Positions 1 through 64,000 of a DNA stretch of 64,000 nucleotides are shown in pieces; the stretch's first letter is position 1, and every line of letters starts with the position of its first letter. The position numbers were made by a program, and so were the translations under genes. A model generated the notes under the pieces. That model saw nothing but the letters and a program-made list of their open reading frames with translations. It ran no database searches and had not been told where the DNA came from. Source of the stretch: an uncultured Clostridia bacterium (lineage in GTDB: Bacteria; Bacillota; Clostridia; TANB77; CAG-508); assembly GCA_934130285.1 (NCBI GenBank), contig CAKOXT010000001.1:435232-499231 (forward strand), given 5' to 3'.

Positions 1-617
1 CCTATATCTGAATATTGCTGACCTTGCCAATTCTCCCATGCTAATTGAGTTAGTTCCATTTCTTTGTAATTTCCATAAAAAGCTACCCAAAGTGGATATT
101 CTTCTGCTAATGTAAATGTATTTTTAGCATTGTATAAATCACTATATATAATTACATCTTTTTCTGTTAGTTCTTTAATTTTTTCAGCAAAAGCTCGTGT
201 TATGTCATTTATATTTTCTTTTGACAATTCTCCGAAATCTTCAAAGTCTATTGCTAATTTACAATCAATCTGTTTTTCTGAAATGATTGATGAAAAGAAC
301 TCTGCTTCTCTCTCCGCTTCTGTTATACTTCTTGCAGTCAGATAATGATAAACTCCTACTTTTAAGCCATTCAATTTAGCGTTTTCATAATTTATTTCAA
401 AATATGGATCTTTATAATTTTGACCTTGTGATGCCTTTATATATACGATTTCAATTCCGTCATTTTTTACTTGATTGTAATCTATGTATCCCTGCCAACT
501 ACTTACATCTATCCCTTCAAGTAAATCTTCAGAACTTGGTGATAGTGCATAGCAATTTGTTGCCATAATAAACAATATAACTATTTCAAGAACAAAAAAA
601 TTTCTTACTTTTTTCAT
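1..617 (-). CDS. GH25-family lysozyme (1,4-beta-N-acetylmuramidase); signal peptide present; C-terminus runs off the window edge
   Basis: My translation of the minus strand from the ATG at 617 gives MKKVRNFFVLEIVILFIMATNCYA...GIDVSSWQGYIDYNQVKNDGIEIVYIKASQG...GVYHY. This matches the GH25 signature (DVS.WQG, FVYIKA.EG, G.YHY). The RBS GGAGGGACAAT precedes the ATG. The ORF is absent from the supplied track because it is truncated by the window edge. Confidence 0.6.
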   Translation of the reverse strand, partial: MKKVRNFFVLEIVILFIMATNCYALSPSSEDLLEGIDVSSWQGYIDYNQVKNDGIEIVYIKASQGQNYKDPYFEINYENAKLNGLKVGVYHYLTARSITEAEREAEFFSSIISEKQIDCKLAIDFEDFGELSKENINDITRAFAEKIKELTEKDVIIYSDLYNAKNTFTLAEEYPLWVAFYGNYKEMELTQLAWENWQGQQYSDI

Positions 618-681
618 ATTGTCCCTCCGTTTCAAATTTTAATTCTGTATATTATATGAAAATAAGTAAGAAAATTTACTT

Positions 682-1290
682 TTATTTATTATAAATTATT
701 TCTCTAGCTTTCATTAAGTTTCCTAATACTTGATTTTTCAAATTCTTTTTTAAATCGTATTCCTCAAAAAGAATTTTTTTTATTTTATTTTGATTTTCTT
801 CTGATATTTCGTTCCATTTAGGTTGAAGTTCTTCTAAAAATTTTACCCATTTTAAATATATATCTTTGTTTCTTTTATAAATATTGTGATTTCCATTTAA
901 CCATTTATCGACTTTAGTCATTTTGTTATTTTCTTTTGGACATGTTCTCATATTTATGAATAAATCTTTTTCTACATCTATTGGTATTAGTGGAAACATA
1001 ACACATTGAATCGGTTTGACTTTATGTATCTTACATCTATAATTCTCGTTGTTATTTAGCACACAGCGTCTTTCCTCTCCTTCTGCATTTATTGCTATTT
1101 CTGGTGCTTCATTTTCTACAGGATGAGTATATTTTTCTATAAATTCTTTTGGTGATATTTTTAAAAACTTGCTTATTTCTAGAACACTTATTGGTGCTAA
1201 TTTAATATCTCCTCTATATTTACAGCATCTATCGCATATTTTACAACTTAAATTTGTTTTAGACTTCAATGTTAATACTTCTTGATTCAT
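682..1290 (-). CDS. YkgJ-family cysteine-cluster (CxxCxxCC zinc/iron-chelating domain, UPF0153) protein
   Basis: CKICDRCCKY motif followed by a second Cys cluster (RCVLNN...YRCKIH...CVMFP), typical of the YkgJ / flagellin N-methylase-like family. Confidence 0.55.
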   Translation of the reverse strand: MNQEVLTLKSKTNLSCKICDRCCKYRGDIKLAPISVLEISKFLKISPKEFIEKYTHPVENEAPEIAINAEGEERRCVLNNNENYRCKIHKVKPIQCVMFPLIPIDVEKDLFINMRTCPKENNKMTKVDKWLNGNHNIYKRNKDIYLKWVKFLEELQPKWNEISEENQNKIKKILFEEYDLKKNLKNQVLGNLMKAREIIYNK

Positions 1291-1465
1291 TTAACTATTT
1301 TATCAATATCATACTAATGTTGTATTTAATTGATAAATTCCTTTCCTTATTTCTAAATATGTATTAATTATATATAAAACTTATTTTAACTTCAATAGAG
1401 TATACTTCTTAAAGTATATTATTTAATTATTTAACTATTTTTATATTTATTTTACGTATATCAAA

Positions 1466-1500
1466 AAAACAGCAGACATTGGAAATCCAATGTCCGCCAT
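1466..1500 (-). terminator. Rho-independent terminator (palindromic, usable from both strands) downstream of the GC-rich ORF
   Basis: An 11-bp stem gcagacattgg / ccaatgtccgc with loop aaat, flanked by an A-run on one side and a T-run on the other. Confidence 0.5.
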
Positions 1501-1509
1501 TTTTGAAGA

Positions 1510-1836
1510 TTACATAACCTTGGTAGTCTGATAAGACTCAAGTCCTGTAATCTTCAGGAAGTCTTCCACGATGATGACTTCAGGAAGCTGCCCACGATTT
1601 GGAATTACTCCCAAAATCTGGTGAACTTCGCCTTCACGAGTGAGCAAAAACTCTCCGTTTGTCACAAACTCACAGAGTTTCCACTCCGGATGCAACTCAC
1701 GGTACAGCTTTCTCAGCTCAGAGAGCTTCTGAAGTCCATACTCTTCCTTCAGCATTTTGCTGATGCCCATCCGAGTATCGAAATTCATACGTGGCGTGGT
1801 GTTGATAAGTTCCTTTTGCGCTTCTGTCATTTTCAT
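1510..1836 (-). CDS. Hypothetical 108-aa protein in a G+C-elevated cassette (likely start MKMTEAQKEL)
   Basis: The ORF track shows 1510..1908. AGGAGG lies 8 nt upstream of the internal ATG at 1836, so I place the start there. The coding sequence is about 45% G+C by hand count, against a very AT-rich background. The unit carries its own promoter and terminator. I could not recognise a protein family. Confidence 0.5.
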   Translation of the reverse strand: MKMTEAQKELINTTPRMNFDTRMGISKMLKEEYGLQKLSELRKLYRELHPEWKLCEFVTNGEFLLTREGEVHQILGVIPNRGQLPEVIIVEDFLKITGLESYQTTKVM

Positions 1837-1922
1837 AATGACACCTCCTAATGTCTGTTCCTTTTCTCCTCTGCACACATCTGTACAAATTCTAAAAGGT
1901 TTTGCCAACGAGCTACACTTTA

Positions 1923-1951
1923 ATTATACTACGTGTTTACATAATTTTCAA
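1923..1951 (-). promoter_or_regulatory. Consensus sigma-A-type promoter (TTGAAA-17-TATAAT) reading into the GC-rich ORF
   Basis: Minus-strand sequence ttgaaaattatgtaaacacgtagtataat: -35 TTGAAA, 17-nt spacer, -10 TATAAT. Confidence 0.45.
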
Positions 1952-2010
1952 GAGCTTTTAATCTCTATTTAATCATGCTACTCTATTTTGCTAAGGAGTT
2001 AATTTTTTCT

Positions 2011-2319
2011 TTATTTTACTTTTTGATATTCTTTGGTTTCTATATATTTTCCTAAATATTTTTCAAAAGCATTTTGACTAATTATTATTTCTTCTTTTTG
2101 CATTTTACTTAAGTGTTTTATTCTATATTCTAATTTACTTGCTAACACTCTATTTTCTGATGTCCATGCAGTTTCTATTTTTTCTACTGTATGTTTTTTT
2201 GTATACTTTGCACATTTTTCATTTTTGCTTACATGTTCCTGAAATCTTTTGTCTAGGTCAGTTGTTATTCCTGTATATATCGTGTTATCTTTACATCTAA
2301 TCATATATGTATAATACAT
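2011..2319 (-). CDS. GIY-YIG nuclease family protein (UPF0213 / YhbQ-like)
   Basis: N-terminus MYYTYMIRCKDNTIYTGITTDLDKRFQEH is the classic GIY-YIG motif. Size 102 aa. Confidence 0.75.
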   Translation of the reverse strand: MYYTYMIRCKDNTIYTGITTDLDKRFQEHVSKNEKCAKYTKKHTVEKIETAWTSENRVLASKLEYRIKHLSKMQKEEIIISQNAFEKYLGKYIETKEYQKVK

Positions 2320-2320
2320 T

Positions 2321-2791
2321 TTATTCCTCTTTTATATTCTCGTCTATTTCATCATTAGTTTTAGATAATTCATCATTTAAATTTTTTATGATAAAACCAA
2401 TACTTGTTGCTGTAGATAAAATCATTATAAATATTGATATATCAAGGCCTATATCATATGAGCCAATTAAAATACTGTATATCAATTTTAATGCTGTTAT
2501 TATAAGTATTATAGTTGAAATAATTGTTATAACTGTGCTTACATTATTCTTCCATTTCTTATCTTTTCCGGTTTGAAACCAATCGGCTACTACTTGTATT
2601 AGTATTATCATAATGTTCACCATAATACTTGGAATAAAAATATATGTTCTATTATGAAAATTACTACATTCTATTAGAGTGCTTTCAATTGTAGTTAAAT
2701 CATATATCCAGTTTCCAAATATTATTGCTATGATAATTACTGTCAAATTAAGTAGTGTTACATAAAGTACATTTCTTGTCATTTTTTTCAT
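2321..2791 (-). CDS. Hypothetical multi-TM membrane protein (paralog of the 4157..4727 gene)
   Basis: Hydrophobic helices throughout. It shares its RBS/start context (GGGGGAGAAAAGATGAAAAAA) and an MKK..R..L N-terminus with the downstream frameshifted gene. Confidence 0.5.
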   Translation of the reverse strand: MKKMTRNVLYVTLLNLTVIIIAIIFGNWIYDLTTIESTLIECSNFHNRTYIFIPSIMVNIMIILIQVVADWFQTGKDKKWKNNVSTVITIISTIILIITALKLIYSILIGSYDIGLDISIFIMILSTATSIGFIIKNLNDELSKTNDEIDENIKEE

Positions 2792-2900
2792 CTTTTCTCC
2801 CCCTTGAACTTTTGTTTATATCATATTTTTTATTACGTGTTCTAAATAAGCGATAATAAGAAAACAGAGTGATATATATAATTATATCACTCCACAGAAT

Positions 2901-4037
2901 TTATTTTATTTCAGTTCCACCCCATTCAACAGCTACAAATCCTGTTCTAGTAGGTGTTTCTAATTGTTGTTCTGTAATGTCAATAGGAGTTTCTAATCCT
3001 TTATATGTCATTAGTACTCTTATTATTGTATCTGGATTTGGATTTATTTCCAAAGGCATATTTTTATTGATTTCATCTAAAGTCGCAAATCTTATGTAGT
3101 TATATTTATTAGCTTCTAACTTTGGTAACCAATATATTATAAATTCTTCGGCTTCTCTTTCTGTTAACCCCAAAATGGCCAATTTTTCTTCCAAAAATGT
3201 AGATGCATCACTTCCTTTTACTATAAATCCATCGTTTTCTACTTTAAAATTTAGTAAATTTTCGCTTTCATAATATAATGAATATAAATTTTTATTTGTT
3301 GATAAATCTGTTAAAGTTCCATCTTTTTTAGCTAATACATTCCAACCATCTAAATATTTTGGATATGAAGTTGTTATATTATCTTTGTATTGTAATTTAA
3401 CAGAAACTTCTGTGTCTTCTTTTGGATATAAATATATAATTGGCTTATATGTTGTTCCATAGTCATCTATGTTATTGACTTTTTTTGTATTGATATTAAA
3501 TTTTGCATAAGTTATATTTTTGTCCAATGTTATAAATGTAAATTTTACTGTTGGAGCCAAATCACCTCCATATGAATAACTAGTAAGAGTAATATTTATA
3601 TTGGCTTCTGTCCCATTTAAGGTTACATTATCTATTGTATACTGATTGTTGGATGATGATTGATCATGAGCTTCTATTGCCAAAGTGTGATTTTTAAAAT
3701 AATCCTTATCAAAATAATTTAAAACATCTTCATTATCAATCGTAATCGTTTCAAATTGTTTAACATATTTTTCTAATTCTCCATATGACGTAACAAAAGT
3801 ATTTTCTATGCAATCTGAACTTCCACTATAATAACCTGTCTTTGTTGTATATTCAATTTCATTACCTTTTATTTTATTTTTTGAATTAGTATAAATAGTA
3901 GTACTATCTCCATTTGTGTAAGATGATATTCTAGTTTTATTAAAGCAATATATTACTATTCCTATAACAACTAAAATAGCGATTATTAGAATTATAGTTG
4001 TTTTTAAACTAATTTTTATTTGTTTCTTTTTCTCCAT
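2901..4037 (-). CDS. Hypothetical N-terminally membrane-anchored extracytoplasmic protein (378 aa)
   Basis: A single N-terminal TM (IILIIAILVVIGIVIY) followed by an Asn/Thr/Tyr-rich soluble domain. No family recognised. Confidence 0.45.
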   Translation of the reverse strand: MEKKKQIKISLKTTIILIIAILVVIGIVIYCFNKTRISSYTNGDSTTIYTNSKNKIKGNEIEYTTKTGYYSGSSDCIENTFVTSYGELEKYVKQFETITIDNEDVLNYFDKDYFKNHTLAIEAHDQSSSNNQYTIDNVTLNGTEANINITLTSYSYGGDLAPTVKFTFITLDKNITYAKFNINTKKVNNIDDYGTTYKPIIYLYPKEDTEVSVKLQYKDNITTSYPKYLDGWNVLAKKDGTLTDLSTNKNLYSLYYESENLLNFKVENDGFIVKGSDASTFLEEKLAILGLTEREAEEFIIYWLPKLEANKYNYIRFATLDEINKNMPLEINPNPDTIIRVLMTYKGLETPIDITEQQLETPTRTGFVAVEWGGTEIK

Positions 4038-4156
4038 TTTTCTTCTCCTTTGTATTTGAATAATATTATAATCTGAATTTATAATACCATTTTGAATATT
4101 ATAATTGCAATATTTTGTAATACTTAAATTATTATTTTTTGTAGGTTCGTGAAAAT

Positions 4157-4727
4157 TTAAAGATTTTCTTCTTTATCATCAGTATCTATAACTTTTTCAG
4201 TACAGGTTAGCCCTTTTATGAAGTTAAATATAAATAAAATCAAATTTATTGTAGCAATTGTGAATGAAAGCCCACAAAATACATATTCTGCTTTGTTGGT
4301 TTTTATACTTTCTTCAGCTAAATCTGCCCATACATCCTCTACTATATCGCTTGAAATTATTATATCGTTTTTTAGCTTTTGCTTTTCCCATATTAAGTTC
4401 GATATGTTATCAAATTCAATTCTTATAAACGAAATTATGGCAATACACATTGCTAATATGCAAAGTACATTTTTTACTTTGGATTCTGAACCATTTTTTA
4501 GTAACCTTGCTATTATTAGAAAGAACACAATACTAAATGTATTTAAGATTAAGTTGACTAAATACTCCAAGCTATCCCATCCGACTACCATCACTTAATA
4601 ATTTTTTGCTTATGAAGGTTGTTATTATTTGGTTTTTAATGTACATAATTAATATTAGTGCCACTATATTTAATAATGCTATAATAAGCATATTTCTTAT
4701 ACTTTTTTTCATCTTTTCTCCCCCTTT
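4157..4727 (-). pseudogene. Membrane protein paralog of 2321..2791, apparently split by a frameshift (47-aa N-terminal ORF plus 145-aa ORF in another frame)
   Basis: A small ORF MKKSIRNMLIIALLNIVALILIMYIKNQ... starts at 4727 with the same GGGGGAGAAAAG RBS as the paralog and stops at about 4578. The 145-aa ORF 4157..4594 continues in a different frame and resembles the paralog (NWIYDLTTIESTLI vs GWDSLEYLVNLIL). Confidence 0.35.
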
Positions 4728-4817
4728 ATTCTTTGCTCACATTATAACATATATAGAATATTTTTTTGAACATTTTTATTATATAAAAACCATGTGTGTT
4801 AAATATGTGATAAGAAC

Positions 4818-4935
4818 AAATCAAAGATTTTTTCATTAAATTTGTTCGTGTGCGAAAATTTATGAAATAAATTTTCTGTGCAGTGTAGTTTTATATATTA
4901 GGAAAGTTTCATAACTTTCCTAATATATAAAAAAA
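4818..4935. repeat. 118-bp intergenic repeat, copy A (about 99% identical to copy B at 55658..55775)
   Basis: aaatcaaagattttttcaTtaaatttgttcgtgtgcgaaaatttatgaaataaattttctgtgcagtgtagttttatatattaggaaagtttcataactttcctaatatataaaaaa. It contains the small hairpin ttcg-tgtg-cgaa and a 17-bp hairpin tatatattaggaaagtt/aactttcctaatatata. Confidence 0.6.
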
Positions 4936-4986
4936 TCCTAGAGTAGTTTGAATATTATATTTCTCTCTACTCTAGGATTTTATTTA
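4935..4986 (-). terminator. Bidirectional rho-independent terminator downstream of tRNA-Leu
   Basis: Stem atcctagagtag / ctactctaggat with T-runs on both sides. Confidence 0.5.
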
Positions 4987-4988
4987 TA

Positions 4989-5071
4989 TGGTACCGATGG
5001 TGGGACTCGAACCCACATGGTTTCCCGCATGATTTTGAGTCATGTGCGTCTGCCAATTCCGCCACATCGGC
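4989..5071 (-). tRNA. tRNA-Leu (anticodon CAA), class II tRNA with long variable arm
   Basis: The reverse complement reads GCCGATGTGGCGGAATTGGCAGACGCACATGACTCAAAATCATG...GGGTTCGAGTCCCACCATCGGTACCA. The acceptor stem GCCGATG/CATCGGT pairs, the T-loop is GGTTCGAGTCC, and the anticodon loop is CT-CAA-AA. Confidence 0.8.
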
Positions 5072-5138
5072 ATAAATTAACTTGCTTTTAAATAATACCA
5101 AATTTGCTATTTAAAAGCAAGTGATTTTTAAAATTATT

Positions 5139-7148
5139 TTAAATATTTCCACCGTCTGTCATATTATATGTTTCTCCTTTAGCTGTACCACTTACTGGCA
5201 CACTTAGTTGTTTGTATGTTTTTCCGTCTGCTGATATGCATATTGTTCCAATGTATGACCAATGATCAACAACAAGCCATCTTACATCAAATATATAATA
5301 TTGTTTTCCTGCACTATCTTTTCCCCAACCTGAATATGTATATCCTATATTATATCCAGTTTCTTCTGATGTAGTTCCCCATGTTTTTTCAGCTAATTTT
5401 TGTGCTTGGTCTTTTCCTATTGCTCCTTTTTCTGTTGGTTCGTCAGATGTATTTGTTGATGTTGATATAGTTGCTGAAGGCGTTGGTGTTGTACTTGGTG
5501 TTGGTGTTACGCTTTCTTCTTTGTAGCTTTCCATATAATGTTTTATTGCTTTTCCACCTTTGAATGTTAGCTCTGATGTTTTATATCCGTTTGTTATGTT
5601 TACTATTACTGTTTGTATACAGCTCCACTGTCCACCTGCATGTTCGAATTCACCTAATATGCATAATTCATTTTTATCATTAATGTATACTTTTAATTTT
5701 TCTATACTTTTTTTGATTCCGTCTTGCCATCCTGTTACTGTTTTATCATCATATAACGTACTCCAATTTGTTCCTAGTGCTGCTTTTTCTTTTGCTACTA
5801 GTGTATCATAATCTTTTCTTACTGCTTCTGTTGCTTTTGTTATTATTTCATCTTTACTTGAATTGTATTGTTTTATTAAATCTTCACTACTTATTTTGTT
5901 TAGTGTTTGTAAGTCAATATTATATGTGTCTGCTGTTATTGTTTCATTTCCGCCACTCCATACTAATACTGATAATACTGATTTATTTATTGTATATGAA
6001 TAAGAAATTTCTTCTGTTTCATATCCAACTTGGTCATAATAATTTGATGAGTTCATGCTGTCGCTAAATCCATATTTTTTCTTTATTTCTGTATTCATTG
6101 CTGCGACGTCTGTTGAATCTATGTTAATACATGGATACTCATATGTATTTCCATTTATTGTTTTTGTTGCTACTGAATAAACTATTTCTTTGCTATTATC
6201 TAATTTTTTAACATTCTTTAATGTTTTTACAGCTTCAACTTTTTCTTTTACTTCATCTGTTATCATATCGTCAGTATCAACATAATCTTTTTTAGCTTCT
6301 TCAAAAACTTTTTCTTTATCTTTTTTACTTGCGTCTTTGTCAAAGTCTACTTTTTCACTGTAATTTTCATCAACTTCTACGCAATCTGTATTTTTTGTTA
6401 ATTTTACTTCTTCTGATTTATATTCTTTATTCTCTAAATTTAAATCATAATATTTTGATGAGTTGTCTGCTTGTTTTTCAACAGCATACCAAACATAATC
6501 ATCTTTATTTGCATCATATACTAGTTTTAACTCAAAATCTTTGTCTAATGATACTTTTATTGTATCAACTTCATTTTTGTCGTTTATCTTGTATATATTT
6601 GCAATGTATTCTTTTGCATTTTTTATTCCATAAATGATTAACTCTGGTATTTTATCTCTATCCAAATCACATAATTGAATTTTTTGATTATCCATATCGT
6701 CTAATTTGTTTTTATCGTTTAGAACTTCAAGATATACATCTCCCCATTCTAATTTGCTTTGCTCTTTTGAATTGTCATCTCCATTTTCTGACATGTAGTA
6801 CCATACTCCTGCGCCAGCTCCAGCTAATAGTACAATTATTATAGCAATTACTAATATTATTTTCTTTTTGCTTTTTTTCTTGCCATTCTTTTTAGCTTCT
6901 TTAGACTTTTCTTCTGTTTTGTCTTTTTTATTTTTTTCTGGTTGTTGTGTTTCTTCAGCTTTTGGCTCTTCTTCAACTGATTTAGATTTTTCAGCTTCTT
7001 CTATTGCTCTTTTTTCTTCTTCAGCTTTTTTTGCTTCTTCATTTTTTTGAGCTTCTAGTTCTTTTGTCGCTTCTTCTATGTTTGCTCCGCATTTTGTACA
7101 GAATTTTGAGTTATCTGCAATTTTTTCATTACATTTAGGGCATATCAT
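5139..7148 (-). CDS. Zinc-ribbon domain membrane protein (N-terminal CxxC..CxxC, Lys/Glu-rich linker, single TM, large extracytoplasmic domain with a Thr/Pro/Ser linker)
   Basis: N-terminus MICPKCNEKIADNSKFCTKCGANIEE, then TM ILVIAIIIVLLAGAGAGVWYY, then TPTPSTTPTPSATISTSTNTS. It is a paralog of 58155..59477, with about 80% nucleotide identity over the first ~70 nt. Confidence 0.55.
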   Translation of the reverse strand: MICPKCNEKIADNSKFCTKCGANIEEATKELEAQKNEEAKKAEEEKRAIEEAEKSKSVEEEPKAEETQQPEKNKKDKTEEKSKEAKKNGKKKSKKKIILVIAIIIVLLAGAGAGVWYYMSENGDDNSKEQSKLEWGDVYLEVLNDKNKLDDMDNQKIQLCDLDRDKIPELIIYGIKNAKEYIANIYKINDKNEVDTIKVSLDKDFELKLVYDANKDDYVWYAVEKQADNSSKYYDLNLENKEYKSEEVKLTKNTDCVEVDENYSEKVDFDKDASKKDKEKVFEEAKKDYVDTDDMITDEVKEKVEAVKTLKNVKKLDNSKEIVYSVATKTINGNTYEYPCINIDSTDVAAMNTEIKKKYGFSDSMNSSNYYDQVGYETEEISYSYTINKSVLSVLVWSGGNETITADTYNIDLQTLNKISSEDLIKQYNSSKDEIITKATEAVRKDYDTLVAKEKAALGTNWSTLYDDKTVTGWQDGIKKSIEKLKVYINDKNELCILGEFEHAGGQWSCIQTVIVNITNGYKTSELTFKGGKAIKHYMESYKEESVTPTPSTTPTPSATISTSTNTSDEPTEKGAIGKDQAQKLAEKTWGTTSEETGYNIGYTYSGWGKDSAGKQYYIFDVRWLVVDHWSYIGTICISADGKTYKQLSVPVSGTAKGETYNMTDGGNI

Positions 7149-7169
7149 AATTTTTTCCTCCGTTTCTTA

Positions 7170-8885
7170 TTACATTTTATCTGGCATTTTGATACCTAAT
7201 AATGATGCTCCTGTTTTTAATACTACGCCTACTGCATATGTTAGGTATGTTCTTGCATTTTTAACTTTTTCATCATCTACTAAAACTTTATTATCATTAT
7301 AGAAATTGCTATAATTTTGAGAAACTTCTATTAAATATCTTGCAAGTATTGCTGGCTCGTTTTTCTCTGCAGCCATTTCAAGTGTTTCTTGGAATGCATA
7401 TAATGATTTCAAAACTTTTATTGATGATTCATCTGTTAATTGTGAAAAATCAACTTCTGAAAGTTCTGGAACTCTTCCAACTTTCTCTAATACACTCTTT
7501 GTTCTTACATATGTATATTGAATATATGGTCCTGTTTCACCTTGGAAATTTAATGCTGTATTCCAGTCAAATATTTGGTCCTTAGTATTAGTTGTTGATA
7601 AAGTATTAAATATTATTGCTGCAATTCCAACTTTCTTTGCTACTTCATCTTTATTTTCTAGGTCTGGATTTTTGGCTGTTATTATTTCTTTGGCTTTTTC
7701 AATTGTTTCATTTATTAGGTCTTCTATTTTTACTACATTACCTAATCTTGTTGACATTTTTCCAGTTGGTAATTGAACCATTCCATATGATATGTGTTTT
7801 AGACCTTTTGCATATTTCTCATCAACTAAGTATTTTGCAACTTCAAAGATTTGTTTGAAATGTAAATTTTGTTCATATGCAACTACATATAAGCATTTAT
7901 CAAAATCATATGTACGTGCTCTATAAAGTATTGCAGCTAAGTCTCTTGTTGCATATATTGTTGAGCCATTTGCTTTTTGGATTATGCATGGTGTTTCTAT
8001 TCCTGCATCTGTTAGGTCAACAATTTTTGCTCCTTCTGAGTCTGTTAATTTGCCTTTTTCTTCTAATATTTTTATTACTTCGTCTGTTTTATCTGCATAA
8101 AATGCTTCGCCATTTAATGAATCAAATTTTACATCTAAAACATCATAGATTTTATCGAATTCTTTTAAACTTAGATCTTTGAACTGATTCCATAAATCAG
8201 TACAATATTTATCTCCATTTTCTAAAAGTCTAAAGTTCTCTCTACAATTTTCAAGTACTTGCTCATCTTCTTTGCATAAATTGTTTATTCTTACATACAT
8301 GTCCACCATTTTATTTATTGGATCTTCTGTCAAATCATATTCAGTTCCCCACATTTTGTAAGCTTCTATCATTTTCCCAAATTGTGTTCCATAATCTCCT
8401 AAATGATTTACACCTATTGTATTATATCCTAAATACTTGTAAATCTTATATAAAGCACTTCCTATTAATGTTGTTCTTAAATGTCCTATGTGGAAAGGCT
8501 TAGCAATATTTGGTGAAGAATAGTCAATTACTATGTTCTTACCATTACCTTCATTGCTTTTTCCGAAATTTTCTTTTTCTGTATTTATCTCTGATAAAAC
8601 TTCTTTTACTAATTGTTCGTTATTTATATAAAAGTTTAAATATCCAGCCTTATCTTCAATTTTTTCAATATATTCGTCTGGTGAGATTTTTTCTCTTATT
8701 TCTGTTGCAATCATTACTGGTGATTTTTTTAATACTTTTGCTAATTTAAAGCATGGGAATGCATAATCTCCCATATCACTTTTAGGTGGTATTTCTATAT
8801 ATGTCATTATTTCGTTTTTGTCTAATTGTGTTGCATTAGCTATTTTTTCTGCTATTAGTTCGTTATAATTTATCATAATTATCAT
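7170..8885 (-). CDS. argS: Arginine--tRNA ligase
   Basis: 571 aa with the class I HIGH motif (PNIAKPFHIGHLRTT), in the usual ArgS-length ORF. Confidence 0.9.
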   Translation of the reverse strand: MIIMINYNELIAEKIANATQLDKNEIMTYIEIPPKSDMGDYAFPCFKLAKVLKKSPVMIATEIREKISPDEYIEKIEDKAGYLNFYINNEQLVKEVLSEINTEKENFGKSNEGNGKNIVIDYSSPNIAKPFHIGHLRTTLIGSALYKIYKYLGYNTIGVNHLGDYGTQFGKMIEAYKMWGTEYDLTEDPINKMVDMYVRINNLCKEDEQVLENCRENFRLLENGDKYCTDLWNQFKDLSLKEFDKIYDVLDVKFDSLNGEAFYADKTDEVIKILEEKGKLTDSEGAKIVDLTDAGIETPCIIQKANGSTIYATRDLAAILYRARTYDFDKCLYVVAYEQNLHFKQIFEVAKYLVDEKYAKGLKHISYGMVQLPTGKMSTRLGNVVKIEDLINETIEKAKEIITAKNPDLENKDEVAKKVGIAAIIFNTLSTTNTKDQIFDWNTALNFQGETGPYIQYTYVRTKSVLEKVGRVPELSEVDFSQLTDESSIKVLKSLYAFQETLEMAAEKNEPAILARYLIEVSQNYSNFYNDNKVLVDDEKVKNARTYLTYAVGVVLKTGASLLGIKMPDKM

Positions 8886-8956
8886 TCCTTTATATATAAA
8901 GAAAATTACTATCTAAAATTTAAATAGTAATAATCTTTTGTAAATTTGTTATTTTA

Positions 8957-10099
8957 TTAATCTCCTAGGCAAATTCCTATATCTCTTGCTGTCTTTACTA
9001 AGTCGTGATCCATAGTAACTAATCTTACGTTACTATCTTCTGTTCCTCCTTGAACAGCTCCTAATTCTTTGTTGTTTCCAACAACTTCTTCTAGTGGAAC
9101 ATATGTTAGTTTTCCATTTTGAATTACGGTTAATACTCCAAATTTTTCTTCCATTGCAAGTTCCATTGCTTTTGCTCCGTATTTTGTTGAAAGAACTCTA
9201 TCATATGCTGTTGGTGTTCCACCTCTTTGCATATATCCTAACACTGTGCATCTTGCTTCAAGACCTGTTAGTTCTTGTAATTCTTTTGCTACTTTTGGTC
9301 CAATTCCACCGAATTTTATGCTTATTCCAGCTTGTGCATCTATGCCTTCAGCTGAATGAGTTTCATTTTCTCCATCTTTTGACATTGCACCTTCTGATAC
9401 TACTACTATACTAAAGTTTTTGCCTTTAGCTTGTCTACGTTTTATAGCTTCAGCTGCCTTGTTTATATCATATGGTATTTCTGGAATTAAAGCTACGTCT
9501 GCTCCTCCTGATATAGCTGATTCTAAAGCTATCCATCCTGCAAATCTTCCCATAACTTCTAATACCATTATTCTGTTGTGTGTTTCTGCTGTTGTATGAA
9601 GTCTATCTAAAGCTTCTGTTGCAACTGATACAGCTGTGTTATATCCAAATGTTACATCTGTACATGCTACATCGTTATCTATTGTTTTTGGTACACCAAT
9701 TGTGTTAATTCCTTTTAAAAATAAATCTCTAGCTGACTTTTGTGTACTATCTCCACCTAAAGTGAATACACAGTCAAATCCTGCGTCTTTTACATTTTGA
9801 ACACATCTGTCTGATAAATCTTCATATGTTACTGTTCCATCTTCGTGTTCTACTTTGTAATGGAATACTATTGCATTTGTTGAAGATCCTATTATTGATC
9901 CTCCTTTTGCTAAAATTCCTGATGCTTTTTCACTGCCATCTAATCTTATATAGTTATTTGTTACTAATCCTCTATATCCATCGATATATCCATAACATTC
10001 AATTCCGTTTGTTTCAGCTGTTCTTACTATTGCTCTTATTACAGCATTAAATCCTGAAACATCTCCTCCGTTAGCTAAAATGGCTACTTTCTTAATCAT
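8957..10099 (-). CDS. pfkA: 6-phosphofructokinase (PFK-A family; ATP or PPi dependence not resolvable)
   Basis: VAILANGGDVSGFNAVIRAIV and TLGGDST motifs. Size 380 aa. Confidence 0.8.
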   Translation of the reverse strand: MIKKVAILANGGDVSGFNAVIRAIVRTAETNGIECYGYIDGYRGLVTNNYIRLDGSEKASGILAKGGSIIGSSTNAIVFHYKVEHEDGTVTYEDLSDRCVQNVKDAGFDCVFTLGGDSTQKSARDLFLKGINTIGVPKTIDNDVACTDVTFGYNTAVSVATEALDRLHTTAETHNRIMVLEVMGRFAGWIALESAISGGADVALIPEIPYDINKAAEAIKRRQAKGKNFSIVVVSEGAMSKDGENETHSAEGIDAQAGISIKFGGIGPKVAKELQELTGLEARCTVLGYMQRGGTPTAYDRVLSTKYGAKAMELAMEEKFGVLTVIQNGKLTYVPLEEVVGNNKELGAVQGGTEDSNVRLVTMDHDLVKTARDIGICLGD

Positions 10100-10122
10100 C
10101 TTATTATTCCTCCCTTAATGAC

Positions 10123-10695
10123 TTATTTTTCTACAATTACATCATCTTTGTCTTCTGATTTTTTTGTTTTTATATATTTATAAAGAGTATATATTGCAAA
10201 TGGAATTTGACCAAAAATACCTATAATAATCAATGGTATATACAATAAAGGTAATAATATTATCAATACAAGTATTCTCATTGCTATACTTAACCATTTT
10301 TTTATATCTGGTGTTTTTTTCTGAATTATCCAACCTGTTAGTATAAAATACATCATTATTGCGATTATTGGTCCAGAATATGAAAGTGTAATTAATATAA
10401 TTTGTGCTATCTTAGGATATTTAACTATTGAATTATATGTTTCTTGAGTTTCTTGTATGCGTTGTAGAGCATCTTCCTTTGACTCATATAATTCTTGACC
10501 TGATCCCTTTAATTCTTCTAGTCTTTGAGCATATTCCTCACTTGGGATAGCTTGTAGAATTTCAACTGTTTCATCTATTTCAGTGGCTTTTTCTGAAATT
10601 ATTTTTTGTGATGCGTTTGCAATTATCGCTGCTACAATTAAAATTACTAACATTATGATTAATCTTTTTTTGTATTTTGTGGATTCTAAATTCAT
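10123..10695 (-). CDS. Hypothetical membrane protein
   Basis: N-terminal TM, a coiled-coil-like middle section and C-terminal TMs. No family recognised. Confidence 0.4.
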   Translation of the reverse strand: MNLESTKYKKRLIIMLVILIVAAIIANASQKIISEKATEIDETVEILQAIPSEEYAQRLEELKGSGQELYESKEDALQRIQETQETYNSIVKYPKIAQIILITLSYSGPIIAIMMYFILTGWIIQKKTPDIKKWLSIAMRILVLIILLPLLYIPLIIIGIFGQIPFAIYTLYKYIKTKKSEDKDDVIVEK

Positions 10696-10763
10696 ATTTT
10701 ACTACTCCTTATCCATTTTTCAACTATTAAATTATATTATATATAATTCCATTTTGCAATAAT

Positions 10764-11402
10764 TTATTTACTAGTTATATTAATATTTTTACCTTCTATT
10801 TGAAATTCTCTTTCTATAATATTTTGGATTTGTGCCACTTGTTCTTGAAGTAATACATCACTTCGTACAATTACACTTACACCACTATTATTTTTGAAAA
10901 TTACAACATTTTCGAACCCTTTCATTTTTATCAAACTTTCTGCTGTTTGAATTGTCTTTTTTTCATTTGTTATATTGGCAATTTCATTTTGGGCTATTGC
11001 TTTTTGATCACTTGATATATTTGTGTTTTCTAATATTTTTTCATATATTTCTACATTTTCTGAATATGTATTATCTCTTGCCATTCTTGCTTCTAAAAAG
11101 TAATCTGTTTCAGCACTTGTTTCAATTTCTTCTGATGGATTTTCTGTTGTAGTATCTGTTGTAGCATCTTCTTCAATTACATCATTACTGCTTACAAGAG
11201 TTGCTTCCCCTAATGATGATTCTGAATAATTTTGAATATCTGCTATTCTGCTATACTCTTTTTTTATAATTGGATTATAGCTAAAAAAACCTACTAACAT
11301 AAAAAATATAGCAAGTAATCCAAGCAAAACTTCTTTCTTTTTTATTATTGCTATTTTCTTCATATTTATCCTTTCCTGGAGATAATTGTAATTTATCTCC
11401 AT
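10764..11402 (-). CDS. spoIIIAH: Stage III sporulation protein AH
   Basis: N-terminal TM. The C-terminal region TDYFLEARMARDNTYSENVE...VVIFKNNSGVSVIVRSD aligns with the B. subtilis SpoIIIAH YscJ-like domain. It is the last gene of the spoIIIA operon. Confidence 0.75.
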   Translation of the reverse strand: MEINYNYLQERINMKKIAIIKKKEVLLGLLAIFFMLVGFFSYNPIIKKEYSRIADIQNYSESSLGEATLVSSNDVIEEDATTDTTTENPSEEIETSAETDYFLEARMARDNTYSENVEIYEKILENTNISSDQKAIAQNEIANITNEKKTIQTAESLIKMKGFENVVIFKNNSGVSVIVRSDVLLQEQVAQIQNIIEREFQIEGKNINITSK

Positions 11403-11415
11403 TATTTTATTTTTA

Positions 11416-11997
11416 TTATTTCATTTCAAACACTTGTATTTTATGTACTGCCAATCCTGTTGCAGCTTCAACAGCTTGAGTTATACTTTCTTTTACAGCT
11501 GTATTCTTTGCTCCCTTGGCAATAATGATTGCCCCTTCCATTTTAGGATAAACAATTTTTTCAGTAATTATTTCTTGATTACTATCTGATACTACTTCTT
11601 TTGTTGTATCATATGTTTCAGTATTTCTTTCTCCACCTTCTGTATCCTTTTCCTTTGTAGAACTTTGTGAAGAGCTTTCATTATATATAGGGACTATTTT
11701 TTCAGTTTCGCTATATGTAATCAAAACTTTGACATCATCTACGCCTTTTATTTTACCTAATATTTCTTCTAACTCTTTTTCTACATCTCTCTGTTTTGTT
11801 TTTTCTTCCGCTTCTTGTGTTCTAATATTATTACTAACATTTTGTTTTTCCTTACCTTTAAATATATTATTAATTGCATATAATGTTACTAATAACACAA
11901 TAATTGCAAATACTAAATTTTCTATTTTCTTTTTATTAGCCTTATCATCCTTTTTTACAAGTGCTGTTATCTTTTCTTTAATCATTAGATTTCTCAC
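11416..11997 (-). CDS. spoIIIAG: Stage III sporulation protein AG
   Basis: N-terminal TM. The C-terminal VKVLITYSETEKIVP...GAIIIAKGAKNTAVKESITQAVEAATGLAVHKIQVFEMK resembles the SpoIIIAG ring-forming domain. Its position in the operon fits. Confidence 0.7.
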   Translation of the reverse strand: MRNLMIKEKITALVKKDDKANKKKIENLVFAIIVLLVTLYAINNIFKGKEKQNVSNNIRTQEAEEKTKQRDVEKELEEILGKIKGVDDVKVLITYSETEKIVPIYNESSSQSSTKEKDTEGGERNTETYDTTKEVVSDSNQEIITEKIVYPKMEGAIIIAKGAKNTAVKESITQAVEAATGLAVHKIQVFEMK

Positions 11998-12547
11998 TTT
12001 CTGATATTGAAATTTTGTCTTTTTCTATTTCATAGTCTTTTTCAATATCTTCTACTAATTTTTTTATCTCATCTTGACTAATTTCTTCATTTGAATTTAT
12101 CTGAATTTTGTTAATAGAAATTCTCCCTTCTGCATTTTGCTTTTTTCTTTTTATTTGCATTTCTATTTTCTCTATTTCTAAATTATCATTTTTGTAGCTC
12201 ACTTCTGAATTTATTTTTATTAATTCATACTGTTTTTCATTTAAATATTGATTCAATTCTTCTTTTAATTTTATTTTATATGTACTTTCTATTTGTTTTT
12301 CATAATTTATTGTATTTTCATATTGAATTGCATTATTTGTGTTTTCGACGGCCACACTTTTAAATTCTAAACTGCTTATTTTATTGTTTATTAAAGGTGT
12401 TATAACTACATATAGTATAAATATTCCTAGTATGATTTTTATATATTTTTTATATGAACTTTGACTCGGCAAAATCATTTCAACGACAACAATTATTATT
12501 AACGCAACTATTAATTGTTCTGCCCATGATACTAAAAACTCAATCAT
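11978..12547 (-). CDS. spoIIIAF: Stage III sporulation protein AF
   Basis: Two N-terminal TMs and a soluble C-terminal domain. Operon position is between AE and AG. Confidence 0.6.
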   Translation of the reverse strand: MIEFLVSWAEQLIVALIIIVVVEMILPSQSSYKKYIKIILGIFILYVVITPLINNKISSLEFKSVAVENTNNAIQYENTINYEKQIESTYKIKLKEELNQYLNEKQYELIKINSEVSYKNDNLEIEKIEMQIKRKKQNAEGRISINKIQINSNEEISQDEIKKLVEDIEKDYEIEKDKISISESEKSND

Positions 12548-12559
12548 TTTTTCTCCTTA

Positions 12560-13699
12560 TTATGATGGAACTCCTAATTTCATCGTTATTGTAAATCCTA
12601 TTATTAGCATAATTACAACCGTTGTAATTGAGGCTAATAGGACTTTACAAGAATCTCCCATTTCTTCTAACACATAAACTATTTTCTCATCGGCTACTAT
12701 TTCAGCTAATCCACTTATTAAATATATAAATAATGTTGTTAGTCCTACTCGTATTAGTGGCACAGCTGCTATAAATATGGTTCCTATCACGCCTAATGTT
12801 CCTACTGCATTCTTTATAATATTAGTACAGCCAAGTACTGATTCTACTGTATCACCTAAAATTTTTCCTACAACTGGTACAAATGTTGATACTGCTGTTT
12901 TTGTAGTCTTACTTGTGAATTGGTCTACCCCTTGTCCAAGATTACTTTCCAAACTTAATACGCATGTAAATATTGTTAAAAATATACACAATATCCATAT
13001 TATTGTTGACTTCATATATTTTGATAATCTATTCATGTGGACTTCATCTGATATGTTTGAAATTATCCCAATAACTGTTGCTACTATTATTATTGGAATC
13101 AATATTTGATTAATAAATGTTGTAATAATATTTATTGATACTAATATTACTGATTGAATCCCTGTTGCAGCTGTAATATTACCGGTTGAAATACTTAAGC
13201 TTATAAATAATGGTAATAGCATATATGTAAAGCTTGATATTGTTTCAAGAGTCTCTTTAACTATTTGTAAAATATGTGTGTAAACTTCCATTAGTGCAGT
13301 AATTAAAATAATGATTTGAACAAAATGTCCTATCTTTCCAGTTTGATTATTTCCTAGATTTTCACTAATGTTTTTCATTAGCCCATAAATTATGATTATT
13401 AGTAATATTGATACTAACATTTTTAATGATTCTTTTAACTCTGTTCCTAAAATTTTTCCAACTGTATTTATTATTATATTCTGTGAAAGGTTTCCTTTAA
13501 GTGATTCTTCAAAAATTGTATTAAAATCTATATTATTTTTTGTATCTTTTTCTGCTTTATCTATAATTGAATTAATGTTCATATCTTGTATTTGACTTTG
13601 GATTAATTCCTCTTGCGTAGTTTGTTCAGTGGCGTAAATTACATTTGATACTGGTGCAAATATACAGTAAATTATTATTATTAAAAATTTTTTCTTCAT
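12560..13699 (-). CDS. spoIIIAE: Stage III sporulation protein AE
   Basis: About 380 aa, signal peptide plus multiple TMs. Operon position fits. Confidence 0.75.
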   Translation of the reverse strand: MKKKFLIIIIYCIFAPVSNVIYATEQTTQEELIQSQIQDMNINSIIDKAEKDTKNNIDFNTIFEESLKGNLSQNIIINTVGKILGTELKESLKMLVSILLIIIIYGLMKNISENLGNNQTGKIGHFVQIIILITALMEVYTHILQIVKETLETISSFTYMLLPLFISLSISTGNITAATGIQSVILVSINIITTFINQILIPIIIVATVIGIISNISDEVHMNRLSKYMKSTIIWILCIFLTIFTCVLSLESNLGQGVDQFTSKTTKTAVSTFVPVVGKILGDTVESVLGCTNIIKNAVGTLGVIGTIFIAAVPLIRVGLTTLFIYLISGLAEIVADEKIVYVLEEMGDSCKVLLASITTVVIMLIIGFTITMKLGVPS

Positions 13700-13715
13700 A
13701 TTTTTACCTCATACT

Positions 13716-14099
13716 TTATAAAAGGTTTAGTAAGGTTTCTAATAAAGACATTATAATTGGAACTGACATGCTTAAAATTAGTATTTTTCCTCCTAAATCA
13801 ATTTTAGAAGCAATTGCTGATTCTCCACTATCTTTACAAATTGATACCGCAAATTCTGTTAAGATCGATATTCCTGTAACTTTCAATAGTATATTAATAA
13901 AACTGCTACTAATATTTAATTTACCCGAAAGTATATGTATTAAATTTATAAATTCAGACAGCTTGTCTACTGCTAAAAAAAATATCACTATTCCTACTAT
14001 TATAGACACATATATTTTAAATTCTGGTTTATATTCTTTTAAAATTCCTGCAATTATTACTCCTGTTAAGCCTATCCCTATAATTTGAATTATTTCCAT
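13716..14099 (-). CDS. spoIIIAD: Stage III sporulation protein AD
   Basis: 127-aa polytopic membrane protein. Operon position fits. Confidence 0.7.
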   Translation of the reverse strand: MEIIQIIGIGLTGVIIAGILKEYKPEFKIYVSIIVGIVIFFLAVDKLSEFINLIHILSGKLNISSSFINILLKVTGISILTEFAVSICKDSGESAIASKIDLGGKILILSMSVPIIMSLLETLLNLL

Positions 14100-14111
14100 A
14101 AGCGCTACTTC

Positions 14112-14306
14112 CTATAAATTAAATAATGTTCTTACTGTAGTAAAAAGTTCACTTATTTCATTTATTACTATTGATAGTACAATTACTATACCTGCTAATG
14201 TTGTCATCATTGCTTGATCTTCTCTTCCCGCCCTTACTAAAACTTGATTTAGTACAGCAACAAGGATTCCTATTGCAGCTATTTTAAATAATAAATTTAT
14301 ATCCAT
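14112..14306 (-). CDS. spoIIIAC: Stage III sporulation protein AC
   Basis: 64-aa two-TM protein MDINLLFKIAAIGILVAVLNQVL...AGIVIVLSIV, SpoIIIAC-like. Confidence 0.75.
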   Translation of the reverse strand: MDINLLFKIAAIGILVAVLNQVLVRAGREDQAMMTTLAGIVIVLSIVINEISELFTTVRTLFNL

Positions 14307-14335
14307 ATTTGCACTTTCCTTTCTTACAGTATTGT

Positions 14336-14848
14336 TTAAATTAATATAATAACTAAACCAACTCCTAAAATTACACCAAGCTTTTTGTACATTGTTTCAT
14401 TTTTATCTTTATCAATCTTGGCTTTTTCTATTTGTCTTTCTAATAATTCATTAACAAAATTTATTTGATTAATCTGACCTTCTTTATTAGTTTTTCCAAG
14501 CAATATTCCAAATTCTTTTAATACTTTTTTGTCTTCTTTTTTCAAGCTAAGTTCTATGGTTTTTACTTGATTTTTCCATGCTTGTTCTGCACCTTGTTCT
14601 TTTATATTATCAGCAACATTTTTAAATAGTTCTGATATTGAATATGTAGAAATTTCCGCAATTTCAGTAAATATTTCTTCTAATGGTTCATATGTGTATT
14701 TGATTTTATTTTCTATTATTTTAAAATCGTTTTTTAGTTCGTCAAGTTCCTCTAGCCTATATCTATATTTTTGAGATAATAAAATTCCAATTTTAGCTGA
14801 ACATATAATTATCCCAATCGCTAAAATAATTTTCAAAATCATAAACAT
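14336..14848 (-). CDS. spoIIIAB: Stage III sporulation protein AB
   Basis: 170 aa with N- and C-terminal TMs. Operon position fits. Confidence 0.65.
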   Translation of the reverse strand: MFMILKIILAIGIIICSAKIGILLSQKYRYRLEELDELKNDFKIIENKIKYTYEPLEEIFTEIAEISTYSISELFKNVADNIKEQGAEQAWKNQVKTIELSLKKEDKKVLKEFGILLGKTNKEGQINQINFVNELLERQIEKAKIDKDKNETMYKKLGVILGVGLVIILI

Positions 14849-15760
14849 TCTCTTTTATATTCCTTTTTATTTTTATCTAAAAAGTACACTCCTTGTACTT
14901 TTTCTTTTTTATATTTGTCTAATATAATTATTTTTTCTATTATGTTGTATTTTAGTAGCTCTTGAAGCTCTGGATTAATTTTAATATCATTTAAGGAATT
15001 TCCATGAGCTGTTAATAAAGCTTTTGTTCCTGAACACATTGCGTAATATATCATTTTACTGTCTTCTATTCCTCCTATTTCGTCTACCGCTATTACTTCT
15101 GGCGCCATTGATCTTATTAATAATTTAATTCCTATTTTCTTTGGAATATTTGATATTACATCTGTTCTCAATCCTAAATCTGTTTGTTCGAATCCCTTGT
15201 ACATTGAAGCTAATTCATTTCTTTCATCAACCACACCTACATTTAGTCCTTTATTATATTTGTTTCCATCACTAATTTGTCTTATTAAGTCTCTTAGTAA
15301 TGTTGTTTTTCCAGTGCCGCGGACTACCTACTATTAAAGTATTTTGAAAATCGCCGTTTTCGTACAGCTCATGCAAAATAAAATCTCCGCAGCCTTTAAT
15401 TTCTCTGGCAATTCTGAAATTCATTCCAGATATGTATGAAATGTTGGTAATTTTTTCATCTTCATTTATTGCGTTTCCTACTACACCAACTCTATGTCCT
15501 CCAGCTAGTGTTATAAATCCTTGTGATATTTGTTTTTCATATGTATATATAGAATTTTCGGTGACTTTTTCTAAAGTTTCTAATAAGTCTTTGGCTGTAA
15601 CTTTGTAACTTAAAATCATTTCTTCATTATTAAATTTTAATATAATATTCTTATTTCCTCGAAGTCTGATTTCTTCTAAAGTATCAGCTTTTTCTTTTAT
15701 GATTTTTGTATTTAATAAATTATAAATATTTTTAGATAAATAATTAAAAACCTCTATCAT
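14839..15760 (-). pseudogene. spoIIIAA: Stage III sporulation protein AA (AAA+ ATPase) interrupted by a +1 frameshift in the Walker A motif; it could be a sequencing error or real decay
   Basis: The upstream ORF ends ...LIVGSPRHWKNNITKRLNKTN*. Shifting one nucleotide at ggtagtccgCggcactggaaaaacaaca gives GTGKTTLLRDLIRQISDGNKYNKGLNVGVVDERNEL, which joins the downstream ORF 14839..15234. The two ORFs in the track (15272..15760 and 14839..15234) are therefore one gene. Confidence 0.65.
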
Positions 15761-15941
15761 TTAATTACTCCTTTTCTTTAAGCTTGTACTATATAAATAT
15801 ATTCATGTTCTTTGAATTTAGAACCTATTTTTAGCAATTTTTTCTGGATTTTCTGATATGATTTTTCGACATATATATTGACGAAATTTGTAAAATGGAG
15901 TAAGATTTATTTGTATTTTTAAGGGGAAGTAAGGTGCCATT

Positions 15942-16379
15942 ATGTATAGTGAAAAAAAATTTAAAATAACAATTTTACTTACAAGAATAAGAAGATATCT
16001 TTTTATTTTCTTTTTTGTAATATTAGGATTAATTGGTGCATATGTTGTTTCAGAATTTTTAACAGAAATTGCCCGCGTATCTAGAGAAATTGCTAATACA
16101 GTTATGATTGTTACTGGTGTTTCTGTTTTTGCTATTGGATTTATTTTAACAAGCAATTTAGAATTTAAAATTCAGGAAGCATATTTAGAAATGAAAACTT
16201 TAAAGAAATTAAACTTGGTTTCTTTTAAATTAGATAAACTTTTAGAAAGCTCTGGTATCTCTATTTCAGATGAATTAGCTAAAGAACTTCAATCTGTAAA
16301 TGAAGAATTAACTATGAAAAAAACTAAAAGCAAAAGTTCTAAATTACCAAAAATAAAATTAAAATCAAAAAATTCATAA
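15942..16379 (+). CDS. Hypothetical membrane protein (145 aa)
   Basis: RBS aaggggaagtaaggtg lies upstream of the ATG. Two TMs are followed by a charged C-terminus. It is divergent from the spoIIIA promoter region. Confidence 0.45.
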   Translation: MYSEKKFKITILLTRIRRYLFIFFFVILGLIGAYVVSEFLTEIARVSREIANTVMIVTGVSVFAIGFILTSNLEFKIQEAYLEMKTLKKLNLVSFKLDKLLESSGISISDELAKELQSVNEELTMKKTKSKSSKLPKIKLKSKNS

Positions 16380-16384
16380 AAATA

Positions 16385-16415
16385 AAGAGCAGATTTAAAT
16401 ATCTGCTCTTTATTT
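16385..16415 (+). terminator. Bidirectional rho-independent terminator
   Basis: aaagagcagat-ttaaat-atctgctcttt followed by a T-run. Confidence 0.5.
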
Positions 16416-16424
16416 TTATTTACC

Positions 16425-17702
16425 CTAATTTGTTTTTATTGTTACTGATGTAATCAATCTTGATTTATATGTTGCTTTTATTTCATATGTTTTTGAACTA
16501 TCTAGTGAATCTGTTAATGCTACTAATTTTTCTTTATCTGTCCCATCTTCTTCTGTGTCATCAAATTTTACTGATATTACTTGACTTTCGTCTGTTGCTG
16601 ACTCATTAATTGATGTAATTGCTTCTATTAATGATTTAACATCTGTTGAGCTTTTTTCGCTTCCAACATATGCTTCAACTTTAGCATTTATTATTGCTTT
16701 TTCTTGTTCAGACAATTCTGTATTTGTTTCTTCTGAATTGCCACTAGACCTTGATTTTAATTCTTCAAATGATTTTAATTTATATCCATCATCTGTCTTA
16801 ATAAATGTATATTTATAATCTTTTATTTTATTTAGATCAACATACTGGGAAACTGTATCATAAACATATCCATCTGCATCTTCACTTGAATCTGTTCTCA
16901 AAGATTCTTCATAATCAGTATATGAGAATGCTGTTAATACACTATCATCTACAAAATCTTTTGTTTGAAAATCATATTCTGCAAATAATTGACATCCCAT
17001 TGCATTTATTTGCTCTGAGAAAAATGGATCAATAAATATTGGTTTTACATATACTTCTATTTTACTATTGTATTTTACTGCTTTTGTTATTATTTCTGTT
17101 ACTTCTGGTGGATTTGATTCTTCTACATCACTTTCTTGTACTTCATAATTAGCAGTGTTCTTGTTATATGTGTATCCTATTGTTTTATATTCATCTATAA
17201 AATTTGTATCACTATCGAACAAACTAAAATCTTTATATTCTACTACGCCATCTTTAAATATTTTTTGAGCATATTCATCGATTTTATCTTTAGATACTGA
17301 TTTTGTGCTACCTTCTTTATCCATATCTGAATTAGTAACTTGTGCCATTGCTAATTGTAATTTTAATTCATTTCTTATATTGTCATTATCTTGGTCGAAG
17401 CCACCTGATGCATAAACTGCGTACTTAGCAAATGTCTTTTTGTTTCCTGCTAATTTGTATGCATCTTTTATATCATTGTCACTATTTATTAAGTCCTCAG
17501 ATGTAATTTCTTCTCCTACTTCATCATCTACTGATGGCTCATTTTCTTCTTGTCCAGAGTTTGGAGAATTTGAAATTAATGGTTCATCTGACTTATTGTT
17601 CTTATTGCTACCTAATATAATTACACATGTTAATATTATAGCTACTAGTAGTGCAATAAAAATGACAAGTGCCACTAATGGTATTCCTTTTTTTCTTTTC
17701 AT
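16425..17702 (-). CDS. Hypothetical secreted or membrane-anchored protein (425 aa)
   Basis: N-terminal TM/signal (IPLVALVIFIALLVAIILTCVIIL) and an acidic Asp/Glu/Ser-rich extracellular domain. No family recognised. Confidence 0.45.
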   Translation of the reverse strand: MKRKKGIPLVALVIFIALLVAIILTCVIILGSNKNNKSDEPLISNSPNSGQEENEPSVDDEVGEEITSEDLINSDNDIKDAYKLAGNKKTFAKYAVYASGGFDQDNDNIRNELKLQLAMAQVTNSDMDKEGSTKSVSKDKIDEYAQKIFKDGVVEYKDFSLFDSDTNFIDEYKTIGYTYNKNTANYEVQESDVEESNPPEVTEIITKAVKYNSKIEVYVKPIFIDPFFSEQINAMGCQLFAEYDFQTKDFVDDSVLTAFSYTDYEESLRTDSSEDADGYVYDTVSQYVDLNKIKDYKYTFIKTDDGYKLKSFEELKSRSSGNSEETNTELSEQEKAIINAKVEAYVGSEKSSTDVKSLIEAITSINESATDESQVISVKFDDTEEDGTDKEKLVALTDSLDSSKTYEIKATYKSRLITSVTIKTN

Positions 17703-17818
17703 ATTTTTATCTCCTCTTTAGTAATTTATATTAATTATTAAATATAATTAAATCTATATTTAATATTTTATTTACGTTTTAAATTATATATTTTACAATT
17801 TGTTTTTTCAATATATTG

Positions 17819-18823
17819 TTAGCAATTTTTACATAATACTGTTTTTAATCCTATATCTAAGTCTATTTGTCCACTTTTAGACTTATAGTCTAAATCTATT
17901 AATTCTTTTAATATTTGTAATATTTCTTTTTCTTTAAAATATTCAGCCTGCTTTCTATACTTAGTTGTTAAAAACACTTGATTTGGCTTTAGTGATAATA
18001 CTTCCACCAAATCTCGTCTTTCTTTTAGAGCTAATTTGGTTAAGTATATTTTTCTAAAATGATTATATAATGTAATTATTATTTTTTGTAAAGGTTCTTT
18101 ATTATATATCAAATTATTTAGTACTTCTAATGCTTTTTCAGTATTTTTTGTTCCTAAATAATCTGTTAAATCAAATATTATTGCTTGAATTTCTTTTATA
18201 GTTAATTTGTCTATGTCTTCTTTTTGAATCTCACCATTTTCTCCAGCGTATTCAATAAGTTTTCTTATTTCATTAATTAAATCTTGCATACTTGTTCCAG
18301 CTGTTTCAATTAAATAATTCAAGTTTTGATCACTTATTTGTACTTTGTACATTGCACAAATTCGCTTTAATCTATTTTTTATTTCTATTGGTTTTAATTC
18401 TTTAGTTTCAATTATAACTGCATTTTTTTCTACTGTTTTATATAGATCCATTTTATGAACAGTTTCTTCAATAAAGACTATTACAACTGCTTCATTTATT
18501 ATATCCATATTCTCTGAAACATATTTTTTAAATTTCTCTTTCATTGGTGATTTGCAGTCTTTTTTGAATAAATTAGAATCCCTTATTATAATCAATTTTT
18601 TTTCATAACCAAATGCTGGGGTTTCTATGTCTGATATTAATGTATCTATATTATTCTCATCTAACAAAATATAATTTATTCCTAAACTTAGTTCTCCAAA
18701 TATTTTCTTTATTTTTCTTAAATATTCTTGTTGCAGATATTTTTCTTCTCCATAAAATACATATATTCCATGTAAATTTTGATTTTTCAAATCATTTTCT
18801 AAGTCTAATATATTGGTAGACAT
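17819..18823 (-). CDS. holA: DNA polymerase III subunit delta
   Basis: 334 aa with N-terminal GIYVFYGEEKYL, typical of HolA. Confidence 0.8.
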   Translation of the reverse strand: MSTNILDLENDLKNQNLHGIYVFYGEEKYLQQEYLRKIKKIFGELSLGINYILLDENNIDTLISDIETPAFGYEKKLIIIRDSNLFKKDCKSPMKEKFKKYVSENMDIINEAVVIVFIEETVHKMDLYKTVEKNAVIIETKELKPIEIKNRLKRICAMYKVQISDQNLNYLIETAGTSMQDLINEIRKLIEYAGENGEIQKEDIDKLTIKEIQAIIFDLTDYLGTKNTEKALEVLNNLIYNKEPLQKIIITLYNHFRKIYLTKLALKERRDLVEVLSLKPNQVFLTTKYRKQAEYFKEKEILQILKELIDLDYKSKSGQIDLDIGLKTVLCKNC

Positions 18824-18841
18824 TTGTTTCTCCCTTATAAA

Positions 18842-20866
18842 TTATTTTTCTAACATTATTTTTATAACTTCGGAAACGCTCCATGCTTGGGCAAATGCTC
18901 CTTTAGGTTCATATGGCATTTTTGAATCATATAGTTCAGAAATGCTACCTAAGCATCCCTCTTTCATTGAATGTGTAAAACTCTTTTGATAATTATTAAT
19001 TATTTTTTCATATTCTTTTTCTAATTTTTTCTTTTCTGTCTTATCTTTTTCATTATTTATTACTGTTTTATAACTTGCAATGTATAATCCTGCTAACCAA
19101 GGCCATGTAATTCCTTGATGATAACTCATATCTCTTTTAAACCCGTCACCTTCATAAATTGCTATGTATTTCTTATCTTTTGATGATAAGGTAGCTAATC
19201 CATATTTAGTGTATAACTCTTTTGTAACCGTTTTTAGCATTTCTTTTGCTTTTCCGTTTGTTAATATCATTACTGGATATGTTGTTGATAATGCAAATAA
19301 TTGATTTGGTCTTATCTCATTATTTCCAAGCACATCATAAAGACATTTATTTTTTTCATTGTAAAATTTCTTATTAAAGTTTGTTCTAACTTTTTTAGCA
19401 AGTTCTTTGTATTCTTTTTCAGCTTCTCCATCTTCAAATTTATTAGCTAGATTTTCAACAGTTTTTAAAGCATTATACCATAAGCTATTTACTTCTACAG
19501 CTTTTCCATTTCTTGGTGTTACTGCAAAATTTGATACTTTTGCATCCATCCATGTTAATTGAGTATTTTCGGTACCTGCAGATATTAATCCGTCTTTGTC
19601 CATGTATATATTATTCTCGTCTAAATCAATTCCATTTTCAAAATGATATATTACATTTTTCAAAATATCATATAATTTTTCTTTAACAAAATCGTAATCT
19701 TGAGTATATTCTAGATATTTGTTAATTTGTTCAAATAATAATAATGAGCTATCTACGCTATTATATAATGGCCTGCTATCATATCCTGAATATCCATTTG
19801 GAACTAGTCCAAACTTAATATCTTTTGTCATCATTAATAGAACTTCTCTTGCTATATCAAATCTTTTTGTTTTTAGCAATAATCCTTCATATGCAATTAG
19901 TGAATCTCTTCCCCAGTCTAAGAACCATGGAAATCCCGCTATTATTGTGTGTAATGCAAATTTAGGTCTGTATGTAACAAAGTTGTCTGCTGCAATTACT
20001 AAATCTCGCATTTTCTCTTGTTCACTTTTACTTTTAGTTACATCAACTAATTTACTATTATCAATTATTTTACTTAATCTTTTTTCCTCGTTTAGTAATA
20101 CAGCTTTTCCATCAATTTCTTCTATATTCTCTTCTAATGCACATACAATTGTAAAGTTTTTAATTTGATTTGCTTCTATTTCTATTTCATATCTTCCTGG
20201 GACAAACAAATCTTCTTCAGGATAAAAACCTCTTTTTTCTTCTTCAACATAAAACATATTTTTAAATATGTCATTATGATGTTCAATATATTTTCCTTCC
20301 TTAGAATATAAATATACTGGCGTTGTTTTGTTATCATCTACTACTATTCTAATTTTATTTTCTTTTATTTTTTGGTCTACTTTATATTCGTGCTCTGTAC
20401 TCATACAATGAAAATCTCTAAAATTCATTATTGGAGCAATTTTCATTAATGCTTTCTGATTATTTTTTGTATTATCAACCGTATAATATACACAAACAAT
20501 ATTTTTTCCATACACCATTGCAATTTGCTTTTTTACTATTATTCCGCTTTCTGTTTCATAGTTAAATATAGGATAGTATATTTTTTCAAATTTTTCTAAT
20601 TTTTTATATCCCTCTGATATATAGTTTTTACATACATTACTATATAAAATTTCTTCTTTGTCAGCTGTTTTAATGCTTTCGTCTAATTTTGATAACACTA
20701 CATATCTTCTTGATGGAGGCACTAATGGAGCAACAAGTAATCCATGATATTTTCTAGTATTAATTCCTAATACTGTTTGTGAGGCAAATCCTCCTATTCC
20801 GTTCGTTATCAACCATTCTTTTGTTAATCCACTTTTAAGTTCTAAATCTTTCTTACTTAATTTCAT
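18842..20866 (-). CDS. Amylo-alpha-1,6-glucosidase / glycogen-debranching-enzyme family protein
   Basis: N-terminal WLITNGIGGFAS...RKYHGLLV is the GDE N-terminal-domain signature, followed by a large (alpha/alpha)6-type C-terminal domain. Size 674 aa. Confidence 0.6.
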   Translation of the reverse strand: MKLSKKDLELKSGLTKEWLITNGIGGFASQTVLGINTRKYHGLLVAPLVPPSRRYVVLSKLDESIKTADKEEILYSNVCKNYISEGYKKLEKFEKIYYPIFNYETESGIIVKKQIAMVYGKNIVCVYYTVDNTKNNQKALMKIAPIMNFRDFHCMSTEHEYKVDQKIKENKIRIVVDDNKTTPVYLYSKEGKYIEHHNDIFKNMFYVEEEKRGFYPEEDLFVPGRYEIEIEANQIKNFTIVCALEENIEEIDGKAVLLNEEKRLSKIIDNSKLVDVTKSKSEQEKMRDLVIAADNFVTYRPKFALHTIIAGFPWFLDWGRDSLIAYEGLLLKTKRFDIAREVLLMMTKDIKFGLVPNGYSGYDSRPLYNSVDSSLLLFEQINKYLEYTQDYDFVKEKLYDILKNVIYHFENGIDLDENNIYMDKDGLISAGTENTQLTWMDAKVSNFAVTPRNGKAVEVNSLWYNALKTVENLANKFEDGEAEKEYKELAKKVRTNFNKKFYNEKNKCLYDVLGNNEIRPNQLFALSTTYPVMILTNGKAKEMLKTVTKELYTKYGLATLSSKDKKYIAIYEGDGFKRDMSYHQGITWPWLAGLYIASYKTVINNEKDKTEKKKLEKEYEKIINNYQKSFTHSMKEGCLGSISELYDSKMPYEPKGAFAQAWSVSEVIKIMLEK

Positions 20867-20885
20867 TTGTATTTCTCCTAATATC

Positions 20886-22430
20886 TTATTTGTCTAGCTT
20901 TTCCATTTCTTTGTACAATTTCTGATTTTGGTTTTTCTTTTCATTTGAAGTTTGAATTGACTCTATTCTCTCACTATATTTAGCATTAAACTTACTTTTT
21001 CTTTTGGCTCTTGTTTGTGGTTTTCTTGCTTTTTCAAATTTCTTTTTCTGTTTCTTGATTCTATTATTTTCTTTTCTCTCTCTTTTTAACTCGTCTTCAA
21101 GAATTGAATTGACTAATACATATTCTGGAGTACTTTCTTTATCTCTAAATTTCAAATCATTACATATTAATTCCATAATTGATGATGCAATAGCATCTGA
21201 ATTGTGTCTTATGTACTCTCCTTCGATTTTGGATAAATTCTTTTGAATTATCTTTATTCCTTTTTTAGTAGCTTTATCAATATCTTGAAGTACAATATCT
21301 TGTCCTTCTTGATTATATTTTCTGACATATTCTGGGACAATTTCTCCAGTGTCTGCTATGCAGTAATCAATGATATCTCTGCCAGTGTGCTCAAATAATG
21401 CCTCTAAGTGATCTGTTATAGAATAGTTATCTGTTTGACCTGGCTCTGTCATAATATTTGTAATATAGAATTTTAATGCTTTACTTTCTTTGATTGCTTT
21501 AGATACATTTTTCACAAGTAAATTTGGTAATACATCAGTATATAAACTTCCTGGTCCTATGATAATTGCATCAGCATCTTGAATTGCTTCTATAACTCCT
21601 GGTGCTGGTTGGCAATTAGATGGACTGTTATATATTCTTTTTATTTTGGTTATTTTGCTATATGTAACTTGAGGTATTTTCTCTTTACCTTCTACTGTAG
21701 TGCCATCTTCTAATTCTGCACAGATCGTAATTTTATCTAAAGTTGCTGGTAATACTTGACCTGTAATGTTTAATATTTCTGTACTCTTTTTCAAACCAAC
21801 AGATGTTGATTCAAACATTTCATTCATTGACTCTAAATAAATATCTCCGAAATTTAGATTTTTTAATCTTTCATTGTTAAATTGCCAATAGAATAAATTT
21901 CTCATTAAATTTTCTTTATCTGATAATGCAATTATACTTTCTTTTATCTCTCCATATGGTAGAGCGCTTAATTCTTTTCTTGAAATATTTTCTGCTGTAA
22001 CACTATTGTCTTCAGCCATATTTACTATTGCTGTGATATTGTTTGTATATTTTTTCAAGCCTTTGATTACAGTGTTTAGGCCATTTCCGCCACCTATTAC
22101 AACTATTTTTGGTCCTTCATCATACATTGTTTTATTGAATATTAATCCTTTAATATTCAAATTAGCTTTTCTTCCTTTTTCAGTTGATGTGTTATTTGCT
22201 TCTATTAATATTTCCAAAAGTCTTTTTTGCATAAATATAAAACCAACAACTACAGCTGTGAAGCCTAATACAAATGCTACAACTATTTGTATTACTTCTT
22301 TTGGTCTTAAAACCTTATATTCTAATATACTTGCAAAAGCAAAACATGTTAAACATATACCAACAAGTATTAAAAGCATCCATCTTTTTATTTTTGTTCT
22401 AGAATTGAACCAGCTAAAAAAACCTTTCAT
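20886..22430 (-). CDS. YvcK/CofD (UPF0052) family protein with an N-terminal membrane extension and a C-terminal Lys-rich tail
   Basis: IVVIGGGNGLNTVIKGLKKYTNNITAIVNMAEDNS matches the YvcK glycine-rich N-terminal motif. The usual DDGGSSG motif is replaced by EDNSVTA. There are about 100 aa of TM segments at the N-terminus and a K/E/R-rich C-terminal 90 aa. Confidence 0.55.
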   Translation of the reverse strand: MKGFFSWFNSRTKIKRWMLLILVGICLTCFAFASILEYKVLRPKEVIQIVVAFVLGFTAVVVGFIFMQKRLLEILIEANNTSTEKGRKANLNIKGLIFNKTMYDEGPKIVVIGGGNGLNTVIKGLKKYTNNITAIVNMAEDNSVTAENISRKELSALPYGEIKESIIALSDKENLMRNLFYWQFNNERLKNLNFGDIYLESMNEMFESTSVGLKKSTEILNITGQVLPATLDKITICAELEDGTTVEGKEKIPQVTYSKITKIKRIYNSPSNCQPAPGVIEAIQDADAIIIGPGSLYTDVLPNLLVKNVSKAIKESKALKFYITNIMTEPGQTDNYSITDHLEALFEHTGRDIIDYCIADTGEIVPEYVRKYNQEGQDIVLQDIDKATKKGIKIIQKNLSKIEGEYIRHNSDAIASSIMELICNDLKFRDKESTPEYVLVNSILEDELKRERKENNRIKKQKKKFEKARKPQTRAKRKSKFNAKYSERIESIQTSNEKKNQNQKLYKEMEKLDK

Positions 22431-22465
22431 TCTTTCTCATCCTTTCTAGTTGCAATTTTCTATTG

Positions 22466-23353
22466 CTATAATATAATAACTTCTAATTCTAATTCTTTAT
22501 CAAATTTTTCTTTTATCGTTTCTTTGGTATATTTAATTAATTTTACAATATCTTTTGCAGTAGCATTTCCTGTATTTACGATAAATCCAGCATGTTTTGT
22601 AGAGATTTGTGCCCCACCTATTGTGTATCCTTTTAATCCAGCTTCATCAATTAACTTAGCAGGTATACAATCTTCGCCTCTTTTAAATATGCTTCCAGCG
22701 TTCGGCATATCTAATGGTTGTTTTTCTTTTCTTGATTCCATAAATTGTTTTCTATTTGCTTTTATTTCTTCAATATTGCCCTTTTGTACTTTAAATGTGC
22801 AACCAATTATGATCCACTTTTTATCAAAGAAAATACTATGTCTATATGCAAAATTTTGCTCTTCATTTGTTAATGTTCTTATTTTATATTTTTCATCAAG
22901 AATTGTAGTTTCTAATAAAACATCCTTTATTTCTGAACCATATGCACCTGCATTCATTTTAACTGCACCGCCTATAGTTCCTGGTATCCCTGATAAAAAT
23001 TCATATCCAGAAATTCCTTTTCTGTATGTAAATTCTGAAAGTAATGCAACTGGAACTCCGGCACCAACTGTTATTTTGTCCTTTTCAATTTTTAAATGTT
23101 TAAAATCTAATTTTATGATGATACCTCTGAAACCAGTATCCTTTACTATTACATTACTTCCATTGCCTAATATATAGATTTTCATTCTCAAGCTTTTTGA
23201 AACTTTAAGAACATAAATTAGTTCTTGAACATCCTGTACTTTGACGAAAAAATCAGCTGTTCCTCCTACTTTAAATGATGTATGTTTTGACATATTTTCA
23301 TTCATTAAAACTCTTTCTTCTGGAATCCCTTTTATTAATTCATCATAAATCAT
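22466..23353 (-). CDS. murB: UDP-N-acetylenolpyruvoylglucosamine reductase
   Basis: FAD-binding domain (GGTADFFVKVQDVQELIYVL) and a MurB C-terminal domain. Size 295 aa. Confidence 0.85.
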   Translation of the reverse strand: MIYDELIKGIPEERVLMNENMSKHTSFKVGGTADFFVKVQDVQELIYVLKVSKSLRMKIYILGNGSNVIVKDTGFRGIIIKLDFKHLKIEKDKITVGAGVPVALLSEFTYRKGISGYEFLSGIPGTIGGAVKMNAGAYGSEIKDVLLETTILDEKYKIRTLTNEEQNFAYRHSIFFDKKWIIIGCTFKVQKGNIEEIKANRKQFMESRKEKQPLDMPNAGSIFKRGEDCIPAKLIDEAGLKGYTIGGAQISTKHAGFIVNTGNATAKDIVKLIKYTKETIKEKFDKELELEVIIL

Positions 23354-23361
23354 ATTTCCTC

Positions 23362-23814
23362 CTATTTTATATATAAAATTTTATTATTTTCTGGAGTTAT
23401 TTTGACTGTACTGTTATAACATTCTCCTGTGTAATAATTCACAATATATGTATCTTCTGTATTAGTTATTCCTATTTCCTTTAATTGTTCAGGTGTAAGT
23501 GTATAATAAATTTTATCAACATCGCTTTCACCCCAATATTGATTTTCTTCTTCCCAAACTATATCACCATCGGGTTTTTGACTGCATTGTGTTCCAACTA
23601 TAAAGCTGGCATCTCCTGTTGTTTTATATTGCTCATATTGTTCATATATTGCATGATGAACAGCCTCTAAATCTGCAAGCAATTGTTTTTCTTTACTGTA
23701 ATTTGCACCTGTAATTGAATAATTAATCGTTATTGCTGCAATTATAGCTAATACTATAATTGTTATTACTAATACTATCATTGTAATTCCGTTATTATTT
23801 TTTATCTTTCGCAT
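23362..23814 (-). CDS. Small prepilin-like protein (atypical class III-like N-terminus, two Cys in the C-terminal region)
   Basis: N-terminus MRKIKNNNGITMIVLVITIIVLAIIAAITI resembles a prepilin cleavage/methylation segment (G-I-T-M-I...) but lacks Glu+5. It shares the GIT[LM]I[AV]LVITI motif with the 604-aa vWA protein at 51743..53557. Confidence 0.4.
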   Translation of the reverse strand: MRKIKNNNGITMIVLVITIIVLAIIAAITINYSITGANYSKEKQLLADLEAVHHAIYEQYEQYKTTGDASFIVGTQCSQKPDGDIVWEEENQYWGESDVDKIYYTLTPEQLKEIGITNTEDTYIVNYYTGECYNSTVKITPENNKILYIK

Positions 23815-23962
23815 AGTTAAAGTCCCCCTTTTTAGGATAAGCTTATCATATCATTTTTTCTCTTTTTTTACAAGAATTAATCAGACAAAAGCATAAAAAG
23901 TCTATACGAATTTTACTTCATATAGACTTTTTTAATTTTACATTTTACTTTTGATACCTAAA

Positions 23963-25186
23963 TTACATATCATTAATTTTTACGTTTCTTTTATGCTCTA
24001 TTTTCTCCCATTCTGTATTTGGCTTAATTAAGCATTTTATATTTATAACTATCCAAGATCCCATAAATACTGGATATAATAATATACCTTTCCACATTTT
24101 CTTTATAGGTTTCTTTTCAATTATCATAACAAATATTGCTGTTAAAACAGGAACTATAAATGTTGCTACAATATACTTTAAATAGTTAAATATTAACATT
24201 CCTGCTGACATTCCATCTGCCAAAAAGATTATTGTATTAATTGCTAATAATAAGAATGTAACAATCATCATAGGAATTCCCATCAAATAAAGGAATCCAT
24301 CAAAATTCATCAATGTTCTGTATTCTATAACTCCTTCAGCTAAGTCTTTTGTATAGTATTTCATACATTGTAGATGTCCTACTGTCCATCTTGATCTTTG
24401 TGACCAGCTTTGTTTAAATTCAGTTGGTTGTTCATCATATACTATAGCATCTGTAGCCCATCCTAGTTTTCTTCCTTTAGCAATATTTTTAAGAGAGAAC
24501 TCTATATCCTCTGTTAAAGTTATAGTGTCCCATCCTGTTGGTTTTATTAAATTAAAGTCTACCATAAAACCTGTACCATTTATTAATGGTGATAATCCTA
24601 AATTATATCTTGCTAAGTGATAGAATCTATTCATCATCCAATAGAATAATGCATATCCTGCTGAAATCCAACTATCTGCTGGATTTTTTATATCTCTATA
24701 TCCTTGAACTATTTCTTCTCCTTGACATAGTTTTTTATTCATAGCATTTAAGAAGTTTTTATCAACTACATTATCTGCATCGAACACACAAAAGGCATCA
24801 TAATCTGCATTTTCTTTTATTTTTTGATTTAAGAACCATTGCATTGCAAAACCTTTTGTTTTTTTCTTTTCATCAAATCTTTCATACACAATAGCACCTA
24901 AGTCTTTAGCAATTTGTGCTGTGTTATCTGTACAGTTATCAGCAATTACATATATGTCATAAAGTTCTTTCGGATAATCTAATGCTTGAAGACTTTCTAT
25001 TAAAGCCCCTATGACAGATGCTTCATTGTGTGCGGGTAAGATCATCATGAATTTGTGTTTCTTATTTTTTATTAATGGTTTTTCTTTAAATTGTATTAGT
25101 GCACAAGCGCTTATTATTAGTTGATATAACCAATATATAACTATTATCCAACCAAGTGCTTGTTGAAGTATATAAATATATTTCAT
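23963..25186 (-). CDS. Processive family-2 glycosyltransferase (membrane-embedded; PgaC/IcaA / cellulose-synthase-like)
   Basis: GT2 DXD region (YVIADNCTDNT, VFDADN) and the Q(R)SRW motif (SQRSRWTVG) typical of processive beta-glycosyltransferases. Multiple TMs. Confidence 0.7.
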   Translation of the reverse strand: MKYIYILQQALGWIIVIYWLYQLIISACALIQFKEKPLIKNKKHKFMMILPAHNEASVIGALIESLQALDYPKELYDIYVIADNCTDNTAQIAKDLGAIVYERFDEKKKTKGFAMQWFLNQKIKENADYDAFCVFDADNVVDKNFLNAMNKKLCQGEEIVQGYRDIKNPADSWISAGYALFYWMMNRFYHLARYNLGLSPLINGTGFMVDFNLIKPTGWDTITLTEDIEFSLKNIAKGRKLGWATDAIVYDEQPTEFKQSWSQRSRWTVGHLQCMKYYTKDLAEGVIEYRTLMNFDGFLYLMGIPMMIVTFLLLAINTIIFLADGMSAGMLIFNYLKYIVATFIVPVLTAIFVMIIEKKPIKKMWKGILLYPVFMGSWIVINIKCLIKPNTEWEKIEHKRNVKINDM

Positions 25187-25208
25187 ATTTTTCTACCTCT
25201 TTCTTTTC

Positions 25209-27353
25209 CTATTCTTCTACTTTTTCTTGTTCTGATTTATTTTCTTCTTTGTTTTCTTCGCCAAATCTCATTGTAAGATTTATTCTATCTTGATCATCAA
25301 TATCTGTTACTTTTACCATAACTTCTTGTCCTACTTTTAAGAAGTCTTCTACATTTTCAACTCTTTCTTTTGTTATCTTAGATTTGTGAACTAAACCTTC
25401 TTTTCCACCACCTACTGCAACAAAAGCTCCGAAACTCATTATTTTTGTAACTTTTCCTTTATAGATTTGACCTACTTCAATTTCTCTTGCAATATCTTCT
25501 ATCATTTCTAACGCTCTTGGGCCATCACTGCCTTCATTTGCATATATAAATACTGTTCCGTCTTCTTCGATATCTATTTTTACGTTAGTTTCTTCAATAA
25601 TCTTATTGATCATTTTTCCACCAGGTCCAATTACATCTTTTATTTTGTCTACACTAATTTTTGTGTTGATAATTTTTGGAGCATATTTTGAAACTTCTTT
25701 TCTAGGCTCTGATATAACTGGTTTCATAATATCATCTAGTATATGCTTTCTTGCTTTTCTTGTTCTTTCAAAAGCTTCTGCTATTATATCATATGATAGT
25801 CCATCAACTTTAATGTCAACTTGGATAGCAGTAATTCCTTTTTCTGTTCCTCCAACCTTAAAGTCCATATCTCCAAAGAAATCTTCAATTCCTTGAATGT
25901 CTGTAAGCATTACATAGTTTTTGTCATCGTTAGGATCTGTTACTAATCCTGTTGAAATTCCTGCAACTGGTCTCTTAATTGGAACACCTGCATCCATCAA
26001 TGCCAATGTACTTCCACAAATACTTGCTTGTGATGTTGAACCATTTGAAGATAATACTTCAGAAACTAATCTCATAGCATAAGGAAATTCTTCTTTTGAT
26101 GGCAATACTGGAACTAATGCTTTTTCTGCTAAAGCTCCATGTCCAATTTCTCTTCTTCCCGGTCCACGAGATGTTCTTGCTTCTCCAACGCTATATGGTG
26201 GGAAGTTATATTGATGCATATATCTCTTAGTTTGCTCTTCATCTATTCCATCAAGCATTTGTTCTTCACTAATCATTCCTAATGTAGCTACTGTTAATAC
26301 TTGTGTTTGACCTCTTGTAAATAATCCACTACCATGAACTCTTGGTAATAATCCAACTTCACAAGATAATGGTCTTATTTCATCTAAAGCTCTTCCATCA
26401 ACTCTTTTATGTTCATCAAATATTAAGCTTCTTACTGTTTTCTTTTCTAGTTTATATAAAACTTCTCCAATTTCTTGGTTATGTTCGTCAACAAATTCTT
26501 CTCCATGTTGTTCTTTCAAGTATTCTTTTACATCATCAGATAATACAGACATTCTATTGTCAATTACAGTTTTATCTTTGTCTTGTACGTCTGTTTTCAT
26601 TCTATCTTTGAATTGTTTTTCAACTTCTTCATATAAATCTTCATTAACTGCAAATGATTTGTATTCAAACTTAGGCTTTCCAATTTCATCTTTCATCTTT
26701 TGGATGAATTCACACATTTTTTTAATTTCAACATGAGCTGTTTTAATTGCTTCAAGCATTACATCATCAGGAACTTCGTTAGCTCCTGCTTCTATCATTG
26801 CTATTTTTTCAGCTGTTCCAGCTACTGTTAATGTTAAATCTGATTTTTCTCTTTCTGCTGATGTTGGATTGATTATAATTTTTCCATCAACTAATCCAAC
26901 ATTTACTGCAGCAGTTGGTCCTCCAAATGGTATATCAGAGATTGAAAGTGCTGCTGAAGCACCTATCATTGCTGCAACTTCTGGTGAATTGTCTTGTTCA
27001 ACTGACATAACAGTTGCGACAACACATACATCATTTCTAAAATCTTTAGGGAATAAAGGTCTAAGTGGTCTATCTATTGCTCTTGATGTTAATATTGCTT
27101 TATCACCTGGCTTTCCCTCTCTTTTTGTGTATCCTCCAGGAATTTTTCCTACAGAATAAAGTTTTTCTTCAAAATCAACTGATAATGGGAAGAAATCTAT
27201 TCCTTCCTTTGGTTCTTTTGAAGCTACTACATTTACTAGTACTACTGTTTCTCCGTATCTTACTAATACGCTTCCGTTTGATAAACCTGCAAGTTTTCCT
27301 GTTTCAAATGATATTTTTCTTCCTGCAAGTTCTGTTTCATAATATTTTACCAT
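25209..27353 (-). CDS. pnp: Polyribonucleotide nucleotidyltransferase (PNPase)
   Basis: 714 aa with two RNase PH domains, KH and S1 domains, and a typical N-terminus MVKYYETELAGRKISFETGKLA. Confidence 0.9.
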   Translation of the reverse strand: MVKYYETELAGRKISFETGKLAGLSNGSVLVRYGETVVLVNVVASKEPKEGIDFFPLSVDFEEKLYSVGKIPGGYTKREGKPGDKAILTSRAIDRPLRPLFPKDFRNDVCVVATVMSVEQDNSPEVAAMIGASAALSISDIPFGGPTAAVNVGLVDGKIIINPTSAEREKSDLTLTVAGTAEKIAMIEAGANEVPDDVMLEAIKTAHVEIKKMCEFIQKMKDEIGKPKFEYKSFAVNEDLYEEVEKQFKDRMKTDVQDKDKTVIDNRMSVLSDDVKEYLKEQHGEEFVDEHNQEIGEVLYKLEKKTVRSLIFDEHKRVDGRALDEIRPLSCEVGLLPRVHGSGLFTRGQTQVLTVATLGMISEEQMLDGIDEEQTKRYMHQYNFPPYSVGEARTSRGPGRREIGHGALAEKALVPVLPSKEEFPYAMRLVSEVLSSNGSTSQASICGSTLALMDAGVPIKRPVAGISTGLVTDPNDDKNYVMLTDIQGIEDFFGDMDFKVGGTEKGITAIQVDIKVDGLSYDIIAEAFERTRKARKHILDDIMKPVISEPRKEVSKYAPKIINTKISVDKIKDVIGPGGKMINKIIEETNVKIDIEEDGTVFIYANEGSDGPRALEMIEDIAREIEVGQIYKGKVTKIMSFGAFVAVGGGKEGLVHKSKITKERVENVEDFLKVGQEVMVKVTDIDDQDRINLTMRFGEENKEENKSEQEKVEE

Positions 27354-27363
27354 GTTTCCTCCT

Positions 27364-27608
27364 TGGGAGATGTGTAGAGATCAGACTTAAGCTCATATTT
27401 CAACAAAATAATCATTATTTTGTTGTGTCAAATGCTCTATTCGTATTCTCATTTTTGAAAAAATAATTGTAATTTTATCTGAGTCATCAATAAAGCAGTT
27501 ACATATATGTTCTTTTGCTTTTTAATATATTTTTCTTTGCTAAAATTTAATTTTTCCAAACATCTTGAAATTTTAATATGAACTTAAGTCTAACATCTAA
27601 CATCTCCA
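27364..27608 (-). promoter_or_regulatory. pnp 5' leader with a long-range imperfect inverted repeat (candidate RNase III processing / autoregulatory stem)
   Basis: ggagatgtgtagagatcagacttaagctc at 27364 pairs with gaacttaagtctaacatctaacatctcc at about 27581. The region lies between the rpsO terminator and the pnp start. Confidence 0.4.
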
Positions 27609-27627
27609 CTAATTTTTTATAAAAAAT

Positions 27628-27653
27628 AGCGTAGCTCATAGCTACGCTGTTTT
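27628..27653 (-). terminator. Rho-independent terminator after rpsO (attenuator before pnp)
   Basis: agcgtagct-cat-agctacgct followed by a U-run on the minus strand. Confidence 0.5.
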
Positions 27654-27917
27654 TTATTTTCTTAAAGATAACTTTTGAGCTATATCTCTGTATCTTTGAA
27701 TGTCTTTTTTTGCTAAATAGTTAAGTAAGTTTCTTCTTTTACCAACCATTTTTAAAAGTCCTCTTCTTGAATGGTTATCTTTTGGATGAACCTTCAAATG
27801 TTCTGTTAATTCAGAAATTCTTTCTGTTAAAAGAGCTATTTGAACTTCTGGTGAACCAGTGTCATTTTCTTCTCTTTTATAAGTGTTAATTATTTCTTGT
27901 TTTCTTTCTTTAGTCAT
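27654..27917 (-). CDS. rpsO: 30S ribosomal protein S15
   Basis: 87 aa; ...[42 protein letters not shown] is the S15 signature. Confidence 0.9.
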
Positions 27918-28142
27918 ATCGCACTACCTCCTTATTTTTTATTTGCCAATCACTGAGTATGAGTAGGTTTTTCTCAAACTAAGTAATGGTAATTTGCATG
28001 CAGTAATATTTTACTATATTTTTCTTTTAAATGCAAGAGATTACTAAAAAATATTACCTTTTACTTGTAAATAATTTCTAAATATATTATTATTTTATTA
28101 GTAAAAAACATACATTAACTTTTACTAATTTTAAGGGGATTA

Positions 28143-28985
28143 ATGAAAATGCATTTATATGACATACTAGGAGTATCGAAAACAGCTACTAGCAGTGAAA
28201 TAAAAAAGGCTTATAAATCTTTAGTAAAGAAGTATCACCCTGATGTTTTTGAAGGGAATAAAGATTTAGCTGAGTCTAAAATAAAAGAAATAAATGATGC
28301 TTATGATACTTTATCTGATCCAGTACTTAGAGAGGAATATGATCGTTCACTTGAAGTTCCGGAAACTGATGATGTTTTAAAAAATTCTGCATATGATGAC
28401 ACTTCTGAATCCGAAGTTCAAAAACATTATAATGATTTTAGAGATAGATATGAGAATGTTTATAAATATGGTAAATCTGGTAGATACACTACGAATTACT
28501 ATGGAGTCTCTCATGATTCAAGCAAAGCAAATGCCTGGGATTACGAGAAAAATAGACCTTTACGCGATTCCGATTTCTTATTTGGATCTCGTTCAGCTTT
28601 TATTATCAGAATGTCTTTAATTATATTATTGATTTTGATTCTTCTGATTTTATGGCTTTCTTTTATGAAAAAGTATATGGATAATAATTATGTTCATGTA
28701 CCTGTTGTTGAAAAACCAGCTTACCAAAACGATGATCTGCCCTTGATAGATTTTGATATGGCCTATGAAGATGTTGTTGTTCTTCTAGGTGATCCAGATC
28801 CAATTCAATATAAAGGTTCTAATCTATATGCTTATTGGGGAAATTCCTACATTATATTTGATAAAAACTTTAAGGTAATTGGTTGGCTAAATAATGGAGC
28901 TTTTCATACCGATGAATACACTGGAGCAGCAAGTAAACATTTAAGAGAACTTTATAATTCAATAAATTCTTCTTATAACTATTAA
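28143..28985 (+). CDS. J-domain (DnaJ-like) membrane protein
   Basis: N-terminal J-domain with the HPD motif ([29 protein letters not shown]), a central TM ([13 protein letters not shown]) and a C-terminal domain of unknown function. Confidence 0.7.
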
Positions 28986-29087
28986 ATTGTAAGATTTAAT
29001 TTATAACATGTTGCAAATAAAAAAACTCTCAACTTAAAGAACTAATATATGGTTTGCTTTAAGTTAAGAGCTTTTTTTATACTATAA

Positions 29088-30398
29088 TTACGCCGTCTCT
29101 GATTTATCAGTTTTGCGCATTTTCTTTTTATTTGTTTGTTTTGTAAGAGTTACAGGCTTTTTATTTTCGTCTATTATCAATTCTGGCTCTTTATTTTCAA
29201 GTACTGTTTCTTTTGTAATTATACATTTAGCAATTTTTTTATTATTTGGTATTTCATACATTACATCTCTCATTATTTCTTCAATGATTGATCTTAATCC
29301 TCTAGCTCCTGTCTTTCTTTCAATAGCTTTATCTACAATTACTTCTAGAGCTTCTTTATCAAATTCTAGTTCAACACCATCTAATTCAACTAACTTTTTA
29401 TATTGTTTTACTAATGCATTTTTAGGTTTTGTAACAATTTCTACTAATGCTTCTCTTGTTAGTTCATCAAGTGTTGCCACAATTGGAAGTCTTCCTACAA
29501 ATTCAGGAATCATTCCAAATTTCAATAAATCTTGTGGTAAAATTTGCTTATATATTTCAGATTGACTAATTTCTTTTTTAGATTCTACACTCGTTCCGAA
29601 TCCTATTGTATTTTTTCCTGTTCTATCCTTTATAATTGATTCTATTCCTTCAAATGCCCCTCCACAAATAAACAAAATATTTTCAGTATTTATTTGCAAG
29701 AATTCTTGATGAGGATGTTTTCTTCCTCCTTGTGGTGGAACTGAAGCTTTTGTTCCTTCAATTATTTTTAATAATGCTTGTTGAACACCTTCTCCACTTA
29801 CATCACGTGTAATTGATGGATTTTCAGATTTTCTTGAAATTTTATCAATTTCATCTATATAGATGATTCCCTTTTCAGCATTTTCAATATTGTAATCTGC
29901 TGCTTGAATTAATCTAAGTAAAATATTTTCAACATCTTCTCCAACATATCCAGCTTCTGTAAGTGTTGTTGCATCTGCTATTGCAAAAGGAACATTTAAA
30001 ACTTTTGCTAGTGTTTGTGCAAGTAATGTTTTTCCACATCCTGTTGGGCCTAATAATAAAATATTACTTTTTTGTATTTCAACATCATTTACTTTTTCAA
30101 GATTGTTTATTCTTTTGTAATGGTTGTACACTGCAACAGATAATGTTTTTTTAGCATCTTCTTGACCTATTACATATTCATCAAGAATTGTTTTTATCTC
30201 TTGTGGTGTTGGTATTTTTTCTTCTTCTACTTCTTCAAATTCTTCATCTTCTTCGTAGAATTCGTCTTCTATAATTTCTTGGCATACGTTAATACACTCA
30301 TCGCAAATGTATACTCCTGGTCCTGCAATTATCTTTTTTACGCTGTCTTGTGATTTACCACAAAAAGAGCATTTTACATTTCTAGTATTATTTGGCAT
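29088..30398 (-). CDS. clpX: ATP-dependent Clp protease ATP-binding subunit ClpX
   Basis: N-terminal zinc-binding C4 (CSFCGK...CDEC), Walker A GPTGCGKT, length 436 aa. Adjacent to clpP. Confidence 0.9.
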
Positions 30399-30426
30399 TC
30401 TTTCACCTCTTTATTTATCTTCAAAA

Positions 30427-31023
30427 TTACATTCTTTTGTCTAGGATTCCATCAATTAATCCGTATTTCAAAGCTTCTTCTGCTGTCATATAGTTGTCTC
30501 TTTCTGTATCTCTCTCAATTGTTTCTAAGCTTTGACCTGTTCTTTCACTTAATAATTTATTTAATTTTTCTCTTGTTCTTACCATATGATCAGCATGAAT
30601 TTTTATTTCTGTTGTTTGTCCTGATAATCCTCCTGAGATTAATGGTTGATGTATTAAAATTTCTGCATTTGGTGTAGCAAATCTCTTACCTTTTGCTCCT
30701 GATGCTAGTAATACGGCTCCCATACTTGCTGCCATACCAACACAGATTGTAGATACTGGGCATTTTATGTAATTGATTGTATCTACTATTGCCATTCCAT
30801 CTGTGATTGATCCACCTGGGCTATTAATGTATAATGATATTTCTTTATCAGGATCTTCTGATTCTAAGAATAATAATTGTGCTACAACTAAGCTTGCAGA
30901 AGCACTATTTACATCTTCTGATAAAAATATTATTCTGTCTTTTAATAATCTTGAGAATATATCGTATGATCTTTCTCCTTTACTTGTTTGTTCTATAACA
31001 TATGGTACTAAACTGTTTTCCAT
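30427..31023 (-). CDS. clpP: ATP-dependent Clp protease proteolytic subunit
   Basis: 198 aa with the catalytic region [11 protein letters not shown] and IHQP. Confidence 0.9.
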
Positions 31024-31278
31024 TTATTTCACTTTCCTTTCTTGCTTTTGTAGGTTCTTCCTACAAAAAATTCTTTAATATAAATATCATATTTGATATA
31101 TAAAAGTCAATTGTTTATAATATCTTTTAGCTTTCAATTATCCTCATTTTTCGATGTTTTTCTAGAATTTATCCATTTTAATGAAGCAATTATATTTTTT
31201 ATTATATGCAAAAAGAGTAAAGATTTTCTTTACCCTTTTTATTGACTCTTTATATTTTATTATTCAAATATTATAGAA

Positions 31279-32562
31279 TTATTTTATTTTTGCATTATCT
31301 ACTATGTATTTGATAGCTTTTTCTGTTTCTAAACTTGAAGAAACATATTTTTTGAATTCTTCATTTTTCTTTAATTCATCAGCTTCTCTTCCATAAGTTT
31401 TAGCTAATTCTTCAATTTTTTCATTTAGTTCTTCTTCTGTTACTAAGATTTTAGCATCTTTTGTAACAGCTTCTAATACTAATCTTGTTTTAACAGATAC
31501 TTCAGCTTGTGGTTTCATTTCATCTCTGAAAGCTTCTTCTGTTTTGTTTAATATTTTTAAATATTGTTGTAAATTAACACCTTGGTATGCTAATCTTCTA
31601 TCAAGATCATCAGCCATTGCATCTATTTCGTTTTCAATCATTCCTGATGGAATTTCTACTTTTGCATTTTCGCAAACTGCTTCGATAGCTTTGTCTTCTA
31701 TTTCATGTTTTGCTCTGTGTTCGTTTTGTTCTTCTAAGTTTTTCTTTATATCAGCTTTTAATTCAGCTATTGTATCAAATTCACTTACGTCTTTTGCAAA
31801 ATCATCGTCCATTTCTGGTAATTCTTTTGCTTTGATTTCATGTAATTTTACTTTAAATACAGCATCTTTTCCAGCTAAATCTTTTGAAAAATATTCATCT
31901 GGGAATTTTACTTTAATATCTTTTTCTTCATCAATTTTCATTCCAACAACTTGGTCTTCAAATCCTTCGATGAAGCTGTGGCTTCCTAATTCTAATTCAT
32001 GGTTTTCAGCTTTTCCACCTTCAAATGCAACACCATCTACTGATCCTTCAAAATCAATAACTGCTATATCTCCTTCTTTAGCAGGTCTATCTTCTACAGT
32101 AATTACTCTTGCATTCTTTTCAGCCATATGTCCTAATTCATGTTCGATATCTTTATCTTCTACTTTATATTCAACTTTTTTAAGTTCAATTCCTTTATAT
32201 TTACCTAATTCAACTTCTGGTTTTGTTTGAACAACTGCTGTAAATATTAAGTCTTTTCCTTTTTCCATTTGAACTATATCAATTTCTGGTTTGCTAACAA
32301 CGTCTAAGTTGTTCTCTTTTATTTCTTTATCATAGATTGCTGGAACTACTTCATTAAATGCGTCTTCATAGAACATTTCAACTCCATAATGTTTTTCAGC
32401 AATGTTCATTGGTACTTTTCCTTTTCTGAATCCTGGAACATTGAAGTATTTTGCATTTTTCTTGAATACTGTTGCAATTCCGTCCTCAAATACTTTTGCA
32501 TCAATTGTAAATTCAAGTTTTAATTCATTGTTATTTTCTGTTTTTTCTATTTTGATACTCAT
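31279..32562 (-). CDS. tig: Trigger factor
   Basis: 427 aa with a central PPIase (FKBP-like) region (GFRKGKVP) and acidic C-terminal arm domains. Confidence 0.9.
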   Translation of the reverse strand: MSIKIEKTENNNELKLEFTIDAKVFEDGIATVFKKNAKYFNVPGFRKGKVPMNIAEKHYGVEMFYEDAFNEVVPAIYDKEIKENNLDVVSKPEIDIVQMEKGKDLIFTAVVQTKPEVELGKYKGIELKKVEYKVEDKDIEHELGHMAEKNARVITVEDRPAKEGDIAVIDFEGSVDGVAFEGGKAENHELELGSHSFIEGFEDQVVGMKIDEEKDIKVKFPDEYFSKDLAGKDAVFKVKLHEIKAKELPEMDDDFAKDVSEFDTIAELKADIKKNLEEQNEHRAKHEIEDKAIEAVCENAKVEIPSGMIENEIDAMADDLDRRLAYQGVNLQQYLKILNKTEEAFRDEMKPQAEVSVKTRLVLEAVTKDAKILVTEEELNEKIEELAKTYGREADELKKNEEFKKYVSSSLETEKAIKYIVDNAKIK

Positions 32563-32631
32563 CTTAATTCCTCCATTTTTATTTTAATAGCTTTTTTATT
32601 ATACCACATAATCCAATAATTGCAAGCTTTT

Positions 32632-33435
32632 TTACGTTTTACTTTCTTTTGGTTTTACAACTGGAATAAATTGTTTTATAAATTTTCCATCGCCTCTTTG
32701 TTTTATATACAAATATCCTAAAGTTGAAAACACTACTGCTCCTATGCAATTTACTATCAAATCCTTCATTGTATCTATTAATCCAATATCAAGTGCTCCA
32801 TTTTGAATTATTATTTCTGTTTCTTTGTCATTTATTTCACCTTTTATTGTGCTTTCTTTTATATGTTTTATAACTACTGGTTTGTTTTCTTTATTTTCAT
32901 TTAGTGATACTGATGAAACAGTTGATACTATCCTATCTTTTTGCATATCTGTTTTTGTAAAAGTATCCATTCCGTATTCAAAAAATTCCCACATTACTCC
33001 AACAGTCATTGAAAAGCAGAATGCAACTAATGCCACAAATACAGGTGATAATTTTATTGAAAACTTTTCACTTTGATTTAATATGTCAATTAGTGAAAAG
33101 CCTATTGCAGCCATGATAAATCCATTTATCGTGTGTAGCATAGTGTCCCATTGCTTAAAAATTCCATAGAAGTTTTGAATTTCTCCTAGTATTTCAGCTG
33201 CAAATATAAAAACAAGTATTATTGTTTCTAGTACTGTTGGTAATTTTATATTTAATTTTTTATCTACTATTGATGGTATCATTAGTAAAAATAATGTTAA
33301 TATGCATAAGAATACATCATTCCAATTTTTATGTACTATCTGTAATATCATTGTTATTATAACTAATGTTCTTAGTACAATATATACAGACAGGTCTCTT
33401 ACTTTATGTGGTTTCTTTATTTTTTCTTTTTTCAT
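32632..33435 (-). CDS. Hypothetical polytopic membrane protein (267 aa)
   Basis: Four to five TM helices in the N-terminal 170 aa and a soluble C-terminal domain. No family recognised. Confidence 0.4.
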   Translation of the reverse strand: MKKEKIKKPHKVRDLSVYIVLRTLVIITMILQIVHKNWNDVFLCILTLFLLMIPSIVDKKLNIKLPTVLETIILVFIFAAEILGEIQNFYGIFKQWDTMLHTINGFIMAAIGFSLIDILNQSEKFSIKLSPVFVALVAFCFSMTVGVMWEFFEYGMDTFTKTDMQKDRIVSTVSSVSLNENKENKPVVIKHIKESTIKGEINDKETEIIIQNGALDIGLIDTMKDLIVNCIGAVVFSTLGYLYIKQRGDGKFIKQFIPVVKPKESKT

Positions 33436-33617
33436 ATATTAATTTCCTTTTTTAATAATTATCGCACTCTTATATTTTTATTTTGCATTTATGCAATAAT
33501 TTATATTTGAAAGTAAAAAAATCTTTTAATAATATAAAAAAGCATACATAATTGTGTGCTTTTTTAGCTGTGTCTATTATAATAGAAAAAGCCACAGAAG
33601 TTGTGGCTTTTAGTTTA

Positions 33618-34493
33618 TTATTTTATTTGTTTCATAACTTCTTCAGCAAAGTTTTCTTCTTTTTTCTCGATTCCTTCACCTTTTTCTAATCTTGCAAAAG
33701 CTACAAGTTTAGCACCTTTTGAATTGATTAAATCTCCAACTTTTACACTTGGATCTTTAACAAATTCTTGATCTAATAAACAGATTTCTCCATAGAATTT
33801 ACCAATTCTTCCATGTACCATTTTTTCAGCTATTTCAGCTGGTTTTCCTTCGTTCATAGCTTGAACTTTAAGGATTTCCATTTCTTTTTCAACTTGTTCT
33901 TGTGGTACATCTTCTCTTGATAAATATTCTGGTTTAGCTGCTGCTATTTGCATACATACGTCTTTAGCTAATTCTTCTTCACCTTTTTCAAAGTTAACTA
34001 ATACACCGATTTTTCCATCTCCGTGTACATAGCTTTCAACTAATCCTTCTGATTCAAATCTTGTGAATCTTCTGATTGACATGTTTTCACCTATAGTAGC
34101 AATTTTTCCTGTTAATACTTCTTGAACTGTGCTATCTGTATCTAAGTATTTTTGAGATAATAAATCTTCTACTGTTGCTGGATTTTTTGTAGCTACTTGT
34201 TTTGCTATATCAGCAACAAATGATCTGAATTCTTCATTCTTTGCAACGAAGTCTGTTTCAGCATTAACTTCAACAACACTTCCTACTTTTTTGTCATCTG
34301 AAACATATGTTGCTACAAGTCCTTCTGCTGCAACTCTTGAAGATTTTTTAGCTGCTTTTGCTATTCCTCTTTCTCTTAATAGTTCAGCTGCTTTTTCCAT
34401 ATCTCCATCAGTTTCTGTTAAAACTTTTTTGCAGTCCATCATTCCAGCACCTGTTTTTTCTCTTAATTGTTTAACTAATTCTGCAGTAATCAT
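33618..34493 (-). CDS. tsf: Elongation factor Ts
   Basis: MITAELVKQLREKTGAGMMDCKKVLTE...AAELLRERG is the EF-Ts UBA-like N-terminus. Size 291 aa. Downstream of rpsB. Confidence 0.9.
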   Translation of the reverse strand: MITAELVKQLREKTGAGMMDCKKVLTETDGDMEKAAELLRERGIAKAAKKSSRVAAEGLVATYVSDDKKVGSVVEVNAETDFVAKNEEFRSFVADIAKQVATKNPATVEDLLSQKYLDTDSTVQEVLTGKIATIGENMSIRRFTRFESEGLVESYVHGDGKIGVLVNFEKGEEELAKDVCMQIAAAKPEYLSREDVPQEQVEKEMEILKVQAMNEGKPAEIAEKMVHGRIGKFYGEICLLDQEFVKDPSVKVGDLINSKGAKLVAFARLEKGEGIEKKEENFAEEVMKQIK

Positions 34494-34517
34494 TGATATA
34501 TCCCCCTTATTATTAAA

Positions 34518-35297
34518 TTATTCTTTAACTTCTTCAGCGTCTTCGTTTGCAACAACTTCTTCTATATCAGTTGCTTCTTCAGCTTCTGGCATTTCTGTTT
34601 CAACGTCAGCTGCTTCTCCTTGTCTTCCTTCAATAACAGCGTTAGCCATAACGTCTGTAATTAATTTTACAGCTCTTATAGCATCGTCATTACCTGGAAT
34701 TGGGTAATCAACATCTTCTGGATTACAGTTTGTATCTACTAATCCAACTACTGGTATATTTAATTTTCTAGCTTCTAAGATAGCAATTCTTTCTTTTTTA
34801 GGATCAACTACGAACATAACTCCTGGTATTTCTTTCATCTCTTTGATTCCACCAAGATTTTTTTCTAGTTTTTCCATTTCAGCTTTTAATCCAATAACTT
34901 CTTTTTTAGGTAATACATCGAATGTACCATCTTCAGCCATTGTTTCTAATTCTTTTAATCTTGCAACTCTTCCTTGAATTGTATTGAAGTTTGTAAGCAT
35001 ACCACCTAACCATCTTTGGTCAACATAGTACATATTGCATTTGATTGCTGCTTCTTTAATACATTCTTGAGCTTGTTTTTTAGTTCCAACAAATAGAACT
35101 GTTTTTCCTTCTTCAGCTTGTTCTTTTAAGAACTTATAAGCCTCGTCTAATTTTTTTGATGTTTTTTGTAAATCGATAATGTGGATACCATTTCTAGCTT
35201 GGAATATGTATTCAGCCATTTTAGGTTCCCATCTTCTAGTTTGATGTCCAAAGTGAACACCTGCTTCTAGTAATTGTTTCATTGCAACTACTGCCAT
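34518..35297 (-). CDS. rpsB: 30S ribosomal protein S2 (start reassigned to [19 protein letters not shown])
   Basis: AAGGAGG lies 8 nt upstream of the ATG at 35297. The ORF-track start at 35348 is an upstream in-frame extension. Confidence 0.9.
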
Positions 35298-35413
35298 TTT
35301 AAATTCCTCCTTGTTTTTTATACTTCCGCAAGCCTTGATTTTTAGCATTTAGGGTCACTAGATATTACTAGCACAAGCCTAAACTAAACTTGCGTGCTTT
35401 TTAACGCTTTGTT

Positions 35414-35442
35414 ATTATACCAGACTTTTTAAGGTTTGGCAA
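35414..35442 (-). promoter_or_regulatory. Near-consensus sigma-A promoter for rpsB-tsf (TTGCCA-17-TATAAT)
   Basis: Minus-strand sequence ttgccaaaccttaaaaagtctggtataat. Confidence 0.5.
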
Positions 35443-35604
35443 TACTTTTAGCTATTTTTCTATGTATCTTCTATTTTTTATTAGCATTTCTTAACTTTTA
35501 TTTTATTTATCTTAATTTAATTCCATGTTCTTAATTAAATGCTTCGCATACTACTTATTTTTTAACTATATTTTATTGCGTTTTACATTACAAAGTTTTT
35601 CATT

Positions 35605-35640
35605 AATTATAAAAAAAGAAAGGGTGGCTTTTAATTGCTC
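35605..35640 (-). terminator. Rho-independent terminator downstream of the 70-aa GC-rich ORF
   Basis: gagggtggagcaattaaaagccaccct followed by tttcttttttt on the minus strand. Confidence 0.5.
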
Positions 35641-35667
35641 CACCCTCTTAGAGAACTGATTTTTCTC

Positions 35668-35880
35668 TTACATTTTCTGATACTTGACCCTCCCATCATG
35701 CCGAGTTATCTTATAGTCTATCTCAGCCATAGACAGAAACGTTTCGATAAAGTCCGAATTATCGGCTTCCCCTCTTTCATAAAGGGTAGCGTCTGGCAAG
35801 CTAAATCTTAACCTCCTAATCTCGCCCAGTTGTCCTTCTTCAGAAATTACTTGATCCAAAAACCGCCTACTTAAAATCAT
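35668..35880 (-). CDS. Hypothetical 70-aa protein in a G+C-elevated cassette
   Basis: Strong RBS gggaggtaagagagATG. The coding sequence is markedly GC-richer than its flanks. It has its own terminator, and a terminator lies upstream at about 36000..36045. No family recognised. Confidence 0.5.
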   Translation of the reverse strand: MILSRRFLDQVISEEGQLGEIRRLRFSLPDATLYERGEADNSDFIETFLSMAEIDYKITRHDGRVKYQKM

Positions 35881-36046
35881 CTCTCTTACCTCCCTATATG
35901 GAAATGTATTTATTTTAGCACTGTTTACATAAATTGTCTAGTAGCTAATTCTTTTTTCTAAATATTTAACTAATCTTTCATTTTATTTCATAAAAAAAGC
36001 CTACATGACTCGTACTAAAAAGCACGAGTTCATATAAGCTTTGATT

Positions 36047-36751
36047 TTAATAAACTTTTTGCAATTCAAAATTAAGATAATCTGCACTAATTAATTTGTA
36101 TTCGACTCCATACAATTCATAATCTTTTACATTCCAATAGGCTTGTTCTCCATGTAAATGTCCATAATAACATTTACGTATATTGAATTTTCCCATTATC
36201 TCTGCATATGGGTTAATATTATTACTTTCCGGTTTTTCATATGGTGGATAATGCATTAAAACTATGATTTCTTTTGAATCTCCATATTCTTTTTTTATCG
36301 AATTAAGTTCCATTTCTAATCTCAATTTTTCACGTCTTAATATCTTATTGTCTTCTTCTTTTCCATTTATAACCCAGCCATGTACACCTGTTATTATTTT
36401 ATCTTCAAATATGTAATAATTATTTTGAATAAAATCTATATTTTGAAATTTATTGTCTTTTATAAATTTTCTCATTTTAGCAAGAGTAGTCCACCAATAA
36501 TCATGATTGCCTTTAAGTAGTAATTTTTTTCCCGGCAAACTATCTAAATATTCAAAATCTTTTTTGGTATCTTCTAGTCTCATTGCCCATGAAAAGTCAC
36601 CTGGCAATAAAACTAAATCATCTTCTTTTACTTTTTCTTTCCAACTGTTTGCTATTTTCTCATCGTGTTTTTCCCAATTACTTCCGAATATGTCCATTGG
36701 TTTATTTGTGCCAAATGACAAATGCAAATCAGCTATTACAAAGATTGACAT
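36047..36751 (-). CDS. Metallophosphoesterase (calcineurin-like phosphoesterase) family protein
   Basis: Motifs DLHLS, GDFS, GNHDYW and a His-rich C-terminal region (GHLHG). Confidence 0.7.
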   Translation of the reverse strand: MSIFVIADLHLSFGTNKPMDIFGSNWEKHDEKIANSWKEKVKEDDLVLLPGDFSWAMRLEDTKKDFEYLDSLPGKKLLLKGNHDYWWTTLAKMRKFIKDNKFQNIDFIQNNYYIFEDKIITGVHGWVINGKEEDNKILRREKLRLEMELNSIKKEYGDSKEIIVLMHYPPYEKPESNNINPYAEIMGKFNIRKCYYGHLHGEQAYWNVKDYELYGVEYKLISADYLNFELQKVY

Positions 36752-37755
36752 TATCTTGTTTCTCCTAATTTTAAATTTGGTATTGCATTTAATGTTAAGT
36801 CTGATCTTTTTCCTTTTATATAATTATAATATCCTGCTGATGCAATCATCGCAGCGTTATCTGTGCATAAAACTAATTCTGGAAAATAAATTTCTAACTT
36901 ATTTTTTTCTGATAGTTTTTCAAGTCTATTTCTTATGTATGAATTTGCAGATACTCCTCCTGCTAAAACAATTTTATTTATATGTGTTTCTTTAATAGCT
37001 CTTTTTATGTTGTTTTCTAGCATATCTGTTGCTGCCTTTTCAAAGCTTAAACATAAATCTGCTTTATTTATATTTGGATTTTTATGATTCAAATTTATAA
37101 CTGCTGTTTTTATTCCACTAAATGAAAAATCCATGTTATCCATATGTGTTACTGGTAAATCTATTATCTCTTTTCCTTCTTTGGCAAGTTTATCAACTTT
37201 TGGCCCTCCTGGATATCCTAATCCAACAACTCTTGCAACTTTATCAAAAGCTTCTCCTATAGCGTCATCTCTTGTTTTGCCTAAAACTTCAAATTCTGTA
37301 TAGTCTTTTACATGCACAATTTGAGTATTTCCTCCTGACATCATTAAGCATAGAAATGGTGGTTTTAAATCTTTATGTGTTATATAATTTCCAGCAATGT
37401 GTCCTTCAATATGATTTACTCCTAGTAATGGTTTACCAGATGCAAAGCTTAGTCCTTTAGCGTATGATACACCTACAAGTAATGCTCCTACTAAACCTGG
37501 GCCGTAAGTCGTACATATTACATCAATATCTTCTATTGACATATTTGCCTCTTTTAAAGCCTGTTTTGTAACTTGATTTATTACTTCAGTGTGACATCTT
37601 GATGCAATTTCGGGAACAACTCCGCCATAGTTTTCGTGAATTTTTATTTGTGTATTAATTACATTTGAAAGTATTTCTCTTCCATTTTTAACTATTGCTA
37701 CTGATGTTTCATCACAGCTTGATTCAATTCCTAATACATATATATCTTTTTCCAT
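36751..37755 (-). CDS. tsaD: tRNA N6-adenosine threonylcarbamoyltransferase
   Basis: N-terminus [16 protein letters not shown] plus Kae1/TsaD core motifs. Size 334 aa. Confidence 0.9.
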
Positions 37756-37773
37756 TTTATATTACCTTCTCTT

Positions 37774-38520
37774 TTATATGAATATAGAAAAAATTGCATT
37801 AACACAAATTTCTAATCCTTTCATTATTACAGAAATTATTGGTGTTGTTATATAACTTAATGCATCTGTAACAAACAATAGTAAAAATATTATTGAAATA
37901 ATCTCCATATGTTCATCAATCCATCTTTGTGCTCTATATGGCAAGAATCTCAAGAAAATTTTTGAACCGTCTAGTGGTGGAATTGGAATTAAATTGAACA
38001 CGCCAAGTCCTATATTTACTACGATTGCATAATATATCATTGTTATTACAACATTCATAACATTTATAGCTTTTAATGAACTTAACACTCCTGTTCCTGG
38101 TATAAATATTATCATAGCATAGAATATTATCATTAATATAAAAGCCAAAATAAAATTCATTACAGGTCCTGCTAATGCAACTAATGCTTCTCCTTTTTCT
38201 TTTGAAACTTTAGAAAAATTATTTGGATTTATTTGTACTGGTTTCCCCCAGCCCATATGTGCGAATATTAATAAAAATATTCCAACTGGATCTATGTGTT
38301 TTAATGGATCTAATGTTAATCTTCCTTGATTTCTTGGAGTTGGATCTCCTAATCTATCTGCAACAAATGCATGTGCAAATTCATGAAAAGATAGTGCTAT
38401 AATTACGCCTGGCAAAGTTAATAATGTTGCAACTAAGTTAAATGTAGCTAGATTAAATAGTGTTAATGCTAATAATGCTGCCATTATTATATATACTGTT
38501 TTTCTATCTATTTGGTACAT
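37774..38520 (-). CDS. Site-2 protease family (peptidase M50) zinc metalloprotease
   Basis: HEFAHAF (HExxH) lies within a TM helix. Polytopic membrane protein of 248 aa. Confidence 0.7.
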   Translation of the reverse strand: MYQIDRKTVYIIMAALLALTLFNLATFNLVATLLTLPGVIIALSFHEFAHAFVADRLGDPTPRNQGRLTLDPLKHIDPVGIFLLIFAHMGWGKPVQINPNNFSKVSKEKGEALVALAGPVMNFILAFILMIIFYAMIIFIPGTGVLSSLKAINVMNVVITMIYYAIVVNIGLGVFNLIPIPPLDGSKIFLRFLPYRAQRWIDEHMEIISIIFLLLFVTDALSYITTPIISVIMKGLEICVNAIFSIFI

Positions 38521-38623
38521 AATATTTTCCTCCTATAATAAGGTTTCTTTTGTTTTGAAAATCTGTTGCAATTATAACATATTTTTCAAATTTATCAAAT
38601 ATATATTTTGATGTCTATACAAT

Positions 38624-39622
38624 TTATACCATATATTCTATTTTGTTACTTGGAAAATATTTTGCTAACTCTGCTTCAAAAAATCTTTTTCCATCTTCTC
38701 TTAGCTCTTGCTTATACATATATTTTCCTTTTCCTCTTCCTTGCATCTTTTCCTTTTCGTATATTTTAAGTGCATTTGGAAATGCTTCTGTATTAATTTT
38801 GTCGTGTACAAAACTATATGTCATAAATATTACTTCAAAAAATACTTTTGATTTACTTTTTGGAGTTAGCTTTGCTTCTAATTCTTTAATTAGGTCATGA
38901 TATTTTTGTTTCCAATCTTCTATCATTATTACAGGTGCTATTAAAATTCCTGTTTTATATCCCGCTTCCTTTAACTGATTTATTGCTTGGATTCTTTTTT
39001 CTAAACTTGATGTTCCTAATTCCACTCTATTAATAATTTCTTTTGGATTGACACTCATTCTTATAGTTATTTTTCCTTGATGGTCTAATCCTAATATCGG
39101 CTCTACCATTGAAAATTTTGTTGGTAATGTTAGTTCTCCTTTTTTACTATCTTTAAAATTTTCTATAGTCCATACTAAATTATTTGTAATTGTGTTTTCT
39201 AAAATTAAGTCACTATTACTTCCTATTTCAAAAGTTAATTCTTTATCAGCTTTTTCCGCTGTTTTTATTATTTTTTCTAACATTTTCTCTCTATTTACAA
39301 ATAACCTCAAATAAGCACACTTATTGTAGTTACATACTAAATAGCAATACATACATGCAGCTGTGCACCCAGATGATGTATATGGAACTAAAAAATCTGA
39401 TGTCTTATGGTTAGGTACAAACTTATGCGTTTTCCTAACTCCAATTATTAAATTTCTTTTCATATTCATAAATTCTTTATTTGATTTGCTTCGCATTTCT
39501 TCTATATTATTATGGTTTTCAATTTCATGTTTTGGTATATTCTCATATTTCTTCATAAGCTCTTCTCCTAAGGTGTAATCTAAAATTTCTTTTTCATAAT
39601 AAATATTTTCTGGTATAAACAT
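38624..39622 (-). CDS. splB: Spore photoproduct lyase-family radical SAM protein
   Basis: CTAACMYCYL (CxxxCxxC) within the F.PYTSSGC...YCYL context, which matches the SplB pattern. Size 332 aa. Confidence 0.6.
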   Translation of the reverse strand: MFIPENIYYEKEILDYTLGEELMKKYENIPKHEIENHNNIEEMRSKSNKEFMNMKRNLIIGVRKTHKFVPNHKTSDFLVPYTSSGCTAACMYCYLVCNYNKCAYLRLFVNREKMLEKIIKTAEKADKELTFEIGSNSDLILENTITNNLVWTIENFKDSKKGELTLPTKFSMVEPILGLDHQGKITIRMSVNPKEIINRVELGTSSLEKRIQAINQLKEAGYKTGILIAPVIMIEDWKQKYHDLIKELEAKLTPKSKSKVFFEVIFMTYSFVHDKINTEAFPNALKIYEKEKMQGRGKGKYMYKQELREDGKRFFEAELAKYFPSNKIEYMV

Positions 39623-39696
39623 AAAAAAATCATCCTTTCTATAATATTTTCTCCTCTTTTAAGAAAAAATATTTGAAAGAATGATCTTTTATTTTT

Positions 39697-40503
39697 TTAC
39701 CAATCGCTATCCCAGTCTGTTGAACTTGAATCCCATGACGAGCTTGAGTCCCATGATGAACTAGAATCCCAATCACTGCTTGATGAACTGCTACTAGAAG
39801 AATCAGCTTTGTAGTAGCCTGAATCTGTAAAATCATCTACTCCTGAACTATAATCATAATCTCTTGTTGAGTAATAGTCTCTAAAATTATCTTTTAAATC
39901 TCTTGGCGGTGTATAGTATCCCCAATGATCATCATAGTATCTATACCATGATCCACTCTGATAGTAATAATATGTACCATCATAATTATAATATCCCCTT
40001 GATGGAGTGTTTATTCCTGTTACAATTGCTGATATAAAACCAACAATCATGATAAATGCTATAAATATTATAAATAGATGTGTTAATGTAAATTTAAACT
40101 TTTTATGTGGTCTTTCTCCATTATTAAGATTATGTTGCTTTTGATTTATTATCTCTTCTTTTAGCTTTATATATAGTTCATTTACTGCATATACTTCATC
40201 TTTTCCTTCATATCGTACGCTTCTTGTTCCATCACCTTTGTTCTTATATACAATAATGTTTCCTGTATTTTGATCTTTATATATTCCAAAGGCTTTTGGT
40301 TTGGTATAATTTTTTCCAATAAAAAATCTTGTTATATTTTCATCAGGTAAATTGTGATCTACATACCATTTTTTTAATTCTTCTATTGTTTTTGGAACGC
40401 CATCTCCAACTTTTTTTAAATGACTATTGTCCGCTCCACAATGTGGGCATTTTTCGTCTGTATCTTCTATATCTGCTCTACAATAATCGCATTTTACTTT
40501 CAT
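39697..40503 (-). CDS. Zinc-ribbon domain membrane protein with a Ser-rich SSSSW/DW repeat tail
   Basis: N-terminus MKVKCDYCRADIEDTDEKCPHCGADNS, central TM (LFIIFIAFIMIVGFISAIV) and C-terminal ...SSSSSSSSDWDSSSSWDSSSSWDSSSTDWDSDW. Confidence 0.5.
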   Translation of the reverse strand: MKVKCDYCRADIEDTDEKCPHCGADNSHLKKVGDGVPKTIEELKKWYVDHNLPDENITRFFIGKNYTKPKAFGIYKDQNTGNIIVYKNKGDGTRSVRYEGKDEVYAVNELYIKLKEEIINQKQHNLNNGERPHKKFKFTLTHLFIIFIAFIMIVGFISAIVTGINTPSRGYYNYDGTYYYYQSGSWYRYYDDHWGYYTPPRDLKDNFRDYYSTRDYDYSSGVDDFTDSGYYKADSSSSSSSSSDWDSSSSWDSSSSWDSSSTDWDSDW

Positions 40504-40523
40504 CTTTTGATCCCCTTTTCATT

Positions 40524-43376
40524 TTATATGTTTGGTGTTTGATTTGTTGTATCGTTTGTTACCACTGAATTTTCTGTTGTCACATTTGTTGATGTAGAAT
40601 TCTCTGGTATTGAGTTTGTTGGTGCCGGAGTAGTTAGTGGTTCATCATTATTTTGTTCATTGGTATTATATATTATTTTAACTGTTGAGTTATTTAATTC
40701 AGTTCCATAGTCTTTAAATTTAATTTCAACAGGTTCTTTACTACTGCTTGTTACGTCTATTTTGTTACAATTTTTCATTAGTATTCCATTAGTTACTCTA
40801 TAAGAAGTATTAGCAAAATATTTTCTTAACATATTTCTTAATTCTTTATATTGTGATATATCAACTTCATTTTCTTGAACATTGCTTGTATTTACAGTTA
40901 TTGTTGCATTACTAAAGTTTACATTTGGATTCTCTGTTTTTAGTTTTGCAAATTGCTCATAACTAACACCTTCTGCTACTATTGATAGAAACTCTCTTTT
41001 TAATGATGTTACAGAACTTATAAGCTCTGTAAGATTTGTGTTTTTTGAAATATTTATTATATTTAAAGCTGGTAATTTAGAAAAATCAAAGTTCTTATCA
41101 AGGTTACAGTCTGTTAAATTTAATACTCCTAAAGTTTCACTAGTTAATGTTCCTGTCAAATTTTTATTTCCAGCTAGTGATAAAGATGTAAGGTTTTTTA
41201 TTTTTGAAAGTTCATTTAAGTCTGTAAAATCGTTATTTTCTAGACTTAAATTATATAAATTTTCTAATCCTGCAATCTCAGAAACATCTTTTATATCGCA
41301 ATTATTTAACATAATTGTATCTGTGGTTGTTAACACTTGTAAGCCTGTCACATTTTTATTTCCAGATAAATCTATCCAATATATTTCTTTATCTTTAAGG
41401 CTTGATACATCTTTTATATTATTGTTAGCAAGTTCTAAAGAAATTGTTGTATTTATTTCTCCAAATATGCTAACATCTTCAATTCCACAATTTTCCGCCT
41501 TTATTGTAAATGTCATATACATTTCATCTGAATTTTCAAACTGTACTTGGCTTAAACTGCTCCAATCTGTTATTGGATTTCCAGATACATCTAATTCATA
41601 TATATTTTTAAAATTTTCTACTCCATTAAGAGTTGTTATATTATTATTTGCTATAATTAATGCACTTATATTTTGTAATATTCCTTCAGACTGTGGTACT
41701 TGTGTTAAATTACAATTGGTTAAATTTAAAATATTGAGGCTTTCTGGCAATTTGTCTAGCCCTGTTATTCCAGGTGTATCTTCAACTATTAAACTCATTA
41801 AATTTTGGCAATTTTGCAAACTACTTACATCTTTTATTTTGCAATTACTTATATCTAGCATTCCTAAATTTGATAATTCTCCCATACCAGTTACATACGG
41901 ATTGTTAGATATGTTTAAATTTAGAGTCATATAGTCTTGCTGTTTTTCCATATTTTTTAATACACTTACATCTTTTATTTGATTATTTGATGCATATATA
42001 TTTGATAATGTTTTTATTTTTGTAAGTGGTGTTAAATCTTTTATATTGTTATTTGAAATATCAATTGAATATATATTATTAAAAATTTCTATTCCATTTA
42101 ATGAATACATATTTCTATTAGATAAATCTATAGTCATTATATTTGAAATAACATTTTTAGTTATATAGTCTTCTCCATTGTATTTTATAAATAAATGACT
42201 ATAATTTTCTTTTAGATAATTCTTTATTGCAGTGTTTTGAATTGAATTTATTTTATATGCACTTTCTATTGATGTTGATACAATTCCACTAAGATTTAAC
42301 TCTACATATTTGTCATCATATGAAATATAGTAATATCCATTATTATTAGAAAATTCTCCCCATGAATTTAAAGCTATATATGCTCCGTCATGTTCTGGAG
42401 TGTGACCATTGTCTGAAAAATTTTCTTTTGAATAATTGTCATCCCATCCAACAATCGTTACTGCGTGGTTTGTCCATAGTTCGTCATTATCTGGGCTTAC
42501 ATATGCATTTTCTAATCCAGTTCCAACTATTGATGTATATAATCCGCCATTTTTCATGATATGTTTTTTTACTGCATCCCTATATTCTTTAAGTTGTTCT
42601 TCAGTGTATTTTTCTTCTATATTTTTGTATATTGAAGGAAAGTCAACTGTTTCCGTTACTTCTATCACTTTTTCCATGTCTGGAAATTTTTCATATTCTT
42701 CTTCTGAATATTCTTTAAAATCATATGGTACCTTTTCTTCTAATACCACTCCTGACTCTGCTAAATATTCTTTAAACATTCCAAAATTTCCGCCCTCATG
42801 TAGTTCTCTTGATCCATACATTAAATTTGATGTTATATAGTCTACATGTAATTCAGAAAAATCATAATTTCCTAAGTTATTTAGTGCAAGATATGTTTCA
42901 AGGCTCTTAATTGATGCGAAATCCCAACACAATCCATATCCACCTTGATTTTCCACTTTTATATCTATTTTGTCTGCTAAATTAAATTGTGTAGGTATTT
43001 CATTATTTGTTTTGTCTCCTTTATCAAGATTCTCTTTTATATCTTCAATTTTTTCAAAAGGCACTTCTTCTTTTCTTGGAATTACTTCTAGGTCTTTCTT
43101 TTCTTCTTCTGGTAGTTCTAAGTATTCTTTATACATTTCAGAATAATTTTTCTCTTCATCTTTTTGACTTTCTGAACTTATACCAGCAATTTCTTTTTCA
43201 ACATCTGTTAATGTATCTATGCTTTTTTCTTTATCTTGGTTTGTAATATCTGATTGAGCAATTTTTGACTGTTCTTTTTCTTTTGACTTGTTTACAACAT
43301 ATATTCCTGCTACTATACCAAGCATTATAGCTATAACAGCTATCACAGCAATGATACTGCGTCTTTTATTTTTCAT
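40524..43376 (-). CDS. Large membrane-anchored surface protein: papain-like (C1) cysteine peptidase domain fused to internalin-like leucine-rich repeats
   Basis: N-terminal TM. C1 catalytic triad contexts QGGYGLCWDFAS (Cys), NHAVTIVGWDDN (His) and NSWGEF (Asn). More than 15 LRR units follow (LxxLxxLxLxxNxIxDxxxL, e.g. LSNIYASNNQIKDVSVL). The C-terminus has a Thr/Asn-rich tail and no LPXTG. Confidence 0.7.
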   Translation of the reverse strand: MKNKRRSIIAVIAVIAIMLGIVAGIYVVNKSKEKEQSKIAQSDITNQDKEKSIDTLTDVEKEIAGISSESQKDEEKNYSEMYKEYLELPEEEKKDLEVIPRKEEVPFEKIEDIKENLDKGDKTNNEIPTQFNLADKIDIKVENQGGYGLCWDFASIKSLETYLALNNLGNYDFSELHVDYITSNLMYGSRELHEGGNFGMFKEYLAESGVVLEEKVPYDFKEYSEEEYEKFPDMEKVIEVTETVDFPSIYKNIEEKYTEEQLKEYRDAVKKHIMKNGGLYTSIVGTGLENAYVSPDNDELWTNHAVTIVGWDDNYSKENFSDNGHTPEHDGAYIALNSWGEFSNNNGYYYISYDDKYVELNLSGIVSTSIESAYKINSIQNTAIKNYLKENYSHLFIKYNGEDYITKNVISNIMTIDLSNRNMYSLNGIEIFNNIYSIDISNNNIKDLTPLTKIKTLSNIYASNNQIKDVSVLKNMEKQQDYMTLNLNISNNPYVTGMGELSNLGMLDISNCKIKDVSSLQNCQNLMSLIVEDTPGITGLDKLPESLNILNLTNCNLTQVPQSEGILQNISALIIANNNITTLNGVENFKNIYELDVSGNPITDWSSLSQVQFENSDEMYMTFTIKAENCGIEDVSIFGEINTTISLELANNNIKDVSSLKDKEIYWIDLSGNKNVTGLQVLTTTDTIMLNNCDIKDVSEIAGLENLYNLSLENNDFTDLNELSKIKNLTSLSLAGNKNLTGTLTSETLGVLNLTDCNLDKNFDFSKLPALNIINISKNTNLTELISSVTSLKREFLSIVAEGVSYEQFAKLKTENPNVNFSNATITVNTSNVQENEVDISQYKELRNMLRKYFANTSYRVTNGILMKNCNKIDVTSSSKEPVEIKFKDYGTELNNSTVKIIYNTNEQNNDEPLTTPAPTNSIPENSTSTNVTTENSVVTNDTTNQTPNI

Positions 43377-43477
43377 ATTCTCCCCCTACCAATTAATATT
43401 ACATTTTTATTATACACTAAATGTTGTTCATAGCAAATACATTTTTTGATGTTTATTTTAGATATTTTTGATAATAA

Positions 43478-43512
43478 AAAAACGACTATTTTTATATAGT
43501 CGTTTTTGGTTT
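43478..43512 (-). terminator. Bidirectional rho-independent terminator downstream of lysS
   Basis: aacgactat-tttta-tatagtcgtt flanked by A- and T-runs. Confidence 0.5.
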
Positions 43513-43526
43513 ATACATTTTATATA

Positions 43527-45056
43527 TTAAGCTAATGGTTTCATTGTTGGGAAGAATAATACATCTCTGATTGATGCAGAATTTGTTAATAACATTATTA
43601 ATCTATCTAATCCTATTCCCATTCCACCTGTTGGAGGTAATCCTATTTCAAGAGCTGTAACAAAGTCTTCATCCATTCCTCCAGCTTCTTCATCACCTTT
43701 TTCTTTTGCTTCAACTTGTTTCATAAATCTCTCATATTGATCGATTGGATCATTTAATTCTGAATATGCATTTCCATATTCTCTTCCACCTATAAATAAT
43801 TCAAATCTTTCAACAAGTCTTGGATCTTCTTTCTTTCTCTTTGTAAGTGGAGAAACTTCTACTGGATAATCTATGATAAATGTTGGTTGAATTAATGTTT
43901 CTTCAACAAATGTTTCAAAGAATTCATTTATTATATGTCCTCTTGTGTTTTTGATTTCTTCATATTCAACACCTTTTTCTTTTGCTATAGCTTGTGCTTC
44001 TTCATCTGTGTTGATTGTATTAAAATCAACTCCTGTTGCTTCTTTAATAGCGTCTATCATAGTTATTTTCTTCCATCCTGGTGCTAGATTTATTTCATTT
44101 CCATCATATTCAATTGTTGTTTTTCCTAGTACATTTTGTGCTACTGTTGATATCAATTGTTCTGCTGTATGCATCATATCATTATAATCTAAGTATGCAG
44201 CATAAAATTCCATGTTTGTAAACTCTGGATTGTGTTTTATATCCATTCCTTCATTTCTGAAGTTTTTTCCAATTTCAAATACTCTATCGAATCCACCAAC
44301 AATTAATCTTTTTAAGTTTAACTCTGGTGCAATTCTTAAGTACATTTGTAGATCTAATGTGTTGTGGTGTGTTATGAATGGTCTTGCAGCATCTCCTGTT
44401 GCTACTGTTGTAAGCATTGGAGTTTCAACTTCCATATATCCATATCCATCCATAAAATTTCTTATTTCTTTTAATATTTTACTTCTTAAAATAAAAGTAT
44501 CTTTTACTTCTGGATTTACTATTAAATCAACATATCTTTGTCTATAACGCAAGTCTGTATCTTTTAATCCATGGAATTTTTCTGGAAGTGGTCTTAATGA
44601 TTTTGATAATAAAACTACTTCTTTTGCATGTACTGAAATTTCTTCAGTTCTTGTTTTAAATACAAATCCAGATATTCCAATGATATCTCCTATATCATAT
44701 GTTTTAAATTCTTTATAGCTTTCTTCTCCTAGGTCATTTATGCTAACATAACTTTGGATTTTTTCATCGCAATCTTGTATTGTACAGAATGATGCTTTTC
44801 CCATTATTCTTTTTGCAATTATTCTTCCAGCTACTTTTACATCTTTTTGTTCAAATTCTTCATATTTTGCTTTTATTTCCCCTGCTGTATTTGTTCTATC
44901 GTATTTTGTAATTTCAAAAGGATTTTTTCCTGCATCTTGAAGTTCTTTCAATTTGTCTCTTCTTATTTGCATTAGATGGTTTACATCTAGTTCTTCATTT
45001 TGTTCTACTTCATTATTCTTGTTTTCACTCATAGTATAAACTCCCTTTCTTCTCAT
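43527..45056 (-). CDS. lysS: Lysine--tRNA ligase (class II)
   Basis: 509 aa with an OB-fold N-domain and class II motifs (FRNEGMD, GGMGIGLDRL). Confidence 0.9.
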   Translation of the reverse strand: MRRKGVYTMSENKNNEVEQNEELDVNHLMQIRRDKLKELQDAGKNPFEITKYDRTNTAGEIKAKYEEFEQKDVKVAGRIIAKRIMGKASFCTIQDCDEKIQSYVSINDLGEESYKEFKTYDIGDIIGISGFVFKTRTEEISVHAKEVVLLSKSLRPLPEKFHGLKDTDLRYRQRYVDLIVNPEVKDTFILRSKILKEIRNFMDGYGYMEVETPMLTTVATGDAARPFITHHNTLDLQMYLRIAPELNLKRLIVGGFDRVFEIGKNFRNEGMDIKHNPEFTNMEFYAAYLDYNDMMHTAEQLISTVAQNVLGKTTIEYDGNEINLAPGWKKITMIDAIKEATGVDFNTINTDEEAQAIAKEKGVEYEEIKNTRGHIINEFFETFVEETLIQPTFIIDYPVEVSPLTKRKKEDPRLVERFELFIGGREYGNAYSELNDPIDQYERFMKQVEAKEKGDEEAGGMDEDFVTALEIGLPPTGGMGIGLDRLIMLLTNSASIRDVLFFPTMKPLA

Positions 45057-45146
45057 AACACATTAATGTTATTTTTTAATGTTTGTATTATATATTATTT
45101 TCTGATTATTGTAAACCTTTATTTGAAGGCTTTTGCAGTTTGCTCT

Positions 45147-46379
45147 CTATTTTTTTCTTCTTATAATCCAATTTTCTTTTACTTCTATTGGTAAAATAAT
45201 TTTAACTTTTTGATTTGCTCTTCCTGGATTTACTGTATCTATTTCCTCATCTGTTTCAATATCCCATAGTTTTTCGATTTTAAACTTTTCTGTTTCTAGT
45301 TTGCCTGGAATTAGAATTTCCATTTCATCTCCAACAGTTAGTTTGTTTTTGATTTCTAGTATTGTTTTTTTGTTTTCTTTTCCTACAACTTTTGCTCCGA
45401 ATTCATATTCTAGATTATATTGTTTTCCTTCATATTCTTGAAAATCTTTATTGTTTCTGTCATTGAAATAAAATGTTGTTAAGCCTCTTGTTTTTGTTTT
45501 TTCTAGTTCTTTTAGATATTTTGTATAATCATAATTTTCAGGATCTTTCATGTAATCATCTATTGCGTTTCTGTATGCACTTACAACTGATGCTAAATAA
45601 TATTCTGTTTTAAGTCTTCCTTCTATTTTTATACTATCTACTCCCATTTCTATGATTTCTGGTATCTCTTTTATTAAGCATAGATCTTTTGATGAAAATA
45701 TATATGTTCCGTTTTCGTCATCTTCAACTGGCATAAGGTTTCCTGGTTTATTCTTTTCTTCTACATATACGTTGTATGCCCATCTACAGCTTTGTGCGCA
45801 ATCTCCAAGGTTTGCACTTCTTCCACATAAGAAATCACTTAAGAAACATCTTCCTGAATATCCAAAACATATGGCTCCATGGCAGAACATTTCGACTTCT
45901 AGATCTTCTGGTTTATTTTGAATTAATTCTTTTATTTGGTCTTTGCTCATTTCTCTTCCAAGAATTACTCTTTTGGCGCCATTATGATACCAAAAATTTG
46001 ATGTATGGTAACTTATTACATTGGCCTGTGTGCTTATATGAATGTCTACGTTTGGTGCATATTCTTTTAGAACTTCTATTACTCCTCCGTCTGAAGCTAT
46101 TATTCCATCTGGTTTTATTTCATTAAGTTCTTTTGCAACTTTTATTATCTCATCATATTTTTCATCCCATGCAAATATATTTAAAGCAACATATACTTTT
46201 TTATTAATTTTATGTGCATATTCTATTGTTTGTTTTAGCTCATCATCATTTACACTTACTCTTGTTCTAAGTGATAAACTTTTAGTTCCCATGTACACAG
46301 CATCTGCTCCATATAAAAATGCAATTTTAGCTTTTTCAAAGCTTCCTGCTGGGGCTAATAATTCTATATTTTTCATCAT
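45147..46379 (-). CDS. Peptidase U32 family protein (TrhP/RlhA-like prephenate-dependent tRNA/rRNA hydroxylation factor)
   Basis: IELLAPAGSFEKAKIAFLYGADAVYMG is the U32 N-terminal signature. Size 410 aa. A trmR-like methyltransferase gene lies about 2.7 kb away at 49128..49748. Confidence 0.8.
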   Translation of the reverse strand: MMKNIELLAPAGSFEKAKIAFLYGADAVYMGTKSLSLRTRVSVNDDELKQTIEYAHKINKKVYVALNIFAWDEKYDEIIKVAKELNEIKPDGIIASDGGVIEVLKEYAPNVDIHISTQANVISYHTSNFWYHNGAKRVILGREMSKDQIKELIQNKPEDLEVEMFCHGAICFGYSGRCFLSDFLCGRSANLGDCAQSCRWAYNVYVEEKNKPGNLMPVEDDENGTYIFSSKDLCLIKEIPEIIEMGVDSIKIEGRLKTEYYLASVVSAYRNAIDDYMKDPENYDYTKYLKELEKTKTRGLTTFYFNDRNNKDFQEYEGKQYNLEYEFGAKVVGKENKKTILEIKNKLTVGDEMEILIPGKLETEKFKIEKLWDIETDEEIDTVNPGRANQKVKIILPIEVKENWIIRRKK

Positions 46380-46506
46380 ACATTTGTCCTTTCTATGCTA
46401 ATTCAACATAAATAATATACCATATATCATACTTAAAATCCAGTTATTTCTAGACTTTTTTTATTTTCCATGATATAATTTTTACGTTTGCGAGGTGATT
46501 TTATAG

Positions 46507-47250
46507 ATGACAAAAGATAATGACTTTCTGAAAAGTCTTATTGTTGACAAAGAAACAATTCAAAGAACAAATGCTTTATCTAGGTTTGCTGGGAAAAGAG
46601 CCTATTACATTTCACATTATAAAAACGCTTACCTTAAGCATTTGAAAGATGAATATAATAAACTTCATAAAATGTTTCCGAATGTAGAAATAGTTCCTGA
46701 AGCCAGAATAAAAGGGCAAAAAAGTTATGCTGATAAAGTTAAAAGAGTAGTAAATGAAGATCCAAATAAAGACATTTATGATATCTTTGCTAATAGATAT
46801 ATCGTTCTATCTGTGAATGGATCAAATTCTGATAAAGATATAGTTCCTATTTTATATCAAATTAGAGATTATTTGGCATATTCTAATCCTAATAATGAAA
46901 TTATGCCTGAACGTATTAAAGATTATATTGTAAATCCTAAACATTCTACATATCAGTCTTTGCACTTAACACGTTTACATCATGATACTCCATATGAACC
47001 ATATCAGTCTGAAACACAGCTTAGAAGTTATTTTATGCATTCTAACGCTCATAGTGGTCGTGCAAGTCATGCTAATACTTATAAGGAAAGAATTCCTGGG
47101 AAGACACCACTTCCTAATTTGCTTGAGTATGTTTTTGATGAAAATGGGGCATGTGTTGAAGTAAAAGAAAAAAGTTATGAAAAAGCTTTTGAGGACTTTT
47201 TCGGTATACCTTATGATCCTCGACTTTTTTCTTCTTTTAAAGAAAAATAA
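46507..47250 (+). CDS. Divergent RelA/SpoT-synthetase-domain (small alarmone synthetase-like nucleotidyltransferase) protein
   Basis: Synthetase-domain motifs are present in the right order: ARIKGQKSYADKVKR (cf. GRVKxxxSxxxK), DIFANRY (cf. DIAGLRI), YQSLHL (cf. YRSxHL) and ETQLRSYFMHSNAHSGRASHANTYK (cf. EIQIRTLAMNFWATIEHSLNYK). It is clearly diverged from canonical RelQ/RelP. RBS gaggtga and an extended -10 tgatataat lie upstream. Confidence 0.6.
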   Translation: MTKDNDFLKSLIVDKETIQRTNALSRFAGKRAYYISHYKNAYLKHLKDEYNKLHKMFPNVEIVPEARIKGQKSYADKVKRVVNEDPNKDIYDIFANRYIVLSVNGSNSDKDIVPILYQIRDYLAYSNPNNEIMPERIKDYIVNPKHSTYQSLHLTRLHHDTPYEPYQSETQLRSYFMHSNAHSGRASHANTYKERIPGKTPLPNLLEYVFDENGACVEVKEKSYEKAFEDFFGIPYDPRLFSSFKEK

Positions 47251-47323
47251 TATATTTCATATTGATTTCAATATAAAAATATTATAAGATATTCGTAAAT
47301 CTAATAAGAATGGAGTAATTTAT

Positions 47324-48247
47324 ATGGAAAAAATATTAGTTTTTGGACATAAAAGTCCTGATACAGATACTATAGCATCTTCAATTGCTATGGCTTATTT
47401 ACAAACAAAATTGGGGAAATTAGCTGAACCTAGAAGACTTGGTAATATCTCAAAAGAAACTGAATATGCTTTAAATCATTTTAAAGTTGGAGTTCCTGAA
47501 CTTCTAGATTCTGTTTCTGAAAATGATACAGTCATTTTAGTTGATCATAATGAACCAGATCAATCAGCTGATAATATGCTAAATTCAAAAGTTTATATGG
47601 TTGTTGACCATCATCAAATAAATGGATTCCGTACACCTGGTCCTTTATATTATTATGCTGAACCTGTTGGTTGTACTTGTACAATTATTTATAAATTATT
47701 TAATCAAAACGATGTTATTATTCCTGCTGATGTTGCTGGTTTAATGTTAAGTGCTATCATTTCTGATACTTTACTTTTCAAATCACCAACTTGCACAGAA
47801 ACAGATAAAAAGGTTGCTGAAGATTTAGCTAAAATAGCTAATGTTGATATTAACTCTTATGGATTAGCTATGCTTAAAGCTGGTACTGATTTAACTTCTT
47901 TCTCTGAAGAAGAACTTGTTAACTTAGATGGAAAAATAGTTAACTTAACTGATACAGTTAAAGCAAAGATTTCTCAAGTTAATACAGCTGATATTGATGA
48001 AGTATTACTTAGACAAGCAAAATTAGAAGCTGCTATGAATAAAGATATTGAGAATTTAGGATTAGCTATTGATGTTTTACTAATTACTGATATTATAAAT
48101 AGTAACTCTCAAGTTGTTGTTTTAGGTGAAAAAGCAGATGTTGTCGAAAAAGCTTTTGGTGTTAAATTAGAAAATAATACAGCTTTCTTGCCAGGTGTTG
48201 TTTCTAGAAAGAAACAAGTTATACCTGTACTTACAGCTAATGTTTAA
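47324..48247 (+). CDS. ppaC: Manganese-dependent inorganic pyrophosphatase (DHH family II)
   Basis: MEKILVFGHKSPDTDTIASSIA, DHH motif VDHHQ and a DHHA2 C-terminal domain. Size 307 aa. Confidence 0.85.
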   Translation: MEKILVFGHKSPDTDTIASSIAMAYLQTKLGKLAEPRRLGNISKETEYALNHFKVGVPELLDSVSENDTVILVDHNEPDQSADNMLNSKVYMVVDHHQINGFRTPGPLYYYAEPVGCTCTIIYKLFNQNDVIIPADVAGLMLSAIISDTLLFKSPTCTETDKKVAEDLAKIANVDINSYGLAMLKAGTDLTSFSEEELVNLDGKIVNLTDTVKAKISQVNTADIDEVLLRQAKLEAAMNKDIENLGLAIDVLLITDIINSNSQVVVLGEKADVVEKAFGVKLENNTAFLPGVVSRKKQVIPVLTANV

Positions 48248-48277
48248 TATAGAATCTGAAAATTGTATGTAATATAA

Positions 48278-48312
48278 AAGATGGGCATTTATAAAAAGCT
48301 CATCTTTTTTCT
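48278..48312 (+). terminator. Rho-independent terminator after ppaC
   Basis: aagatgggc-atttataaaaa-gctcatctt followed by tttttt. Confidence 0.5.
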
Positions 48313-48348
48313 ATGTAATCAGATTTTATTCCTATTTTTTACTATTGA

Positions 48349-48514
48349 AGTTTTATTAGAAAAATAAATTTATTTTACCTTGTTTCGTGGTTTAGAAGCT
48401 CTAACGAAAATCAATCAGCGTCCTCATTGCTGTGAGATTCCCTAATTGATTTTCTTAAGAGCTTCTACTACCACTCTCACTGCGCAACCATAAATTTATT
48501 TTTCTAATAAAACT
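48349..48514. repeat. 166-bp nested palindromic element (23-bp perfect outer inverted repeat around a ~27-bp inner stem with a 30-nt loop); MITE-like, structured RNA or recombination site
   Basis: Outer IR: ttttattagaaaaataaatttat ... ataaatttatttttctaataaaa. Inner IR: gtggtttagaagctctaacgaaaatcaat ... attgattttcttaagagcttctactaccac. It lies at the boundary of GC-rich cassette 3. Confidence 0.55.
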
Positions 48515-48540
48515 TCATAATAATAAGATCGTGATGATAA

Positions 48541-48575
48541 TAAAAAGATTGGAGGGGTAGCCCCCTCCTTTTTTT
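48541..48575 (-). terminator. GC-rich bidirectional terminator downstream of the 160-aa GC-rich ORF
   Basis: ggaggggtagccccctcc flanked by A/T runs. Confidence 0.5.
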
Positions 48576-48583
48576 GTGTTTCG

Positions 48584-49066
48584 TTAATCATACGTATAAA
48601 GAATGTCGATGTACTCTTCAAAATTTCCCTGAACTTTTTCACCTTCCCTATTTGTGTATTGTCCATAAGATTCCTCGAGTGTTGGCAACCGCTGAAGTTC
48701 TGTACGCACTCCGTTTTCGCCAACATACACCCATCTTTTTCTGAACTTCACAAAGCTCATTGTACCATAATAATAAGCTTCGTCATTCTGACCCCAAAGT
48801 ACTCGTTGAAGCAAAACATTTTTTGTTGTTTCAACATATTCTCGTGGTAGTGGCTTAAGTGAGGGGACTTCCGTAGTGACATACCACAGGTTATACCGAT
48901 GCATATAGTCACTTACTTCATCTCTAAATCTCCAATACCGGTCAGTTACCACGTCGGTTTTGTATACTACATTAATCTTCTGTAAAGAATCAATATGTTT
49001 CAAAACCTCCTCTGGAATGACTAAATGTGGGTGAAGCTTCCGTGCTAATTTTTGAATAAGTTTCAT
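48584..49066 (-). CDS. Hypothetical 160-aa protein in a G+C-elevated cassette (start MKLIQKLARK)
   Basis: GGAGG lies 9 nt upstream of the ATG at 49066. The ORF-track start at 49108 is an upstream extension. Composition is clearly GC-richer than the flanks. No family recognised. The overlapping 76-aa ORF 48496..48726 is judged spurious. Confidence 0.5.
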   Translation of the reverse strand: MKLIQKLARKLHPHLVIPEEVLKHIDSLQKINVVYKTDVVTDRYWRFRDEVSDYMHRYNLWYVTTEVPSLKPLPREYVETTKNVLLQRVLWGQNDEAYYYGTMSFVKFRKRWVYVGENGVRTELQRLPTLEESYGQYTNREGEKVQGNFEEYIDILYTYD

Positions 49067-49127
49067 CTTGAAACACCTCCATATTGTTGATAATTTTAAT
49101 ATTAGCACTTTATGTTAATTAAGTCAA

Positions 49128-49748
49128 TTACTTTCTTACTTTTGTTATGGCTAGGCCATCACCTATTTCCAATATTTCTGATTCACATTTATCATTTTCT
49201 GTAATCTCTTTTATGTATTCTCTTAAATGTCTTACTGCTGTACGTTGCTTATGCGCATTGTAATCACTCATAACATATCCTTTATACAAAATGTTGTCTG
49301 CTAAAATTATTCCACCATCTTTTATTAATCTGATTGCGTTTTCTAAGAATATTGGATATTTTCCTTTTGCAGCATCTATGAACACTATATCATATGTGCT
49401 TGTTAGTGTTGGCAATATATCTACTGCATTTCCAACCATTATATTTATTCTTTTTGCTACTCCTATTTTCTTAATGTTTTCTTCTGCTTCTTTAGCTCTT
49501 TCTTCATCAATTTCTATTGTATCAATTGTGCAATCTTCATCTGTGCTTTTAGCAAACATACTTGCTGAATAACCAACTGCTGTTCCTATTTCTAGAATTC
49601 TTTTTGGCTTTTCTTCTTGAAGGATTTCTTCTATTTTTTCTAAAGTATCATCCATTAATATTGGTATATGATTTTCTAATGCTTTTTCTTTTACTTTTTT
49701 TAACTCTTCTTCGTTAAACATATCTTCTCCTATACTTGAATATTGCAA
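49128..49748 (-). CDS. Class I SAM-dependent O-methyltransferase (TrmR/YrrM-like tRNA 5-hydroxyuridine methyltransferase)
   Basis: ILEIGTAVGYSASMFA (SAM motif I) and FIDAAKGKY...DGGIILADNILYKG, the YrrM/caffeoyl-CoA OMT fold. Size 206 aa. Confidence 0.75.
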   Translation of the reverse strand: MQYSSIGEDMFNEEELKKVKEKALENHIPILMDDTLEKIEEILQEEKPKRILEIGTAVGYSASMFAKSTDEDCTIDTIEIDEERAKEAEENIKKIGVAKRINIMVGNAVDILPTLTSTYDIVFIDAAKGKYPIFLENAIRLIKDGGIILADNILYKGYVMSDYNAHKQRTAVRHLREYIKEITENDKCESEILEIGDGLAITKVRK

Positions 49749-49785
49749 ATAAAAGGGCTTGAGTTTTCAAGCCCTTTTATGTATA

Positions 49786-51612
49786 TTACATATTTTTATT
49801 AGAATTTCTTGCAGCTCTTTCTCTTTCTTTTGAGTCTAATATTTTCTTTCTTAATCTGATATTTTTTGGTGTAACTTCAACTAGTTCATCATCTTGAATG
49901 AATTCAATAGCTTTCTCTAAGCTCATTTGAATTGGTGGAACTAATCTTAATGCATCATCTGATCCAGAAGCTCTTGTATTTGTTAAGTGTTTTTCTTTAC
50001 ATACGTTTATTGCTAAGTCTTCTGATCTTGAGTTAATTCCAACTATCATTCCTTCATATACTTCTACACCAGGTCCTATGAATAAGTCACCTTTATCTTG
50101 TGCATTGTATAATCCATAAGTAATTGATTTTCCAGCTTCAAATGCGATTATTGTTCCTCTAACTCTGGCAACAACTTCTCCCTTGTATGGTTCGTATGAA
50201 TCAAATATTGAGTTCATTGTTCCATTTCCTTTTGTGTCTGTTAAGAATTCTGTTCTATATCCAATTAATCCTCTTGCTGGAATCTTGAATTCAACTTTAG
50301 TATGTCCTGCTTCTGCTGGTTCCATATTAACCATTTCAGCTTTTCTTCTACCTAGTTTTTCAATTACTGTTCCTATGCAATCATCTGGTACATTTACAAC
50401 TAATCTTTCGATTGGTTCGCATTTTACACCATCGATTTCTTTTATGATAACTTTTGGTCTTGATACTAATAATTCAAAACCTTCTCTTCTCATTGTTTCT
50501 ATTAATACAGATAAGTGAAGTTCTCCTCTTCCTGATACTTCAAATGAATCTGGTGAATCTGTTTCAGCTACTCTTAATGAAACATTTCTATCTAATTCTT
50601 TAAATAATCTATCTCTTATATGTCTTGATGTAATAAATTGTCCTTCTCTACCAGCTAAAGGTCCATTGTTTACACTAAATGTCATAGATACTGTAGGTTC
50701 ATCTATATCTACAAATGGTATTTTTTCTGGATGTTCATAATCACAGATTGTATCTCCGATATTTATATCTGCAATACCTGACATACAGATGATATCTCCT
50801 GCACCAGCTTCTTCAACTTCAATTCTTTTTAATCCGTCATATGTATATAATTTTGCAACTCTTGCTGATTCTGTTTTATCATCTTTTTTACAAATTGTAA
50901 CTGGCATTCCTAATTTTACAATTCCTCTTTCAACTCTACCAACAGCTATTCTTCCAATATAGTCATCATAGTCTATGTTTGATACTAACATTTGCATTGG
51001 TCCATCTTGGTCGCATGCTGGAGCTTTGATTGTGTTTACTATTGTTTCAAATAAGCATTCTAGATTTTCTCCTGGTTTGCTTAAATCCATTGTTGCAGTT
51101 CCTTGTTTTCCAGAAGCGTATATTACTGGGAAATCTAATTGATCATCATTTGCATCTAATTCAATAAATAAATCTAATACTTCGTCTACAACTTTTTCTG
51201 GTCTTGCACCAGGTCTATCAATTTTATTTATAACTACTATTGGTTTTAAATTTAATGCTAATGATTTCTTTAAAACTTCTCTTGTTTGTGGCATTGCACC
51301 TTCAAAAGCATCAACTAATAATACAACTCCATCAACCATTTTCAATACACGCTCAACTTCTCCTCCGAAATCAGCATGTCCTGGTGTGTCAACTATATTA
51401 ATTTTAAAGTCTTTATAGTGAACTGCTGTGTTTTTTGAAAGAATTGTTATTCCTCTTTCTTTTTCTAGATCATTTGAATCCATTACTCTTTCAGCCACTT
51501 GTTCATTTGCTCTGAATATACCACTTTGTCTAAGCATTGCGTCTACTAGTGTTGTTTTACCGTGGTCAACGTGAGCTATTATTGCTACGTTTCTTATTTT
51601 CTCGTTATTCAT
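49786..51612 (-). CDS. typA: Translational GTPase TypA/BipA (start reassigned to MNNEKIRNVAIIAHVDHGKTT)
   Basis: G-domain AHVDHGKTT and DTPGHADF. About 608 aa. aaggaag RBS lies upstream of the ATG at 51612. Confidence 0.9.
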   Translation of the reverse strand: MNNEKIRNVAIIAHVDHGKTTLVDAMLRQSGIFRANEQVAERVMDSNDLEKERGITILSKNTAVHYKDFKINIVDTPGHADFGGEVERVLKMVDGVVLLVDAFEGAMPQTREVLKKSLALNLKPIVVINKIDRPGARPEKVVDEVLDLFIELDANDDQLDFPVIYASGKQGTATMDLSKPGENLECLFETIVNTIKAPACDQDGPMQMLVSNIDYDDYIGRIAVGRVERGIVKLGMPVTICKKDDKTESARVAKLYTYDGLKRIEVEEAGAGDIICMSGIADINIGDTICDYEHPEKIPFVDIDEPTVSMTFSVNNGPLAGREGQFITSRHIRDRLFKELDRNVSLRVAETDSPDSFEVSGRGELHLSVLIETMRREGFELLVSRPKVIIKEIDGVKCEPIERLVVNVPDDCIGTVIEKLGRRKAEMVNMEPAEAGHTKVEFKIPARGLIGYRTEFLTDTKGNGTMNSIFDSYEPYKGEVVARVRGTIIAFEAGKSITYGLYNAQDKGDLFIGPGVEVYEGMIVGINSRSEDLAINVCKEKHLTNTRASGSDDALRLVPPIQMSLEKAIEFIQDDELVEVTPKNIRLRKKILDSKERERAARNSNKNM

Positions 51613-51717
51613 TTTATTTCTTCCTTTCTCATTTTTCATCAAGTTTATATGAACTTGTTATTATTCTTAACACGTACTTAGGGCGTAGAATCTACGCCCC
51701 ATATAAATTTCTCAAAT

Positions 51718-51746
51718 ATTATATTACTTTTCATTAATTTTGTCAA
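51718..51746 (-). promoter_or_regulatory. Perfect-consensus sigma-A promoter for typA (TTGACA-17-TATAAT)
   Basis: Minus-strand sequence ttgacaaaattaatgaaaagtaatataat. The 5' UTR contains the GC hairpin ggggcgtagattctacgccc. Confidence 0.5.
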
Positions 51747-53557
51747 TCTGTATATACTATTACTGTTTTATTATATTTTAATGTTAGTTCAGTTGATGAA
51801 AGTCCACTATATACCCATGCATTTTCTAGTGTTATCTGCTTATTATCTTTATTATAAATTGCATCTAAGTTATAAATTCCTCCACTTCCATTTCCATTTC
51901 TTTGGAATGTCATTGTTCTCTTTTCACCTGTTTCGCTATTCTCTAGTTCTAAAACAACTTTATTTACATTTTCAAGTTCTAGTTCTTTTAATTCACCTGT
52001 TGTCGTATCTCTTGTCATAATTGAGTGAGAATTGTCTGCATCTGTCATAGCGTCTTGGTTTATTTTTATTGATTCTGCTATTGCCTTAAATGCATTTATT
52101 AATTCTGTGGCATTATCTGCTGTATATGCACCTTTTATGTTTTCTTTAAAGTACTGTGGAAATGATTTTGCTTCTTTTCCAAGTCCAACAGCGTATACGT
52201 CTGTTGGATGGTCTCCTTTAACAATTTGCATTATATTTTTAGCAACATTACCAATACTAGTTGTTGTATTCGTACATGGCCACCAATAAGCGTTTGAGTC
52301 ACCATCTGTCATAATAATTACATCTGTTGGCATATTTGCATCAGTTGTTTGAATATAATTATATGCATAATTCAAAGCGTTTGGTGCACAAGTACTATAA
52401 TTTAATGATGCTGGTGTTATTCCTGAATACAATCTTGAATATTGACTATTAGCAAGCCTACAATTTATTTGATAGGTTCCTCTTGAAGAAATAGAAAAAT
52501 AGTCATCTATTCTTAAATCACTGTTTGTATATGATATAGCTCTCCAGCCATATCGGTTTTCATAACTTTTGTATGTATCTATTATTGTTTTGACCATATT
52601 TGTATACTGTGCTTCTGAAAAAATAGTGCTATATAATGATTTAGCTTCATCTTTATTGGTACATGTTCCTAGTTCTCGAATTCCGCTGTCATTTGCTCCA
52701 TAAAAAGTTATAATTGTAACTTTCCTATCCGTTGATGGAGTGTTTCCAAAATATGTATCCATAAATTGGTCCATTGCTGTTACTGTTGAGTACCATCTTG
52801 TTTGTTGGTATCCCGCTGTATAATTTATTGATCCGTCACTATTATAACAAATAGGAATATCTTCATCTTTATCAGCTACATTGGCTACTGCTGGATCATT
52901 TGGATCGTTACATAAAGCCATTGAAACCGTTCTGTCTATTACCATTACTACTTCATGCGATTGTACTACTTCTTTTGGGTTTACTGATAATTTTATTAAT
53001 TGTGATTCGAATTCAGATGTATTTTTCTTTTTATCAGCTCCACCAAAATTTGATAGTTTGCCATATGTCTTTTGATTTTTTAGATATGCTGCATTTAAAT
53101 CCACATCTACAACATATATTCCTTTATCCTGCAAATCAGATAATTCTTTATATTTGAAGTTTGTTAGTTTCTCTTCGTTCTCATATTCTTTTGCTTTTAA
53201 TCCTAAGGTATCAGCTACTGAAATGTCGGGGTTTTCAAAATTTACATAGTACAAATACTTGTCATCATCTTCACTGTCACTTTTGGCTCCAGTTAATGTA
53301 ATCTTTTTAAGAATCCCTTCTGATACTAAATCATCCAATGACTTTTTTGATGATGAATAAGCATTATTACTTTTTAATGTATATGCTTTAATACTATCAT
53401 CTAAAGCTTGGACTTTATTCATATATTTTCCTGTTCTCATTCCAGAAAAAATTCCGTTTTCCCCTAATGTAAATGTTATTGTAACTGTTGATAACACTAT
53501 CATTACTAGTATTGTAATTACTAGTGCTATTAAAGTTATTCCTCTTTGGTTTCTCAT
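51743..53557 (-). CDS. Modular prepilin-like protein carrying a von Willebrand factor A (vWA) domain
   Basis: N-terminus MRNQRGITLIALVITILVMIVLSTV is an atypical class III-like segment. The vWA MIDAS region is VVMVIDRTVSM (DxTxS) and the beta4 strand VIIMTDGDSN. There is no LPXTG. Size 604 aa. Confidence 0.55.
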   Translation of the reverse strand: MRNQRGITLIALVITILVMIVLSTVTITFTLGENGIFSGMRTGKYMNKVQALDDSIKAYTLKSNNAYSSSKKSLDDLVSEGILKKITLTGAKSDSEDDDKYLYYVNFENPDISVADTLGLKAKEYENEEKLTNFKYKELSDLQDKGIYVVDVDLNAAYLKNQKTYGKLSNFGGADKKKNTSEFESQLIKLSVNPKEVVQSHEVVMVIDRTVSMALCNDPNDPAVANVADKDEDIPICYNSDGSINYTAGYQQTRWYSTVTAMDQFMDTYFGNTPSTDRKVTIITFYGANDSGIRELGTCTNKDEAKSLYSTIFSEAQYTNMVKTIIDTYKSYENRYGWRAISYTNSDLRIDDYFSISSRGTYQINCRLANSQYSRLYSGITPASLNYSTCAPNALNYAYNYIQTTDANMPTDVIIMTDGDSNAYWWPCTNTTTSIGNVAKNIMQIVKGDHPTDVYAVGLGKEAKSFPQYFKENIKGAYTADNATELINAFKAIAESIKINQDAMTDADNSHSIMTRDTTTGELKELELENVNKVVLELENSETGEKRTMTFQRNGNGSGGIYNLDAIYNKDNKQITLENAWVYSGLSSTELTLKYNKTVIVYTD

Positions 53558-53660
53558 ATTTTATCTCCTTTTAGCATATATATATTTATTATAATTATAA
53601 TTATTTTTCTTTTCAATATATCTTTAACAATTGTAATAAATTTATTATATAGGGGGTTTT

Positions 53661-55505
53661 ATGTGCGGTTTTTGTGGAATTGTAAATTATGAGAAAAATA
53701 TTTCAAATGATTATCCAATTATTCGAAATATGACAAATACTCTTTCTTCTCGTGGGCCTGATGAAGATGGTTTGTATTTTGATACTAATGTTAATTTTGG
53801 TCATAAAAGATTAATTGTTATTGATGCTGAAAATGGTAGACAACCAATGAGTTTCAATTTTCAAGATAATATCTACACAATTGTATATAATGGTCAAATT
53901 TATAACACAGATGAACTGAGGAAAAAATTATTAAAAGAGGGGTTTTCTTTTAAAGGTCATTCTGATACTGAAATTTTATTAAAATCTTATATTCATTTTG
54001 GTTATGATGTTGTTAAAAATCTTAATGGGATTTTTTCTTTTGCTATATGGGATTCTAAAAAAAGGGAACTATTCATGGCTCGTGATCATTTTGGAATTAA
54101 GCCTTTCTTTTACACTTTTAAAAATAATAATTTTATTTTTGGTTCAGAAATAAAAGCTTTGTTAGAACATCCAGAAATCTCTGCTAATGTTGATGCTGAT
54201 GGAATTTGTGAACTTTTTGGAATAGGTCCTGCGCACACACCTGGTCTTACTCCATTTAAAAATATTTTCGAATTGAAACCTGGATATTATGCTGTTTTTG
54301 ATGTTAATGGTTTTAAAATGGATCAATATTTTAAATTAGTTTCTGCTCCTCACACAGATAATTTTAGTGAAACATGCGAAAAAATCAATTTTTATTTAAA
54401 TGATTCTATTAATAAACAACTCGTTTCTGATGTACCTCTTGGTATGATGCTGTCTGGTGGATTAGACTCTAGTATTATTACAGCTTATGCTAGTCATAAT
54501 TTTAAAGATTGCCCTGAAAAATTCAGAACATTTTCTGTTGATTATTTGGATAATGACATTAATTTTAAGAAAAATGATTTCCAACCAAATTCGGATAATG
54601 AATTTATTGACATTATGGTAAAACATTTTAATTGTAACCATTCTCGCATCATTTTAGATACTCCTGAATTAGCTAAATCTCTATTAAATTCTATGGTTGC
54701 ACGTGATATGCCTGGAATGGCTGATGTGGACTCTTCTTTTTATTTGTTCTGTAAAGAAATTAAAAAGGATGTTAGTGTTGTTTTATCTGGCGAGTGTTCT
54801 GACGAAATTTTTGCTGGTTATCCATGGTTTTTCAGAGAAGACGCATTGAGCAGTAACACATTTCCTTGGTCTATTGCTATTTCTGAAAGACAAAAATTAT
54901 TAAATCCTTCTTTGGCTACTAAAATTGATTTAAAAGAATATGTTGATTGTCGATATAATCAAGCTCTAAATCAAATTGATTTTATAGAATCTGATTCTGC
55001 CGATACTACTGAAAAGCGAAAAATTTCTTATTTAACATTAAATTGGTGGATGCAAACATTATTAGATAGATCTGATAGAATGTCTATGGCTTCTGGACTA
55101 GAGGTTAGAGTACCTTTTTGCGATTATAGATTGGTTCAATACATGTGGAATGTTCCATGGGAAATGAAAGCTCTAGATGGCAGAGAAAAAGGTCTGCTTA
55201 GATATGTAGTTAAAGATTTATTGCCAAAAGAAATTGTAGAAAGGAAAAAAAGTCCATATCCTAAAACATTCAATCCGACTTATTTGCGAGCTGTTAAATC
55301 TATGTTACAAAATATCCTTAATAATCCTAATGCACCTATTAAACAAGTATTAAATGAAAACTATATTAGAGAAATATTAGAAACTAATGGCAGCGCTTTT
55401 TCTAGGCCATGGTTTGGTCAATTAATGACAGGTCCTCAACTCATTGCTTATTTGTGTCAAGTAAACATGTGGCTTGAAAGATATCATCCTAATATAGAAA
55501 TATAA
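53661..55505 (+). CDS. asnB: Asparagine synthase (glutamine-hydrolysing)
   Basis: Starts MCGFCGI (Ntn Cys2). It has a class II glutamine amidotransferase domain and an AsnB synthetase domain (SGGLDSS). Size 614 aa. Confidence 0.85.
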   Translation: MCGFCGIVNYEKNISNDYPIIRNMTNTLSSRGPDEDGLYFDTNVNFGHKRLIVIDAENGRQPMSFNFQDNIYTIVYNGQIYNTDELRKKLLKEGFSFKGHSDTEILLKSYIHFGYDVVKNLNGIFSFAIWDSKKRELFMARDHFGIKPFFYTFKNNNFIFGSEIKALLEHPEISANVDADGICELFGIGPAHTPGLTPFKNIFELKPGYYAVFDVNGFKMDQYFKLVSAPHTDNFSETCEKINFYLNDSINKQLVSDVPLGMMLSGGLDSSIITAYASHNFKDCPEKFRTFSVDYLDNDINFKKNDFQPNSDNEFIDIMVKHFNCNHSRIILDTPELAKSLLNSMVARDMPGMADVDSSFYLFCKEIKKDVSVVLSGECSDEIFAGYPWFFREDALSSNTFPWSIAISERQKLLNPSLATKIDLKEYVDCRYNQALNQIDFIESDSADTTEKRKISYLTLNWWMQTLLDRSDRMSMASGLEVRVPFCDYRLVQYMWNVPWEMKALDGREKGLLRYVVKDLLPKEIVERKKSPYPKTFNPTYLRAVKSMLQNILNNPNAPIKQVLNENYIREILETNGSAFSRPWFGQLMTGPQLIAYLCQVNMWLERYHPNIEI

Positions 55506-55657
55506 TTCATACGAATATTCAAATTTTAAACAAATTAAACTTTAGTAGAAATAATATTTGATTTTTATAATATCATTTATGCAATTTATAATTAGATACG
55601 TTTCTAAAAATCAAATATTATTCCAATAAATCTTCTGCCGCATAGAAGAAATCCGAA

Positions 55658-55775
55658 AAAATCAAAGATTTTTTCAGTAAATTTGTTCGTGTGCGAAAAT
55701 TTATGAAATAAATTTTCTGTGCAGTGTAGTTTTATATATTAGGAAAGTTTCATAACTTTCCTAATATATAAAAAA
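55658..55775. repeat. 118-bp intergenic repeat, copy B (one mismatch relative to copy A at 4818..4935)
   Basis: Same sequence as copy A except T to G at the position ...ttttttcaGtaaatttg. It is immediately followed by a distinct terminator hairpin. Confidence 0.6.
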
Positions 55776-55808
55776 CGGCGTAATTATAAATAATCTACGC
55801 CGTTTTTA
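55775..55808 (+). terminator. Rho-independent (bidirectional) terminator
   Basis: acggcgta-attataaataatc-tacgccgt followed by ttttt. Confidence 0.5.
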
Positions 55809-56006
55809 TTATTTAATTATTACTTTTTCTATTAATTCTATTATCTTATCAATTGGTAAATATATTATTAAAAAACTTAATAGTTCAAATATTGTTGCTA
55901 GTAATATTGCCCATATATCTATATCATTTTTTCTAGATATCACAATACTCATTGCTAATGCTGTTACACAAATTATTCCTATTAATTTTAATATAAACAT
56001 CTCCAT
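55809..56006 (-). CDS. Hypothetical small two-TM membrane protein (65 aa)
   Basis: Hydrophobic ORF at the end of the sortase-containing gene string. Weak support. Confidence 0.3.
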   Translation of the reverse strand: MEMFILKLIGIICVTALAMSIVISRKNDIDIWAILLATIFELLSFLIIYLPIDKIIELIEKVIIK

Positions 56007-56070
56007 ATTATCCCCTCTTTTTCTTCTTAATTGTATAACTATGTTTGATACATCCTGGGAGTAATTTTAT

Positions 56071-56925
56071 TTACGCTTTTTTGTGGCTGTGATTATGATA
56101 TTGTAATCCGTGTACTAAACTTCCTACTAATATTAAAACTAAACCTATTGCTAAATATATGTAGCTGTATGTTGCAATTTTCTCCATTATGCTTAATACA
56201 TATTCTCTTAAAAGAAGCGTTATTGCGTCATTTAATATAGTTAGATTTTCAATTTGCACTTTTTGTGTTATATAATTTTCCATTATATAATATGCTAATC
56301 CTGTAGCAAATACTGCAGTTCCAACATATGCAACATTTTTAAATAATTTTCTAAAATATGTTACTATTATGATTATACCCAATATTGCAGCCAAGATAAT
56401 TGAAGTTTTCTTTCCAATATCAATCATTTTTTCTGCCTTTGAATAATATTTATATATCTGATTTTCATATTCTGTTTTCGTCATTGTTTCTTTATATTGT
56501 GTTGTTATTTGATCAACAAATATATTTATTTGTTCACGTGTTTTATTGTCTATTTTTCTACCATTTAAACTTGTATCTATGTTTGAATTTAGTCTCTCAG
56601 CAATTTTATCTGTATTTATTTCTTCATGTAGACCATTATATAAACCTGATACTATCCTTTGTGTATCAGCCTTCACTTCATCAAGGGTTATAATGTCATC
56701 TATGACATTTTCATCTAATCCTGACTGATATATATAATTTCTAAAATCTGATTTTATTTGTGAATAAATATTTGCATAATAATTTGATTTATCTAGCATC
56801 TCTAATGTGTACTCTTGACTAAATATTGTTTTTGATAATATGTTTAGTATTCCAAAAGTAAAAATACATACAAAAAGTAATGCTACTAGTATGATTTTAA
56901 TTATTGTTTCTATAACTTTGTTCAC
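56071..56925 (-). CDS. Hypothetical membrane protein (284 aa; N-terminal TM, soluble middle domain, three C-terminal TMs)
   Basis: Its start is 16 nt downstream of the sortase stop, consistent with co-transcription. No family recognised. Confidence 0.4.
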   Translation of the reverse strand: MNKVIETIIKIILVALLFVCIFTFGILNILSKTIFSQEYTLEMLDKSNYYANIYSQIKSDFRNYIYQSGLDENVIDDIITLDEVKADTQRIVSGLYNGLHEEINTDKIAERLNSNIDTSLNGRKIDNKTREQINIFVDQITTQYKETMTKTEYENQIYKYYSKAEKMIDIGKKTSIILAAILGIIIIVTYFRKLFKNVAYVGTAVFATGLAYYIMENYITQKVQIENLTILNDAITLLLREYVLSIMEKIATYSYIYLAIGLVLILVGSLVHGLQYHNHSHKKA

Positions 56926-56940
56926 GATTTTTATCTCCTT

Positions 56941-57546
56941 TTAAACCGGTTTTGCATAAACTACATATCTTTGTGTTGCATATCCTATATTGTTAAATGG
57001 ATAGCATGTATAACACATTAATATTTCTTCATCTTTTTGAATTGGTAATGCTGCCAAATCAGTTTCATCAACTAGTTTCATATCATAAATTTTGTATTTA
57101 AACTCACCGTATGCTGCTTTTATTGTTATTTCATCACCTTTTGAAAGTTCTGAAAATCTACGAAATACATTTTGTGAATTATGCCCCATATAAATTATTG
57201 AGCCCCCCTCTCCAGGAAAAAAGCTTGCACTGTCATGTCCAACACCATTTTTTAATACATCTAATGTGCTACCAAAGTACACTGGTAAATCTACATTTAT
57301 TTTTGGTATTTCGATGGTTGCATATTGAGTTCCATATTCAGGATAGTTTTGAATTTTATTTGTGTCTAAATCAATTGACATTACTTCATTCTTTTTACTA
57401 CTTGTATCTACTGCAATTTTATTTATCAAAGAAATGTTCAATTCAATTTTTCGCCCTAAAAACACATATATTAATCCAAAAAAAGCTATTACAATTAAAA
57501 AAGCAACTATTATGTTTTTAATAGTTGCTTTAATTGCATATTTCAT
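56941..57546 (-). CDS. Sortase (cysteine transpeptidase), N-terminally membrane-anchored
   Basis: Catalytic-His region IYMGHNSQNVFRRFSELSKGDEITIKAAYGEFKYKIYDM aligns with SrtA IAGHTF...F..L..KGSMVYFKV...YKM. The Cys motif is ILMCYTCYPF (TLxTC-like) and the Arg is in ATQRYVVYA. Size 201 aa. Confidence 0.7.
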   Translation of the reverse strand: MKYAIKATIKNIIVAFLIVIAFFGLIYVFLGRKIELNISLINKIAVDTSSKKNEVMSIDLDTNKIQNYPEYGTQYATIEIPKINVDLPVYFGSTLDVLKNGVGHDSASFFPGEGGSIIYMGHNSQNVFRRFSELSKGDEITIKAAYGEFKYKIYDMKLVDETDLAALPIQKDEEILMCYTCYPFNNIGYATQRYVVYAKPV

Positions 57547-57559
57547 TTATTATCCTTAA

Positions 57560-58084
57560 TTATTCTGCAGTAGCAGCTATTCTTTTTTTGATTATAACAG
57601 CAGCTAAGGCGATTGCTGCAACTGATGAAACAGTTATAGCTACTATGTTTAATGAATTTCCTGTATAAGCTAATTTTCCATCATGATTTGTTACTACCAT
57701 TAATTTTTTTCCATTTTTCCAAATTTCTACACCCTGTGCTTTGAAAACTAATGAAACTCCAACTTCGCTAGCAGCAGAATTTGCAATTGATTTTAATTGA
57801 TCTTTTTGGGCTGTTGTTAAATCACTGTAATTTGTTTTTCCAGCAGCTGTCATAACTGCTTCTGCTTCTTTAGCTTTTTCAACTAATTTTGTTGCTTGAG
57901 CTTCTGTTATTTCATTTCTGTCTATAAAATTTTGTAATTGTTGTTTGTCATTTTCTGTCATTCCATATTTTGATCCTATTGTATAAATTTCATTAACTGA
58001 ATCTGCTGTTGTTGCATTTACGCTAACAGCTAACATCCCCATTAGTACAACTGCTAATGTTGCTATCACAAATAATTTTTTCAT
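57560..58084 (-). CDS. Small cell-wall-anchored sortase substrate (LAYTG sorting signal)
   Basis: Sec signal peptide (MKKLFVIATLAVVLMGMLAVSVNA). The C-terminus reads ...KLAYTGNSLNIVAITVSSVAAIALAAVIIKKRIAATAE: LAxTG motif, hydrophobic span and a basic tail. Confidence 0.65.
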   Translation of the reverse strand: MKKLFVIATLAVVLMGMLAVSVNATTADSVNEIYTIGSKYGMTENDKQQLQNFIDRNEITEAQATKLVEKAKEAEAVMTAAGKTNYSDLTTAQKDQLKSIANSAASEVGVSLVFKAQGVEIWKNGKKLMVVTNHDGKLAYTGNSLNIVAITVSSVAAIALAAVIIKKRIAATAE

Positions 58085-58154
58085 TTTAAGTTCCTCCTAA
58101 TCTATTAATATAGTATTTATACCACTAATTTATTTTTTTAACAATACTTTTTAA

Positions 58155-59477
58155 CTAAATTTTTAAAATTCCCCATTTTCCATCTTTTTCCACAAACATT
58201 TTTTTATCATGCACACTTCTTGTTTCTTGATATTTGCATTTTACTACTTCTTCACCTTTTTCATTTATTATACCTGCTAACTTGTCTTTTTTTACTGCTG
58301 CATATCCATCTGTGAAGTCGTATGCTTCATCATAATCACAATTAATTGCAAGTTCACCTGTGGTTGTATCAAAATAACCTTTAGTTAATAATGTTGATTT
58401 GGCAAAATCTATTGAAAAACTTTCAGGTAAATCTGCGTCCTTGGCTGCTATTCCTGTATTTGTTACTAAATCTATATCTGTACAGACTTTTAATTCTTTT
58501 TTAGTAGTCGTGTTTGCTTTTACTAAAGTACACTCTTGTGAAGGACTGTTGTAATAAATTGCTGGTCCATGATGATCATAAAAATATGTTCCTTTATCTG
58601 TATTATTAATTATATTCACTTCTGTTGAAACTTTATAATCTTTGTCTAGTTTGTAGTATTTTTCTATATCTTTTACCACAATTCCTGTTTCTTTCTCATT
58701 TTCTGTTTTACCAATGTCATAATATTCTGTATTTAATATTTGGCTATATTTTGCTTCTAATATAATTTCTCCAGAATCATTGCTTATTAATCCTTGCTTT
58801 TTATCTTTTTCTATGATTGATACTTCTGCATTTAAATCCTTTATATCATCTGCATCGATTGTTGGCTCTTTTACCCAATTTTCATTTTCAGTAATTTCTG
58901 CCTGTAAAGATTTGTCATTTTCCTTTACTTCTTTATTTAAATTAATTACATTTTGTAAAGTTTTATCAAATTCTTCTACTTGTTTTTGAGCAACTTCTGG
59001 CAATATCCCTTGGTTATAACAATAGTAAATTCCAGCTATAATTAGAGCAGCAACTATAATCATAAAAATAATTTTATTAAATATTCTTTGAAAAATATTC
59101 TTTTTTATTTTTACTTTTTTCTTCTTTTTATTTTTTGTTTTTTCATCCTCTTTTTTCTTGAATTCTGAATTTGGAGTTTCTTCTTTATGTTGTGGCTGAT
59201 CAATTATTTCTAGTTCTATTCCTTCTTCTTTAGCTTGCCTAATTGCTTCAGCTTTTTCAGCTTCTTTTAATTCTTCTTCTCTCTTTAATTCTTCTTGTCT
59301 TCTAATTTCTTCTAATTTTTTTCTATCTTCTATCTCTTTTTTTCTTCTCTCTAATTCTTGTTCTCTTTTTAGTTCTTCCTCTTCTTGTTTTTTCTTTTCT
59401 TCTTCTATGTTTGCTCCGCATTTAGTACAAAACTTTACATTATCTGCAATTTCTTGATCACATTTTGGACATTTCAT
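58155..59477 (-). CDS. Zinc-ribbon domain membrane protein (paralog of 5139..7148)
   Basis: N-terminus MKCPKCDQEIADNVKFCTKCGANIEE, an E/K/R-rich coiled region, a TM (IIFMIIVAALIIAGIYY) and an extracytoplasmic domain. Confidence 0.55.
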   Translation of the reverse strand: MKCPKCDQEIADNVKFCTKCGANIEEEKKKQEEEELKREQELERRKKEIEDRKKLEEIRRQEELKREEELKEAEKAEAIRQAKEEGIELEIIDQPQHKEETPNSEFKKKEDEKTKNKKKKKVKIKKNIFQRIFNKIIFMIIVAALIIAGIYYCYNQGILPEVAQKQVEEFDKTLQNVINLNKEVKENDKSLQAEITENENWVKEPTIDADDIKDLNAEVSIIEKDKKQGLISNDSGEIILEAKYSQILNTEYYDIGKTENEKETGIVVKDIEKYYKLDKDYKVSTEVNIINNTDKGTYFYDHHGPAIYYNSPSQECTLVKANTTTKKELKVCTDIDLVTNTGIAAKDADLPESFSIDFAKSTLLTKGYFDTTTGELAINCDYDEAYDFTDGYAAVKKDKLAGIINEKGEEVVKCKYQETRSVHDKKMFVEKDGKWGILKI

Positions 59478-59508
59478 TTTCGATTCCTCCTACTTTAAGA
59501 TGTTAATC

Positions 59509-62121
59509 TTATTTTAATTTTTCCTTTATTTTAACAATTGTATTTAGAGCATCTATAGGTGTTAATTCATTTACATTTATTTTGTCTAATTCTGAAGCTA
59601 TATCAGCTAATTTATAATTGTACATATCTAATTGTCCAGTTACTTGCTTCTTCATTTCTTTCTCTTCTTGTTTCTCTTTTATTTTAACTTTTTTCTCTAA
59701 AGTTTTCAATATCTCATTTGCTCTTGTTAACATTTTTTTAGGTGCTCCTGCTAATTTAGCTACATGTATACCATAGCTTTCGTCAGTTCCACCTGGAATA
59801 ATTTTTCTTAAGAAAATTACATCTTCGCCTTTTTCTTTTACTGCTATTTGATAATTTTTTACACCTTCCAATTTTTCTTCAAGTGATGTCAATTCATGAT
59901 AATGTGTCGCAAATAAAGTTTTGCAACCTATGTTATTTGTATCTGCAATATATTCTGCAACAGCCCATGCAATAGCTAATCCGTCATATGTCGATGTTCC
60001 TCTTCCTATCTCATCTAAGATTACCAAACTATTTTTAGTAGCATTTTTTAATATGTTCGCAACTTCTGACATTTCAACCATGAAAGTACTTTGTCCCATA
60101 CTTAAATCATCTGAAGCTCCAACTCTTGTAAATATTTTGTCTACAACTCCTATTTTTGCTGAAGATGCTGGAACAAAACAACCTATCTGTGCCATAAGTG
60201 TTATTAATGCAACTTGTCTCATATATGTTGATTTTCCTGCCATATTTGGCCCTGTTATTATAGAAAGTCTATCATCTCTTCTATTTAAATATGTATCATT
60301 TTCAACAAATGAACCATTATCAATCATTCTTTCGATTACTGGGTGTCTTCCATCTTTTATAAGGATTTCATCTTCTTCGTCTACTTTTGGCATACAGTAT
60401 TCATAATCTTCTGCAATATTTGCAAAATCATTTAATACATCTACTATAGCAACAACTGTTGATGATTTTTGTATTCTTTCAATTTGTGAAGATATTTTTG
60501 TTCTAATTTTTACGAATTCATCATATTCTAATGTAACAATTCTTTCTTCAGCACCTAAAACTTTATCTTCAATTGATTTTAATTCTTCTGTTATAAATCT
60601 TTCTGCTCCTGTCAATGTTTGTTTTCTAATGTATCTATCTGTTGGAACTTGTTTTAAGAAAGACTTTGTTACTTCAATATAATATCCAAAAACTTTTGTA
60701 TAACCAACTTTTAAATTTTTAATTCCTGTTAGTTCTTTCTCTTTAGCTTCAATATTTACAAGCCAGCTTTTTCCTTCGATTGCAGCTCTTTTACATTCAT
60801 CTATTTCTTCACTATATCCTGTTTTTATTATTCCACCTTCTTTTATTGTAATTGGTGGTTCGTCAACTATTGATTTTTCAATCAATTCAGTTACATCTTT
60901 TAATTCATCTAAATCAGAATATAATTTTTTTAACATCTTTGAATTGGTTTGACTTAATTCTGTTTTCAATTCAGGTAATTTGCTTAAAGAACTTTTTAAA
61001 GAAATTAAATCTCTTGCATTTGCATTTCCATAAGAGATTCTTCCAGCTAATCTTTCTATATCATATACTCTATTTAATGTTTCTAGGATATCTCCTCTTA
61101 AAATCATATTTTCTTTTAATTCTTTAACAGCTTCTAATCTTTCATTTATTTCTTTTACATCTACTAGTGGGTCATTAATCCATCTTCTTAACATTCTTCC
61201 ACCCATTGATGTTGCTGTTTTATCTAATACCCATAATAGAGTTCCCTTCTTAGATTTATCTCTCATTCTATCAGTTAACTCTAGGTTTCTTCTTGCATTT
61301 ACATCTAATGCCATATATTTAGTTGTTTTATATAATTGAATTGTATTTATATGATCTAATTTTATTTTTTGTGTTGCATTCAAATATGAAGTTAATCCAT
61401 TTATTGCTGCTATTGCAAATAAATTGTCTTTTAGCCCGCTTCCTGTTTCATTTTTAAAAGTATACATTCTCTCAAGAAAATCAGTTTCTTCAGAAAAGCT
61501 ATCTTCTTCTACATTTGATATACATACATTTATTCTGTCTTTTATTCTTGCAATTTCTTTTTCTGATTCATACATCATTTTATTAGCCACAATTTCTGCT
61601 GGCATAAATCTTGCAATTTCATCTAATAATTTTTCAAAGTTATTTTCTTCTGTAATTTGAGTGGCTAAAAAATCACCTGTGCTTACATCGCATACTGCAA
61701 TTCCAAAGAACAATCCTTTTTTTACTATTGACATTATGAAATTATTCTTTTTCTCATCTAGTAAATTGCTTTCAATAACAGTTCCAGGAGTTACTACTCT
61801 TATTACATCTCTTTTTACTATGCCTTTTGCTGTTTTAGGATCTTCTAGCTGTTCACATATTGCTACTTTATAGCCTTTTGATATAAGTTTTGCAATATAC
61901 ATTTCTGCTGCATGGAAAGGTACTCCGCACATTGGTGCTCTTTCCTCTAATCCGCACGCTCTACCAGTTAATGTTATTTCCAATTCTCTTGATGCTGTTA
62001 TGGCATCATCAAAAAACATTTCATAGAAATCTCCTAATCTGTAAAATAGTATGCAATCTTTGTATTCTTCTTTTTTCTCCATGTAGTGTTGCATCATTGG
62101 GGATAGTTGTTGGTCTGCCAT
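59509..62121 (-). CDS. mutS: DNA mismatch repair protein MutS
   Basis: 870 aa with Walker A GPNMAGKST and the canonical N-terminus MADQQLSPMMQHYMEKKEEYKDCILFYRLGDFYEMF. Confidence 0.9.
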   Translation of the reverse strand: MADQQLSPMMQHYMEKKEEYKDCILFYRLGDFYEMFFDDAITASRELEITLTGRACGLEERAPMCGVPFHAAEMYIAKLISKGYKVAICEQLEDPKTAKGIVKRDVIRVVTPGTVIESNLLDEKKNNFIMSIVKKGLFFGIAVCDVSTGDFLATQITEENNFEKLLDEIARFMPAEIVANKMMYESEKEIARIKDRINVCISNVEEDSFSEETDFLERMYTFKNETGSGLKDNLFAIAAINGLTSYLNATQKIKLDHINTIQLYKTTKYMALDVNARRNLELTDRMRDKSKKGTLLWVLDKTATSMGGRMLRRWINDPLVDVKEINERLEAVKELKENMILRGDILETLNRVYDIERLAGRISYGNANARDLISLKSSLSKLPELKTELSQTNSKMLKKLYSDLDELKDVTELIEKSIVDEPPITIKEGGIIKTGYSEEIDECKRAAIEGKSWLVNIEAKEKELTGIKNLKVGYTKVFGYYIEVTKSFLKQVPTDRYIRKQTLTGAERFITEELKSIEDKVLGAEERIVTLEYDEFVKIRTKISSQIERIQKSSTVVAIVDVLNDFANIAEDYEYCMPKVDEEDEILIKDGRHPVIERMIDNGSFVENDTYLNRRDDRLSIITGPNMAGKSTYMRQVALITLMAQIGCFVPASSAKIGVVDKIFTRVGASDDLSMGQSTFMVEMSEVANILKNATKNSLVILDEIGRGTSTYDGLAIAWAVAEYIADTNNIGCKTLFATHYHELTSLEEKLEGVKNYQIAVKEKGEDVIFLRKIIPGGTDESYGIHVAKLAGAPKKMLTRANEILKTLEKKVKIKEKQEEKEMKKQVTGQLDMYNYKLADIASELDKINVNELTPIDALNTIVKIKEKLK

Positions 62122-62137
62122 TTTTTATCCTTCTTTC

Positions 62138-63448
62138 TTATTTCTGAATTTCTCCTGCTAAATACCACTTATGTTCTTCTGTAATTTTAATATCTATCAT
62201 TTTGCCAATCAATTCTTCATTTCCTTTAAAGTTTACAACTTTGTTTGTATCTGTCCTTCCTGTTAATGTCTCTTTGTCATTTTTACTATATCCGTCTACT
62301 AATATTCTTTGTGTTGTTCCTATGTATTTTTGATTGTTTTCTGAAACTCTACTATCAAATAATTCTTTTAGTCTATCAAATCTTTGGTGTTTTATTTCTT
62401 CCGGAATTTGATTTTCCATCTTATCTGCAACTGTTCCTTCTCTTCTTGAATATATAAACATATATACTTGTTCGTAATTTACTTTTCTAACTACATCTAA
62501 TGTGTCTTCAAAGTCTTCTTCTGTTTCATCCGGAAAGCCAACTATTATATCAGTAGATAAAACAATATCAGGTATTCTAGTTTTCATTTTGTCCACTAAG
62601 GCAAGATATTGTTCTTTAGTATATTTTCTGTTCATTTTTTTTAATACTTCTGAGCTTCCTGATTGTAATGGTAAGTGGATTACTCTTGCTATTTTGGAAT
62701 TATTGGCAATAGCTTCAATTACATCGTCTGTAAAATCTTTTGGATGTGGTGAAATAAATCTTATTCTTTCAATTCCATCTATTTTACAAACATCATTTAA
62801 TAAATTAGCAAATTTGTATCCTTCACCACCATTATATGAATTTACATTTTGTCCTAATAGTGTTATTTCTTTATATCCTTCTTCTGCTAATTCTTTTACT
62901 TCATTTAATATATCTTCTGGTTTTCTACTTCTTTCTCTTCCTCTTACATAAGGAACAATACAATATGTGCAGAAATTATTGCATCCGTACATAATTGTTA
63001 CAGAAGCTTTTGATGAGTCATTTCTTTTTATTGGTAGTCCTTCAATTACTTCACCATCAATATCTATTACATCTCTTACTCTTTTTCCACTTTCTAATGT
63101 CTTTTTTAGATCTTCTTCAAATTTATGTAATGTATGTGTTCCAAAAACTATATCTGTGTAATTATAACTTTTCTTAATTTTTTCTAGCATAGCTGGTTCT
63201 TGCATCATACAACCACCTATAGCTATAATAGTTCCTTTTTCCTCTTTTTGCTTTTTTAATTCTCCTAATTTACCAAATAATCTTTCTTCTGCATTTTCTC
63301 TTACACAGCACGTATTATAAATTACTAAATCTGCTTCTTCTAGTTTTTCAGTCTTTTCGAATCCCATTTTTTCAACGATTCCAGCTATTTTTTCTGAATC
63401 GTTTTCATTTAATTGGCATCCCATTGTTGTTATGTAATATTTTTTCAT
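62138..63448 (-). CDS. miaB: tRNA-2-methylthio-N6-dimethylallyladenosine synthase (radical SAM methylthiotransferase)
   Basis: N-terminal MTTase domain (TMGCQLNENDSE), radical SAM motif CNNFCTYC and a TRAM domain. Size 436 aa. Confidence 0.9.
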   Translation of the reverse strand: MKKYYITTMGCQLNENDSEKIAGIVEKMGFEKTEKLEEADLVIYNTCCVRENAEERLFGKLGELKKQKEEKGTIIAIGGCMMQEPAMLEKIKKSYNYTDIVFGTHTLHKFEEDLKKTLESGKRVRDVIDIDGEVIEGLPIKRNDSSKASVTIMYGCNNFCTYCIVPYVRGRERSRKPEDILNEVKELAEEGYKEITLLGQNVNSYNGGEGYKFANLLNDVCKIDGIERIRFISPHPKDFTDDVIEAIANNSKIARVIHLPLQSGSSEVLKKMNRKYTKEQYLALVDKMKTRIPDIVLSTDIIVGFPDETEEDFEDTLDVVRKVNYEQVYMFIYSRREGTVADKMENQIPEEIKHQRFDRLKELFDSRVSENNQKYIGTTQRILVDGYSKNDKETLTGRTDTNKVVNFKGNEELIGKMIDIKITEEHKWYLAGEIQK

Positions 63449-63463
63449 ATTTTTTCCTTTCTA

Positions 63464-64000
63464 TTATTCCTTATGATATAACTCTGGATATATAAATTCT
63501 TGTCCATTTTCTGTTATTGTTTGATTTAGAAAATGATTTGTATTAATATTATCACCTTGGCAAAAATACTTGTATCTATTTTCATCCGGCAATTTATTTC
63601 CATTTATTATTATTGGGTCATCCCATGTGACATCTACTGAATACCATTGTTCATTTATTTTTACATAATTCCACATGTGATTTTCTCTTGTACCTTCTGA
63701 GTTTTCCGCTTCACCTGAAACTAGTATACATGGTATTTCTAGTTTATCTAATAAATATTTGAATGTTTTTGCATATCCTTCACATACTACTTTTTTATTT
63801 ATTAGTGCTCCATATATGTCTCTATTATTTTCTGCTGAGTATGTTGTGTCATACTCTAAGTTGTCTATTAACCAATTGTGAATATATTGTATTTGCTGAT
63901 AATTACTTCCATGTGCATTTTCTAAAATTTCACTTGATACAGCTTCAATTTCAGCTAATTGCTCATCTATCTCCTCTGATAAAATATCATCTTTCAGATA
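63464..64000 (-). CDS. Transglutaminase-like domain protein (C-terminal part only; N-terminus beyond the window end)
   Basis: The in-frame upstream translation reads ...YGALINKKVVCEGYAKTFKYLLDKLEIPCILVSGEAENSEGTRENHMWNYVKINEQWYSVDVTWDD. The Cys (VCEGYA), His (HMWNYV) and Asp (VDVTWDD) of the transglutaminase-like core are present in order. Confidence 0.55.
   Translation of the reverse strand, partial: YLKDDILSEEIDEQLAEIEAVSSEILENAHGSNYQQIQYIHNWLIDNLEYDTTYSAENNRDIYGALINKKVVCEGYAKTFKYLLDKLEIPCILVSGEAENSEGTRENHMWNYVKINEQWYSVDVTWDDPIIINGNKLPDENRYKYFCQGDNINTNHFLNQTITENGQEFIYPELYHKE

Follow-up and report, generated by a model that had tools for sequence, protein, structure and literature searches.

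A vWA-domain protein with a Glu5-less, type IV pilin-like N-terminus in an uncultured gut Clostridia bacterium: a putative modular pilin-like adhesin

The gene at 51743..53557 on the reverse strand of the window, which is the whole 64,000-nucleotide stretch of DNA analysed here, encodes a 604-aa protein whose N-terminus is, as judged from sequence, homologous to the N-termini of type IV pilins. A structure search with the predicted model confirmed that the same protein contains a vWA domain with its Rossmann-like alpha/beta fold. The 604-aa protein is probably a modular type IV pilin-like adhesin, either PilB-like or pilin-anchored, with its machinery encoded elsewhere. We likewise favour the view that its N-terminus is a lineage-specific class III variant, in which a short basic leader precedes ITLIALVITI... 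and Ala takes the place of the glutamate at position +5 (Glu5). A second gene, at 23362..23814 on the same strand, encodes a 150-aa protein of pilin size that belongs to the same N-terminal class. Both open reading frames were recovered as the initial annotation had given them, and both genes have good Shine-Dalgarno sequences, with the ribosome-binding site AAAGGAGA upstream of the longer one.

A class III signal peptide is defined as a hydrophilic leader of 6–51 residues ending in Gly (PMC6916266). The 604-aa protein starts with MRNQRG (53540..53557, reverse strand) followed by ITLIALVITILVMIVL, and the 150-aa protein with MRKIKNNNG followed by ITMIVLVITIIVLAI, so that the leaders are 6 and 9 residues long and both end in Gly. 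Gly6 of the 604-aa protein is invariant among its orthologues and aligns with Gly-1 of solved pilins; the predicted prepilin-peptidase cleavage falls after it. The alpha1N-like hydrophobic segment ITLIALVITILVMIVLSTVTITFTL occupies 53465..53539 (reverse strand) and lies within a helix at residues 4–31 of the AF2 model, while the 150-aa protein continues from its leader into ITMIVLVITIIVLAIIAAITINYSI. In both proteins, this stretch provides the approximately 21 mostly hydrophobic, pilin-similar residues expected of alpha1N, but neither protein has the Glu of type IV pilins at +5, where Ala11 and Val14 are found in the 604-aa and 150-aa protein, respectively.

The two proteins scored 91.9 and 71.4 bits against an HMM of the motif. 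A profile-profile comparison with hhalign (E 4.6e-11) showed that only the first ∼32 residues are common to them, with no homology detectable past ∼30 residues. These results bear out the earlier claim of a common N-terminal motif that lacks Glu at +5. The shared segment is not a chance similarity, since it recurs in thousands of proteins. A six-frame regex scan of the window located the motif only at these two places, in addition to one spurious 11-residue fragment. A 425-aa open reading frame at 16425..17702 (reverse strand) carries a degenerate form, MKRKKGIPLVALVIFIALLV, which scored 17.3 bits with an E-value of 5e-4 in an HMM search among the ORFs of the window and of the metagenome loci described below, and its class membership is uncertain.

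The relationship to pilins was obtained from a search of the N-terminal profile (A4) against 177,635 PDB sequences. Type IV pilins or pseudopilins made up 16 of the 18 matches, including the best 15 (best E 1.2e-4), and in their alignments Gly-1, Thr+2, Leu+3, Ile+4 and Leu+6 were in exact register. The initial annotation had noted a resemblance to a class III leader and hydrophobic stem, and this in-register recovery of pilins upholds it. Compared with the canonical class III/N_methyl signal (PF07963, IPR012902, TIGR02532), the window N-termini have the same Gly-ended hydrophilic leader, the same ∼21–25 hydrophobic residues, and Thr+2, Leu+3, Ile+4 and Leu+6. They differ from it in having Ile for Phe/Met at +1 and Ala, Val or Ser for Glu at +5, in another conserved Thr at +9, and also in the G-E-N-G turn at +26..+29 seen in most class members. 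Against PF07963, the 604-aa protein scored 14.8 bits, below the cut-off of 21.2, and the 150-aa protein had no match; TIGR02532 matched neither window protein.

Glu5 is treated as near-universal among the type IV pilins of bacteria and is credited with driving the docking of subunits into the filament. It is also built into the tools by which pilins are found, namely PF07963, TIGR02532 and PilFind, and a Glu5-less class of at least 22,000 clusters is therefore largely invisible to annotation. The motif was matched at E ≤ 1e-10 by 22,222 clusters (50% identity), which represent tens of thousands of unannotated gut-bacterial proteins; the few named members that we met are entered as "hypothetical protein". 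Position +5 is occupied by A, V, T, I, M or S, with Glu in 0/97 and 0/123 sequences. The description of the motif as unusual thus holds only in part: it is present in the two window proteins, but it is not peculiar to them, and the absence of Glu5 is the rule of a large class. A full-text literature search with the string ITLIALVIT found no paper, and the consensus N-terminus had no tblastn match among plasmids and phages, for which low-complexity masking is a possible cause.

Members of the class differ widely outside this segment. The domains fused to it include Big_2, LRR, fn3, Glug, FGE-sulfatase and many other surface domains, and the genes of eight different motif proteins were all orphans among housekeeping genes. 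Leader length varies from 5 to 57 residues, conservation begins sharply at an invariant Gly, and the first 10 mature residues are near-invariant among otherwise unrelated members. Such conservation suggests that packing or recognition constrains them more tightly than a simple anchor would require. We also considered an ordinary uncleaved Sec signal anchor, which would make the 604-aa protein a type II membrane vWA protein whose likeness to prepilins stems from hydrophobic composition. The sub-cut-off scores for PF07963 and VWA_2, the unmatched TIGR02532 and the lack of pilus genes in the window would suit such a protein. It is nevertheless very unlikely, given the sharp onset of conservation, a PDB search that included many membrane proteins and still yielded pilins almost exclusively and in register, and the occurrence of the motif in pilus operons beside a peptidase gene.

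These operons were found in 7 of 80 motif-carrying gut-metagenome loci, in which a type IV pilus operon has the motif gene as its pilin gene (L022, L033, L039, L042, L074 and L096, and a partial operon in L024). The genes are arranged in the order pilMN-like, pilO-like, a ∼150-aa gene, the GITL pilin, prepilin peptidase, D5 pilin, S5 pilin, pilB, pilT and pilC. A PilB/PilC-type machine and a peptidase thus accompany the same N-terminus in relatives. The GITL pilin gene adjoins the peptidase gene and its product would begin, once mature, with identical residues (ITLIALVITI...); the 604-aa protein and the L039 operon pilin agree in all of their first 10 mature residues. All pilins of these operons lack Glu5 and have Ala, Asp or Ser instead. 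Those that share their N-terminus with the 604-aa protein exceeded the PF07963 cut-off (22.2 and 22.5 versus 21.2 bits). The 150-aa window protein showed no detectable homology to the operon pilins beyond ∼30 residues. The carriers are related low-GC gut bacteria, and the PNPase of L024 is 76% identical to that of the window.

In L039, the encoded proteins matched T2SSE (341.9 bits), TIGR01420 (320 bits, at cut-off), T2SSF (100.9 bits) and A24_N_bact (104.5 bits), and the operon ATPase scored 404.8 bits as PilB versus 207.4 as ComGA. As PilT passes TIGR01420, the system appears to be a retractile type IV-a pilus and not a competence pseudopilus. This bears on another reading, under which a ComG competence apparatus or a system resembling type II secretion would use the 604-aa protein as a minor pseudopilin; we regard it as extremely unlikely. 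Competence pili are widespread in monoderm bacteria and related N-termini gave weak, sub-threshold NCBIfam matches to GspG and ComGF, but the operons combine PilT and the PilB-type ATPase with PilMNO-like genes, and the vWA cargo suits adhesion more than DNA uptake. It had been suggested that the window proteins could be pseudopilins of a competence or pilus system encoded elsewhere; pilin homology and the operon pilins speak for a pilus system, whereas PilT (TIGR01420) speaks against competence.

The operon peptidase is divergent. No Peptidase_A24 catalytic domain was recognisable in it, even at E ≤ 10, and only two invariant Asp residues remain, which makes the cleavage itself uncertain; its search against PDB sequences returned nothing relevant. 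Promoter and terminator scans in L039 and L033 were uninformative on which pilin is the major one. An alternative genetic code was considered for L005/L006, where genes look fragmented, and was rejected: the TGT gene is frameshifted and has no in-frame TGA interruptions. A Tad-type cluster with 143–236-aa bitopic "pilin-like" proteins has been described from the uncultured gut order TANB77 (PMC11680825). The two cases share their setting in uncultured low-GC gut Clostridia, perhaps of one broad lineage, and their small bitopic pilin-like proteins, but the TANB77 cluster is of the Tad/Cpa type (CpaB, TadZ, CpaF, TadBC), while the operons described here are of the PilB/PilT/PilC type, and no Tad-type ATPase was found near motif genes in 1.09 Mb of loci.

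Beyond its N-terminus, the 604-aa protein is composed of three further modules, all on the reverse strand. The stalk module (aa 32–199; 52961..53464) was modelled by AF2 as a helix at residues 36–61 with approximately five short strands and may represent a pilin-like head; it had no Pfam match and its conservation is confined to orthologues. The vWA domain (52058..52960), recognised from Foldseek and profile matches and from invariant columns, carries a MIDAS and a large variable insertion (∼aa 320–388). A beta-rich C-terminal domain follows (aa 501–604; 51746..52057), with AF2 strands at 502–603. The model of the 150-aa protein consists of a single helix (residues 7–66) and a small sheet (pLDDT 80.9), and Foldseek found no PDB match for it.

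The vWA fold was identified by comparing the 604-aa model, with pLDDT of ∼80–90 over most of residues 200–500, to the PDB with Foldseek. The search gave 83 matches at E ≤ 1e-3, in which the vWA domains of integrin I, Rpn10, TFIIH p44 and the anthrax receptor matched at TM(target) values of 0.66–0.71. A sequence-profile match to the vWA domain of complement C2 (E 0.0027) aligned T389 and D418 with its MIDAS region. The initial annotation had made the vWA assignment dependent on profile searches; at the level of the fold, the assignment holds. Putative metal-binding MIDAS residues are present in the sequence and conform to the DxSxS...T...D pattern (D208-R-T210-V-S212, T389 and D418). Among 15 orthologues, D208, S212, T389 and D418 never vary, and residue 210 is either T or S. 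The segments VVMVIDRTVSM and VIIMTDGDSN, singled out earlier as MIDAS-like, are accordingly parts of the MIDAS of a real vWA fold. The module had also been called clear. This applies at the fold level and not at the Pfam level, because the protein scored 17.1 bits against VWA_2, below the cut-off of 27; two orthologues carry a precomputed PF13519 match.

The best whole-model Foldseek matches were PitA (7w6b) and SpaC (6m48), tip adhesins of sortase-assembled pili. Together with a sortase gene 3.4 kb away, these matches raise the question of whether the 604-aa protein is itself a PitA/SpaC/RrgA-like adhesin of such a pilus. PitA, SpaC and RrgA resemble it in having a vWA domain with inserted "arms" around the MIDAS, and the structural matches are explained by the shared vWA fold. 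They are, however, anchored through LPXTG and sortase, and the 604-aa protein has neither. Its C-terminus (...KTVIVYTD) shows no LPXTG-type or other sorting motif, no hydrophobic tail and no basic end, a cleavable Sec signal peptide is likewise missing, and the sortase encoded nearby comes with a LAYTG substrate of its own. With the sorting signal absent, this reading was rejected and we give it practically no credence.

The gene itself lies between asnB and typA, in an arrangement that is kept among orthologues, and is always an orphan. Approximately 19 full-length orthologues were found (35–95% identity), and the exact protein recurs in no fewer than 49 blocks of the assembly collection. The 150-aa gene is always directly upstream of murB, even for relatives of 40% identity. 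A promoter-like TTGAAA-17-TATAAT (11/12 matches) lies just 5' of the 604-aa gene (53588..53616, reverse strand), and is weak evidence because the regional count of such sites was not above that of shuffled controls. While the adjacent TypA stays at 95–98% identity, the 604-aa protein falls to 36–55%, and its vWA module is the fastest-evolving and most variable part. Such rapid evolution is in keeping with an adhesin that binds host or particles and that selection tends to diversify.

The initial annotation noted that the window lacks genes for a pilus ATPase, a platform protein and a prepilin peptidase. In agreement with this, neither a peptidase gene nor any gene of a pilus machine was found in the window or in 10 kb on each side of it (84 kb in total). 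A membrane-anchored, non-polymerised fate therefore also comes into consideration; the second option of the initial annotation was a distinct family of signal-anchored vWA adhesins. The protein, cleaved or not, would then stay unpolymerised in the cytoplasmic membrane as a bitopic surface protein with a pilin-derived anchor, displaying its vWA domain inside the wall or below it. The conserved helix might help the peptidase or platform to recognise the protein, or let such proteins associate laterally. The orphan position of motif genes among housekeeping genes in every case examined, the divergent catalytic domain of the peptidase and the absence of the docking residue Glu5 (PMC10191384) from every sequence counted would be consistent with this. 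Moreover, in so large and varied a class with such bulky cargo, not all members are plausible occupants of a pilus tip. On the other hand, the identical N-terminus occurs on pilin genes inside operons with a retraction ATPase, the near-invariance of the first 10 mature residues extends across unrelated proteins, and modular pilins at pilus tips are already established. We consider the membrane anchor a possible but less likely alternative.

Streptococcus sanguinis PilB, cited in the initial annotation as a modular pilin with a grafted vWA domain, does combine, in this order, a class III signal peptide, a ∼180-aa pilin module and a vWA domain with a MIDAS (PMC8179133). The 604-aa protein resembles it in the short Gly-ended leader, the hydrophobic helix, the stalk of ∼170–190 residues and the vWA domain, whose MIDAS is complete. 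Monoderm Firmicutes are the source of the two proteins, and each is expected to act as an adhesin. In contrast to PilB, which is encoded in the pil operon (PMC9934059) and which the initial annotation described as keeping Glu5, the 604-aa protein is an orphan gene product with Ala at +5, an additional beta domain at the C-terminus and a large vWA insertion. No sequence similarity to PilB was detectable, and PilB was not among its PDB sequence matches or its top 50 Foldseek matches. The 604-aa protein may share a like working mode with PilB without belonging to its orthologous group. Tip subunits without Glu5 are established (PMC10191384, PMC9934059). GspK/PilK (the K subunit) and S. sanguinis PilA are, however, single operon-encoded Glu5-less subunits per system (PMC9934059, PMC10191384), whereas here the Glu5-less N-terminus spans the 22,222 clusters together with the first pilin of the operon, and the fold evidence is weak.

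If the 604-aa protein is a modular pilin-like adhesin, it would insert into the membrane, and a divergent prepilin peptidase, as in related bacteria, may cut it after Gly6. The hydrophobic helix would keep it in the membrane until uptake by a type IV-a machine (PilB, PilT, PilC and PilMNO-like proteins), presumably encoded elsewhere in the genome. The most plausible site of uptake would be the filament tip, which suits a Glu5-less subunit with a bulky head. The stalk would carry the vWA domain, whose complete MIDAS could bind a ligand through a metal ion; candidate ligands are a protein or glycoprotein of the host, mucus or food particles.

Archaeal proteins with class III signals, such as pilins, archaellins and the sugar-binding proteins of the bindosome, are not known to carry Glu5 and include many non-filament cargoes. 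They offer an analogy for a general use of the signal in display, but they belong to another domain of life, are processed by their own peptidases (PibD, FlaK and EppA) and are served by their own machinery. The sequence similarity found here is to bacterial pilins. More tentatively, this lineage of uncultured low-GC gut Clostridia could combine a retractile pilus without Glu5 pilins with use of the Glu5-less signal as a general surface-display route. Such a route would include a peptidase with an unrecognisable catalytic domain and, in each genome, perhaps tens of orphan proteins with a pilin head, with vWA, Big_2, LRR, fn3, Glug and other proteins handed to, or held by, the pilus machine. 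If true, it would mirror in bacteria the way in which archaea place class III signals on cargo other than pilins. If the class members are true pilus subunits or pilus-dependent, they would form a large share of the adhesive surface in abundant uncultured Clostridia of the human and animal gut, and the "modular pilin" idea would be stretched far past the IPR012902-based catalogue. They would also offer a natural case in which to study how a type IV filament assembles when no Glu5 is there to form a salt bridge with the N-terminal amine.

The open reading frames (ORFs) reported in the initial annotation were found where it had placed them, each with a Shine-Dalgarno sequence: 51743..53557 (minus strand) encodes the 604-aa protein and 23362..23814 (minus strand) the 150-aa protein. 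The unusual N-terminal motif described as common to both, which lacks the usual pilin glutamate at +5 (Glu5, counted after Gly at -1), was likewise confirmed. The 604-aa protein starts MRNQRG-ITLIALVITILVMIVL..., with Ala at +5, and the 150-aa protein MRKIKNNNG-ITMIVLVITIIVLAI..., with Val at +5. A six-frame regular-expression scan of the 64-kb window (G+C 28.5%) found the motif in these two ORFs only, and the motif HMM scored them at 91.9 and 71.4 bits, respectively. Their common part, as delimited by profile-profile comparison, comprises only the first ~32 residues. A third, degenerate motif N-terminus (17.3 bits with the motif HMM) was observed in a 425-aa protein at 16425..17702 (minus strand), which starts MKRKKGIPLVALVIFIALLVAIIL with Pro at +2 and may be a decayed member of the motif class. 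An ORF of similar size, with a weaker HMM match, adjoins holA in the metagenome locus L013.

The pilin nature of this N-terminus was assessed using curated and purpose-built profiles. Pfam N_methyl matched the 604-aa protein at 14.8 bits, below the 21.2 cut-off, and did not match the 150-aa protein; NCBIfam TIGR02532 matched neither. A 70-column N-terminal profile (A4), derived from 62 diverse N-termini, was then compared with all 177,635 distinct PDB sequences. Of the 18 matches, 16 were type IV pilins or pseudopilins, including the top 15; geopilin, S. sanguinis PilE1, PilA, MshA, Thermus PilA5, PAK pilin, PilE and GspG were among the matches. As the PDB holds very many membrane proteins, this result is not a composition effect. 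In the alignments, Gly-1, Thr+2, Leu+3, Ile+4 and Leu+6 were in register, and Ala faced Glu5. Apart from Glu5, the window segment also has every feature by which a class III signal peptide has been defined in the literature, namely a Gly-terminated leader and, after it, ~21 hydrophobic residues (PMC6916266). That the segment is a plain Sec signal anchor is disfavoured as very improbable, and a competence or type II pseudopilin is disfavoured as marginally more so.

The first homology search retrieved ~19 full-length orthologues of the 604-aa protein and ~90 further proteins with the N-terminus alone in common. Domains fused to it included Big_2, LRR, fn3, HYR, Glug and FGE-sulfatase, among others. 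Across 97 distinct N-termini, Gly-1 was present in all, as the extraction pattern itself demanded, and positions +1 to +10 read I-T-L-I-A-L-V-I-T-I in 80-100%, a conservation somewhat inflated by selection for query similarity. At +5 the residue was A, V, T, I or M, with no E in any sequence; G-E-N-G occupied +26..+29 in most members, and the leader was 5-57 residues long. HMMER was run exhaustively over 1.84 billion cluster representatives; 35,355 proteins passed E<=1e-3, of which 22,222 also passed E<=1e-10. Of the best 123 representatives that were new relative to earlier searches, 110 have A at +5, 7 have S, 3 have V, 2 have M and 1 has T. The few members with a source name were labelled 'hypothetical protein', ten NCBI-derived members had no names, and a literature search for the motif found no publication printing the sequence. 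The protein P0265 (706 aa) carries the motif twice, at residues ~8 and ~391, as though two paralogous genes in tandem had been read as a single one; class members can therefore be tandemly duplicated. In the main rival explanation, the N-terminus is of pilin descent but acts today solely as an anchor and a tag for recognition, and the 604-aa protein is never polymerised. The class size and the complete lack of Glu5 speak for it, while the extreme conservation of the N-termini speaks against it; we regard it as possible though rather unlikely.

An AlphaFold2 model of the 604-aa protein, built with 15 orthologues as input (mean pLDDT 74.8), predicted a helix at residues 4-31 that breaks at G-E-N-G, a second helix at 36-61 followed by ~five short strands to residue ~166, an alpha/beta domain at ~200-500 and a beta-rich domain at 501-604. 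The initial annotation had also assigned a vWA module with a MIDAS-like motif, and three results bore this out. Foldseek of the model against the PDB gave 83 matches at E<=1e-3, led by PitA (7w6b) and SpaC (6m48), the vWA tip adhesins of sortase pili, followed by the integrin I, Rpn10, TFIIH p44 and anthrax-receptor vWA domains (TM-scores 0.66-0.71 relative to target). The orthologue profile matched the complement C2 vWA domain (E 0.0027), aligning x-T389-x-x-P-N-A-L and T-D418-G. Furthermore, D208, S212, T389 and D418 were invariant in 15 of 15 orthologues and position 210 was T or S, so the MIDAS site is complete, as a DxTxS variant. No LPXTG-type signal was detected in the 604-aa protein; that it is a sortase-pilus adhesin is disfavoured as exceedingly improbable.

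Exact copies of the 604-aa protein are present in no fewer than 49 blocks of the assembly collection, and the gut sources of the organism were human, mouse and ruminant. Where the neighbouring TypA was 95-98% identical and AsnB ~83%, the 604-aa protein was only 36-55% identical, the vWA module being its most divergent part. The homologue P0005 is 97% identical to the window protein over residues 1-31, 92% over 32-199, 59% over 200-500 and 92% over 501-604. Across P0005 and P0006, identity to the window protein is 85-97% for the N-terminal stalk and the C-terminal domain but only 52-59% for the vWA module. This mosaic suggests module-level recombination or strong diversifying selection, and the divergence pattern is as would be expected for an exposed adhesin.

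The window carries housekeeping genes (pnp, clpXP, tig, tsf, rpsB, lysS, typA, mutS, the spoIIIA operon and others). In line with the initial annotation, no pilus genes lie within the 64 kb, and none were found in the 10 kb beyond each end. The 150-aa protein has ~25 orthologues (34-97% identity), and its gene always directly precedes murB, after which come a cofD/yvcK-like gene, a debranching-enzyme gene and holA; in the window, 8 bases separate its stop codon from the murB start. A 201-aa sortase gene adjoins that of a 174-aa secreted protein (56941..57546 and 57560..58084, both minus strand), whose C-terminus is an LPXTG-like sorting signal made up of KLAYTGNS, then a hydrophobic stretch and KKR. 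This pair, kept in related contigs, is a surface-anchoring system separate from the vWA gene, 3.4 kb away. The proteins at 5139..7148 and 58155..59477 (both minus strand) share near-identical zinc-ribbon N-termini, M(I/K)CPKC(N/D)(E/Q)(K/E)IADN(S/V)KFCTKCGANIEE, a charged linker and a transmembrane segment, and differ in their extracellular parts, with WG_beta_rep repeats in one. A 950-aa surface protein (40524..43376, minus strand) has a papain-like Peptidase_C1 domain together with numerous leucine-rich repeats and a tail rich in Thr and Asn; its N-terminal anchor is an ordinary one, without the pilin-like motif. In addition, a frameshift within the Walker A motif (break ~15235..15272) divides spoIIIAA (14839..15760, minus strand) between two ORFs, reading ...TLIVGSPRH in one frame and RGTGKTTLLRDL in another. 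The gene is likewise in two pieces in the related contig L018; a pseudogene, a sequencing error recurring at this position and programmed frameshifting are candidate explanations.

Motif genes were orphans amid housekeeping genes in all eight genomic contexts, which represent different class members, and this position favours the anchor-and-tag explanation. Scanning metagenome contigs for the motif gave 80 loci, mostly from human gut (670 kb in total, median G+C 28%). In L024, L033 and L039, a PilB-type ATPase lies ~2 kb downstream of the motif gene. L039, from a 281-kb contig, encodes in order a 539-aa PilM/PilN-like protein, a PilO-like protein, a 153-aa membrane protein, a 136-aa pilin, a 271-aa prepilin peptidase, 145-aa and 146-aa pilins, PilB, PilT and PilC; the PilM/N/O names are assigned from where the genes lie, the topology of the proteins and a single weak PilN match. 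PilB matched T2SSE (341.9 bits) and TIGR02538 (404.8 bits), PilT TIGR01420 (320 bits, cut-off 319.1), PilC T2SSF (100.9 bits), the peptidase A24_N_bact (104.5 bits) and a pilin PF07963 (22.2 bits, above cut-off). The 136-aa pilin starts MKNQKG-ITLIALVITIIVLLILAGV..., with Ala at +5; the others have Asp (G-YTGVD, 145 aa) and Ser (G-VTLIS, 146 aa), and none of the operon pilins has Glu5. Using tblastn with the L039 proteins, the operon was also found, usually directly downstream of rsmB, in L022, L033, L042, L074 and L096, with part in L024; L092 has a distant PilMN. Seven of the 80 loci carry the motif in the pilin gene that adjoins the peptidase gene. That identical N-termini belong to pilus operons weighs against a mere anchor.

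The organisms with the operon are relatives of the window's organism among the low-GC Clostridia, given a PNPase fragment in L024 that is 76% identical to the window PNPase and spoVA genes in L033; at least the L033 organism has sporulation genes, as the window's does. The pilin-peptidase-two pilins-pilB block of L024 (1..9463) is ~98-100% identical at the protein level to L039 9998..13916. Its flanks are unlike those of L039: where L039 has pilMNO and pilT/pilC, L024 has an ABC ATPase ORF on the upstream side and an aldose epimerase on the downstream side. This may reflect an additional partial locus, rearrangement in the strain or a contig that is chimeric or misassembled. In L005 (11292..15270) and L006, two independent assemblies, the tgt, clpB, U32 peptidase and GH57 enzyme genes are split at the same places; an in-frame TGA codon was ruled out for tgt, where the break is a frameshift.

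The operon peptidase genes (L039 10485..11300, L033 8359..9174, L022 5705..6523, L096 8269..9081) encode a strong A24_N_bact domain. The Pfam Peptidase_A24 catalytic domain was undetected in them even at E<=10, and L-x-x-D-T-I-T-L stands in place of the GxGD motif; the peptidase activity is therefore putative. Among the four orthologues (57-72% identity), an Asp pair is invariant, D126 in G-I-D-x-E-N and D176 in L-D-T-I-T-L, with a spacing that is compatible with the catalytic pair.

We consider, with moderate confidence, that the 604-aa protein is a pilin-like adhesin of modular build. In this reading, the protein would be cut after Gly6 and kept in the membrane by an alpha1N-like helix. Uptake by a PilB/PilT/PilC machine encoded elsewhere would follow, probably at the filament tip, a known site of subunits that lack Glu5 and have bulky heads, such as the K subunit and S. 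sanguinis PilA (PMC9934059, PMC10191384). Ligand would then be bound through the vWA MIDAS site, as in S. sanguinis PilB (PMC8179133). The 604-aa protein may work like PilB; however, it lacks Glu5, lies outside a pilus operon and has no detected sequence similarity to PilB, and it does not belong to that group. It departs from canonical type IV pilins in Glu5 and in the curated score cut-offs, and shares with them the leader ending in Gly and the hydrophobic segment similar to known pilins. Tad-type pilus clusters that include 'pilin-like proteins' were recently described from TANB77, an uncultured order of gut bacteria (PMC11680825). They give a possible lead on the lineage and represent a different kind of machine from the PilB/PilT/PilC operons identified here. 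Judged from sequence, the Glu5-less class III signal peptides form a very large, largely unannotated class linked to a divergent type IV-a pilus operon. If the Ala+5 pilin is the major subunit of this operon, a bacterial pilus would be built without Glu5; if the Asp+5 pilin is, the motif class would represent minor or tip-type pilins in unusual numbers.
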